From NCBI RefSeq assembly GCF_006345805.1, contig NC_043008.1:79608001-79672000 (forward strand): 64,000 bases of DNA. Direction: 5' to 3'. The notes under the pieces were generated by a model. The model saw only the letters and a list, made by a program, of their open reading frames with translations, had not been told where the DNA came from and did no database searches. This document shows, piece by piece, positions 1-64,000 of this stretch. The translations under genes were made by a program, and so were the position numbers. Origin of the DNA: Octopus sinensis (lineage: Eukaryota). Each line of letters starts with the position of its first letter. The stretch's first letter is position 1.

Positions 1-1068
1 GTCTGTCCTGTACTTGATGTCGATACCGGACTTGCAGTCCCTAAAGGCGTCGGACAGCATTGCCGAGAACATGATGCTGAACAGTGTTGGGGCCAGGACA
101 CAGCCCTGCCTGACTCCGTTGGTCACCTGGAAGGCTTCAGATGAGTTGCCGTCTTCAAGGACTCTGGCTGTCATTCCGTCGTGGAACTGGCGGACAATTG
201 CAATAAATTTGCTGGGGCAACCAAATTTTCCCATGACCTTCCATCCTTCCATAGTCCCTCCCGACTGACTGTATCGAAAGCCTTGGTGAGGTCAACAAAG
301 GTCATGCAGAGGTCAAGGTGCTGCTCCATGCATTTCTCCTGGAGCTGGCGGGCGGCGAATATCATGTCAGTGGTCCCTCGACCCACGCAGAAGCCACACT
401 GGCTCTCAGGGAGAAGGCCTTGCTCCAAGTGTTCCAGAAGGCGGTCAAGCAGGACTTGGGCCAGGATCTTGCCTGCTATGGACAAGAGGGAGATTCCTCG
501 GTGGTTGTCGCAGGACTGCCGATCTCCTTTCCGCTTATAAATGTGGACGATTGTTGCATCCCGGAAATCTTGAGGGAGTTGTTCCCTGTCCCACATCGAC
601 TGGAACAGGCTGGTGAGCTGACTGATCATGGTGGGGCCGCCCGCCTTGAACACCTCTGCAGGGATGGCGTCAGAGCCTGGAGCTTTGCCGGTGGACATTT
701 TTTTGATGGCTCTGCTCACTTCCTCGATTGCAGGGGGAACAGCCAGCTTGTGGTTTGTCGGCACCTGGGGGGAGTCGTGCGATGGCTTCCTCGTTGATCT
801 GGGCTGGTCGGTTGAGCACGATGTTGAAATGCTCTGCCCATCTCTCCAGGATCAGCCTCTTGTTAGTCAGGAGTGAGGTTCCATCCGAGCTGAGCAGGGG
901 GGTTGATCCAAAGGAGAACTGCGGTCCATAGACAGCTTTCAGCGCCTCGTAGAATTTCTTGGTGTCGTGTTTGTCTGCGTATCCCTGAATCTCATCCGCC
1001 TTGGCGCTTAACCATGCGTCTTGCATGAGGCGGAGTTTAGCCTGGACTGTGCTGTGAATGTTGTTGAA
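1..1068 (-). mobile_element. RTE/BovB-like LINE reverse transcriptase fragment (frameshifted)
   Basis: ORFs 670..1026 and 171..764 contain GKAPGSDAIPAE, NHRGISLLSIAGKIL and FVDLTKAFDTVSR; a GVRQGCVLAPTLF motif lies near 80-120. Confidence 0.9.
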
Positions 1069-1462
1069 AGGTAGATACTTTAAATAACAGATACTTTAAA
1101 TAATGGTAGTGGATCTCTCAAAGTTATAAATGAAGGGAAGTAAGAGAGGGAAAGGAGGAAATAGCGTGAGTGAGGAAGATGGCCCCTAGCAACCACACCT
1201 TTTAAGATAGGGATTTCTAAGGTAGCCCACGAGCATCGTCACCTCATTCTACATGTCCCTGTAAATTTTGGAGCGAATCGGACGGGACGTAGTGGCATTG
1301 AAAGCGATCCAAGCGGTAAAAACGCATTTCAGTTTTATATATAGAGATATATATATATAAAGACTATGTCCCAGTAGGCAAGAAATCAGACAGAAACCTT
1401 CACCCTTCCAGTAAATGGCTCTGCTTGATATGTAGGAACATATATGAGAGCTATAAAGACCA

Positions 1463-2250
1463 GATACACAGGAGAATGATTTCCTTAAATGCTCTGGTGG
1501 CTCTCTGGAAGTTGTAGATGACCTAGTTAGCAGTGGAGGAGGTTGTACAGAAAGTGTAATTGCTAGGATAAGAATAGGATGGAGAAAGTTCAAAGAGTAT
1601 CTACCTTTGTTGGCAACCAAAGGTCTCTCCAAGTGAAGGGAATATTGTATCATGCATGTGTACAAACTGCGATGCCGCATGGTAATAAGACGTGAGCCCT
1701 GAATGTGGAGATCATGTGAAAGCTGGAGATGAAGCTGGTAAGCTCTGCTGGATATGCAATGTCAGTGTGCATGGGTGATAGTGTTGGTGAATTGAGAGAG
1801 AAGTTGGGCATAAGAGGAATTAGACACAGTGTGCAAGGGAGGAGACTGTGCTGGTTTGGTCATGTGATGCATATGGATGAGGACAGTTGCATAAAGAAGT
1901 GCCGATCACTTAAGTTGGAGGGAAGTTGTGAAAGATGTGGGATGAAGTATTGAAGGCCAATTTCAAAACACAGAACCTTATGAATGAGATGTCAGAGGAC
2001 TGAGATATGTGGCACACTGCTGTACCTATCCACTACAACAGAATTGAGATCCTACAACTAAGGTACCATGTAAGAAGCACTCAGTATACTCTGTGGAGTG
2101 GTTGGATTCAGGAAGAGCATCCAGCCATAGAAACCAAGCCAAAACAGATTATGAAACCTGGTTGGCCCCTGGCTTTGCCAGTTCCTTTCAAGCCATCCAA
2201 CCCATGCCAACCCATGCCAGCATAGAAAACCAACATTAAATGTTGATGAT
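1463..2250 (+). mobile_element. Decayed RTE LINE 3' end with GAT-repeat tail
   Basis: SSGGGCTESVIARIRIGWRKF and RRLCWFGHVMHMDEDSCIKKC match the RTE at 20787..21974; the family 3'UTR follows. Confidence 0.8.
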
Positions 2251-2258
2251 GATAAATA

Positions 2259-3542
2259 CTAGCAAACCTATCCATCTATGACGGGAAATAAAAGGAGGAT
2301 GGAGAACAATAACTTTAAGTATGAATGTATTTATAGTGAAATATAAGCATGGGAAATGTAACAAAATATAAATAACAGTTTTTTCGATTATACTGTACAG
2401 CTTTACATAGTATATATTCATGATATTATGTTTACAAAACTTCTTTGTAAACAATATTTTGTTTGATTAACACTAATTTTCAAAGCGAAATACAACTGGC
2501 TATGTGTAAACATTGGAGCAGGTAAAAACACAACACGATCAAAAGTCTGGCTTTGAGACTTGTTAGCTGTGAATGGGAAGGATAGTTTGATGAGAAATTG
2601 CCTGAGTCATAATTGGAAGGGAAACTGGTTGTCAGAGGGTACCAGTGGCATCCAAGGCATGAACAGGCATTTACGACTGTGAGGGCCAATCACAATCATT
2701 GCTTCGATGATAGGAGAATTGGGCTGCGTGATCGTGTATCTTGTTCTGCTGCAAAGTCCATTGGCAGGGTCAAAATTTCGTAGGAGCATTATAGGACAGT
2801 ATTTTTTCAGTGAGATCCTATGCATAGGTAGTCCTGATAGATTCAAGTTGTTAAGGAAATCCTGTGGATACTGGTGATAATTTCCATTGACTATAGTGTT
2901 CAAACTTAGATATTGTCGACTTTCTCCTGGGAAGTTGTTTATTATGTGGTCATTAACATTGTTTTTATTTATTTTTTGTCCTGATGCTGTACCAAATTGA
3001 TATCATTGTAGAGGAAGTGTGTTGATGGGGTTAAAAGAAACGCACACATACAGTCTTTTTCTCTCTTTCTCTGTATGTCTGTTAGTCTCTCTCTCTCTCT
3101 TTGTCACACACTTTCTGTTTTGCACACCCCATCAATGTGTTGATGGGGTAAAAGAAAACACACACAGTGTGTCTTTCTCTCTGTTTCTGTATGTCTGTGT
3201 TTTTCTTCATCTGTCTGTGTCACTCTCTGTGTTTCACACACTTTGTATTGCACATCCCATCAACACCCAGAACTGTTGTAAAGATAATAATGAAAGAAGA
3301 ATTGAAAGTACTGTTTGAAATTTCATAAATACCATTTAGGTTTTTGTTTCTGTTTTGTTACTGTGGCCGATTTCCATATAATTTATTTTTATTTATGAAT
3401 ATGGAAATGGCTTCCTTAGTTTCATACGAATCAAAGCGAAGCAGTGTAGCAAGTCTTTACAATAAAATTTTTAAACATGATATAAACTATTCTCAAGATG
3501 TTCTTAGTAAGACTGCCAGACATAAGGCCAATTATAGCAAGA
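2259..3542 (-). mobile_element. Non-autonomous Helitron with PIF1-type helicase remnant
   Basis: ORF 2607..2903 (LSGLPMHRISLKKYCPIMLLRNFDPANGLCSRTR) resembles Helitron helicase. The minus strand has a 5' TC start near 3542 and a subterminal hairpin plus CTAG 3' end at 2259. Confidence 0.7.
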
Positions 3543-3639
3543 TATATATAATCAAGGTGCAGAAATGGCATACTCCGAATAAGGTAATGCAAAGCCAGTT
3601 GGAAGGATGGGGGTCCATGTGAGTGTACAGTAAATAGTT

Positions 3640-4555
3640 AATCCAAAAAAAAATGAAGAAAAAAAACATGAGGACATGGTACATGCAAAGTATTAAAAGA
3701 CACTCAGGAAAGGAAAGAAAGAATGTTTCGAGCTAAGCACTTCTTCAGAAACAGGAGATAGAAGAAAGTCCAAGAGAAAAAGAAGATGGAGGAATAGAAT
3801 ATTAAAAAAATGCCAACAATCCATATGTAGTTACATTTTGAAATGACCCGAAGGGAATGGACAAAGAAAATGTTTTTTCTAAAACAGGAGAATGTAAGAG
3901 AAGGTATCTATGTGTATATGTGTGTGTGACAGTAACTGAGTGCATGTGTGCAGGTGGTGGCAATTGTGTGTGATATTAACTGTTTATATACACACACGCA
4001 CACACAGGAATACACATATACCTCTACACATGCACATCTAACCACATACCTCCACAAACATATGCACACACACACACCACATACTTCAGACTGCCTCTCA
4101 AACACCTTTCCATTGACCATCCCATTTACACACTTGAAGAAACACACAAAAGACCACAATTTTGTTACCATACCTGCTGAATTCTTCCTACAACATTAAC
4201 AGACACAAAGATCACTCACTCATACACATATAAACAGTTAATACCACACACACAAACAAATGCTATTACGCACACATGCGCATACCCACAGATACCTCCT
4301 TCTCTTACACAATCCTGTCTTAGAAAGAACTTTTTCTTTGTCCATTCCCTTCCAGTCATTTCAAAATGTAACTACATGTGGATTGTTGGTGATTTTTTTT
4401 TCCTCTGTCTTCCTTTTCTCCTGGAATTTCTCCTGTCTCCTGTTACTTCTGAAGAGCTTTGCTCAAAATATAAAACGTCCTTTTTTGCCTTCTCTGAGCA
4501 TCTTGTTACTTTGCATGTACCATGTCCTCGCACTTTTTTATGTTTTTTTGGATTC
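3640..4555. repeat. Inverted pair of Penelope-type pseudo-LTR remnants (about 3640-3850 and 4340-4555)
   Basis: gaggacatggtacatgcaaagta versus tactttgcatgtaccatgtcctc; similar to 45797-46010 and 24260-24470; contains a decayed hammerhead-like core. Confidence 0.6.
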
Positions 4556-4775
4556 ATTATATATCTTGCGTCATCCCATAAATTATGTGGGTTTTTATAC
4601 TTCTTTATTTTTCAAAATTAAGATAAAGTTCTTTTTTAATCTAAAATATACTGTCCTTTATTTTCCACAATGCTCTTCCATCTATCTGGTAGACTTACAA
4701 GGCCACTCTTCCAAAATTCACTTGTCTATGAGGAAAATTACTCCTCCAGTACTGTTCTGACCTCGCCTATAGAAT

Positions 4776-5900
4776 TCATATTTTTTCCATCCAAATGATT
4801 TTGAAGAATACATGATAATGAGATGGGGAAATGTGCAATAAATATGGTAGGTGAGGCTTCGTTTCCCATTCAAACTGCACCAGCCTTTGGAATGTCATCT
4901 TCGCTGTATGTGGCTGAGCATTATCCTGAGGGAAGAGCACCTTTTGTCTTGAAACCAACCTGGTGCTGAAAGACATGGCACCCACTGAGCAGAAACCATC
5001 AAGCCAAGTTTGTTGTGCAGAATATTCTCAATTCTCACAGAGGATATGCTAATAGCATAGGCTATTTGATTTATAGTAAACATGGTGTTTTTTTCCTTAG
5101 TGGTATCAGTGGCAAGATGTCCAGGCCTTGGGTCATCTTCAACACTCTCCCTTCTCTTCCTAAATTAAGCTGTCCACCTTTGCACTGTTGATAAAGCTAG
5201 AACCTCATCCCCTAATATAGCAACTATGTCAGCATGTCCTTGGGGGCTAAGCCCTTTTTCCTTCTAGCACTTGCTTCTAGCTGCTCACAGTAGATCTTTG
5301 TTATCGTCTGGTTTGGGTTTAAAAGTTCAAAGTTAACTAAACCTTTCATATTCCACCAAGCAGATAACATCTTACATGGGTGAAGACCTTCTTTAGACTG
5401 GAATGCCAGTGTTTCTCCTTTTCCTACCCACTGTCTTCGGCACTTGACATTTTTATGGAGAACCCATTTCTCATCCCCAGTCACTATTCGGTCCAAAAAA
5501 GGTTTATTTGTGAGATGTGACAGCAAAGAAGAGCACACAGTCACTTTTGTGAGGAACCCATCGACCCAATATGCTGACTCTTCCAATGGCATACTGATAT
5601 CAATGAATGGTTGAATGACCAAATCCAAGCTTCTCTGCTAGTTCCTCAACAGTTACAATGGCATTTTGTTCCACCAAGATTTGCAGGATGTCCTTGTTGA
5701 GCTGTACAGATCATCTAGGACAAGGCTCATCTTCTAGATTGAAGTTTCCAGAACCACCATTGACTCTGGATTGTGCTTATTGTCCAATTCCCATATTAAT
5801 ATTCCTCGCACTCTCTTTTATGTTGTTGCTTTTACTGAACTCATAGAAAAAAATGCTTCCTAGTCACTTCCATTATAGCTTTGAAAAATTAACTGTTAAA
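4776..5900 (-). mobile_element. Mariner transposase remnant, interrupted by a 305-bp insert
   Basis: FLDRIVTGDEKWVLH, QDNAQPHTA and a degenerate HPPYSPDLAPSDY-like motif in ORFs 5224..5628 and 4776..4985. Confidence 0.8.
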
Positions 5901-6279
5901 ATGGAACTGCACTCTTCAAAACTTGCACTAAGAATAAGTACAAGGTAAAATTACTACCTGCTTTGATAACAAGTTGATGCACGTAGTTTATCCTGTCTCT
6001 CTCAGACTTTTAGTTCATGCAATTGAAAAAATGTTTATAGGATAACCCAATACATATACATATACACACACACATATAGCTTAGTGGTTAGTATGTTTGA
6101 CCCATGATCATAACATCAAGATTTCTGATTCCTGAACCAAGTGATGCATTGTATTCTTGAACAAAACACTTCATTTCATGTTGCTCTAGTCCACTCAGTT
6201 AGTAAGAATGAGTAATCTTGCAATGGAGTAGCATCCTATGTTCCTTATAGAGTAATGTGAACTAATTCACACACACACT

Positions 6280-7446
6280 CACAAGGCTCAAGATACCTTC
6301 TTGGAATGTGACTATATGAGATTTATTTTACAACTTAGTCCCTTTGCAGTCCACACACTTCTTCCAGTGTTGCATTGCTTGGATCTCATTGAAGAAGCCT
6401 TCATCCCATTGGTAAAAAAAAAGTTATCATCATCACTGCAATACTGCTTCCTAGCCAAGAGTTTTTTTCATGCTGGGGAATAGATGATAGATGGGGCTAA
6501 ACCAGGAGAACAAGGAGGGTGATTAACCAGTTCAAAGCCACAGTCATGTCCAGCAGCCATTGAAACCTAAGAATTGTGTACTGGAACACTGTCCTAATGA
6601 AACAAGTCTCCTTTCATAAGTTTTCTTGAGTGTTTGGTCTTGATAGCCTTTTGCAACTGCCTCTGCAAGTTGGCATAGTACTCTTCTATGATGATGTAGG
6701 CCTTTTGAAAACAGTCAATAAACAATGCTTTTTGCATCCCAAAAACTATGGTCATCATCTTCCTTGCAAATGAAACGACCTTGGCCTTTTTTGGAACAGG
6801 TGAGGAGGGGTGTTTCCACAACATGGATTGTCTTTTTGGCTCAAAGTGATGAATCCAACGCTCATCCTGGGTTAAGAAACGTTCAAGGAAATCAGCTGGA
6901 TCTGCTTCAGACAATGTTATGGTTTTTCTGTGATGTGAACAACCTGGTGCTGAAAGACATGGCACCCACTGAGCAGAAACCATCAAGCCAAGTTTGTTGT
7001 GCAGAATATTCTCAATTCTCACAGAGGATATGCTAATAGCATAGGCTATTTGATTTATAGTAAACATGGTGTTTTTTTCCTTAGTGGTATCAGTGGCAAG
7101 ATGTCCAGGCCTTGGGTCATCTTCAACACTCTCCCTTCTCTTCCTAAATTAAGCTGTCCACCTTTGCACTGTTGATAAAGCTAGAACCTCATCCCCTAAT
7201 ATAGCAACTATGTCAGCATGTCCTTGGGGGCTAAGCCCTTTTTCTGAACAATGCCAAACTTTGTCCAATTTCAAGAGAAGTTGCTACCAGTTACTTTTGA
7301 AGTCTTCTTTGAACAGGCAGATGTCAGTTCACCTGGAAAGAGATAATGCAGTTATTAAGAAGTGTTGAAATCAATGCATGCAAGATTTCACAGCTCTAGC
7401 ATCACTCCTTCATAGTTAGCCTACAAATTCTTCAGCCCACCCTCAT
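6280..7446 (-). mobile_element. Second mariner family remnant
   Basis: ORF 6594..7067 has VSAQWVPCL, FLERFLTQDERWIHHFEP and SSPVPKKAKVV. Confidence 0.8.
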
Positions 7447-7479
7447 ACTTACATATATAACACACACACACAAATCTGT

Positions 7480-8770
7480 ATGGAATAATATCACTGTTGC
7501 TGACACTGAAACAAAAGTGGTTTGGGAGTGCTATTCCAACAAATTATTGAATGGGAAAACTGTAAGGGATAAGGAGCATCTACACCAAATAGCACAAATG
7601 GTGAAACTAGCCATTCATGTTGACATCACCTTGTAGATGAAATTATTAAGGAAATAAAAGAAGAAATGCACATTGGACATCAGAAATTACTTCTGAAATG
7701 CTTAAAATGTCTGATGAAGTGGAACATGGGCTAATCATCCACATAGTAAATCAGGTAGTACTGAAGAGTGCCATATTCAACAACTGGCTTTATAGCATTA
7801 TCTTACCACATGAGCTAAGAAGACATGGTAAACAGAAAATTACAAAAGTATGAAACTGTTAGATCAGGTTATGAAAGTTACTGGAGTAGGCAAATAATTT
7901 GTTAGAACTATACAAGCGATGTACAGAGATGAACTCAGAAAGCTGAGTTATTAATGAATAAAATGATGCACTTAGCTTCATCCCCTTACTGTACATCATA
8001 GTCCTCTATGAAGGGTTTAAAATTGGCTGCCCATAGAAATTACTATATGCTGATGTCCTTTTTTCGTAGCTAACTCTATAGGAAAATTAGAAAAGAAATT
8101 CCAGTCATGAGAACAAAACAAAGTCCCTGGAAACATTAGGGAAATGGTCATACCCTTATGTAGAAAAGGGAAATGAATTCCATATTGTGTACAGTGTAAA
8201 TTGTGAATACACAAGAGGTGTGGTGAAACCACAGGAAAGTTAAACAGACAAATTAAGTAGCAATACACATGCAAAACAAATTCTTTCTGATACCCTAAGC
8301 AGCACTATAGTAGTTGATGACATCTGTCACCTAGAATATCTTATTAAGTGAGGGAGTGGGTATTCAGAAAGCACAGTAGCCAGAGAAAGAACTAATTGGA
8401 AAAAGTTCAGGGCACCTCTGCTAGCAACAAAAGGCTTTTCCATTGCAGTGAAGAGCAGATTGTATGATGCGTATGCAAAATGTGATACCGCATGGTGATA
8501 AAATGGTTCTCAAATGCAGAGAATTTGTGAGTATTAGAAAGAAAAGATGAGTATATGCTCTACTAAATGTGAATTACAAGTGTGCATGAATGACAGAGAC
8601 TAAAAGAGGTAAGAGAAAAAAATGAATATAAGAACCAGATGTAGTGTGCAAAAGAGAATCTGCATTTGTACAGACATATGATGTGTATGAAGGAGGATAG
8701 TTGTATAAAGAAATGCCAAATATTTAAGTGAAAGAGGGAAACCAAGGAAGACTTGTATGGGAGCAGACCT
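7480..8770 (+). mobile_element. Highly decayed RTE LINE
   Basis: Residual motifs KLLDQVMKV, GCP*KLLYADV and GFSIAVKSRLYDA align with the 20.4-22 kb RTE. Confidence 0.65.
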
Positions 8771-9670
8771 ACCTACCTACCTGTGCAAGTATGGCGAAAC
8801 TGGCATTAAACTTGTGTATATACAGGGTGCAGATAGTATTCGTTTGCAATTTTCAACTGCTAATTATATGCATTTTTCTTTTTGCAATTGGTCTTTTTCT
8901 TCTTAAAAACAATAACCATTTTTGCTTTATTTCTTTTTTTTTTTACAAAGGACAAAGACTTCAGACTTCCTCAATGTCAGTAGAAGGATAGTGGAAAAGA
9001 TCAGAAAGGAGCTGGAAGATTCAGGATTCAGCTGTGAGGTGACAGCAGAGATGAAAACCAATGATCAACAAATCTGACACCATTGGAACATCAGAATTTG
9101 TTGCAAAAATCCAGGTGGTCATCAACAACAATCCCAGCAAGGCAATACTTGCCATTGCACAGGAAAAGGTATGGATGAAAAGCTCATCAGGCTAGTGGTA
9201 CATGACAATCGTTGCTTTTCATACAAGATAAGGAAGAAATAATTTCTGTCCAAGGCAATGCAAGAAAAGAGACTCAAGCACATAAAAAAGCTTATCAAAC
9301 TTGACACCAACAAGCCAGTTACTTTCCCCCATAATAATTGTTGTTCCTGGAATACCACACCCAACAAAATGACTACTAACTGTATCTTATCTTGTCTACC
9401 TTACTACGTGCAACACTAAATATAACAAATTGATATCTCTGAAATATCACACTCTGAAGAATGCCAACAACCTATCTGCTCAACAATGTGAAACCTACCA
9501 ATAAAATAACCAATGTCCTATAACTGTAAAAACTACCAGATGAAACGAACTAAAGGCCTAAATATTCTTCCACAGAAGCCAATTTAACTTTCTTCTAAAT
9601 TTTGTCTATTTTGTTTCTGAACATCTAATGACGTGGATGTGTCTTATACCCACAACAGTTAAGTCAAAGT

Positions 9671-9725
<55 letters not shown>

Positions 9726-9739
9726 AGAGAGAGAGAGAG

Positions 9740-11215
9740 ACAATAAAATATATTTCTGTTTTGAGTTATCACTATTGAAATGATTTAGTAGAGTTGTATT
9801 AATACTGATGAATGCAAGATCAAAAATATTTTATTGTTAAACAAAATAGTGCATTGTTAGTCATGATCAACAACAGAGAAACTTTTACATCAAGTTAAAA
9901 ACAGTTTATGATGTTTTTGGACATTGAGAGAAAAACAAAACAGACTTCATCATGTGATTCTAGTAGAGGAGTGGTTTAAAGTGTGTTGCCATTGTTGACA
10001 TCCATTAGTGTTGTCTGCTAAGGCCACACTCACAGATGACTGTCTTGAAGCATGAACCACCAATCTCTTATGGTCACTCTGTTTAGAAAGAAATCAGATC
10101 TGTATATAGCAATTCTTTCAAAGAGAAAATAGTACCAAAAAGGGAATTGTAAATGTTTATTAGAAATCCAGATGGTCCTTGAAGTCATCAAGGAATGGGT
10201 AAATTGTGTTAATGTCATTTAGCTGTTTTTGTATTGGATACAGTAATCCAGGTGTGATTTCTAGGCACTGAGTTGGTGTTTAGGGCCCCCAAATATTCCT
10301 GTAGCAGGAAACTTTGGCAGTGAAATCACTGCTAATAATGAACTGAACGAAATGAGAATGAAGCAGAAAGTGCAGATGTGAAGCATGAACAGGAATATGC
10401 ATTAGAATAGGAGCATGGTTAAATTGCATAGATAGCAAGCAGGTTATTTAGTAAGCTGGAGTACTGACTGATGTTTTCTATGTACTTATACATAGTGCTT
10501 ATACATAAAAAACTGCACCAACTTGAAGTGCAAAAAAGGCAAAGAAAAACGGGATATAATTGTAAAAATACTAGGAAAGAAGATCTGATTGAAAATGCAT
10601 GCATGTACATAAGTCAGGTGTGTGCACCAAATGTATGCATGAGCAACTTGTACATAGTCATATCAATGACAGAGATGGTAGCAGTTTGGACAAGACTATG
10701 ACAAGGAAAATCTGATGAAGGAAAGATTTGCAGAGATGATTTGACTGACATACCAGCAGTGTTTGTGAACTTGCATGGTATGTTTGATAAGCAGCATAAT
10801 GTTCTTTAGACATGGTCACTAACAGTAACAATGACATATTTCTCACTGAGTTGAGTTGATATTGATGAATGCAAGAACACAAATTCTGTTTAAAATTTTA
10901 CATACAAAAATATTTATTTTATCATTAACTAAAACAATACATTGTCATCATGACCAATGATAAAAAAAATGTTTACATCAAGTTAGAAAATTTCAACAGT
11001 TTGTGATGTTTTTGTATGTCAAGAAAAACACAGTAGCCTGTGTAGCAGCAGCAGGGTGGCTTAAGTTGTAGTGCTGTCATCATCATCCATTGTTCTTGAC
11101 TGCTATAGCCACTCACAGGTGACCAGCTTAAAGCATGCACCACCACTCTCTTATGGACACTACTGGTTAGCAGGAAAACAGATCTGTATATAGCTATTTC
11201 TTTCAAAGAGAAACT
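9740..11215. repeat. Two diverged direct copies of an approximately 350-bp unknown repeat (about 9740-10130 and 10840-11215)
   Basis: Shared blocks tttacatcaagtta, cagatctgtatatagc and tctttcaaagagaaa occur in the same order. Confidence 0.6.
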
Positions 11216-13469
11216 ACTTTGCTTTCTCTTCCTTATTATCCTAACTTTCTCATCCTGCATGAGGTATTTGCATAAAGGATCTCACTAGATATGTATGTAC
11301 CCCATACACTCTACTTCTACCAGCCACCAGACTATTTAGTATTGACACCCATCATTCACTTTCTTGATTTATCCATCTCTTTCTTACCCATATCCTCTCT
11401 ATTGCAGGTGCCAAAATAAAATGCACCTAGTACACACTGTAAAGTGGCAGAAGTAGAAAAGAAGCCAAAAATGAACCTTACAAGCAAAATGTGCTCCTCT
11501 GTACCTATGTAAGAGAGCAACAATTATCCATCCTGTCTATAGCATCATGGAAAGCAGGTGTAAAGTGATGATGAATATAGATATTGTATATACTGGTATT
11601 ATGAAGGACATCCAGCTGTAGAAAACCATTCCAAATCAAACTGGATCCTGGCGTAGTCTTCCAGCCTAGTCAAACTGTCCAACCCATGCCAGCATGGACA
11701 GCAGACGTTAAATGATGATGATAATGATGATGATGATGATGATGATATAAAATCATTTAATACCTGTTTTCCATGCTGGCACTGGTAGGACAATTTGAGT
11801 GACTGCAATGTCAGCTTTGGCAAATGTTCTACCATTGGATGTCCTTCCTAATGCCAACCACTTTACATCATGTTCTGGGTGCTTTATTGTGATACCAGCA
11901 CTATTGAGGACACTAGTTAGGGGCAAGCACAGGTATCTGGCTATAGAGGATATAACATGGTTTTCCTGCATAATGCTAGGGTGATTGAGAGTAGCTGGGA
12001 GACAAAGATGTTAGAGACAGGATGGGAGAATATAAAATGTGAATCAGGAGGGAAAGAAAGTGTGGGTAATTTCATGAGAGGAAAGTGACAGATAGGTAGA
12101 AATTGACTAGAGGTGAATGTAGTGAGTGAAGACGGTGAAAGTATGATTGATGGTATCTTATGAAGAGGTGAAAGAGATAGAAGTGACTCAGAAAGGAGAA
12201 AGCGACAAGCATCAGTACAGGAGGTGTAGGAAGCAGAAGCACCATCTATCTGTGGATAGATCAGAGAAACAAAGATGTGCCGAGGTGACAGTAAAAGGAG
12301 TAGTAGGATGAACTGTAACAGAAATGGAAGTTAGACGTATATGAAGGTGACTGTAGTTAGTGAGGCAACAAAGATGAAGTGAGTATTGATAGTGGATATG
12401 TTAGGAGGTTGAAAATGATAGTAGATAGATGTTAAATATGAAGTATGGCAGACAAAGGTGTAGCTTTGAATGGTGGAAGAGATCACTGAAAGGCATAGAA
12501 GAGGGAGGGAGATTAGTGGAAAGAAGTATGGACAGAAGTGATAATGAGATAATAGGAGGTGGAGGATGGGGTATGTGTTGCTTCTGCTCACAAATGATTG
12601 CAGCAGCTTGGTGGTACCATTGTTATAAGAGTGATGGTAGGATGGGTGTTAGGAAGATGAAATTTGGTGGCAGGGGATGCTTGACAGGCTAAGCATAATA
12701 CTTTTAGGATCTCACTTTCACTGTGACAGACAGGTCTTTCAAGCATAGCAAATTGCCAATCATCTCAAGACCAGCCCTCACCACTTTATTCCACATCTTC
12801 TCGAGTCTCCCATTTCTATAAGTTTCATTCACTTTAAATGACTGTCACTTCTTTATGCTGCTGTCCTCGTCCATATACACCATTTGACCAAACTACTGCA
12901 GTTTTCTCTCGTGCATGTTACATCCATTTCCCCCATACCTCATTTTTCTCTCAATACATTTGCACTTTGAGAAGAATGTCCTATCTGTATTCTTGCTTAC
13001 TACAAATTTATTCTTTGCTAGGTTAACTTCAAGACACTTTGATTCCAGGTTTTGCTTCCATACCTGAAATTTCTTTTTCAAAGCTGTTACAGATTCCACT
13101 ATAAGAATGGGATTAGTAAAAGACTGGCTGCCCCTCGGCAGCCAGTCTTAAATTCCTCTATGGCTTGGAGGACACTGATGAATAGAAGGAGTTTGATTAT
13201 CAAGCCCTGGTGAACTACATGTACACTAAATTCATAGCTGCACTCTTGACTGATTCTTACTCTACTGAGAGCACCCATGTACATGACTGCAATAGAGTGA
13301 AGGACCCTATTGAAGGTTTTCTCTAGATCATCAAATACCAAGTACAATGATTTACTTTTAGTAAAATATTTCTCTTGCAGCTGCCTAAGACGAGGTATCA
13401 ATTGTACTTCACCCTGGCACAAAACCAAACCACATATAATCGAAACTAATTTTGTTCCTAATAAATTGG

Positions 13470-14180
13470 GGATCTTTTCCCATTGAATGGTAGATCGAGA
13501 AATTAAATTTTTTGTAACTAAACATTTTCAAACTTCGGACACTGGTAGAATGTGTCATATAAAACATCTTTTACTCTTAGTGTTTTTGAGAAAAGTTTCT
13601 TTTTACGAAGTTATTTCGTGTTAAAGTTGTCGTATTTCGTTGTCGTTGTTCATCGACATTGTTTGTACTGGTTTTAGCTTTAGGGTTTTAGGGTTAGGGG
13701 TTTAGGGTTAGGGTTAGAGTTTTAGAGTTAGGGTTTTAGGGTGAGAATTACGGAAAAAAGTGAAAAATGAAGAAATGGGAGTGGGGGAGCAAAAAAGTCT
13801 TTCCAAAAATAGTAGCTGAAAAACAGGAAAAAAAAGACTAAAAGCAGTAGAAATGTACAAACGATTATGGTAGTGCCATGAAGTAAACAAGCTTCAGATA
13901 CACTCATACAAACGTAACTAAGATGAAATATATCATAAATAAGTGACAAACGAAATATACACCACTTATAGTTGTTGTTGACGAACAATGGCAGTAATTT
14001 TATTCAGCTGAATACACGTCATTGATTGGTTGAAATTGCCGAAATACGACAACTTTAACACAAAATAACTTCGTAAATAGAAACTTTTCTCAAAAACGCT
14101 AAGAGGAAAAGATGAAAGTTTGAAAGTGTTTAGTAACAAAAAATTAATTTCTCAATCTGCTGTTCAAAGGGAAAAGATCC
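13470..14180. mobile_element. 711-bp non-autonomous DNA transposon with long TIRs and 8-bp TSD (hAT- or MULE-like)
   Basis: TSD TAAATTGG at 13462-13469 and 14181-14188; imperfect TIRs of about 140-170 bp starting GGATCTTTTCCC and ending GGGAAAAGATCC; removing it rejoins the RTE frame. Confidence 0.88.
13671..13742 (+). repeat. Degenerate telomere-like (TTAGGG/TTTAGGG) array inside the MITE
   Basis: tagggttttagggttaggggtttagggttagggttagagttttagagttagggttttaggg. Confidence 0.8.
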
Positions 14181-15464
14181 TAAATTGGACTATAACTCTC
14201 CATAACTTTCGTTACCTGGTCCAACAATTTGATACATCTGTAATTACTTCTATCTAGGGCATCTCATTTACTCTTGTAACATCTCACTATAATGCTACTA
14301 CACCAGTCATTGAACTAAAACCTCCCTGAACAACCTGATTGACAATACAGGTGTCTAGGGCATATCCTACTTTACCAGGTATTTTAAGCACCTCAGTAGT
14401 GATTCCAGATGGTCCAGGGGCTTTCCTCTTTTCACATTCTTCACTGCTTTATTTATCATACTGTTGTCAACTAACATAGCTGGTCCCTCTGTAAGGTCCA
14501 TAATATGAAGACCCTCTTTCTCCCAAGAATTCTCCACATTTAACAAGTCTTTCATAATACTTTCATACCTCTTTTCAAAGCCACCAAGTGTAGGTGTGCC
14601 ATTATCTATCTGCAACATTAGCAAATTTACTTTCTGCTTCTCTTTTTGCAATGTAAACCTATTGTCTAGTTTCCCTGCTGGCTACCTGATATAATTCTTT
14701 GCTACTACCACTTTCCCAGTCTTTCCACTATGTCACCCTTGTAGATAATCAAGTTGTTTGCATTATACAACTCAAAGAGTCTTGTCCCTTCCTCAATTCT
14801 AAAGCCAAAGCCATACCCTTCATATACACCATGGATTGCCACTGAATGTATTTGCTGAAGTCATTAACCACAAAAATAAAGTCAGTGTCATTTGTTGCTG
14901 AGGTAGTCTATAAAAGGACCTTATAAAATTGGTCCCACTGACCATCTGCCAATTGGGGTTGTGGATCAGAGGCAAAGATAAATGTAACTGTTAATTTACC
15001 TAAAACTAGTTTCATCTTAACTTCCTCAATTACTTTGTCTACTCATTTTTTCTGGCAAAAGAATCTGTAGCTGTACTCTTTGCCAGTGAAGAATCTAGCT
15101 GAAGCTCTCCTCTATATTATCTTTTGCACACAGCACACATCTACAATATCCCCTCTCTAGCATTTCAACAATTTCATTGGTCCTACCTTTCATTGTATCA
15201 ATGTTGATTGTAGCCACTCTGAAGTTGTGGTCTGTTGAGGAACAACAGATGGGGAACTGTTGTTATCACATGAAAACACTTGGCAGCTGGCAGAGGGACC
15301 CTGTACATGTCATAGGTAATTTAATAAGGGTTAGAGTCGTACAAGATTTAGATAAATATATACTTACATAAAGAGACCAAAGTGCACGTATGCCACTATA
15401 TATATATATTTCGTTTTGGGATTTGGTTTGCAAGAGACTTTATATGAGTTCATGTGTTGAAGCA

Positions 15465-15612
15465 TATTCTGTTGTGTCTGGGGCGAGTATTTTCTTTTTG
15501 CGCCAGATAATTTAACACACTCACCAATAAAATAAGAAATAAGTGGAAATTTTACCGGTGTGTTAAATTATAAGGCACAAAAAGAAAATGACTCTCCCCA
15601 GACACAATAGTA
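15465..15612. repeat. Short foldback / MITE-like inverted repeat
   Basis: ttgtgtctggggcgagtattttctttttgcgcc...ataatttaacaca versus tgtgttaaattataaggcacaaaaagaaaatgactctccccagacacaa. Confidence 0.7.
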
Positions 15613-16082
15613 TATATATATATCTGTATATATAACAGGCAGGATGTGTATGTGTGTATACATGAATGTAGTTTATGCACATCCACAAATTAGCACGCAT
15701 GTCGCTCAAATTTTAGGAGGACATTCGTCACAATCCTAGCTGTATTTTTGTCAAATTATTTTCCCCCAAGGCACTATCGAATAGCTGCAAAAATAATTTT
15801 GAACCATAACTTCTAACAATTTTCAAGTCGGAGAAATACAACATCATTTGCAAATATGAGTTAAGTCCCCTTCTAGCGACGGTGTAAAGAGAGGGAAAGA
15901 GAGAGATAACAGATTTTTAAAATTTCGTCTTTTTAGTGAGTGATTGACAGGCAAAAACAGACAGACAGGGGTTGTTATGTATGTATGTATGTGTAAATGA
16001 CTTCAGTCTCACACACACACACACACAAATACGAACATGTATGCATACAAAACACTTGTATGTAATGTGTGTGTGTGTGTTG

Positions 16083-16135
<53 letters not shown>

Positions 16136-16317
16136 CACAATATAAACGATATTCACCGTTTCTCCACAACTAATTTCCAAATCAACTGAATCCGTTGCTC
16201 TACTCATAGCAATATATAGCTGGTCGTGCATGAACATGGGAGAGAGCAGAAGGTACCAGAGCAAAAATCATAAGTGTTGACTGTAGACATGCTCCTTCGC
16301 AAACGATCAGCTATTAT

Positions 16318-16540
16318 TTTGTAAACAATGTTTTGAAACTGTTCATGTTTTCGAAAGGAGAGACCTGACACATCTCTGCGGGGGAAGGTAGGCCTCTCCA
16401 TTCCTCTTACAAAACTTATATCCGGGTGCAAAATTTGCATTTTGTAAACAATGTTTCGAAACTGTTCATGTTTTCGAAAGGAGAGATCTGACTCTCACAT
16501 CTCTGTGGGAGATGGTAGGCCTCTCTATTCCTCTTACGGG
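16318..16540. repeat. Tandem duplication of an approximately 120-bp unit
   Basis: tttgtaaacaatgttt...ttttcgaaaggagag...ggtaggcctctc..ttcctcttac occurs twice. Confidence 0.75.
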
Positions 16541-17344
16541 TGTCAAATTTGCTTCAATTGATGGTATTACTCAGGGGGGAAACAGGGGCAGGGGCAAGGG
16601 CGTACAAAAAATATGTATCCAATAGGTGTATGTACATATATATTTGTGTGTGTGTGTTAGCCATATATATCTATACTTAGTTGTGATCTGAACATAAGCG
16701 CTTCTCACACAGAGGATTGGGGGCAATGGGGCGTTACATGATGGCAGGGGTGTTTTCAAAAGGGTTGGATATGCAACCTGATCACCTCTGCCGATCAAAC
16801 TCCCAACCAATGCGCTCCCGTTGTGACACTGATTCTGAAGAACTGAGTCGGATTTGAAAACCAACTTTAAAGTATAAATACAGATGTTTTTGAATCAGCA
16901 ATGTTGTGTTTGGTTAAGTCCTATTTGGAGTGAAAAATCAATAAACTGATTCCTTATGGGGTTTTTCATTTAATCAGGATAAAAAAATTGATAATCTGAT
17001 TCCTTATAGGACTTCCCACTAAAATTGGCTACACCCCATTTTCAACCATAACTTTTACCAATTTTGATGTATTTTGTTCAAACTTGATGCCAGCATTACA
17101 TGGGACTCATGGGATCTTTGAATGTTTTAAGTTCTACAAAAACGAAAAAAAAAAAACAATTGATGAGTGGAAAAAATCAATAAACCAATTCTTCATGGGA
17201 TTTCCAATCAAATTGTCTGCAACTCATTTTCAGCCAAAAGTTTATCAATTTCAACAAATTTTGCTCAAATTTGACGTCGATGTTACTTAGTTTGGTTTGA
17301 AATAAAGAGCTTGATTAGCTTAATAATCCTAACTTAATTTCAAA

Positions 17345-17525
17345 CAGAGGTTCACAATTAAAACTAGTTTCACCTGTGCCTCTGAAAACCTAATTTATGT
17401 AATAACCTGCTCGGGTTGCGGGCACCACTATATTGGACAAACGAGTATGACCTTGAGAAAGAGAACCACTCTACATCCGTTTCCCGCAATACTAGTACAT
17501 ATATATATATATATTATATATATAT

Positions 17526-17595
<70 letters not shown>

Positions 17596-17844
17596 AAAAA
17601 TACAAAATGGGACAAGAACACAAAACATCCAGACAGTTAGGTGATACAAAAAAGGGACAACAAAACATCCAGATAGACGTATACAAAGAAAATAAGGATG
17701 GGTCATTCAGAGTTTTCTTTCCTCAAACCAGCCAAAATTGCAAACATAATCTGAAACTCAACTGAGAAAAGAAACTCTAAATGACTCGTCCTTGTTTTCT
17801 TTGTATCGTATATCTGGGTGTTTTGCGTTCTTGTCCCATTTTGT

Positions 17845-17921
<77 letters not shown>

Positions 17922-18650
17922 GCATACATACATTTTGATCTCTTATATGTAAGTATATATTTATCTAAATCTTGTAATTTTGTACGACTATTCTTTCTTT
18001 TATTCTTTCTTTCTTTCTATCAGCCCTTTCATACTTACTTCACTCATTCCACTCTTCATTCTTTTATTCCTCGTCTCTCATATTTCCTTGCCTTCTCTTC
18101 GTGCTCACTTTCATTCCTCTTTTCACTTCAGTGTCCGTCATTTTTTCTTGCCCATCCTTAATTCTTCTGTCCCTCTACCTCTACCTCTCTCTTCTCTCCA
18201 CCACGTGACCTGAGTTCGGCCAAGCCTGACCTTTCTGTCTTGATTCGGATGCTGTCTGTGCAACATCTATATTCCTCCCTGTGCCTGTCAAATCTTATGT
18301 CCCTGCTGTAAGGCTTTATTTCCGCACACGCCAGCTAAATTTAATTCGTCCTTAGTCGAAAAGCACCTGTTATGTCCTGTTACTTGCATTTGTGTACCAG
18401 TCTCCGTTTTTCTTTTTCCGTCCTTGTTTTTGTATAAATGCGCTGCTTTCTTCCAAAGAATCTAATGCTCTTAGCTTAGATTTTCCTTGGGACTGGCCAG
18501 ATTGGAGCAATCTTGAGTATAACCAGCCAAAATTGCAAAGATAAGCTGGAACTCGATTATGGAGGTCATGCGTTCTTGTCATATGTTGTATTTTTTATAT
18601 ATAGCAGCATACATACACTTTGTTCTCTTATATGAAAGTATGTATATATA

Positions 18651-18692
<42 letters not shown>

Positions 18693-19470
18693 ATATGGAC
18701 AGACGTTCACAATTAAAACTAGTTTCACCTGTGCCTCTGAAAACCTAATTTATGTAATAACCTGCTCGGGTTGCGGACACCACTATATTGGACAAACGAG
18801 TATGACCTTGAGAAAGAGAACCACTCTACATAAGGAGCAAATCCGTTTCCCGCAATACAGACAAATTCCTCTCAGTGAACATATAGAAAAATGTGCAGGT
18901 AACATCAAACCAAATTTCACAGTCTTCCCTTTCTACCAGTGCAAAGACAATCTCTCAACTAGAACATTTAAATAAAGAAACTTTTTTCATTGAAAAATAC
19001 AAAACATGTCTTAATATGCATGCATAACCAACTTTTATCTTTTTACATATTTCAATTCACGATTACATCACTGTAAATAAATCCCCTACTAAACAAGGTT
19101 TTTAAAACTTGTCTCTGTCTGTACACATATATAATCCCCACCCATTACCGAAAGCGGAACAGTTATCTCCCTTACCCACAACAATAACAATAGTAATGAC
19201 AACCAATTACCTCCCTTTATTTATTTCCTTGGGAAGTCATTCACTCGTGAATTTCATCACACACAATATGGACCAAATTTCTTCTTAAGAAAAAATATAT
19301 ATTCAAATAAGTAAAACATATCATGAATAGCAATAGTGAAACCGGTCAATATATTAAAAATTATATCAAAACTATGTAAGTGTGCGTATTTTCCTTTTTT
19401 AATTTCTTATATACATTACAACTCACCACGTGGGGATAATCAAAATTCCTCTTTTCTGTTACTACTACTA
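17345..19470 (+). mobile_element. Penelope-like element fragments: duplicated GIY-YIG piece (17345-17490 and 18700-19020), inverted pLTR-like pair and 3' UTR, interleaved with TA tracts
   Basis: FTCASENLIYVITCSGCGHHYIGQTSMTLRKR is a GIY-YIG motif; 17593-17707 and 17780-17850 are inverted copies of each other. Confidence 0.75.
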
Positions 19471-19493
19471 TATATATATATTATATATATATA

Positions 19494-19579
<86 letters not shown>

Positions 19580-19701
19580 ACAGATATATATATACATACA
19601 CATACACATATATATACACATACATATACACACACACACATATATATATATATACATATAAATACATATATTTATATATATATATATACATATACATATA
19701 A

Positions 19702-19778
<77 letters not shown>

Positions 19779-19804
19779 TATACATATACATATAAATACA
19801 TATC

Positions 19805-20270
19805 ATTATCATCATCATCATCATCATCATCGTTTAACATCCACTTTCCATGCTAGCATGAGTTGGATGATTTGACTGAGGTCTGGCAAACCAGACTCCA
19901 ATCTGATCTGGCAGAGTTTCTACAGCTCGATGCCCTTCTTAATGCCTACCACTCCGAGAGTGTAGTCAGTACTTTTACATGCCACCGGCATGAGGGCCAG
20001 TTAGGTGGTACTGGCAACAGCCATGCTCAAATGGTGCTTTTTATGTGCCACCTGCACAGGAGCCAGTCCAGCAGCACTAGCAACAACCTCACTCGAATGT
20101 TTTTTTCATGTGCCCCCAGGACAAGTGCCTGTAAGGCGACACAGGTAACGATCACACTCAAATGGCGTTTTTAACATGCCATCGGCACGAAGGCCAGCTT
20201 GTTGCACTGGCAACGATCTCAGTCGTAGGGTACTAGCAACAGATGCCAGTCACCAAGTTTGATTTCGATT
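19805..20270 (-). mobile_element. RTE 3'UTR with (GAT)n tail
   Basis: Reverse complement of the 22080-22418 UTR; (CAT)n tract at 19805-19831. Confidence 0.75.
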
Positions 20271-20276
20271 TCAAAT

Positions 20277-20310
<34 letters not shown>

Positions 20311-20326
20311 TATAAATAATATATAT

Positions 20327-22418
20327 GAGAATGAATGGGAGGAGGAGAGCCTGCCAAATGTTGACCCAGTAGAGGGACCAGCTATCCAAATAGACAGCTG
20401 GTTATGTGGGCTATGGTCTAGTCACCCACATTGTAAACCAGGTAGTTCATAATGGAGTCATACCCAATGACTGGCATAGCAGCACCATAGTCAACTGCTA
20501 CGAGGGTAAGGGTGATGCTCTAGATAGAAATAACTACAGGGGTATTAAACTGTTGGATCAGGTGATGAAGGTCACAGAGAGGGTCATAACCCATCTCATT
20601 AGGGAGAGAATTTGCTTAGATGAGATGCAATTCGGTTTTGTGCCGGGTAGAAGCACCACTGATGCTATATTCCTGGTCCAACAACTGCAGGAGAAGTACC
20701 TAGCTAAAGATAGACCCCTCTACATAGCTTTTGTGGACTTGGAGAAAGCCTTTGACAGGGTTCCCTGATCCCTTATCTGGTGGTCGATGCGGAAACTGGA
20801 GATTGACGAATGGCTAATAAGGGCTGTACAGGCTCTATACAGAGAGGCTATCAGCAAGATTAGGATTGGCAACGAATATAGTGAAGAATTCCGGGTAGAA
20901 GTAGGTGTACACCAAGGCTCAGCCCTCAGTCCCCTTTTATTCATCATAGTCCTCCAGGCAATAACAGAAGAATTAAAAACAGGTTGCCCCTGGGAGCTCC
21001 TTTATGCTGATGACCTGGCTCTCATAGCAGAATCACTACCGGAACTAGAAAAGAAATTTCGGGTGTGGAAACAAGGGTTAGAATCAAAGGGCCTTAGAGT
21101 AAATGTAGCAAAGACTAAAGTTATAGTAAGCAGAAAGGCGAACTCAGCACACACCCCATCAGGCAGGTGGCCCTGCTCAATCTGTAGGAAAGGTGTAGGT
21201 AGAAACTCCATAAGATGTACCCAGTGTAAGCTATGGACGCATAAGAGGTGCAGCAACACCAAAGGAAAATTAACTGATAAGATAGCTTTCATGTGCGGCA
21301 GATGCACAGGGACAATAGACACCACAAATACTCAGAAAACAGATTCCATCACACTCCAGGGGGAGAAACTAGAAGTAGTTGATAGTTTCTGCTACCTGGG
21401 TGACCAAGTTAGTAGTGGAGGTGGATGCTCAGAGAGTGTCACCACTAGAATACGAATAGCCTGGGCAAAGTTTAGAAAGCTCCTACCCCTACTGGCGACA
21501 AAGGGTCTCTCACTCAGAGTGAAAGGTAGATTGTATGATGCATGTGTGCGAACTGCCATGCTTCACGGCAGTGAAACATGGGCCGTGACTGCAGAGGACA
21601 TACGTAGACTTGAAAGAAATGAAACTAGCATGATCCACTGGATGTGTAATGTCAGTGTGAATGCACGACAGAGTGTAAGCGCCCTGAGAGAAATGCTAGA
21701 TATAAGAAGCATCAGATGTGGTGTGCAAGAGCGACGCTTGCGATGGTATGGTCATGTACTGCGGATGGATGAGGAGAGATGTGTGAAGAAGTGCCGCTCC
21801 CAAACAGTTGAAGGAATCAGGGGGAGGGGTAGACCCAGGAAGACATGGGATGAGGTAGTCAAGCATGACCTCAGAGCATTGGGCCTCACTGAGGCAATGG
21901 CGAAGGACCGAGATCTCTGGAGATGTGTTGTGACTACAAAGACCCGGGCTGCTTCCGGCTCCAGTTCCGCATAGGCCCTGCCCATTCAAAGTACCTTAGA
22001 TCCCGGAACGTCTCGCTGTGCTTGAGGAGACCTGTTGAGTCAAGTGCATGTACACAAACATCGAAACAAATATCAATGGAAATAGTAGTTGTGATACCTG
22101 TGCTGGTGGCACATAAAAAGCACCATCCGAACGTGGCCAATGCCAGCTCCGCCTTGGCTGGCTTCCGTGCCGGTGGCACGTTAAAAGCACCGACTGATCG
22201 TGGCCGATGCCAGACCCCCCTGGCACCTGTGCAGGTGGCACGTAAAAAGCACCCACTACACTCGCGGAGTGGTTGGCATTAGGAAGGGCATCCAGCTGTA
22301 GAAACACTGCCAGATCAGACTGGAGCCTGGTGCAGCCCTGGCTTCCCAGACCCCGGTCGAACCGTCCAACACGTGCTAGCGCGGAAAATAGACGTTAAAC
22401 GATGATGATGATGATGAT
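20327..22418 (+). mobile_element. 5'-truncated RTE-clade LINE with nearly intact RT (one in-frame TGA at 20766-20768), PHD-like finger, 3'UTR and (GAT)n tail
   Basis: Same-frame ORFs 20406..20768 and 20787..21974 contain NYRGIKLL, FVDLEKAFDRVP, GVHQGSALSPLLF, LLYADDL and RLRWYGHV. Confidence 0.93.
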
Positions 22419-22427
22419 GTATATGTA

Positions 22428-22850
22428 TGTAGAAGGAATCCAGGATAGAGGGAGACCCAGGATGACATGGGATGAGGTAATGAAGCATGATCTTTGAATG
22501 TTGGGCCTCATAGAGGCAATGACGAAAGACCGAGACCTCTGGAGATATGCTGTGACTGTGAAGACCCGGCAAATAAAGTGAGTTCACGGCTGTATCCTAC
22601 ACAAGTTCCGCATAACCAGCCCCAGCCCATTCAAAGTAACTTGGACGATAGGGCGACCTGCTGTGCTTGAGGAGACCTATTGAGTCCAGTACATCAATAT
22701 CAAAATGAAAATCAAATGGAAATTGTAGTTGTGATCCCTGTGCTGGTGACACATAAAAAGCACCCACTACACTCACAGAGTGGTTGGCATTAGTAAGGGC
22801 ATCCAGCTGTAGAAACTTTGACAGATCAGATTGGAGCCTGGTGCAGCCTC
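22428..22850 (+). mobile_element. Second RTE 3'-end fragment
   Basis: Diverged repeat of 21810-22340. Confidence 0.75.
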
Positions 22851-22865
22851 CATATATACATATAT

Positions 22866-23108
22866 ATTGGGTTGTCCGGAAAGTTCGTGCCGATTTTTAA
22901 AGGAAAGAAAAAGGTCAATAAATACTTGCCATTACATTTTTAATCAACCATATATGAACCATTTTGTTGCACAATGTGTCTCTATCTTTCCTTTAACTTG
23001 AAAATACCCTCTTCCCAGAATTGAGGTGGTTTCATGGCAAAGAATTCATCAAGGTATCTTTTTACGTCATCCAAGGAATTGAAATTTTTACCATTAAGAC
23101 TATTCTGC
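22866..23108 (-). mobile_element. Mariner 3' end with TIR
   Basis: LQNSLNGKNFNSLDDVKRYLDEFFAMKPPQFWEEGIFKL; TA-flanked ttgggttgtccggaaagttcgtgccg terminus. Confidence 0.75.
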
Positions 23109-24190
23109 AGAGACCTGCCAGCACGATCAGTAGGAATGGCTTTGAAATTTTTCACTTTCACCTTGGCTTCCAAGTGGAGGTTACTGAGATGGGTTTCAGT
23201 GAGGACGAAGAAAGGGAAGTGGTTTGGATGGGCATCAACCCAGCCCTCCAGGAATTTTATCTTCCATTTTTGAGTATTGGTGGAAGGGCTGATGCCTTGG
23301 GCGTTAAGCAAAAATGTTGAGGTGAGAGTGGATGGTTTTAATTATTTTGGTGTTTTGTTTATTTGCTTGCTTTTTAATGGCATGTGCAGTGGTGTGATAG
23401 TGGTGGATGGTGCTGGGTGATAGCTCGGATGGTTTTTTCCAGTTTTTTTGCTAGATTCATAATAGCTAAAAAAGAGGAAGAAGTTTCCTGTCTAGAGAAC
23501 TGTAGGTGACTGTGGTTGCGGTTATTTTTATGAGTCATAGGTTTTTTTGTTTTTATTTCTATTATCATTTGTCCGACGAGTCCCCGGGAGATGGGTAAAG
23601 GACAATCCTTGTGCAAACACAATCTGTCTCACTGGGAATAGCGGCAGATTTGGGGATTCCTTATTTGAGATATTGGTGGTTGTGGTAGTGTTGTAATAGA
23701 GTATGTATTATGGTAGTGGCTGTTGTAGTTTGTGGGGATAGAGTGTTTTGTCCCAGGTAAATGGGTGAATTTGCAATGTCTATCAGTGCATAATCTGTAG
23801 TGAAGAGAATAACAGCAAATGATGGGGTTTCAAGTGGGTGTGTAGGTGCGTGTGTGAGTTGTGAGAGGTGTAGATGATAGTTTGTTGAGGTTTCAGTGCC
23901 CTTTGTGACCTGTGGGAGGTAGAGTTCTTGAACTACTAGTAGGGGGTAGATTCCTTGAGGTAGATGGAATGGTAGTAGTAATAGTAGGCAGAAGAGATGT
24001 TGACAGTGATGATTGAGGAGGTGAATTCCATGAGATAGCTGTAGACAAAGATATTTTGGGATTGATAGCAGTAGTAGTACTGTAGTAGTAGGCAGAGGAG
24101 ATGATGTTAACAGTGATGATGAATGAGCTACTGGGTCAATGAAAGAAAGAGGTAGTGCTTCCTGCTGTGAGACCCTGGTGACTGGGAAGT
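23109..24190 (-). mobile_element. LINE 5' region (CR1/L2-like): ORF1 remnant with Cys/His fingers and the start of the APE endonuclease
   Basis: LLNAQGI...FFVLTETHL APE motifs in ORF 22982..23311; CCCH-like residues near 23580-23820. Confidence 0.55.
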
Positions 24191-24257
24191 TAATATATAT
24201 ATTTCAGATCAAATCACTTGCTATGTGAGTACATCTCCCTATATATATATATATATA

Positions 24258-27200
24258 ACGGGAAGCTTTATGAAAGTAAACAAAAGACGAAGGCAGGTGG
24301 AAAACAAACGAACAATTGTATTAGTATGGCGCTCAGGAAATATAAATAAAACAAGTCTTTAACGTTTCGAGCCTACGCTCTTCAACAGAAAGATACACAG
24401 AGAGAGGAAAACACACAGAAAGAAGGAGAGAAAAAAATGCGTGCAGTAGATAACGAATCAACATGGCGATCTGATTTCGGCCAGAGGTCAAAGATCAAAC
24501 ATGAGACGCGAGAGCGAAATAAGGGGAGATAATGGGTTGATAAAAGGGTGAGGGACCAGCTAATAGTGCGTAGGAGGGGTCTGGATGTGTGTATGTATAG
24601 GGTTGGTGTATGTATTAGTATGTATAAGGGTGTGTGTGTGTGTGTGTGTGTATGAGAGAGTATTAGTGCGTAGGATTGGTCTGGACGTGCGTATGTATGG
24701 GGTTGGTGTATGTATTAGTATGTATTAGTATGTATTAGTACGTATTAGTATGTATTAGTACTTATGTATAAGTGTGTATAAGTGTGTGTTGTGTGTGTAT
24801 GAGAGAGTATAAGTGCGTATGCGGGGTCTGGACGTGTGTATGTATAGGGTTGGTGTATGTATTAGTATGTACTAGTATGTATTAGTACGTATTAGTATGT
24901 ATTAGTTGGTGTGTGTATTAGTATGGCACATCATATGTGATGTGATGTGTAAAGTCATGTGGTGTAGTGAGGAGAAGAGGGGGAGAGAAGGGAGGGAAGA
25001 GAGGGGGAAGAGGAGAGGAGGGGGAGGAGGGGTGAAGGAGGAAGAGGGAAGGAGTGAGGGAGCAGAGGGAAGGGGAAGAGGGAGGGAGAAAGGGGAAAAA
25101 AGGGGAAGAAGGGAAGGGGAGTAGGGGTGAAAGGATGAAGGACTGAAAGTATGGTCGGGGGAAAGGATAGGTGAGGGGGGGGGAGAGGGGGGTTAGATGA
25201 GGAGGGGGAGGAGGGGGGAGAGTTGGACCAAATGGCGTATAGAGCGAAGAGAGAAGATTAATTCCTGTTCACGGCGCAAACGGGAATCCGGATGGCCTCT
25301 GTGTAAGGACAAACCGAACACAGATAGGTGTTGCAAGGAGTGACCGGTGGAGTGGAAATGGCGTGAGACCGGTGTGTCGTTCGCAAGTTGGATGTCACGA
25401 AGGTGTTCCGCGAACCGGTCAGCCAAGCGGCGTCCCGTTTGTCCGATGTACAAGGAATTGCAGAGAAGCAAGAGATGCAATAGATAATATTGCTGGAGGT
25501 GCAGGTGAAGGAGTGGATGATGGGATAGGGTCGATGGTGGGTGCTAGTGAGGCGGGTGGTGTTTGGAGAGGTAAGGGCAAGTGCGGCAACGTGGGCGGGA
25601 GCAGGGGAACGAGCCGGGTTGGGAGGTAGGGTCAGGGAAGGAGCTATGGACCAAAAGGTCTCGAAGGTTGTGGGCTCGTTTGAAAGAGGGGAGGGGTCGG
25701 TTAGGGAAGAGGTGTGAAGTGGACGGGTCGGACTGGAGATGACGGAAAGCTCGAAGAATGGTGCGTTGGAGACGTAGGGTCGTGTGGTGGTAAGTGAGGG
25801 GAAAAGGGAGGCGGGAGACTACAGGGCGGGTTCGGGGAGAGAGAGCAGATACACGGTCCACGGACCGTGCTCTGGCAAGGGCGGTGTGGATAGTGGTGAG
25901 GGGTATCCACGTAGGGTGAAGTGGTGAGCCATACGTTGAGACGAGTCTCAAAGTCATGGTCGTCACTACAGAGCCTACGTAGACGGAGGAATTGGGAATA
26001 GGGGATGGAAAGCTTGGTGTGTTCTGGGTGGGAGGAAGAGAAGTTGAGGTATGAGTGTGAGTCTGTGTGTTTGTAGTGAATGGAGGTGTTAAGAGTGGAG
26101 TGAAGAATGCTAACCGAAATGTCGAGGAAGGAGACAGAGGTGTTGGAGATAGTGGAAGTGGAAGTGGAGGGCTGGATGGAAAGATTGGACGAAAAGAGGA
26201 AGGAATCTAGATGTTCGCGGGAGAGTGAGGTGGCACCGATAATGTCGTCAATGTAAAGACCATATAGTTCAGGAGTGGGACCAGTGAAATTAGAGAATAT
26301 TTGGGCCTCAACATAGCCAACGAAGGTTCGCATAGTTGGGGCCCATTCGCGTTCCCATGGCCACTCCGAGACCTGATGGTAGAACTCGCCCGCGAACGAG
26401 AAGCAGTTCAGAGTAAGGACAAGTTCGGCCAGACGAATGAGTGTGGAGGTGTCAGGTACAGGGTTAGAGCGGAGGTCAAGAAGTGTCGAAGGGCCTGCAG
26501 TCCTTCGTGGTGAGGGATAACAGTATAGAGGCTTTGGATGTCCATAGTAAAAGGATTTTGGAGGAGCCGGGAGGAAAGGAGAAAGAGTTGAAAAGCCGGA
26601 GAGCATGGTTGTATCGTGGATGTGGGAGGGAAGAGATGCCACTAGGGGGGCAAGGACACGGTCGAGGTATTTAGAGATGAGCTCCGTGGGGCAGTTACAG
26701 GCGGAGACGATGGGGCGGCCAGGGTTGTTGGGTTTGTGGATTTTGGGGAGGAAGTAAATGGTGGGGGTACGTCGGGTTCGCACAATTAGGTTGGATGCGG
26801 TGCGGGGGAGACGGGAGGACGAGATGAGGTCTTGGACAGTAGAGGATACCGTCTGTTGGTAGCTACGTGTGGGGTTAGAGGGCAGAGGGGGAATAGAAGG
26901 AGGTGTCATTGAGTTGGCGGAAAGCCTCGGCCCTATAGAGGTCCGCGCGTCACACCACTACAGCTCCACCCTTGTCAGCCGGTTTGATGATAATGTCAGC
27001 GCGCCGTTGGAGGGAACGAAGAGCCAAGAGCTCAGCCGGGGAGATGTTGAGGCGGCGTTGGCGCCTGGAGAAGTTGAACCGCTCCAATGCACGCTGACAA
27101 GCGCCCGCGAAAAGATCCACTGCTAGGATCTGGCCAGGGGCAGGCGTCCACGGGGATGGTCGGCGGCCCAGGCCAGTGAAGCAGTCCTCTTCGTTGGGTG

Positions 27201-28051
27201 TGGGTGGCGAGTCGTGGTAATGCGCACCCAACCGGACACGGCGCACAAAGCTGTGGACATCAACTCGCGTCTGGAATTCCTTACAGAATGGAGTGAGGGG
27301 GATGAAACGCAGACCCCTACCAAGGACGGAGCGTTCAGCCGCAGAGAGGGGAAGATCGGGGGGAATGGTAACAACAGACGGAAGTGGAGAGGGGGTGGGT
27401 GGAATAGAAGTAGGAGGGGTGGTAGGTCTCGTGGAGGTCTGAGGGGGAGGGTTGGGGAGGTGTGTGGGGGGGGGGGGGGCAGTAGGGTTAGGTGTAGGTG
27501 GATGGAGCCTAACGGGAGGGGAAAAGGGGTTGTAGGGAGGGGCAGTGGGGTTAGGTGTGGGTGGATGGAGCCTATCGGGAGGGAGAAGGGTGGTGGAGGA
27601 GTTGGGGTATTGGCGTCGGGTAGGGTGGAATGGAAGAGTGATTGGAGTTTACGAAGTTTGGTATCAGAAAGAAATTGATGGAAGAGTTGATTCAAATGAT
27701 AATGAAGCGTAGCGTGTTTGGAGCATAGAGAGGCGGCAGAGAGGAGAAGAAGGTGGAGAAAGCAGGAGGAAGAAGGCGGTTGATGGCATGTAGTTTGGAG
27801 AGATTGGAGGGAATGGTGGCCCGCATAAGGCGGTAAGATGTGGTGCGGAGTATGGGTAAGATGGAAGAATCCGAGTGGAGAGCAGGGTGGAAGGGAGGCG
27901 GAAACCTTTAAGGATGAGTCGGTGATGTAGGCAGCGGCTTAGGAAAGAGACATGGCTAGAGAAGCGGGTTTTTTTAAAAAGAAGTAGAGAGAGATTAACG
28001 GACGGCTGAAGGCAATATACAGGAAGCGAACGGAGATGATCCTTCAAACGG

Positions 28052-28053
<2 letters not shown>
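24258..28053 (-). mobile_element. Near full-length Penelope-like retroelement (RT, Cys linker and GIY-YIG; Neptune-like), frameshifted, flanked by TA tracts
   Basis: N-terminal HVSFLSRCLHHRLILKGF; IIIKPADKGGAVVV; YFLPKIHKPNNPGRPIVS; YIDDII; FLDI; SSSHPEHTKLSIPYSQFLRLRRLCS; PCSRPRCRTCP linker; YIGQTGRRLADRFAEH. The 3' pLTR carries a hammerhead-like motif at 24356-24393. Confidence 0.92.
24356..24393 (-). ncRNA. Minimal hammerhead-ribozyme-like motif (variant core CUGUUGA) in the Penelope 3' pLTR
   Basis: TCTTT CTGTTGA A GAGC GTAG GCTC GAAAC GTT AAAGA; stems I and II pair and the stem III region is the palindrome AACGTT. Confidence 0.55.
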
Positions 28054-28107
<54 letters not shown>

Positions 28108-28193
28108 TATATATATATATATTATAATGATATATGTTACATTACTCGATAGTCAAGATAAACCTGAGTTTTATATATATGTATGTATATATG

Positions 28194-28242
<49 letters not shown>

Positions 28243-28329
28243 CATACATATATACATATATACATACATATAATATATATATATATAATATATATTATAT
28301 ATATATATATATACATATATATATACAAT

Positions 28330-28373
<44 letters not shown>

Positions 28374-28378
28374 TATAT

Positions 28379-28458
<80 letters not shown>

Positions 28459-28952
28459 AGATGTACTCACATAGCAAGTGATTTGATCTGAAATCGTGTG
28501 CTGGAACGGAAACAATTGCAGCATGATGCAGCACGGATTTTTGTCAGTGAACAGGTCATGGATTTTAGGGACAAAAATATTTTGACAAATTAAACTTAAA
28601 TGTTGAAGTGAATCGAACGGCTTTTGTGTGTTTCTTAAATGGCTTACAAACACCTTCCATGCTGCAATTATATATATATATACATGGTGGCTACCCCCTC
28701 GTTATCGAGTATGACCATTGCACAAAGCTTAATCAATGTTGTTATCGTGCAATGCCTGTGCAAGAAGATTTTTTTTAAAGTGAGGAAAGGCTGTGCACTG
28801 AGTCAATCCCACTCACTAAGCAACAGCAATTATTTCTATGTCCCCGCGCATGATTCAGCCTGAAGACATTTATTGGATGGCTGTTGACTCTCAAGAGTTC
28901 CTCCACCCTTATACATACATATATAAACATATATATATATATATATATATAT

Positions 28953-29037
<85 letters not shown>

Positions 29038-29073
29038 GTACCACACACACATACATATATATATACATACATA

Positions 29074-30338
29074 CGAGGGGCGTTCAATAAGTAATGCTCC
29101 TGACCCACTTGCAGTTATTTGATCTAGCTGAAATTTTGCATGTACAATTATTCATATCTTTATAGATTAAGTGGCAAATTACAGCTCTGAACTAATTGTG
29201 GTTTCTGATTTACGGGTGTTTGAACTGAGTCAAGTGTGAAATGGAGCCTGTTGAGTATCGAGCAATGATCCGGTTTTTGTATTTAAAAGAACACACACCA
29301 CGGGAGACTTTTGATGAAATGAAAGTAACTTATGGTGATGATGCCCCATCATATGAACTTGTAAAACGCTGGCATCGTGAATTCAAACATGGTCGGAACT
29401 CTGTGGAAACAGCTCCCAGATCTGGTCGCCCCCTTCTGCCATTGATGAGGCATCTGTCCATCATGTTGAGGCTGCCATTTTGGAAGATCGACGCATAACT
29501 ATTCGCCAAATAGCCCATGAGGTCAAGATTAGTACTGGGTCTGTGGAAACTATCATTCATGACCATTTGCATATGCAAAAGGTGTCTGCCAGATGGATTC
29601 CCAGGTTGCTCACATCTTTCCAGAAGCAAGAACGTGTCGATTGCTCGAGAATGAATTTGGAGATGTGCCAAGAAGATGAGTCAAAATTTTTCAAAAGACT
29701 GATTACACAGGATGAAACCTGGGTCCATCACTATGATCCAGAGACCAAAGCCCAGTCAATGCAGTGGACACACCGTGACTCACCTCCTCCAAAGAAGGCA
29801 AGGGTGCAGCCCTCTGCTGGCAAGGTCATGCTCACAGTCTTCTGGGACCAGGACGGAGTACTGATGACAGATTTCCTGGCAAAGGGTGCCACAATTACAG
29901 GAGCCTATTATGCTTCACATTTGAGGAAATTAAGAGAAGCTATCAAAATCAAGAGCCGGGCAAGATCAGCAAAGGCATCCTCCTCTTGCAGGACAATGCT
30001 CCGGTTCACAACTCGCGTGTCGCCAGATCAGAAGCACAGGCGTGCGGCTATGAACACATCCCCCATCCCCCTACTCTCCTGACCTTGCACCCTCTAATTT
30101 TAACCTCTTCCCAGTCATGAAGTTGTTTTTGCAGCCTTGATTTCTGAAGTCACGTCGTGGTTGGAGGACCAAGCTGGGGTCTTCTACAAAAACGGTCTTC
30201 AGAGCTGCATCAAACGATGTGAGAAATGCGTAACTCTGGGTGCTTCCTATGTAGAAAAAGACTAATACTGTGCCAAGTTTCGTTGCTCCTACTGCTATGG
30301 GAAGTGGGTCAGGGGCATTACTTATTGAACGCCCCTCG
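29074..30338 (+). mobile_element. Full-length mariner element (1265 bp), frameshifted transposase
   Basis: TA-flanked TIRs CGAGGGGCGTTCAATAAGTAATG...CATTACTTATTGAACGCCCCTCG; WIPRLL, ITQDETWVHHYDPE, QDNA and a YSPDLAPS-like motif. Confidence 0.95.
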
Positions 30339-30347
30339 TATATAAGC

Positions 30348-30863
<516 letters not shown>

Positions 30864-30914
30864 TGTGTGTGTGTGTGCGTGCGTGTGTGTGCGTGTGTGT
30901 GTGTGTGTGTGTTT

Positions 30915-31447
30915 AATACAGTTTACTTAACAAATTTGGTCCTTCATCTGGTACAGCTTATTATAGAGATATTTTCAGCCATTCAATTTGGGGGAGAACT
31001 TAGTTATGAAATATTTTTCTATATTCCTCCTGAAGGAGGTGTCGTTCTTTAGATATTTGTAGAAGGGAAAGATCTTAAATTTTCCTTCTCCACATGTATC
31101 TAGGTGCTTACTCAGTGGCATCTTGCGCAGTTCTTCCTGTCGGACATGTTGTCAGTGAATCCTGGCTCGTTGGCACAAAGAATTTCCAGTTTCACCTATG
31201 TAATCCGCTTTGCACGTGGGGCAGGTTATGCAGTATATTACATTCTGCGTCTTGCAGTTCATATCTGCATTTACTTTAAATATGTGACCACTTTTAAATT
31301 TCATTTCTTTGTCTCCCTCTATATATCTGTAGGTGGCATTTGCCGCCTTTCCCCATTCCCGTGGTGGATTTCCGGCTTGCTGAGCATCATTGCCGCGACT
31401 TAGGGCCCGTGGTGGAATCAGAAGGCCTTGTGCCTGAGTGGCGGCGT
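30915..31447 (-). mobile_element. Penelope-like GIY-YIG endonuclease fragment
   Basis: [36 protein letters not shown]. Confidence 0.8.
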
Positions 31448-31687
31448 AACAATATATACATATATACATATATATATACATATATATATATACATACATG
31501 TATATATATACATATATATATATACACATATATATACATATATGTACAAATATATACATCATATATAATATATTACATATATACATATATGTACATATAT
31601 ATATATACATATATATACATATATGTACATATAATATACATATATATATATATACATATATATACATATATGTACATATATATATAC

Positions 31688-31720
<33 letters not shown>

Positions 31721-31729
31721 CATATATAT

Positions 31730-31835
<106 letters not shown>

Positions 31836-32029
31836 ATTATATGTTTAAGTAGTTGAATGAATTATCCTATTATGGATAATTCGGTTAACCGATACCCGGG
31901 TAGCAAATTTACGTCAGAAAGCACGGTTGAAGCTACATGCCAAGGGTAGAAATCACGTGCTTTTGTGTGGAAATTTGTGTTTTTTTATAGTTAAATGAAA
32001 GGATGGAGTCGAACGACGATTTAACAAAA

Positions 32030-32191
32030 TTCCTTTATTCTCAACATATGTTTCGAAGACTGCATATTCTTAATTCCGAAGGAATAAAGGGTAGCTGATT
32101 ATTATTATCATTATCATTATTTAACTATTTCACACTAATTTGTGTAATAAACTTTTACTTATGCCGTCTTCTCATCAGGAAAGACAAGGAA
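32030..32191 (-). ncRNA. Type I hammerhead ribozyme candidate (copy A) with long stem II loop
   Basis: TTCCTTGTCTTTC CTGATGA GAAGACGGCAT ... ATGCAGTCTTC GAAAC ATAT GTT GAGAATAAAGGAA. Confidence 0.65.
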
Positions 32192-32226
32192 CTTATGTCA
32201 GCATCATGACGAACAAAAACTTTTAG

Positions 32227-32326
32227 NNNNNNNNNNNNNNNNNNNNNNNNNNNNNNNNNNNNNNNNNNNNNNNNNNNNNNNNNNNNNNNNNNNNNNNNNN
32301 NNNNNNNNNNNNNNNNNNNNNNNNNN
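32227..32326. other. Assembly gap (100 N)
   Basis: Run of n characters. Confidence 1.
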
Positions 32327-32329
32327 GCA

Positions 32330-33600
32330 GCATGTCTTGCAAACAACTTGCACATGCAAGTGCTACCAGTCTAAAGTTCCGTATACCGGAAGCCAGCAAG
32401 TGTATGGGGTCATCAGGAGAGAATGCGTGCCGTTTCGGGGGCTACCACTCGACGGCATCAAGGCGCACCAGCGCCCCATCACTGATATGAGGCCCCGCTT
32501 GTTAGATCAGCTGGTTATCAAGTTAAGCTCAATATCCTTCTAGCCATCGCTCATTGTCTCTATTTAACCAAATCCAGTGGCTAGCCTTCTCCACTGTAGA
32601 TTGGATATCAGTCATGGTGGTATTGACTTTACAATGAGTTAGGCCTAGCGATAACAACAGTCATCTCACACTGTGTCCAACGAACCCTCTACATCCAACT
32701 TCGATTGGAAAATGTTCGGCTTTCCAGCCTGCATCTTCACATTCCTCAAGGAGGTTTGCATAATGGTTCAATTTTCGAGCCCGAGTGTCGTCCATATTAT
32801 CTTCGTGAGGAACCGTTAGCTCGACTATATTTACAACTTTCTTTCTTTCACACCATATCAAAATATCTGGTTTTTTCGTAACTGGGATGGGAAAGAAAAC
32901 CTGGCACCCAGGTATATCTGCAGTCAACTTCCAATAGCCGTTCCACTTTCCGTTTCTCTCAGGAAGTTTCTTGATCTTCTTCTTGAAACAGATCCGCTGA
33001 CCTGGTCGCACGAAGGTAACGAAATCTCTAGATGGTACTTTTAACTTTTTTTTCTCAGTGTTGTTGAGATGAATTTGGTTCTTTATAGCATTGAAGATAA
33101 CCTTAAGGACCAAGTTGTGCCTCTATGTATACCTGTTCAATGCTAATGAACAGTTGGAAAGAATATGTTTCAGTGTACCAACCTTTCCACATTTGCAGAT
33201 GTCATTCTCTGAGACGTTCCATCTTACTAGATTCGTAGGTGATGGCAAAACATCATAAGATGAACAAATCAAGAAACTCAGCCGAGATGTCGTCCACTTC
33301 CATATCTCATCCCAACTTATCTTCCTCTCAACAACATGTTCTTCCCATCTCGTCATCTGACCTTGATGAAAACATCGGATCAAATGAAGCTCTCTTCTCT
33401 CTGCTTCTCTTGTTTTGACGCTGTTTCTAACAACAGATCTGCGTTCACTCTGCATCATGCTTGCAAACAGTCTGAACTGATCTGCGCCAAAACCAAGTCC
33501 TTTCCGATGGTTCTGCGTTGCTCCCACCATATCTCTGTGTATAAGAGAAGACATGTACTGGGTTACATGTTACCAGTAGCACTCGAAAGTAACATGACAT
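32330..33600 (-). mobile_element. 3' part of a restriction-like-endonuclease non-LTR retrotransposon (HERO-like, R2 group)
   Basis: YDVLPSPTNLVRW, CCHC knuckle CKCGKVGTLKHILSNC, and PD..E..K endonuclease motifs KPDILIW...VELTVPHEDN...PIEVGCRGFV; in-frame stops. Confidence 0.85.
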
Positions 33601-33651
<51 letters not shown>

Positions 33652-34435
33652 AGATAGGGGTTGTAAATTCAACCCTCCATGGGATAACATATATCCAATA
33701 TACTGCTAGAGAAATACCCAACAAAGCTAATACATAAATGTTAAGAATTGTGATGCAATTAATTCATTTACTGTATAAGGTGGGCAAAGGTAAAATTATT
33801 TTTACCATAAATTAATAATACAAAATAAGAAAATGGAGAAATATATCTAAATCATTCATCAACTATCAGATAATACCGAATCCTATACTTTATTAAAACA
33901 CTCCACAAGAGCATTAAGATTAGAGTGACCAAGACCTTTGGCAATATGCTGTGCTTGAGAAGACTTGTCAAATTGTAGTCATGACCATTGTCAGTGTCAT
34001 GAGAATGGCACCCATGAATTCGTAATCATGGTCGTTGCCAGTAGCATGATCTTTGAATGTTAGGCCCTATGGAGGCGATGACAGATGATCAAATATATGA
34101 AAGAAGGTTTGAAAATGCAATTTTAAAAGATGTTTATTTGCTTGACCGGTTTCACTCTTTTAGAAACAGATTGTCAAAAGTAACATATAAAGGCTTTGTG
34201 TTAGATACTGGTTGTCACAAAATATTACAATACATATATATATTCTTTGATAATAATAAGAACATGTTAAAAACAGTTTACATGGAAAAATCTTGGGAAA
34301 ATATAAAAAAGTTCATTAAAATATTGGGCAAAAAAGTTGCAATACTTATAAGCATTCTTTGATAATAATAAGATGTTAAAAACAGTTTACAGAAAAATTT
34401 TTATTGAGAAATTATTAACAAGTTCATAAAACCTA

Positions 34436-35365
34436 CGAGGGGCATTCAATAAGTAATGCCCCTGACCCACTTCCCATAGCAGTAGAGCAACAACACTTGG
34501 CACAGTTATTAGTCTTTTCCTACATAGGAATTACTCAGAGTTATGCATTTCTCCCATCGTTTGATACAGCTCTTTGCCAGGAAATCTGTCATCACTACTC
34601 CGTCCTGGTCCCAGAAGACTGTGAGCATAACCTTGTCAGTGGAGGGCTGCACCCTTGCCTTCTTTGGAGGAGGTGAGTCACGGTGCTTTCACTGCATTGA
34701 CTGGGCTTTGGTCTATGGATCATAGTGATGGACCCAGGTTTTATCCTGTGTGATCAGTCTTTTGAAAAATTTTGACTCATCTTCTTGGCACATCTCCAAA
34801 TTCATCCTCGAGCACTCAACGCGTTCTTGCTTCTGGAAAGGTGTGAGCAACCTGGAAATCCATCTGGCAGACACCTTTTGCATATGCAAATGGTCATGAA
34901 TGATAGTTTCCACAGACCCGGTACTAATCTTGACCTTATGGGCTATTTGGCGAATAGTTATGCGTTGACCTTCCAAAATGGCAGCCTCAACTTGACGGAC
35001 AGACGTCTCATCAATGGCAGAAGGGGGCGACCAGATCTGGGATCTGTTTCCACAGAGTTCCGACTATGTTTGAATTCACAATGCCAGCGTTTTACAAGGT
35101 CATATGATGGGGCATCATCACCATAAGTTACTTTCATTTCATCAAAAGTCTCCCGTGGTGTGCGTCCTTTCAAATACAAAAACCAGATCACTGCTCGACA
35201 CTCAACAGGCTCCATTTTACACTTGACTCAGTTCAAACACCTGTAAATCAGAAACCACAATTAGTTCAGAGCTGTAATTCGCCACTTAATCTATAGAGGT
35301 ATAAATAAGTGCTAGATCAAACAACTGCAAGTGGGTCAGGGGCATTACTTATTGAACGCCCCTCG
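34436..35365 (-). mobile_element. Internally deleted copy (930 bp) of the 29074-30338 mariner, in inverted orientation
   Basis: Same TIRs with TA flanks; ORFs 34958..35215 and 34713..34976 match the first copy; deletion junction near 34570. Confidence 0.93.
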
Positions 35366-35796
35366 TATTAGGATTTCATTAAAAATCATGTTTGTTTGGA
35401 TGTATCAATATATATACACAGAAAATTATAAATTCAAAAAGCTCATATTTTGGTAGTATATATATATAGACAGAAAGAGATATATTTAGTTTACAAAGAC
35501 TATTTTCTACTTTCAAGGGACAGTTTGGGAGGTGTGTTTGGGTGTGGGAAGGAAGAGCAATGTGGAATTGAATAGAAGTCTTTGCTTCTCTTTCACAGTT
35601 CAGTGGATATGGGGATCTGTCTTTGGAGGTCAGAATGGTGTGAATGTGTGTGTCTGTTGTGTTATATTATACATATATATATATGTATATATATATGTAT
35701 ATATATATATGTATACGTATATATTATGTATATATATATGTGTATATATATATATATATATAATATATATATATATGTCTATATATATATATGTAT

Positions 35797-35860
<64 letters not shown>

Positions 35861-36004
35861 ATTATGTAATATATGTATGTATATATAATATATATATATA
35901 ATATATATATATATATAAATGTATATGTATATACATATAATATAATGTATGTATATATATGTATATATATATATGTATATATATATATGTATATACATAT
36001 GTAT

Positions 36005-36405
36005 ATTACTCTTTTACTTGTTTCAGTCATTTGACTGCGACCATGCTGGAGCACCGCCTTTAGTCGACCAAATCGACCCTGGGTCTTATTCTTTGTAAGC
36101 CCAGTACTTATTCTATCGGTCTCTTTTGCCGAACCGCTAAGTGACGGGGACATAAACACACCAGCATCGGTTGTCAAGCAATGCTAGGGGGACAAACACA
36201 GACACACAAACACACACATACATATATATATATACATATATACGACAGGCTTCTTTCAGTTTCCGTCTACCAAATCCACTCACAAGGCATTGGTCGGCCC
36301 GGGGCTATAGCAGAAGACACTTGCCCAAGATGCCACGCAGTGGGACTGAACCCGGAACCATGTTGTTGGTTAGCAAGCTACTTACCACACAGCCACTCCT
36401 GCGCC
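36005..36405 (-). mobile_element. tRNA-derived SINE (resembles octopus OR1/CORE-type)
   Basis: GGCGCAGGAGTGGCTGTGTGGTAAG (A box) ... GGGTTCAGTCCC (B box) ... CTTGGGCAAGTG core; a second copy lies at 54145-54410. Confidence 0.8.
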
Positions 36406-36594
36406 TATACATATATATATATATATATACATATGTATATACATATATATATATATACATATATATATTTAAGTAGTTGAATGAATTATCTTAGTATGGA
36501 TATAACGGAATATTTTAAAGAAACACTCATTATCGCTATGGCTCCGTGTGGGCAGTCATCTAAAAGTTTTTGTTCATCTTGATGCTGACGTAAG

Positions 36595-36693
36595 TTCCTT
36601 GTTTTTCCTGATGAGAAGGCGGCATAATGCACCCCTTATTCCTTCAAAATTAGGAATATGCAGCCTTTGAAACATATGTCAAGAATAAAGGAA
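36595..36693 (+). ncRNA. Type I hammerhead ribozyme candidate (copy B), GUC cleavage triplet
   Basis: TTCCTTGTTTTTC CTGATGA GAAGGCGGCATA ... TATGCAGCCTTT GAAAC ATAT GTC AAGAATAAAGGAA. Confidence 0.7.
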
Positions 36694-36783
36694 TTTTGTT
36701 AAATCGTCGTTCAACTCCATTCTTTCATTTATTTGTATATATACATATATATATACATACATATATATATATGTATATACATA

Positions 36784-37610
36784 TCTCTTATTATAAAAGG
36801 CAGATTTTATCTGCCTCCCTTTGTCAGTTATAGAAATCTACAATATAGGATTTCTTCAATTACAATTTACCTAGCATTTTTAAGAGTAGAATGCATCGGG
36901 TTTTGCCAGGTCCGGTTTTTAAAATTTCAACCCCAATTAAGCAAAATTTTGAGAAAACTCACATTCTGGTGTATATGTCAAATGCTTTTCTTAGTTTGGG
37001 TTACAGCACACGCAAACACACACACACAGTGTGCAACGAATAAACTGAAACTAATTCACTGTGTGTTGACAGGTAGACAATAGAATGCGAGAATAAAATG
37101 AAAGTAATTCACCTTTTGTAGTGAGTGACTCTTTCAGTCTGCCACTTCCTCTTTACACACATAGACACGCAAATATATAAATAAAATTGTAAGCTAACGT
37201 GCGTGTGTGTGAGTGTGTGTGTGTGTGTGTGCGTGCGTGTGCGTGAGTGTGTGACAGGAAAGTATTTTAGGACGAATATAAGACCTATATCGGCGATGTT
37301 TCGCTTGTCGTAGCACAGGTTTCCATCGATTTCCGTAAAAACCTTTTATTTTTTTACATAAGTAATGAGAGCGAAAGAGACTAAGAGAAAGCGATTGTAT
37401 GACGAGGGAAGTTCTTTTGAAGTTACCGTGCATTGGACGCATTGATGTACATGTGTGGTGTGTTTGATGGAGTGTGGGAGACAGACAGTATGTTGTGTAA
37501 GTGAAGTGCTTCTGTTAGTGTGTGTGAAGAGACAGAGAGAGTAATGTGTGAAAGAGAGAGATAACTGAAATTTTTTACTCGGTTTATGTGTATATGTATG
37601 TATGCATGTA

Positions 37611-37641
<31 letters not shown>

Positions 37642-39066
37642 GTGTGTGTGTGTATGTATGTATGGCCGATTCAGTGTTTACATTTTTTACGGAAATCGAC
37701 GGAAACGTGTGCTACGACAAGCGAAACATCGCCCCTATATCCAAGTAGCAGAAAGATCGCCCAAAAGTGTATATAGATATTTAAATGTATTTATATATTC
37801 ATCTATACACAGATGTATGTATAATGTGTGTGTATATATTTCCATACACATAACCATTCACTCCGCACAAAGTTTTTTAGGACGAAAATAAGATCTAAAG
37901 TTATCTCTAAGTAGCACAGAGATCGCCCAAAAGTGTATCTAGATATATAAATGTATTTATATATTCATCTATGCACACATGTATGTATAACGTGTGTGTA
38001 TATATTTCCATAGAGGTAACCATTCACTCCATACAAAGTTTTTTAGCACGAAAATAAGATCTAAAGTTATCTCTAAGAAACAGAAAGATCGCCCAAAAGT
38101 GTATATAGATATTTAAATGTATTTATATATTCATCTGTACACACATGTATGTATAATGTGCGTGTATATATTTCCATAGAGGTAACCATTCAATCCATAC
38201 AAAGTTTTTTAGGACGAAAATATTTATATATAAAAGAAGGTTGTGTGTCTGTCTACTCCAATTTAGATTCCTAACTACTCCCACATTTTGCGATGCAGTT
38301 TAACCAAAACCGGGTATCTTATAGTCGTGATTCATATCGAGCCCTTCTGGGTATTAGCGCGCGTCTACGATGAGTCTATGATTTTACAAATAATTTACCA
38401 TCATTTTTTTCCATTTTAATGCATATTTTTTTTAATAAACGGAAGTAACTCTCAAACTTCACACCAATATGCGTGCTCATATGTGACGTAATATCACATC
38501 AGCAGCATTTCCTCACACCCTCCTTGTACTTGGCGAAGGCAAAATACCAGGGGATGAAAATGGTAATATTGCCATCGATTCCATTTGTACCATTGTTAAG
38601 ACGCCTTCTGATCTCAGAGATGCAGTGTTCCCAGATCTACAAGCTAATTATCAGAATATGGATTGGATTGGCAAAAAGGCTATACTGGCCCCGAGGAATA
38701 AAACTGTTCACCATATTAATGATGAAATGCTGAAACTCATTCCTGGGGAAGTCTATGTATATCAGTCTATCGATACAAATCCTGACCCAGAGGACGTCAT
38801 CAATTATCCAATAGAGGTACTCAATTCCTTTGAGCACCCCGGACTACCACCACACTTTCTCAAACTTAAAGTTGGTGCCCCTATAATGCTCATCAGAAAT
38901 TTGGTTCCCCCAAAACAATGCAATGGCACACGTTTGATCGTTAAGTCCTTATCTCCCACCGTAAGCTTATATCAATATTTGCCTGAATAATCATCATAAT
39001 TCAGTGCAATCATTAACAGTACTTTCAAGCAATTCAGCCCCGAGCAACGCCGGGCAATTCTGCTAG
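36784..39066 (+). mobile_element. Non-autonomous Helitron with PIF1 helicase fragment
   Basis: A|TC start (tctcttattataaaag); ORF 38625..38990 has AILAPRN...PGLPPHFLKLKVGAPIMLIRNL...CNGTRL; 3' hairpin CCCGAGCAACGCCGGG then CTAG|T. Confidence 0.82.
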
Positions 39067-39187
39067 TACATATATATATGTATATGTATATATATGAGTA
39101 TATGTATATATATATATGTATATATATATATGTGTATATATATATGTATATATATATAGATATATATACATATTATATATATATATA

Positions 39188-41108
39188 CAGATAAAGAAGC
39201 TTGGGTAATAGAAAATATCAAGTCACACCCTAAAGCTTTCTTTAAGTTTGCCAAAGAGACAGCCACAGTGCGCCAGAGAATAGGACCTCTCTTCCAAAAA
39301 GATGGCTCACTCACAGGAAATCCCACGAGGATAAGTGAAATACTGAACGAACAGGTCCAATGTGCATTCACTACACCTTTAGGACACAGGCAAGTAAACA
39401 AACCAGAAGAATTCTTTGCCAAAGAGGCAAAAATTAAGTACATCAACATTGAAGATGATGATATCACACTGGCCATAGATGAGATTGACACAAACTCAGC
39501 TGCTGGGCTTGATGGATTTCCAGCGATCCTTCTCAAATCGTGCAAATAAGTCCTTGCAAAACCGCTACAGCTTCTTTTTCAGAGCTTTCTTGCAAGTGGT
39601 AAGCACCCAGTCAAATGGAAAGATGGGGTAATATGCCCTATCCATAAGGGAGGAAGCAGAGCAGATGCTAAAAATTATAGGCCTATCTCTCTGACCTCAC
39701 GCATCAGCAAAGTCATGGAACGAATAGTTTACAAGAAACTAATCATGTTCCTTGAAGAAAATGACTTGCTGACTGAAACCCAGCATGGATTTCGACCAGG
39801 TAGAAGCTGCCCAACGCAGCTCCTGCAACACTACGACTGGGTGTTAAACAGCTACTAAATGGCTCAAATGTAAATGTGATATATCTCGACTTTGCAAAAG
39901 CCTTTGATAAAGTCGACCATGGTATGATCTGTCACAAACTGCATGGTCTCAGCATAGGCGGAAAACTTGGAGAGTGGTTGCACAACTTCCTAAAAGATAG
40001 AAGGCAGGTAGTTGTGGCCAATGGAACCACTTCCAAGGAAACACAAATAACAAGCAGTGTTCCACAGAGCACTGTCTTGGGGCCACTGCTGTTCATAGTG
40101 GCCCTTTCAGTTGCTAAGATTGCCACCCTTGCTAGCTATGCAGATGACACAAAAGTTTCCCACACAATACAAAACCCTGGAAATATTGCACATCTGCAAT
40201 GGGAGTTGGATACAATATACATGTGGGCTGAGGACAACAACATGCAGTTTAATGCAGGGAAGTTCCGGGCTCTGCGCTACCGGCACACAAAGGTAAACGA
40301 CATGCAGACCGGATACACTGGCCCAGGAAGAATTGTAATTCCTGAGTCAAAATCAGTGCATGACCTGGGCATTGACATGAGCAATGATGCATCTTTCCAA
40401 GTGCATATTACTAATTTGGTGATAAAATGCAGACGGCTAGCTGGATGGATTCTCCGAACTTTCAGAACAAGAGAGAAGGAGACGCTGATGGTCCTTTGGA
40501 AGACATTCATCCTCAGCCACTTGGACTACTGCTCCCAACTATGGTCACCACGCAATATAAAGCTAACAGCAGAACTCGAAGCAATTCAATGAAGCTACAC
40601 CAAGAAAATCGTCTCAATGCAACATATCAGCTACTGGGAAAGACTGAAAGTATTAAAACTCTTCTCCCTGGAGCGAAGGCGGGAGAGATGTGCAGTGATA
40701 TACATCTGGAAAATCCTGGAGGGTCTTGTCCCAAACTTTGGCATTCAAAGTTACCCCAACCGTAGAACGTGGCGCCACTGCATGGTGCCAAAGATTCCAA
40801 CATCACCATCAAAATACAGGACCTGATACTGCAACAGCTTGGGTATCAGAGGACCACAGCTCTTTAACATCCTCCCTAAATGCCTGAGAGACCTGCATGG
40901 TGTGGATGTGGGTTTCTTTAAAACTAAACTGGATCTCTTCTTGTCAGGGGTCCCAGATGAACCTACCTCTCAGCAGGAAACACAGATGCAGGCAGCGGCA
41001 TCGAACTCCCTTCTTGATTAAGTGCCACGTATCAGAGGTGGTTTCACATAGCTCATTCAACGGTGGTGCCCCTGCATGGCCACAGCCTTTGGGCTGAAAT
41101 ATTTTTAT
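39188..41108 (+). mobile_element. CR1-like LINE RT region and 3' end, with stops and frameshifts
   Basis: NYRPISLTS, QHGFRPGRSC, YLDFAKAFDKVDH, VPQSTVLGPLLF, SYADDTK and HLDYCSQLWSP. Confidence 0.9.
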
Positions 41109-41119
41109 GGATTAAGGAT

Positions 41120-41238
41120 TTATATACATATATATATATATATATACATATATATATACATGTGATATATATACATATGTATATATATACATATATATAC
41201 AATCTTTATATATCACATATATATACATATATATATAT

Positions 41239-41269
<31 letters not shown>

Positions 41270-41270
41270 G

Positions 41271-41320
<50 letters not shown>

Positions 41321-41341
41321 ATATATATATATATATATATA

Positions 41342-41399
<58 letters not shown>

Positions 41400-41428
41400 A
41401 TTATATATATATATATATACATAATATA

Positions 41429-41460
<32 letters not shown>

Positions 41461-41900
41461 CATATATCTATATTATACATATATTATATGATACATATAA
41501 TATATATCTATATACCTATATATATCATTATATATCACATAATATATATTATACATATATCTATAATATATATATATATACATACATATATATATAAATA
41601 CATATATATATATACACATATATATATACATACATATATATACACATATATATACAACACACATATATATATACATTATATATACATATATATACATACA
41701 CTATATTATATACATATATATACATATACATATATATACAAATAATATACATATACATATATATATATACATATATATATACATATATATATATACATAT
41801 ATATATACATATATATATATACATATATATATATATACATATATATATACATACATATATATATATACATACACATATATATATATACATACACATATAT

Positions 41901-41932
<32 letters not shown>

Positions 41933-41973
41933 AACATACACACACACATATATATATATATACATATATATAT
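41120..41973. repeat. Long compound (TA)n/(TACA)n microsatellite; similar tracts lie at about 17500, 19470, 28055, 28920, 30340, 31450, 35660 and 46790
   Basis: Directly visible dinucleotide tracts. Confidence 0.95.
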
Positions 41974-42741
41974 CGTGTTCTTGACCACTTTCCCCCCTCT
42001 CTATTTTACTCTGTCTCTCTCTCTATGTTCCACAATGTCTCCCTCTTTCGATTACCACTCGCTTCGCCAAGACTTCCTCCACCACCATCGCCCTATATAA
42101 ACTAGCGCACGCACACGGACTCCCACTTGCTTTTAATCCCCTGCCGAAGAATAACGGATCGCTGATGTACAGATAAGAATTTTCTTCTTTCATCTTCTCA
42201 CTATTTCTGTGCAGATCATTATCCTTTCAGCTATTCTTTTCATTATTCTGTTTAGTTCAGTAACATGCCATCATGTAAATATAGTTTTCAATAGTCTCAT
42301 CTTCATTGTTGTTCCCTTAAGATAACCTTATATTCCTTGATTCATTCAGCTATTAAAGTCTTATCACACAGCCACTTATTTATTCTCTAAATTTTGTCTT
42401 AGATTGTCTGATGGAGAACTCTCAGATTTTTCAAGTCTATTTTTACTATTATCAACATTTGCTCTCTCGTTAAATTAGCAGGCCCTCTTTCTAGTTCGAG
42501 GTGCGCCCGCCCTCCCATCCCCTCCACCTGTACCAGAAGTTCCTATCCTTTGTCATCCCTGGGTTACCTCATATGAACACTGCTAAAAGCATTCGCCATC
42601 CCCACCCCTAGTCTAGGGCTATCTCCTGTGTAAGGTAATGATCATATAGTGCAAAATATGAATGGGTAGTGATATGCAGGTTGAACTGAAGGCTACTGTA
42701 TTGCTTGCTCATGAATTCTGCCAAATGCAAGTTTTCTTTTC

Positions 42742-45260
42742 AGGCACATGAAGCTACTGTCCGCCGTCCCAGGTTCTCATGGGCCCATACCTCCCACACC
42801 CTCAGGGTTGGCACTCTCAACGTTAGCACACTGAAAGGTAGGTCTGGTGAGATTGTTGAGATGCTTGAACGGAGATGTGTCGATATGTGCTGCATCCAAG
42901 AAGTAAAGTGGAGAGGAGGTTCTGCTAGGTTCCTCACATGCAAAGAACACAGGTACAAGATTTTCTGGGCTGGGAACACTGATGGGGTCAGAGGCATGGG
43001 TATACTTCATGCTGAAAAATGAGTAAATAAGGTAATTGAGGTAGTCAGAGTATGCAACAGAATACTTAAGATTAGATTAGTGCATCACCATAGGTTAACA
43101 ACCACTATATCAGCCTATGCCCCTCGGCTGGGGCTAACCGATGGACAGAAAGACCGATTCTATGACACTCTACTGCAGACTAACTCGTTGACAAATGACA
43201 AGCACCTTCTCTTTGTGGCTGGTGACTTCAATGGACATGTTAGACAACATACAGTGACCTTCCATGGAGTACATGGAGGCTACAGTTATGGTTCCCACAA
43301 CGAGGAGGGAACCAGGTTGCTGGAGTTCTGCGATGCAAATGATCTTATGGTTTGCAATACTAACTTCAGGAAACCTACCAGCCACCTAATCACCTACCGC
43401 TCGGGCTGACATACTAGCCAAATTGACTACATCCTTGCCAGAAAAAGGGAAAGATGGCTGCTTACAAGTGCCAAAACCTTCCCAGGCGAAGAATGTACCT
43501 CACAACATAGACTGGTAGTTAGTGACTTTAGGATCAAGACTAAGTGGACAACCAGAAGACGACCAACATGGAGAAGAAGGGTCTGGATCCTGCAAATGGA
43601 CAGAGATTTAGTGACATATTACTCGAAGCCTTTGACGAAATAGAAGGGGATATAGCTTCACATGGTGTAGAAGACAACTGACGGTTTCTAAGGGACAACC
43701 TGCTGAGAGCCACTGGCCAGATATGTGGATGGTGCAAACAGACAGGCTTGGAAGGACTGGAAGAACAGTGGTAGCAGGGAATCATATCAGACTGCCAGAA
43801 GAGAAACTAGGAGACAGGTTTATTCAGCTAGAGGGGAAGCAGATAAGAAAAAATTTGCCAATGTTCTGCGCCGTGAGGACCAAAGACTTGAGGTATTTCA
43901 TGTTGCAAGACAGTGTGTGAGAGAGAATTGTGATGTAGGAGAGAAATGTGTCCACATGGATGATGGTTCTCTTGCACTAAATGGGGCTGCAAAGAGAGAG
44001 GTTTGGAGACACCACTATGAAACATTGCTGAATAAAGAAAATGAATGGGAGAGAGTCTGCATAATGTCGACCAGCTATCCATGTTGACAGTACCTTGGTA
44101 GATAAAGCAATTAAAAGTATGATGACAGGGAAAGCCCCCAGCCCATCAGGAATTACTGCAGAGATGCTCAAAATATCTGGCAGTGTCGGCTATAGCCTGT
44201 TCACCCGTATAGTTAACCAGGTGATATACAAAGGAGTCATATCCAATGGCTGGTGTAGCAGCATAATAGTCAACTGCTACAAAGGTAAAGGAGACGCTTT
44301 AGATACAAATAATTACAGAGGTATCAAGCTCTTGGATCAGGTAATGAAGATCACGGAGAGGGTCATAGCCCAAGTAATTAGGGAGAGAGTCAGTTTGGAT
44401 GAGATGCAGTTTGGTTTCGTGCCAGGGAAAAGCACCACTGATGCTATATTTCTGGTTAGACAGCTGCAGGAGAAATACCTAGCCAAAGATAAGGCCCTGT
44501 ACCTGGCTTTCATTGACATGGGGAAAGCCTTTCACAGAGTCCTCCAATCCCTTATCTGGTGGTCAATGAGGAAACTAGGGATAGATGAATGGTTAGTGAG
44601 AGCTGTGCAAGCCATTTACAGGGACGCTGTCAGTAAGGTGAGGGTTGGCAACGAGGACAGTGAAGAATTCCGGGTAGAGGTTGGGGTCCACCACAGTTGT
44701 CCTCAGCCCCTCCTATTTATCATAGTCCTCCAGGCAATAAGACAGGATGCCCCTGGGAGCTCCTCTATGTTAACGACCTTGCTCTAATTGCTGAGTCACT
44801 ATCAGAACTAGAGAAGTTTCAGGTGCGGAAACAAGGACTAGAATCGAATGGACTTAGAATCAACCTAGCTAAAACCAAAGTCCTAATAAGTAGGAAGGCA
44901 GGCAAACCACAAATCCCTTCAGATAGATGGCCCTGCTCGATCTGTAGAAAAGGTGTAGGTAGAAACTCTATAAGATGTACCCAGTGTAAGCTATGGACAC
45001 ATAAGAGGTGCAGCAATAACAAAGGAAGGCTAACTGGGAGGATAGCTTTTATATGTGGCAAATGCTCAGATGCTATAAATAACACTGAAAATGTGCAGAG
45101 AACAACTTCCACCACATTCCAGGGAGAAAAACTAGAAGTAGTTGATAGCTTCCATTACCTAGGTGACCAAGTCAGCAGTGGGGGAGGGTGCGCTGAAAGT
45201 GTAGCTGTTAGAATAAGAATAGGGAGCTCTTATCTCTACTGGTGACAAAGGTAGACTAGA
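42742..45260 (+). mobile_element. Decayed RTE LINE (APE, RT and PHD-like finger), same family as 20327-22418
   Basis: LRVGTLNVSTL, CCIQEVKW, VAGDFNGHV, QIDYIL, NYRGIKLL, LLYVNDL and WPCSICRKGVGRNSIRCTQC. Confidence 0.9.
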
Positions 45261-45796
45261 TATCAAGTATCTAACCAGAGGCAGTAAATTCGCCACAATA
45301 AAAGCAAGGTTCGAGTCAACGGAGCATGCAAGGGAGTACTCGACTCGAACCTTGCAAAGTGGAAATATTTTATTTTTACCTCTATATCTGGACGTATGAC
45401 GTCCCGGATAAAAATTTAAAATGTCCCCCCAGAAGTAGAGGTAGGCTGGATTGTAGCCACACTTCTATACAAGAGGGAGGACAAGATACAATTGATCGAA
45501 ATTGTAAGAGATGGGCCTTCAATTCCAGTCTGTTATATATTTTGAGTATTGTTATCACTAGCGATATCAAGATATAACTTTGTATTTTGTATTTTATGTG
45601 TAGATGTATATATATAGATGTACATGTAATATGTACACATATATACATGCACTAGCACTATGACCCGGCACCGCCTGGTCATAATGCTAGTATACATATA
45701 TATATATACACATATATATATAACCCGTGCTAGCGCGGAAAACGGACGTTAAACGATGATGATGATGATGATGATATATATACATATATATACATA

Positions 45797-46712
45797 CATT
45801 CAAAATGTGACCGCGTGTGTACCGTTGGCGATTTTTTTCCTCCGTCTTCCCTTCTCTGGATCTTTCCTTTTCCTATGTTTCTGACGAAGAGCTCCACTCA
45901 ATACATAAAACCCTCCTTCTTCCCTTCCTTCCTGAGTGTCCAATAATACTATATTTGTTCCACGCCCTCGCGTTGTTGTGTTTTCTCTTTGTGTTTTCAT
46001 GTTTGGATTAACTACATATATATATACATATATATATACATACATATATATATATATATTTTCAAGCCAAGTTGGGAGGGGTCAGTTAGGGAAGATGTGC
46101 GAAGTGGAGGGGGTCGGACTGGAGTCGCCAGGAGGCTGGGAGAATGGTGCATTGGAGAGGTAGGGTGGTGGGGTGGTAGGTGAGGGAGGCAGGAGATGGC
46201 AGGGTGGGTTCAAGGGGTGAGAGCAGATGCACGGTGCACGGAACGTATCCTGGCAAGAGCGGTGTCGATGGAGGTGAGGGAATATCCATGTAGGATATGA
46301 AGTGGCGAGCTATGAGTGGAGACTGACTCTCAAAGTCATAGTCATCACTACAGCGCCTGCGTAGATGGAGGAATTGGGAATAGGGGATGGAAAGCTTGGT
46401 GTGATTAGGGTGGGAGGAAGAGAAGTTGAGGAATGAGTGTGAGTGTGTTTGTAGTAGATGGAGGTGGTGAGAGTACAGTGATGAATGCTGACCGAAATGT
46501 CAAGAAAGGAGACAGAGGTGTCAGAGATAGTGCAGTAGAATTGGAGGGCAGGATGGAAAGATTTCACAAAAGAGAGGAAGGAGTCTAGTTGTTCAGGAGA
46601 GAGTCAGGTCGCACCAATACAGTCGTCAATATAACAGCCATATAGTTCGGGAGCGGGACCAGTGAAACCTGAAAATATTTGGGCCTCGATGTAACCAACA
46701 AACAGGTTTGCA
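45797..46712. mobile_element. Penelope-like remnant: pLTR (+, 45797-46010, decayed hammerhead core CTGACGA at 45881) and RT fragment (-, 46064-46712)
   Basis: SVSFLDISVSI and surrounding sequence are homologous to 25750-26330. Confidence 0.75.
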
Positions 46713-47096
46713 AAGTTACACATATATATAGATATATATATTACATACATATAAGAGTAATGACCACTCAGTGGACATCCATTATGCTACATATATATGT
46801 ATATATACATATCCATATATATATATACACACACATATACAAATACACATATATATATAGACATTTGTATCCATGCATATACACATATATACATACATGT
46901 ATATACACACATATATACATGTATATACACACATATATACATGTATATACACATATATAGACATGTATATACACACATATACATATATATACACATATAT
47001 ACATATACACACATATATATAGATACATATATATACATGTATATGCACACATATACATGTATATACAGACATACACACAGATATATACACATATAT

Positions 47097-47990
47097 ACAG
47101 GGTGGGGAAGCAAAATTTACTATATTTTGAAGCAGGGATTGAAAGACAGTGTATTAGTTTATTGAAAGTCATGAGAATTTATTTGCCACAAGAAAATTTA
47201 CATAATAGAAAATGTTTTTATTCTATGTGTCCCCCTTCTTTCTCAATAACTGCATTCACACGCTTCCTGAAACTTGCACAAGTGTTCCTCAAATATTCGG
47301 GAAACAATTTCTCCCATTCTTTAAGAGTCGACATTGCTGTGTGATGTTCTAAAACGCCCCAAATAGCATAATCCAGAGGGTTTAGATCTGGGCTAGAAGG
47401 CAGCCATAAACATCATTCAAAATAATTGCTAAAGTTGGATTTGCAGAAATCTTGTATTTTTCTAGCTGTGTGGGCCGGAGCACCATCCTGTGTCCATACA
47501 TAATTACCATCTGGGCAGTTTGCTTTAAGCCATGGTAATACCTGGTTTCTCAAAGTCTTGTAGTAAGTATTAACATTGATCTTTACATCAGCTTTGTAGA
47601 AATTTATAGGCATTTTCTTTCTATTGGAAGCCACAACACCAAAAGCCATAACTTGAGCAGGATGTTTTGTTTTGAATGTCCCCTTAACCTCACCTGTCAA
47701 TTTTGCGATAAATCTGTCATTTCTGCGGTTCAGAACAGCATCGACAGTGAAGGAGCTTTTCACCTGAAAAGATTGTTACAATGGAGGACTTTTTCTGAAC
47801 CATGTAATAATTTTCTTGCACCTTTCCAATCTCTTTTCCTTCATAACTGTCTTCAACAAGTGTTTCGGTGTTCTTGTGTAAGATTTTAACCTCAAATCAT
47901 ATTTTGCTGCATTTCTAATGGTCTTGTTGTCTACATCAAGTTCAATTGCCATTTTTTTCATGTATTTGGTTAGATCCTTTAGGATTTGGG
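47097..47990 (-). mobile_element. Tc1/mariner-superfamily (maT/DD37D-like) transposase remnant
   Basis: KHPAQVMAFGVVAS, TQDGAPAHTA and WLPSSPDLNPLDYAIW; TA|CAGGGTGGGG terminus. Confidence 0.75.
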
Positions 47991-48136
47991 ATCATCTAAG
48001 CTGACCCTCATTACCTCCACGCCACCTATGTTATGCAAGGGAAAGGCAAAGGCTGATACAGCTCGACCCCTGTAATGTTGCAAATCACTTCAAACATCTG
48101 AGTGAACTGGAGCAATATGAAATAAAGTGTTTTGCT

Positions 48137-48830
48137 CAAGTTGGGCTATGACCCTCTCCGTGACATTCATTACCTGATCCAACAACTTGATATCTCTGTA
48201 ATTATTTGTATCTAAAGCGTCACCTTTACCTTTGTAGCAGTTGACTATAGTGCTGCTACACCAGTCATTGGGTATGACTCCTTCGTGTATCACCTGGTTA
48301 ACTATACGGGAGACTAGGCTACAGCCGACACTGCCAGATATTTTGAGCATTTCTGCAGTAATTCCTGATGAGCTGGGGGCTTTCCCTGTCTTCATACTTT
48401 TAATTGCTTTATCTACCAAGGTACTGTCAACTCAGGCAGCGAGCTAGCAGAATCGTTAGCACATCGGGCGAAATGCTTAGCGGTATTTCGTCTGCCATTA
48501 CGTTGTGAGTTCAAATTCCGCCGAGGTCGACTTTGCCTTTCATCCTTTCGAGGTCGATAAATTAAGTACCAGTTAAGCACTGGGGTCGATATAATCGACT
48601 TAATACCTATGTCTGTCCATGTTTGTCCCCTCTATGTTCAGCCCCTTGTGGGTAATAAAGAAATAGGTACTGTCAACTCAGATAGCTGGTCACTTTGTTG
48701 GGTTGACATTCGGCAGACTCCCTTTCTCCCATTAATTTTCTTTATTCAGCAATGTTTCATAGTGGCATCTCCAAATCTCTCTCTTTGCAACCTCATTTAG
48801 TCCAAGTGAACCATCATCCATGCAAACAGA
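48137..48830 (-). mobile_element. RTE LINE fragment interrupted by a SINE
   Basis: ORF 48090..48419 has GKAPSSSGITAEMLK...NYRDIKLLDQV. Confidence 0.8.
48435..48664 (+). mobile_element. tRNA-derived SINE with 16-bp TSD (resembles octopus OR2-type)
   Basis: TSD AGGTACTGTCAACTCA at 48419-48434 and 48665-48680; A box-like TAGCAGAATCG, B box GAGTTCAAATTCC and central GCCTTTCATCCTTTCGAGGTCGATAAA domain. Confidence 0.88.
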
Positions 48831-49295
48831 TTTCTCTCCTAATATTCATATATCTGTAAATGTAATATGTGGCAATTATTCGGTAGCCATGATAAAAAAC
48901 ATGATAAAAGTTTCAGATGCCAGGGTGGCAATCCACGCGGCCATCGATGGCGGTGTGGATTTCCACCCTGGCGTTCGAAACTCGGAGTTTTATCATGGCT
49001 ACCAAATAATTGTCACATATTACATTTACAGATAAACTCCTCTATCTACATAATATCGAGGTCTCATTCGTTCTTTCGTTGGCTTATACAGGTACATATA
49101 TAAATACACAATATATATAATATCCTTGCCTTCGAAACAGAGTAGATGAAACAGGGACGACTGAAGAGGAATATTCTTTATGTTGTATGTCTCGTCTGTT
49201 TTTATCGCTGTTCAAAAGAGTTCATATCTGTTTTTGTTTTTACGTTTCTGTTCCTCACTGTGTTCAACGTTTATTTTGACACCCTGTACCCATAT

Positions 49296-49344
<49 letters not shown>

Positions 49345-49388
49345 GGTATGTACATATATGCGTGTGTGTGTATATATATATATATATA

Positions 49389-50572
49389 TCAGGTCCGATT
49401 CTACCTTTTTTAAAATCAGAATTTTAAAATTAGAACATCTAATTGAATTAGAAATTATTTCTATACATGTGTACATTTAAACTAATGAAATATTATTTTA
49501 CAGAATGATAGAATTAAAATTCAATTAAAACCCTTTCAAACATGGAAGTATCAAAACAGCATTTGAGTACAAAAAAGGAAACTCAGCAGCCAATGCAACT
49601 TGAAACATACACTCAGTTTATGGGAAAGAATGCTTGAATGAAAGAACTTGCAGAAGATGGTTTGCAAAATTCTGAAGTGGAGATTCCAGCCTTGAAGATG
49701 AAGATCACACGGGATGACCAGTTGAGTTTGATGATAAGCTCCTTGAGACATTACCTGAAGAAAATCCTGCATTATCAGTTGAAGAATTGGCAATAAAGCT
49801 TAGTCCAAACCATACAACTATTCATCATCATCTTCACCAACTTGGAAACGTTCCTAAACTTGGAAAATGGGGGCCTCATGAATTGTCCGAAAGCAACTGC
49901 AAATCCCAAGTTGACATCTGCTCTTCTCTCCATTCTCGTAAACTCATTTCACCCTTTTTGGATAGACTTGTGACGATAAATGGATCTTCTATCAAAATGT
50001 TAAATGTAAACAGTGGCTTGGGAAAAGGGAAAAAGCTCAACCATAACCAAGAAGGGAACTTCATGGAGAAAAGGTCCTCTATCCGGTGAGATTGCAAAGG
50101 GGTAATTCACTTTGAACTGTTACAACCTAATGCAACAATCAATGCTCAAGTCTACTGTGAGCAATTAGAGCATTTGAACCAAGTTTTGAAGAAAAAAAGC
50201 CCTGCTTTAGTGAATCAAAAAGGAGAGACATTTCATCAGGACAATGCGTGACCCCACACTGCAAAGATCACATCACAAAAGATCAAAGAGCCTGGTTGGG
50301 AAAAAATTCCTCATCTACCTAATTCTCCCGACCTTGCTCCTTCAGACTACCATTTGCAAGCCAGGAGGAGGCCGTAACTAACATTTTAGAGTTCTTCGCT
50401 TTGGAACCAAGAGTTTTACATTGATGGGATTAAAAAGTTTGTAAATAGATGGAAGGAAGTCATAGATAACCAATTGATGATAACCATTGATGATTAAATT
50501 TCAATTAAATATAACATTTGATCACTGATTTTCTTTATTCAAAATTCAGAGAGAAGCTAGGGGATGACCGGA
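49389..50572 (+). mobile_element. Decayed mariner element
   Basis: LGKWGPHELSE, FLDRLVT, FHQDNA and PNSPDLAPSDYH motifs. Confidence 0.8.
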
Positions 50573-50774
50573 TATATACGTACATATATACCCGCATATA
50601 CTCATATATATATACACACACACATACACATATGGTGCTTGTCTGCTCCTGTTGCTGAGTTTGACCACCTCCTGTCCCTGCACCATCAAGGCATGTGATA
50701 TGGCTTTTGAAACCAGACAATGCTCTGGAAAGACACGCACATAGATTGCACCTATTATTTGGACCACCAAGAGC

Positions 50775-53230
50775 AGCAGATAAGTTTTGCTCTTTGTGGA
50801 TCTTAAAATGGCTCGAGGCCCCCGCACACACAAACATTCTCCCAAGGCAGTGGATGTAGGGGTTTTCAAATCAAAACTGCACCTCTTCCTGTCGAGAGTC
50901 CCAGATGAACCTACCTCCCAAGAAGAGGTGCAAATCCCAGTAGCGACATCAAACTCTTATTCACCAAATGCCATATATTGGAGGACGCTCTCAATAACTG
51001 TGTAGCAAAACGGCAGTGCTCCAGCATAGAAGCAGCTCTGAGCTGAAACTACCAAAAAAAAAAAAAAAAAAAAAAGGAAAACATATACAAAAATTCTATT
51101 CATGGAATAGATCGTAGTCTCCAACCAGGAACATAAATATCCTTGACCTCTGTTTTACAAACTATTCAGAAATTATCCAGAATGCAAATATATCACCAAC
51201 AGCATTCTCAGACCATATCATGATGGAAGTGACAATGTATGGCCCAGAATTAACTAAAGACTCCACATAGATGGCTCTCAAACCCTATCTAGCCTTAACT
51301 TCTGTAATGCCGAATGGAAGTCACTTGAAAAACATACTCCAGCAAGACTGGCCTAAAAATCTCTTTATGCCAGACATAGATATGAAACTCAATAATAATG
51401 CAAGCAATATGCATTATATATGTCCCAGAGAAGGGAGCCAATACTCACAAAAACATTTCCAGAGACATGAGAATAAAAATCCATCATTTAAACAAACACC
51501 TTAATGACAGTGTAAAATCCTACATGACAGAGGAACTCTTCGAGATGGAAAAATAAACTCAAAATCACCTGTAGAGAAGAGAAACCTGGGCAGTTAAAAA
51601 ATTTTTTTTAATCCTAAAGCCTCCTACATGTTGGCAAAGGAGTCTGCTGTAAGATAGGGCCACTATTTGGTAAAGAAAAGCTGCTAACTGCAGACCTGGT
51701 GAAGCACTAAAACAATTCTGAAGTTTTTACTTCTCCACTGGAAAATATGAAAATAGACAAGCCAAGCACGTGGTAAACTTCCCAACCTCCTAAAAAAGGT
51801 ATATGCCCTAACCATAAAGGAAGGAGCAAACAAGATGCTAAAACCTACAGGCCCATCTCCCTAACCTCACATAAAACAGTCAGAAAAAGGCTGATCATGT
51901 TTCTACTAGAAACATGGCACTCGTCCAGGGAGAAGCTGCCTCACAGTTGCTGCAGCACTTTAGCTGGGTATTGAAGCAACAGCTAAACCAGTCAGCTATA
52001 GACATGATATACCTCAACTTTGCCAATGCTTTCGACAAGGTTGATCAAGGCATATGTCACAAGCTGCGAAACCTTTGTATTACTGGGAAAGTAGGAGAGT
52101 GGCTGCATGTTTTCCTGAAGGGAAGGAGTCAGACAGTTATAGGAAATGGTGCTCTTTGAAGAGACACCAATTCTCAAGGGAACCTAACTGGGGCCACCAC
52201 TAATTGTGGTGGCCCTCTGCAGTACTGTCAGCCAATCTGACCAGTTATTTATACATACACATATACACACACACATGGAGGAACAATGTCCCAGTGGTTA
52301 GGGCAGCAGACATGCAGCTGTAGGATCAGTTTCGATTCCCAGACTGGGTGTTTATTGAACAAAAACAACCAAAACTCCACGGGGCTCCAGCAGGGGGGGG
52401 GGGGTGAACCCTGCTGTACTCTTTCAACACAACTCTTGTCTTTGTACCCAAGAACTATGTTAAGGGTACACGTGTCTGTAGAGTGCTCAGTAAGTTGCAA
52501 GTTAATTTCACGAGCAGGCTGTTCCATTGATCAGATCAACTGGAACCCTTGTCATCTTAACCGATGGAATGCCACAACATACATATGCATATATACATAC
52601 ACATGGATGTATCCTTAAAAATTTTGGACAGAGAGATCAGGAAACCAGTGTTCCTCTGAAGGACACTTGTCCTAATCGGCTTTGAGTATTGCTCCCAGCT
52701 ATGGTCACCAACCAGTGTAAAATTAATTACAGTCCAACAAAGCTACTCAGAGAAGACAGCCTCTACGGTACTGGGCAAGACTGAAGAGATTTAGACTATT
52801 CTCCAGAGTGTAGGCATGAAAGATATGCCATAATGTATATCTGGAAGATCCTAGATGGACTTGTCCTAAACTTTGGCATTGAGAGTAACACTAATACTAT
52901 AAAAGGCTCTACTGCATAGTGCCAAGGACTAACTTTGCCAACATGACATAAGATATTGCAACAGCTTGGTTTTTAAAAGCCCAGTTCTTTAAAATCATCC
53001 CAAAAGGCTTGAGAGATCAACATGGGGTAGAGATGTCTTCAAAACGAAACTAGACCTCTTACTGCCAAGTGTCCCAGACGAACCAACTTCACTGCAAGAA
53101 GTGTAGATGAGGGTAGCAGCGTCAAACTCATGCACCAAATGTCAATTTCTAAAAAGAAAGTAAAATTGTAGCAACACCAAATAGCAGTGATCCAGCATGG
53201 CCACAGCTCATGAGTTGAAACTAGATCAAA
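50775..53230 (+). mobile_element. Cluster of decayed CR1-like LINE pieces with a tRNA-SINE at about 52277-52575
   Basis: IYLNFANAFDKVDQG, VPDEPT 3' ends at about 50900 and 53075, and a poly(A) at 51054-51075; the SINE has CCCAGTGGTTAGGGC and GTTTCGATTCCC. Confidence 0.7.
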
Positions 53231-53249
53231 TTGAATCCTATATATATAT

Positions 53250-54000
53250 ATTACATTAAATTAGAGATAAAACCACTATTAGGCAAATCATACAATGAAA
53301 AACTCAAGCCACATAAGATTAATTAATATATATTATTTTTAAAATATATATCAAAATTATTAAAAAAAGATAATTAGTATAACACTACGATCGTTTCATG
53401 GCTGTCCAATTCTTAAAATTTCGGGTTAGTCATTCGTCAGGTGATTTAAATATCGGACTCTATATTCAATAATCATTAAATATTTATTAAAAATATATTT
53501 AGTAATAAAATGAACAACCATCTAACTATAATTAAAAACAGAACCTAAATAACTAAAATAAACTAATATAATAAGTACTACAAATCACCTGGTATATTTA
53601 TAATACTATTACATAAAACAACAAATAGGGAGCTAATTAAGGCTTAAGAAATAATCATTATTTATCAAGAAAATTATATAAGTAAAGTAACTTGTGTCTG
53701 CATTTTATTTTGCACTCATCACAGGTATTCAGTAAATTATCATGCTTATAAAATAAAATTTCCTTTAACTCATTAGAACATAACAAAAATTCGCTCCTAT
53801 ACTATATGATTTAGTTTTACTAATTATTTCCCAAGATAAATTATAATTAATATTTTGGGATTTAAGTCCGCAAATGTACTTGCTAAAGACAATGGAGTTA
53901 ATTTTTTAAATGAATTCATGTTGTGCGATCCTTAATTTTATTTTACAGTTTTTCATTGTATGATTTGCCTAATAGTGGTTTTATCTCTAATTTAATATAA
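53250..54000 (-). mobile_element. Truncated Penelope-like element 3' end with approximately 55-bp inverted termini and hammerhead
   Basis: Inverted repeat taaattagagataaaaccactattaggcaaatcatacaatgaaaaact / agtttttcattgtatgatttgcctaatagtggttttatctctaattta; decayed C-terminus LSKYICGLKSQNINYNLSW...LLNT...KCRHK at about 53690-53900. Confidence 0.7.
53380..53446 (-). ncRNA. Type I hammerhead ribozyme candidate, GUA cleavage triplet, palindromic stem III loop
   Basis: AATCAC CTGACGA ATGACT ... AGCCAT GAAAC GATC GTA GTGTT. Confidence 0.65.
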
Positions 54001-54080
54001 TATATTTTACTATAAAATTGGATTCAATCCTAAATCTGATTTTTCCCTAAGTTTGGATTTATTCCCTAATATTTTATTTT

Positions 54081-54130
<50 letters not shown>

Positions 54131-54144
54131 CACACACACACACG

Positions 54145-54410
54145 CATTCTCTTATTCATTTCAGTCTGACTGCAGCCATGCCGGAGCACTTAGCCGAACA
54201 AATCTACCCCAGGACTTATTCTTTGTAAGCCTGTACTTATTCTAGTCTCTTGCCAAGCAATGGGCTTCTTTCTGTTTTCATCTACCAAATCCACTCAAGG
54301 TTTTCGTCAGCCCGAGGGGACAGAAGACACCTGCCCAAGGTGCCACACAGCAGGACTGAACAGAACCATGTGGTTGAGTAGCCATCTTACCACACAGCTA
54401 CTCCTGCACC
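54145..54410 (-). mobile_element. Diverged tRNA-derived SINE (family of 36005-36405)
   Basis: Shared cttaccacacagc.actcctgc.cc end and ctaccaaatccactca block. Confidence 0.7.
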
Positions 54411-54599
54411 TATATAATTTATGTTTAATTTATACATGGACAGTGTTGTGAAAGGGGAATGGTGGGAGAAAATGGAGAGTGCGTTTTTTTCTTGCTAATG
54501 ATACAGCACTGGTGGCAGATTTTGGATATGAGTGCGCGAGGAGGAAACTGAACTTGAATGTAGCTAAGAATAAGGTGATGCTAGAGATGGAATAGCTGG

Positions 54600-55100
54600 T
54601 TAAGATGGATGTGAGGATCACATGACAGCTGATGAGGGGGGGGTCAACTGAGGAAATGGGATACAGAGTGAGATAGGGGAATAAGATATTCGCAGTTGTG
54701 TAAAGTGTGCCAAGAGATAAAAGGTTGAGTATGAAAACGAAAAGGTGTATGAGGGCATGGTTGTGCTGACCATGTTATATAGTGCAGACTGGGGGCTGAG
54801 AGGTGGGAAGATGACTAGTGGTCGAGATGAGATTTTTGAGGGCTATGGTTGGTGTTACACAAATGGACAGAATGAGGAGCTGCAAAGGTGAGAATGAGAG
54901 ATCTAACAACCAAAATGGATAGATGAATGTTGAGGTGGTTTGGCCACATGGAGAGGATGGATGATGAAGGCAGAAGTGGTAGGAAGCAGAACCAGATCTC
55001 AGTTTGTGTGGATGGATGGAGTGAGGAAAGCTTTGGTGGTTGGAGATGTTAGAGTGAGATTATAAATGATGGAAAAGCTTGGAGAGTGTTTGCAGCCAAA
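54600..55100 (+). mobile_element. Old RTE-like LINE C-terminal remnant
   Basis: YEGMVVLTMLYS, EMRFLRAMVGVTQMDRMR and LRWFGHMERMDD motifs. Confidence 0.6.
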
Positions 55101-55313
55101 TAAGTGAATTTGATGTTGCTCAAATGGGTACAGAACCAGCATATGCTATCGGGCCCTGCTGCTGATAATGGGGCTCACCTCTGATCTGAGAAATGAATAG
55201 AATGCCTGGTGTTTGTCTTGTGGCTACCCCCTCCTGAAAAAGCAAATGGGGAATAAGCCTGGGTATGTGTATAAATATATATGGATACGTGTATGTACAT
55301 ATACGCACACACA

Positions 55314-55529
55314 CAGGGTTGGACAGAAGTCACCCAACAACAAATCAAAATTCCATAAATAATATTCAATTGTATTCATTCTAATTATGAATGTTTAATA
55401 ATTGAATACCAGTTAAAATCAGCCTTTTTTTCTTTTTCAACATGTCTATAAGCGAAATTGCCTTAAATAATTTTGAAATTGGAATTAAACTGGTTTGATT
55501 TACTGTCAGGTGACTTTTGGCCAACCCGG
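55314..55529. mobile_element. Tc1/mariner-type MITE (216 bp)
   Basis: TIRs CAGGGTTGGACAGAAGTCACC / GGTGACTTTTGGCCAACCCGG, followed by TA. Confidence 0.7.
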
Positions 55530-55550
55530 TATATACATACAGTTGATTAA

Positions 55551-56646
55551 CCCTTTCGTTACTATATTTCCGACCAAAATACACCCCTGAGGAGTTTCAA
55601 TTAAATTCTAAAATAATCATGAATTTAGACTAGTTTCATTAAACTGTAACCTTTTTACTTAACATGTGATATTGGGAACATAATTAAAGAAAGGGTTTTT
55701 AATTCTAACGCATAACTTTTGTCTCGAAGTGACTTTAATTACAGGTAAACATTAAAATTTTGTTTAAACATCACCATAGAAAATTAATCATCAATTGGGT
55801 ATGCAACAAAATTTTGATATAGAAGAATTGTGCACATCACTAGATCAGTTGAATTTAATGCACAACAGAACAGGTGTACCATAAAGGTAAAATAAACTGA
55901 AATACTGGAATCCACAAGTTTGACCGAACTAAATAAATCGGTCAAAAAATAATATACGGCCCTGGTTATGGTATGGAAGTGATAAATTCCAGACCAAATC
56001 GTACCCTAGGCCATGCTGTATAAAAAGTAAATCCACAGCAGTACCCAGCTTCACAAATTTTCCTAACTTCAATCCCCCATTTTGTGTTTGTTTACATTCT
56101 GCATAAGTTTGTTTCCGCAGTGATCATTTCAAACAAGCATACTGAAGAAAAAAGTCTAATGGGTTTGCTTCCTAAGAAAGACTATAGATAATCTCAGAAA
56201 AATTGCTAATAAAGACATTTTTTAAAGTTTTTACTTCATTCCAATGTAAAATTGTTTTTGCTGTCACTATCGCCGCTTTCATTTTTGGATACAGAAATAT
56301 CCTATTCATTATTGTACACCACATGCTTTTGTACCTCATTCTTTTTCTCGATATCTCCATATTTTCCGTTGAAGAAGCTTTAAATTCGGAATCAATGGTT
56401 AACATGAAACTCCTATCCATTTTCAAAGTTGACGAAAAATCGATGCCGAAAAAAATCTCCCAAAATTCACTGAGTTCAGATATCACGTCAAGAAATATCA
56501 GATACTTTAAACTATTTACAAAGTGAAATCACGTATTTTCACAAATGTACTCATGAGATTTGTGCTTAAATTCACATTTAAATAATAATGGGGCCCCTCA
56601 GCCGGGTTGGTCCTATGAACCAAAAACTTTTTCGGCCAAGTAAAGG
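55551..56646. mobile_element. Possible non-autonomous piggyBac-like element
   Basis: TTAA|CCCTTT start and AAAGG|TTAA end; the TIR match is weak beyond the terminal bases. Confidence 0.45.
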
Positions 56647-56836
56647 TTAAAGAAATTTCTGTCCTTGAAATTTTATAATATTCTATATAATATATTCATT
56701 GAATAATTATCTCAATTTTTAATATATTAAACCAGTATATCATGGATGAATATCCCTATAAGAAGTTTAAATATCCTCATTGACTAATTTTTTATATAAT
56801 ATATACATACATATATACACATATATTTATATATAC

Positions 56837-57114
56837 ACGATGAAAAGTGAGTTTTTAAAAAATCTTAAAAGCTTGTGTTAATATTTTAATCACATTTTGT
56901 ATTTAATTGGAAAGGAGTTGGACTGTTTATATGATGTGTATGTGTCTAGCATATGTTCGTGTGTGTGTGTATATATATACACACACACGAACATATGCTA
57001 GACACAGACATACACATCATATAAACAGTCCAACTCCTTTCCAATTAAATACAAAATGTGATTAAAATATTAACACAAGCTTTTAAGATTTTTTTAAAAC
57101 TCACTTTTCATCGT
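56837..57114. repeat. Near-perfect 278-bp palindrome centred on (GT)n(AT)n(AC)n
   Basis: acgatgaaaagtgagttt...catatgttcgtgtgtg / cacacacgaacatatg...aaactcacttttcatcgt; the arms differ only by a 4-bp indel and about one mismatch. Confidence 0.93.
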
Positions 57115-58018
57115 AAATAAAATGTGACATGTGGGATAAGGGAACTGTGTGATCAAAGCTTTATATAATTTCTCGAGTTTTATTTAAAACTACCAGTGTT
57201 TATTAAAATCTATTGTAGTATTGCTACCACCCAATCCAGAGATTGAATTTTAGCGAAAAAATGAAAACCCTACTTCAGGAGCATTGATACCAACACCTGG
57301 TCAAAGCAAATCTAAAGGAATGTTTCCACTAGCACATTGTACTGTACCAATCCTTCAATTTATTTAACATCCATTACAGGTTTCCAACAAGCCTATCATT
57401 TGTCAACTGACTCTCCAATAGTGACAAGTTTCACAACTTGGTCCAAATAATACAAAGTATTTGGTTGACTACACAGGTTTGTTAGCAATTTTCAATATAC
57501 ACAAAACAGACATGGAAATCTGTCTTCCAAATTTCACTCAAAGTATTAGGTATTCTGAGGCTATAGAAGAATTTGTCAAAGCTGCATGACAGAACTGACC
57601 CTAAATTACAGCTACAAAGTTAATTTAATCACAGCCACATTTGTACCAGCCTTATTTTAGTATTCTCCCAAAAACTAAGGTTATTTTGGTCACAAGAACA
57701 TGGTGAATAAGCAACATCAGCTTTGGATTTACTATTACTTTCAAACCAGCCCCTGAATATTAAGTAACTATTTAAGATATAGGTATTTTGCATGTTCAGC
57801 TATCTCATTACGCTTATTTCATTATACTAACTTGAAAATGCTATTAGAAATTTTAACAAGTGGGAACCACAAAATTTACAAATTTGTCAACAGTAGAATA
57901 AAACTTGTATAATTCAATATTACTAAACATTTTAGTATTTCATAATTAGGCAATTTACAATTCTTAACTAAATTTCACATTTAGTAAACATCAACTAAAA
58001 ACAGACCATTATAATTCT

Positions 58019-58024
58019 TTTATT
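58019..58024 (-). promoter_or_regulatory. Candidate polyadenylation signal (AATAAA) of the Y-box gene
   Basis: AATAAA on the minus strand about 1.4 kb past the stop codon, followed by T-rich sequence. Another AATAAA lies near 59117-59122. Confidence 0.4.
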
Positions 58025-59440
58025 TACAAAATATCAAAGCCTCTCATATGAAGCTGCTGGTTCACCAGTTCAGCTTAAAAGAAATGTAGATTTTTCTTAA
58101 AAGACTGATCAAGTTCCCGTCTGAGAAAGCAGTTCACAACTTCAAGTATTCTCATAACCTGACTGGGCCATAGAGGATAACAAGGCAATCATGACAAAAC
58201 AAGTCCAACAAATATAGCAATCATGCAAACTGTAAAACAGTCTTGAAGACATTTCCAGAATAATTTAGCTCTGCAGTCAAACCAGTTCCATTGGTCAACT
58301 GTCAAAGATCAGATCCATTAGAATCCTAAGACAACAGATCACAAAGGAGAAAAAATAGAGCTAAGTTCAAAATAAATTGATTCAACAAACTAAATCTTAT
58401 AGACTTAAAAAGCAAGGTATAAAACTGCACTCCTTAATTCTTGATAATTTTCCTCAAAAGTTTCATGTAAAACAAAATTTGCTAAGGATTAATTTTCAGA
58501 CAATGCTTTAAAACCTTAATATTTCAACACTTAAATAGGTGTTTTAAAGATGATTGATGAAAGTTGAAATTGGAAAATTGAAAAATATAATTTGAGAAAG
58601 ATTAAGTTAAAATTTACATTTAGTGAGAAAAATAGATTTTAAAAAATTTGGTTTACTTTAGATGGGAAGGGGGAGTAAAAATAATGGTGGTGAGATTTTC
58701 TTTCAAAAAGGAAAAACTCTACAAGTTCTTATCTGTCAATGAGCAAGAGTCCTATAGCTATAGACATCAAGCCTGCTATGAGCAACATTTGGTTTCTATG
58801 TCTCACATTTGAAACAACAAGCATTTGGCACAGAGCAGCAATGCTGATTTAAAAGCTTGTTGAAAGAAATGTTTATGCCTAACCAAAAAATTAAACATTA
58901 AAAAAAAAAAAATTTTGCAGTTAAAATAAACACTAATTTAACAAATTATATCTAAATTTTACAAATGAGCAGACTAAAATTAATTCCTATTTACTTGAAC
59001 ATTAAATTTGATTCGAGACAATGGTTAATTTAGATATCTAGAAAAGACAATTAGAGAAACCAGAAACTTGGTTGTATTTCAGAAACAAACACAAGCTATG
59101 TTGCTCAAGATGGATCTTTATTTCATAACGTAGCCTTACATCTCCCTGATAAAGTTGAACAGACTTTAAGGGCAGGGGCTATTAAAAGACAGGTGTTGGA
59201 GAATAAAGCAGGCAGCCCTCAGACAAAAATGTCCGCCAACCCAGTCAACTTGATGTTGAACAATGGGAGTTATCTGGATGGTCTTTCCTACAAGAAAAAA
59301 AAAGCTGGTTGACATGACATTCATTCAACTTTATAAAAGGGAAATGGAGCATTTTACTAAATTAAAGTGATCTTACTAACACTGGAATCTTTCTTCCATT
59401 TTACTGTAGCTACGCAAGCTGTACTAAAAAAGTCACATGT

Positions 59441-60013
59441 CTAGGCAGCAGCCTGAGAGGCAGCTGGAGTTACCTCTGCACTTGAAGAGGGAGGCCCAGA
59501 CATGCTGTCTTCAGATTTGTTAGGAGGAACACTGTCTTCTGCCTTCTGGTTACCACTTTCATTAATTCCTGGTTCACCTTCAGACAGCTCCCTCTGACCT
59601 GAACGTCCTCCCCGGGAACTCCATCTACCTCGCCTAAAGCTGCCACCACCTCTGGTACGTCTGGGTCGTCTCCGGAAAGCTTGGGGAACAGATTGGCCAC
59701 TATCATCTTCATGTTCATTATCCCTTGGAGGGCCACCATGGGGATAGCGATGCATGGGAGGACGATAGTATCTACGGAAGAAGGGACGTCGCCGACGGAA
59801 AGGGGGAGGGCCATGCATCCTTGAATCTCCTTCACCAGCTGATCCATGCTCATCCTGAGGAACACTTCTAGACGGCATACCTCGTCTTGGCCCACGGAAG
59901 AAACGCTTTCTTCTCCAGTATGGCCTGCGCCTGGTTGGAGGCCTGTTCCTTTCTTCACTACCGCCACCATCTCCACTTTCACCTTCAACTTCTTCTTTAG
60001 CTTCCTCACCCTC
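59441..60013 (-). CDS. YBX1: Y-box protein last coding exon: alternating acidic and Arg/aromatic C-terminal islands, TAG stop
   Basis: ttttcttgtag|GAGGGTGAG translates EGEEAKEEVEGESGDGGGSEERNRPPTRRRPYWRRKRFFRGPRRG and continues in frame into ORF 59441..59878 (MPSRSV...SQAAA*). Confidence 0.92.
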   Translation of the reverse strand, partial: EGEEAKEEVEGESGDGGGSEERNRPPTRRRPYWRRKRFFRGPRRGMPSRSVPQDEHGSAGEGDSRMHGPPPFRRRRPFFRRYYRPPMHRYPHGGPPRDNEHEDDSGQSVPQAFRRRPRRTRGGGSFRRGRWSSRGGRSGQRELSEGEPGINESGNQKAEDSVPPNKSEDSMSGPPSSSAEVTPAASQAAA

Positions 60014-60156
60014 CTACAAGAAAAAGAATTCAACTATAATTACATAAGTTAAACATTTTACTGCATTGTCATTAAAAATTCACAAGAATTCAAAGCCTCT
60101 TAAATGCTACACCATTAATTTTAAACATTTAACAAAAAAAAAAAAAAAACACTTGC

Positions 60157-60288
60157 CTTCACTTCCCTGGCAGCACCTCGCCTTCTCCTGTTCCACCATC
60201 CCCGTCGAAATCTGCGTCGATCAGCAGCATATTTGCTGCCTTGCACATGATTTCCACCAGGTCCAGTGACATTGGCAGCTTCATTTCC
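60157..60288 (-). CDS. YBX1: Y-box protein coding exon (132 bp): CSD end and first Arg-rich island
   Basis: ttgtag|GGAAAT... translates [44 protein letters not shown]; ends at AAG|gcaagt (GC donor). An in-frame GT donor lies 6 nt upstream. Confidence 0.88.
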
Positions 60289-60378
60289 CTACAATAAAGC
60301 AACTTGATTTAGATCTTTGAACAGCCGCGGAAGTATGAAGTTATTGGTTAATAAAAATATTCAAATTATACAGCTTAC

Positions 60379-60468
60379 TTTTTCTCCTTCGACGACATCA
60401 AACTCGACTTTCTCACCATCCCCAACGCTCCTCAGATATTTACGAGGATTGTTCTTTATTATTGCTGT
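60379..60468 (-). CDS. YBX1: Y-box protein coding exon (90 bp)
   Basis: ttttacag|...|gtaag boundaries; translates [30 protein letters not shown]. Confidence 0.95.
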
Positions 60469-61634
60469 CTGTAAAAGGACAAAAAGTTACCTTGTTAAAT
60501 TCGAGTATATTTGCTAGTTACAGGCTACTTGGAAATAATCGTAGCAAGCTTTAAAGTTAGTCAGACTAAAGTCAGCTTCTAATCTGTACTTTTCTATCGT
60601 GACTTAATACATGACAATTAGCTTTCAAAAGCAGCAGGAAATTAAAAATCTAAGACATTTTGAAATCGTTCAACATAAGCATATTACACAGTGTATAGTA
60701 AAAACTTTAAATGAAAATTATTGTAATGCGTTGTGCAAAAAAAAAAACATCTAAAAGAATAAGCTGACCTGAAGATGCAACCACAATTGTTTAAATGAAC
60801 TTTCACAAGTTACACTACGGAAGCAAATTATAGTATTTTCAAACTGACAAAATGCATTGTCACTTAAGTGAGAGAAAAGCAGAAGCGATCTGCCGGACCT
60901 ATTAATTACTGTTGGAAGAAAGGTGAGTGTGTGTAAAGGGGGTCCTTCCAGATGGGTTCCAATATAATTTACATTAGAGTACAGCATTCTAAAATATCTT
61001 GACCAACTATATTGTCATTTTCATGCTATAAATTAATATGAAAAAGTCGGCTAAGAAAATTATAGGCAAATGATATCTAAAACTGTCTAAAAATGAATGT
61101 CCTCAATTTCAAAATTTACGAAACCAAAAGTACTTCTATTCTATACTTCATTTATTTCATAATCTCATTATTAAAAACATTAGAAAAACTTCAATTTTCG
61201 ATGAGTATTAACATTCTACATAGCTGTACGACTTACTACAAATAACCAAATCTCCGTAATCACACGGTCTTTAAAAGAAGACATGGGATAAATATGCCGG
61301 CTGAAAAAAAATGACGGGAATGATCGCTCCTGATTACCCATAAATCTGTTTCAAAATACAAATCCCAGCGTTACGGAAAAAACTTGTACACAAGTTATTA
61401 ACTATATTTCAGTTGACATGTTTTGAGGTGTCAAACTGTTGAATTTATACCAACAAAGCATTTTAAAAGGAAATTTTTTTTTTAATAAAAAATTAAGCAC
61501 TATCAATTTGTTTTTGTTTGCAATAAATTTTCCATAGTTTGCATAAAACATTCATGAAAATTAAAAAATTTACGAAATATTTCAAAATTAAAACGTTTCA
61601 GAACACCGCGACCCCACAAATAGTTCAAACTCAC

Positions 61635-61668
61635 CTGATGTACAAAAACATCCTCCTTCGTATCTTCC
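61635..61668 (-). CDS. YBX1: Y-box protein coding exon (34 bp) with RNP2 motif
   Basis: tttgcag|G GAA GAT ACG AAG GAG GAT GTT TTT GTA CAT CAG|gtgagt translates (R)EDTKEDVFVHQ; phase matches the previous exon. Confidence 0.95.
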
Positions 61669-63553
61669 CTGCAAACATAAAAAGCAAATTTTAATTCTTG
61701 CGATGGTATTATGATCACATACAATTTATCGAGTGCTTAACAACGACAATTTAATATACCTATATTGCAAATAGTGAAGGGATTCATTTAGAGCTGAAAA
61801 AAAGACTACCACTAACTAGTCGTCAACCATTTAGCGACATACACTGCCAGTACAACTCGGGAACAGACATCTAACTAAATCTCACTTGTTGACCTAGATA
61901 CCAGTTTTCTTCCAGTAAGAGCTAACCTTGACGAAAATTCTGCAAACTTAGGATCTCAAAGATAGAGTAACACGGAGTGATAAATCTAAGGATAAATTTA
62001 GAAATAAATTAGATGTGCTTTAAATTTAGACTATTTATAGGTGATATTGAGGACAATGTGAGACATCAGTAGTAATGTAGGTTAATTCACAGCCACTACA
62101 ATTAAGAAGTGTAACTACAAAAAAAAAATAAATAAAAACTAGTATAAAGCAAGTGTTAACTGCATCACTATTATCGATATCTTTTGAAAAAAGTAAGATG
62201 ACGTCGAAAGCCACGAGAAGTACAATGGCCGTCAGAGTGAGCCAGAGTTCCGTTAGTGGCAGACATTAAATACGGGCAGTTAACACATTTCAAAATAGAC
62301 TTCCTAATGTAATATATATTAAAAAATGTGCAAAATATATAAAAGGGGAGGGGGGCTTCAGGAAAATACCTCCAAATAAGGAGGCTAACGATAGATGGGA
62401 GTACTCCACATTCAATCTGAACTACATAAAACTGATTTGTGCGTCATCAGACTGAAGAAAGTTAAAAACGAATATTTATCAAAATTACAACGCAGTAGAA
62501 ATTATGAAAAGCTAAATATTTCAAAGATTGATTTTAATGCTACATTTCAAGCAGAGTGACTCCCATTTAATTTGAAAAATTACAAAAATTTTCCTAAATA
62601 TGCAGTTAAAAGGGTAACGGTACGGTTGTTTGAACGATTGCAGAGACGCCATACCAAAAGATTTAAATTACAAAATTTAAAACAAATTCCTTAAATCATG
62701 TGTTACAAAATATTCAAATTTTTATATTAACCAGAGTTACAAAGAGAAAAAGTAAATCAAGAACGATAGGGAATCAGTAGACTTTGTAAGGAGTACGAAT
62801 TAAGAGAACACCAAAAAAGGTAGTAGTAGCCTGATATATTGAAGAGACCACGTGTTTGTAACTAAAATACTATGAGCGAACTACATCGATGATTCTAGTT
62901 GATAGTAGTGGGATAAGAAGTATGGACAAACCCGAAAAAGCACAGGCAGTCCTCCACCTACTTAAAGGGTTGAAAGAGTCAAGGCAAACCAGGTGAAACC
63001 AATAGAAAACGAAAATGCTTCTAAAAAAATTTAAGAGATTCTTTTTTATTAATCTGCCACGTGTCAATAAAACAATCTATCTAGGTAGAAAACTAATGTA
63101 ACAAAAATATGTCGATTCCACATGAAGGTGTAGAGCAAAAAAAAATTACAGTCAAATAAATTCACAGCAAGTGAATATAAAAGGCAGCCACATTGCTGAA
63201 GCCCACAAGCCACAACTAAAAATAAAGGACTTCGTTGAAAAATATGTCTGCTACAGGTATAAATCGATTTCTATTAACATCTATATTTCCCAACAAAACA
63301 ATCAGCTCAATATACGATCCAAAAGCACTCCTACACACCGACGCTTCGACTTTTACGTCAGCCAAGATTCCAGTTATTTTACCTAATCGCAAACTAAAAG
63401 CAGACATTCCACAGTGGAATGGCGTGAACCTGCATGATGTAGGGGAGGGGTAACAAAATACCACACATTCTACACTTTAAGATTATTGCTGGAACCGAGC
63501 CTTACAGACATTTTTTCCTTTCACACAGAAGCGATAGTATTTTATTTACTAAC

Positions 63554-63617
63554 CGGTTAATAAAGCCATATCCACTTTTTACGTTAAACCATTTAACCGT
63601 GCCGGATACTTTGGAAG
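63554..63617 (-). CDS. YBX1: Y-box binding protein (cold-shock domain), coding exon encoding CSD start and RNP1 (64 bp); upstream exon(s) lie beyond the window
   Basis: Reverse complement reads tttttcag|CTTCCAAAGTATCC...ATTAACCG|gttagt and translates (A)SKVSGTVKWFNVKSGYGFIN(R), the canonical Y-box CSD. The symbol denotes family homology, not proven orthology. Confidence 0.95.
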
Positions 63618-64000
63618 CTGAAAAAGAAACAAAACGAAAACTAGAGATTGTTCAGAATATGTACAAAACACACTTCATTTTTTTTTTTTTTTTTTTAAGT
63701 GGGCATTTGTTTTTGTTTAAAACGGGGTTCGAAAGGTTTCCATGTGCGTATAAATATGCGTGTATATTATATGTATGCATCTAAAAGATATATATAATCG
63801 TGTAATCACATTAGTGAAGTGGGGAAGGCACGAACATTCCTTTTCGTTCGTTCTGTTTATATCCGAAAAGGGGGGAAAGATAACGAAAGAGTGGTACCTT
63901 TAGAGTTCACTTTAAAAATTATTCAAGCACTAAAAGTTCGAAACAGAGCGTCTACATTAAGACATTTCTTATGATACGATAAGGTAAATCGTATCAGAAA

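What the first reader, a model, noticed from the sequence alone, without database searches (positions are those of the whole stretch)
36468..36732. Hammerhead ribozyme with covariation support in a small non-coding element (copy B, plus strand)
Seen: a complete type I hammerhead layout of stem I, CUGAUGA, stem II, GAAAC, ATAT and GUC. Relative to copy A (32030-32191), stem II changes from GAAGAC/GTCTTC to GAAGGC/GCCTTT. That is an A-U to G-C compensatory swap plus a tolerated G-U pair, while the loop length differs by about 60 nt. The segment begins with a 30-nt block (tttaagtagttgaatgaattatc...) that is the inverted 3' end of copy A. Established: Penelope-like elements and retrozymes carry minimal type I hammerheads with palindromic stem III and often insert with an inverted partial LTR. 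Inference: this is an ORF-less ribozyme-bearing retroelement family, either a solo pLTR or retrozyme-like, whose RNA fold was under selection.
Basis: partly seen in the sequence, partly recalled or inferred. Interest (0 to 1): 0.75.

Follow-up and report, generated by a model that had tools for sequence, protein, structure and literature searches.

The report
Decayed tail of Penelope-like retrotransposon
This 265-base piece is the broken-off 3' end of a common protein-coding Penelope-like jumping gene lodged in a TA repeat; its hammerhead-ribozyme motif is real and conserved across thousands of relatives, but this copy is mutated and likely inactive, so the finding is mostly ordinary.

Summary
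The hammerhead layout is present as described and is far beyond chance. It is not an ORF-less element. 36501-36738 is the 3' UTR of an autonomous Penelope-like element (PLE) with reverse transcriptase and C-terminal GIY-YIG endonuclease. 36468-36502 is the family's inverted last 35 bases. The 265-bp unit's junction occurs once in the genome. A related motif has 7,389 exact matches, control 0. Stem II covaries across subfamilies, and the stem III 8-mer stays self-complementary (AUAU/AUGU/ACGU), which fits a dimeric ribozyme. The A-U/G-C swap is a real subfamily difference. B's G-U is a near-private CpG-type change, B has also lost the first stem I pair, and A's longer loop is a private insertion. 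The protein looks Hydra-clade but lacks that clade's CxCX5C linker (0 of 37 copies vs 75 of 80 homologues), yet 85 of 107 ends abut (TA)n. Cleavage is untested. The scan found this kind of element before on other DNA.

The parts
36406..36467 (.). (TA)n-type microsatellite on the left, the likely insertion target; it follows a SINE-like repeat (about 36007-36405)
   Evidence: sequence; 85 of 107 family ends abut TA-rich DNA vs 6% background
36468..36502 (-). inverted copy of the last 35 bp of the element (distal end E2)
   Evidence: BLAST query 1-35 hits the distal end of family copies in opposite orientation
36501..36502 (.). 2-bp TA microhomology at the inversion junction; this junction is unique in the genome
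36501..36738 (+). 5'-truncated 3' UTR of the PLE, ending at the proximal end E1; 96.7% identical to ORF-linked copy L032; begins about 460 bp downstream of the ORF stop
36595..36607 (+). hammerhead stem I, 5' arm (distal 36595-36600, proximal 36603-36607)
36608..36614 (+). hammerhead core CUGAUGA
36615..36668 (+). long stem II (36615-36626 with 36657-36668, one mismatch) enclosing a 30-nt loop with an inner hairpin; G10.1-C11.1 is G-U in this copy
36669..36680 (+). GAAA core, self-complementary 8-mer ACATATGT (36672-36679, predicted dimeric stem III) and GUC triplet; predicted cut after C36680
36681..36693 (+). stem I, 3' arm; A36681 (family G) breaks the first pair
36736..36785 (.). (TA)n-type microsatellite on the right
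   Evidence: sequence
31844..32226 (-). copy A: separate insertion of a sister subfamily, running to the distal end E2 next to (TA)n; private ~63-nt insertion in loop II (about 32096-32158); GTT triplet; its 5' side is cut by a 100-N gap at 32227-32326

Best explanation
The segment is a 5'-truncated, decayed insertion of the 3' untranslated end of a protein-coding Penelope-like retrotransposon (reverse transcriptase plus GIY-YIG endonuclease, Hydra-like), carrying the family's type I hammerhead motif, which is predicted to self-cleave only as a dimer or with protein help and is likely inactive in this copy. Shown: the family has an RT-EN ORF upstream of this UTR; copies end at two fixed 3' points, about 53 nt (E1) and about 200 nt (E2) past the cut site, next to (TA)n; B joins an inverted 35-bp E2 end to a forward 238-bp E1 end at a 2-bp microhomology. 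Inferred (about 0.65): the endonuclease nicked both strands of a (TA)n tract, each nick primed reverse transcription on the element RNA, one at E2 and one internally at E1, and the two short cDNAs were joined. Inferred (about 0.6): in full pLTR-ORF-pLTR source copies the two hammerheads pair through the palindromic 8-mer and cut out unit-length, perhaps circularised, RNA. The integration template is uncut or circular RNA, because no copy ends at the cut site. After insertion B decayed neutrally (4 substitutions and 1 deletion in about 232 bp; 3 are CpG transitions, 2 of them in core-flanking pairs).
For: Upstream continuity into the ORF at 95-96% identity over 1.2-3.2 kb. RT motifs FDI.SFYPSI, MGS.DSAQIADL, YRDD and GIY-YIG (Pfam PF01541 E 2.7e-4, just under its cut-off). 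Open 906-aa frame between 442-bp direct repeats with an inverted 5' piece and 3' (TA)n in sister copy L097. 126 PLE-type homologues at E<=0.001; the 120 listed are 30-43% identical. Ends: 59 at E1, 48 at E2, 5 elsewhere, 0 at the cut site, of 112. 19 of 19 neighbouring motif pairs within 5 kb, among the first 100 of 7,389 matches, are head-to-head inverted. Covariation: 10 of 26 pairs with two-sided change, slid controls 1-3 pairs. Palindrome kept in 13 of 13 representatives; monomer stem III pairing probability 0.00-0.15, self-duplex -6 to -10 kcal/mol. Precedent: PLE tails, inverted 5' copies and (TA)n targeting (PMC8557442); two RT start sites, both strands cut and extended, and a protein-assisted hammerhead not needed for insertion (PMC11167929); low dimer-only activity of metazoan PLE hammerheads (PMC4209133).
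Against: No cleavage was measured. Among young genomic copies the core is not clearly more conserved than other non-CpG sites (8/858 vs 108/8056), so selection shows only between subfamilies. The 13 representatives are related, so the shuffle control overstates significance; the alignment was structure-free but the structure was named by me. Direct tandem pLTRs, needed for a cis dimer, were seen in only 1 of 23 long loci, against 13 with inverted ends only. Pfam gives no RT hit for P0003 or P0004; the RT call rests on motifs and on collinearity, read by eye, with Hydra-1_Obim in the paper's supplement. Two subfamilies have mismatches in stem II pairs 4-5.
Confidence: 0.88

Rival explanations
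1. An ORF-less, retrozyme-like family of about 265 bp, copied as a unit through hammerhead-made circles.
For: Most copies are short and lack the ORF: 27 of 42 loci show no tblastn hit within about 1.5 kb. Animal retrozymes derive from pLTRs (bioRxiv 10.64898/2026.07.22.740005, abstract and introduction).
Against: The unit's junction occurs once; the nearest similar copy L012 has a different junction. 5' ends are staggered from about -1 to -1260. No same-strand pair among 19 close pairs. The sequence is continuous with an RT-EN ORF.
Confidence: 0.04
2. The motif in this family is a conserved RNA structure used for protein binding or RT positioning; self-cleavage is vestigial.
For: 0 of 112 ends at the cut site. 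Hammerhead mutants do not affect insertion in the anole PLE (PMC11167929). Tandem copies are rare. Stem II is much longer than the catalytic fold needs.
Against: All catalytic positions (CUGA.GA, GAAA, UH) and the core-proximal pairs stay fixed across subfamilies as low as 53-60% identical in this region, with H varying only between C and A among the representatives. That pattern is expected of catalysis. The scan for representatives required the core, so this is partly built in.
Confidence: 0.15
3. Copy B itself is an active, host-useful ribozyme.
For: The core nucleotides are intact and stem II is predicted to form (P about 0.92-0.99).
Against: B is the only one of 104 rows that lacks both G10.1-C11.1 and the first stem I pair. 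Predicted P(2.1-1.1)=0.00 and active-fold penalty 4.9 vs 2.2 kcal/mol for intact L002. No same-strand partner lies nearby; A is on the other strand.
Confidence: 0.03

Closest known systems
Hydra clade of C-terminal EN+ Penelope-like elements, incl. Hydra-1_Obim (Craig et al. 2021, PMC8557442; passages, section 11 and supplement parts seen)
   Same: Single RT + C-terminal GIY-YIG ORF; DKT motif; no CCHH; CxxC and CxH around the conserved E and N; (TA)n targets; 3' type I hammerhead with very short stem III; inverted 5'-truncated copies; tail.
   Different: CxCX5C linker absent, replaced by an Asn/Ser-rich stretch; RWL instead of RWK; unit about 3.7 kb vs under 3 kb; stem II about 12 bp with a 30-nt structured loop vs 3-7 bp and 3-10 nt loops in the paper's File S2; tail about 150 bp vs the 30-40 bp described for PLEs. 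Hydra-1_Obim has a different hammerhead and protein, so it is not the same family.
Minimal/dimeric hammerheads of metazoan PLEs (Cervera and de la Pena 2014, PMC4209133; parts 1-2 of 4 read)
   Same: Type I, palindromic helix III region, G10.1-C11.1, long helix II, mostly dispersed single motifs from truncated PLEs, pairs on opposite strands 100-700 bp apart.
   Different: Longer, branched helix II; no unpaired base between A9 and 10.1 in B's subfamily.
Poseidon element PAc of Anolis (Frangieh et al. 2024, PMC11167929; parts 1-2 of 4 read)
   Same: Two RT start sites that define a tail, AT-rich targets, both strands cut and extended, no ends at the hammerhead cut site.
   Different: Different clade; there the hammerhead overlaps the ORF start, here it lies about 570 nt after the stop; cleavage is shown there, untested here.
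Animal non-LTR retrozymes (bioRxiv 10.64898/2026.07.22.740005, part 1 of 5 read; PMC7229834, search listing only)
   Same: Type I hammerhead of pLTR origin.
   Different: Retrozymes are non-coding tandem repeats with one hammerhead per unit; this is a dispersed truncation of a coding element with no tandem unit.

Membership tests
EN+ Penelope-like elements | Single ORF with RT and GIY-YIG endonuclease in the family | tested here: met
   RT motifs and C-terminal GIY-YIG in one frame (645 aa in L072, 906 aa in sister copy L097); Pfam GIY-YIG just under cut-off, no Pfam RT hit
EN+ Penelope-like elements | pLTRs from partial tandems, inverted 5'-truncated copies | tested here: met
   L097 has 442-bp direct repeats plus an inverted piece; 13 of 23 long loci have inverted ends only; 19 of 19 close pairs inverted
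EN+ Penelope-like elements | Optional tail (two alternative 3' ends) | tested here: met
   59 ends at E1 and 48 at E2 of 112; about 150 bp apart, longer than the published 30-40 bp
EN+ Penelope-like elements | Hammerhead motif in the pLTR | tested here: met
Hydra clade | C-terminal GIY-YIG without CCHH; CxxC and CxH flanking conserved E and N | tested here: met
   IYQC...YIG with one Cys; CGVC..E..N..CMH and CNLC..E..N..CPH
Hydra clade | DKT motif | tested here: met
   QSDKTRN in L094 and L097
Hydra clade | N-terminal RWK motif | tested here: inconclusive
   RIRWL at the homologous place vs RMRWK in Hydra-1_Obim
Hydra clade | CxCX5C linker zinc finger before the endonuclease | tested here: not met
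   0 of 37 distinct family translations vs 75 of 80 EN-bearing homologues among 120 listed; filed therefore as Hydra-like, not as a plain member
Hydra clade | Insertion into (TA)n | tested here: met
   85 of 107 E1/E2 ends followed by TA-rich 14-mers vs 6% background
Hydra clade | RT phylogeny groups with named Hydra elements | not tested
   no tree was built with named references; collinearity with Hydra-1_Obim read by eye only
Type I hammerhead ribozyme | Core CUGANGA, GAAA, NUH and three stems | tested here: met
   all six scored features intact in 80 of 104 rows; B keeps the core but fails two flanking pairs; RF00163 hit on L002 below gathering score
Type I hammerhead ribozyme | Site-specific self-cleavage | not testable with these tools
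   only contigs of guessed RNA runs were available
Non-LTR retrozymes | Non-coding family with no ORF | tested here: not met
Non-LTR retrozymes | Head-to-tail tandem units of a few hundred nt, one hammerhead each | tested here: not met
   0 of 19 close pairs on the same strand; unit junction single-copy
Non-LTR retrozymes | Abundant circular RNA | not testable with these tools
   no raw RNA reads on offer

The most novel reading that the evidence does not exclude
A large, recently active Hydra-like PLE lineage has lost the linker zinc finger proposed to steer PLEs to microsatellites yet still targets (TA)n strictly, so targeting comes from the GIY-YIG core, the RT, or the RNA itself; its long branched hammerhead arm, conserved by covariation, would be the protein-binding element that switches on a dimeric ribozyme and yields circular templates copied from two internal start sites.
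Probability: 0.2. Interest if true: 0.55.

Novelty: new variant of a known kind. Interest (0 to 1): 0.27.

Why it matters
The flagged copy is a likely dead fragment of a known kind of retrotransposon, so it matters little alone. The family is a useful test bed for two open points on Penelope-like elements. First, what the hammerhead does: here there are thousands of copies, several subfamilies with compensatory changes in stem II and in the dimer palindrome, and an intact pLTR-ORF-pLTR copy. Second, what directs microsatellite targeting: this lineage keeps (TA)n insertion without the linker zinc finger that PMC8557442 associates with it.

Tried and rejected
Rfam: the whole-window scan gave only microsatellite-driven miRNA-type hits and no hammerhead; B alone gave none at E<=10. 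Expression: no RNA holder listed on record. Contigs of 7 different guessed-RNA runs (8 layings) cover parts of the UTR and ORF but cannot show strand, level or ends; no joint at the cut site was listed, which says nothing either way. A two-strand dimer fold crashed, so dimer support rests on the 8-mer self-duplex and on palindrome covariation. tblastn of the ORF against the window found nothing: no ORF remnant lies next to A or B, and A's 5' side is hidden by a gap. Pfam did not detect the RT. A test for purifying selection on the core among young copies was flat. Rejected: ORF-less unit family; loop-length variation as a family trait (the other A-like hits have 3 nt where A has 66); identity with Hydra-1_Obim. 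The distal hairpin as drawn for B's subfamily is broken at one pair in 29 of 104 rows. Paper searches turned up no description of this family; Repbase and Dfam could not be checked, and only part of the supplement of PMC8557442 was seen. A look-up of earlier findings by sequence was blank.

Full report
Observation. The motif is at the stated place on the + strand: CTGATGA 36608-36614, GAAGGC/GCCTTT, GAAAC ATAT GTC ending at C36680, with stem I arms at 36595-36607 and 36681-36693. A relaxed type I descriptor that asks for a self-complementary stem III finds only B and A in the window and nothing in 30 of 30 shuffles. Copy A is on the - strand, has a GTT triplet and a loop 63 nt longer. The first 35 bp of B are the inverted far end of the element. 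Rfam misses B but gives a sub-threshold RF00163 hit on an intact relative.

What it belongs to. The window's genome is 2.72 Gb; from its repeat landscape I take it to be octopus-like (recalled, not shown by a call). A search with B gave 3,426 first-look candidates; 40 were scored, and most match B positions 34-265 at 95-97%. Relatives have staggered 5' ends. The longest run on into an ORF with a C-terminal GIY-YIG domain and further into RT motifs. L072/L094 holds a 645-aa open RT-EN frame and B's UTR at 95.7%. A sister copy, L097, has an open 906-aa frame between 442-bp direct repeats, an inverted 5' piece and 3' (TA)n: the textbook PLE layout. The exact junction that defines the 265-bp unit occurs once in the genome, so the unit is a one-off truncation. 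A tight hammerhead pattern for this lineage has 3,690 + 3,699 matches and 0 for the reversed control; B itself fits it.

Clade. The protein has DKT, RWL in place of RWK, no CCHH, and CxxC/CxH around the endonuclease's E and N. These are the marks given for the Hydra clade in section 11 of PMC8557442, and it is collinear by eye with Hydra-1_Obim in that paper's supplement. It is a different family: the hammerheads differ. Of 120 listed homologues, 80 carry a recognisable endonuclease and 75 of those have the CxC..C linker; 0 of 37 distinct translations from this lineage do. Yet 85 of 107 ends at the two fixed 3' points abut TA-rich DNA, against 6% background. I therefore file it as an EN+ PLE, Hydra-like, with the linker missing; no tree with named references was built.

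Covariation. From 125 BLAST hits in loci L001-L096, 115 were near full length and 104 remained after removing identical contexts (86 distinct strings; some sites fetched twice remain; the sample is biased to best matches of B, A and an ORF stretch; A is excluded because its insertion splits the hit). At pair 36619/36664 there are 50 G-C, 18 G-U, 34 A-U and 2 unpaired rows, a plausible G-C to G-U to A-U path between subfamilies. B's G-U at 36615/36668 is in 3 of 104 rows. B differs from its nearest copies by 4 substitutions and 1 deletion; three are CpG transitions, and one breaks the first stem I pair. All six scored features are intact in 80 of 104 rows; B alone lacks both core-flanking pairs. 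A G-U at that position is, however, fixed in a sister subfamily, so it may be tolerated. A's long loop is private. I aligned B with 12 real copies: 10 medoids of clusters with 2 or more members and 2 singletons that I picked, out of 26 clusters from 183 hits (53-94% identical). 10 of 26 named pairs show two-sided changes (7 of 12 in stem II), slid controls give 1-3, and RNAalifold finds the same stem II. The central palindrome pair reads U-A in 8, U-G in 3 and C-G in 2, so the 8-mer stays self-complementary in 13 of 13. Relatedness inflates the shuffle control. Among young copies the core is not clearly more conserved than other sites, as expected if selection acts on source elements only.

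How it likely works. Monomer folds give stem III a pairing probability of 0.00-0.15, while the 8-mer self-duplex is -6 to -10 kcal/mol. This fits the dimer model for metazoan PLE hammerheads, which cleave weakly and not as monomers (PMC4209133). Copies end about 53 or about 200 nt after the cut site and never at it (0 of 112), so the integration template is uncut or circular RNA. The anole PLE behaves the same way: two RT start sites, both DNA strands cut and extended, and a protein-assisted hammerhead not needed for insertion in vitro (PMC11167929). B's anatomy, an inverted E2 end joined to a forward E1 end at a TA microhomology inside (TA)n, is what priming from both nicked strands would leave (inference). 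All 19 close motif pairs among the first 100 matches are head-to-head, and direct pLTRs were seen in 1 of 23 long loci, so a cis dimer is available only to rare source copies. RNA data could not address expression or cleavage.

Verdict. A real hammerhead motif with real family-level covariation, in a likely inactive fragment of an autonomous PLE. The class is known. Paper searches found no description of this family, but Repbase and Dfam were not available. Earlier scan notes report the same kind of element, the long arm and a linker-less family on other DNA; I reached these points from my own calls before reading them, and they are not independent support. Interest 0.27.

Noticed in passing
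window 36007-36405: SINE-like repeat whose (TA)n tail hosts copy B; similar sequence flanks several other family copies (e.g. L002, L030). The SINE label is recalled.
   Followed up: no
window 59441-60013 (+): Open frame with alternating Arg-rich and acidic blocks, resembling the C-terminal part of a Y-box protein (recalled); probably a host exon.
   Followed up: no
window 25258-27938 (-): Frameshifted RT and GIY-YIG remnants of another PLE with a CxxxxCxxC linker, probably Neptune-type (recalled); further GIY-YIG remnants at 18523-18975 (+) and 31152-31730 (-).
   Followed up: no
window 29145-29884 and 34572-35311: 740-bp inverted pair, 94% complementary, encoding a mariner-like transposase fragment; a related fragment lies at 6594-7148.
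   Followed up: no
window 171-851, 20769-21974, 39804-40592, 44065-45245, 38487-38990: LINE-type RT fragments and a Helitron-like helicase fragment (labels recalled from the translations).
   Followed up: no
L097:2452-4035: Contigs in two runs (X1, X9) join mid-ORF sequence to the hammerhead region through the same short spacer, which suggests an internally deleted or short-UTR derivative.
   Followed up: no
L117-L128 and related (ACGT-loop subfamily): A very young subfamily: 40 of 40 scored loci at 99-100% identity over about 145 bp, with a perfect ACACGTGT palindrome and GUA triplet; ORF-linked in several loci.
   Followed up: partly
window 36634-36642 vs 36683-36691: Loop II sequence is complementary to the 3' arm of stem I (a perfect 9-nt match in A's subfamily), which could allow an alternative fold; seen by eye and not conserved in distant subfamilies.
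   Followed up: no
P0003, P0004: About 130-150 aa Asn/Ser-rich, fast-evolving stretch between the RT thumb and the endonuclease; the closest homologue P0005 has a shorter Asn-rich stretch and still has the Cys linker.
   Followed up: partly
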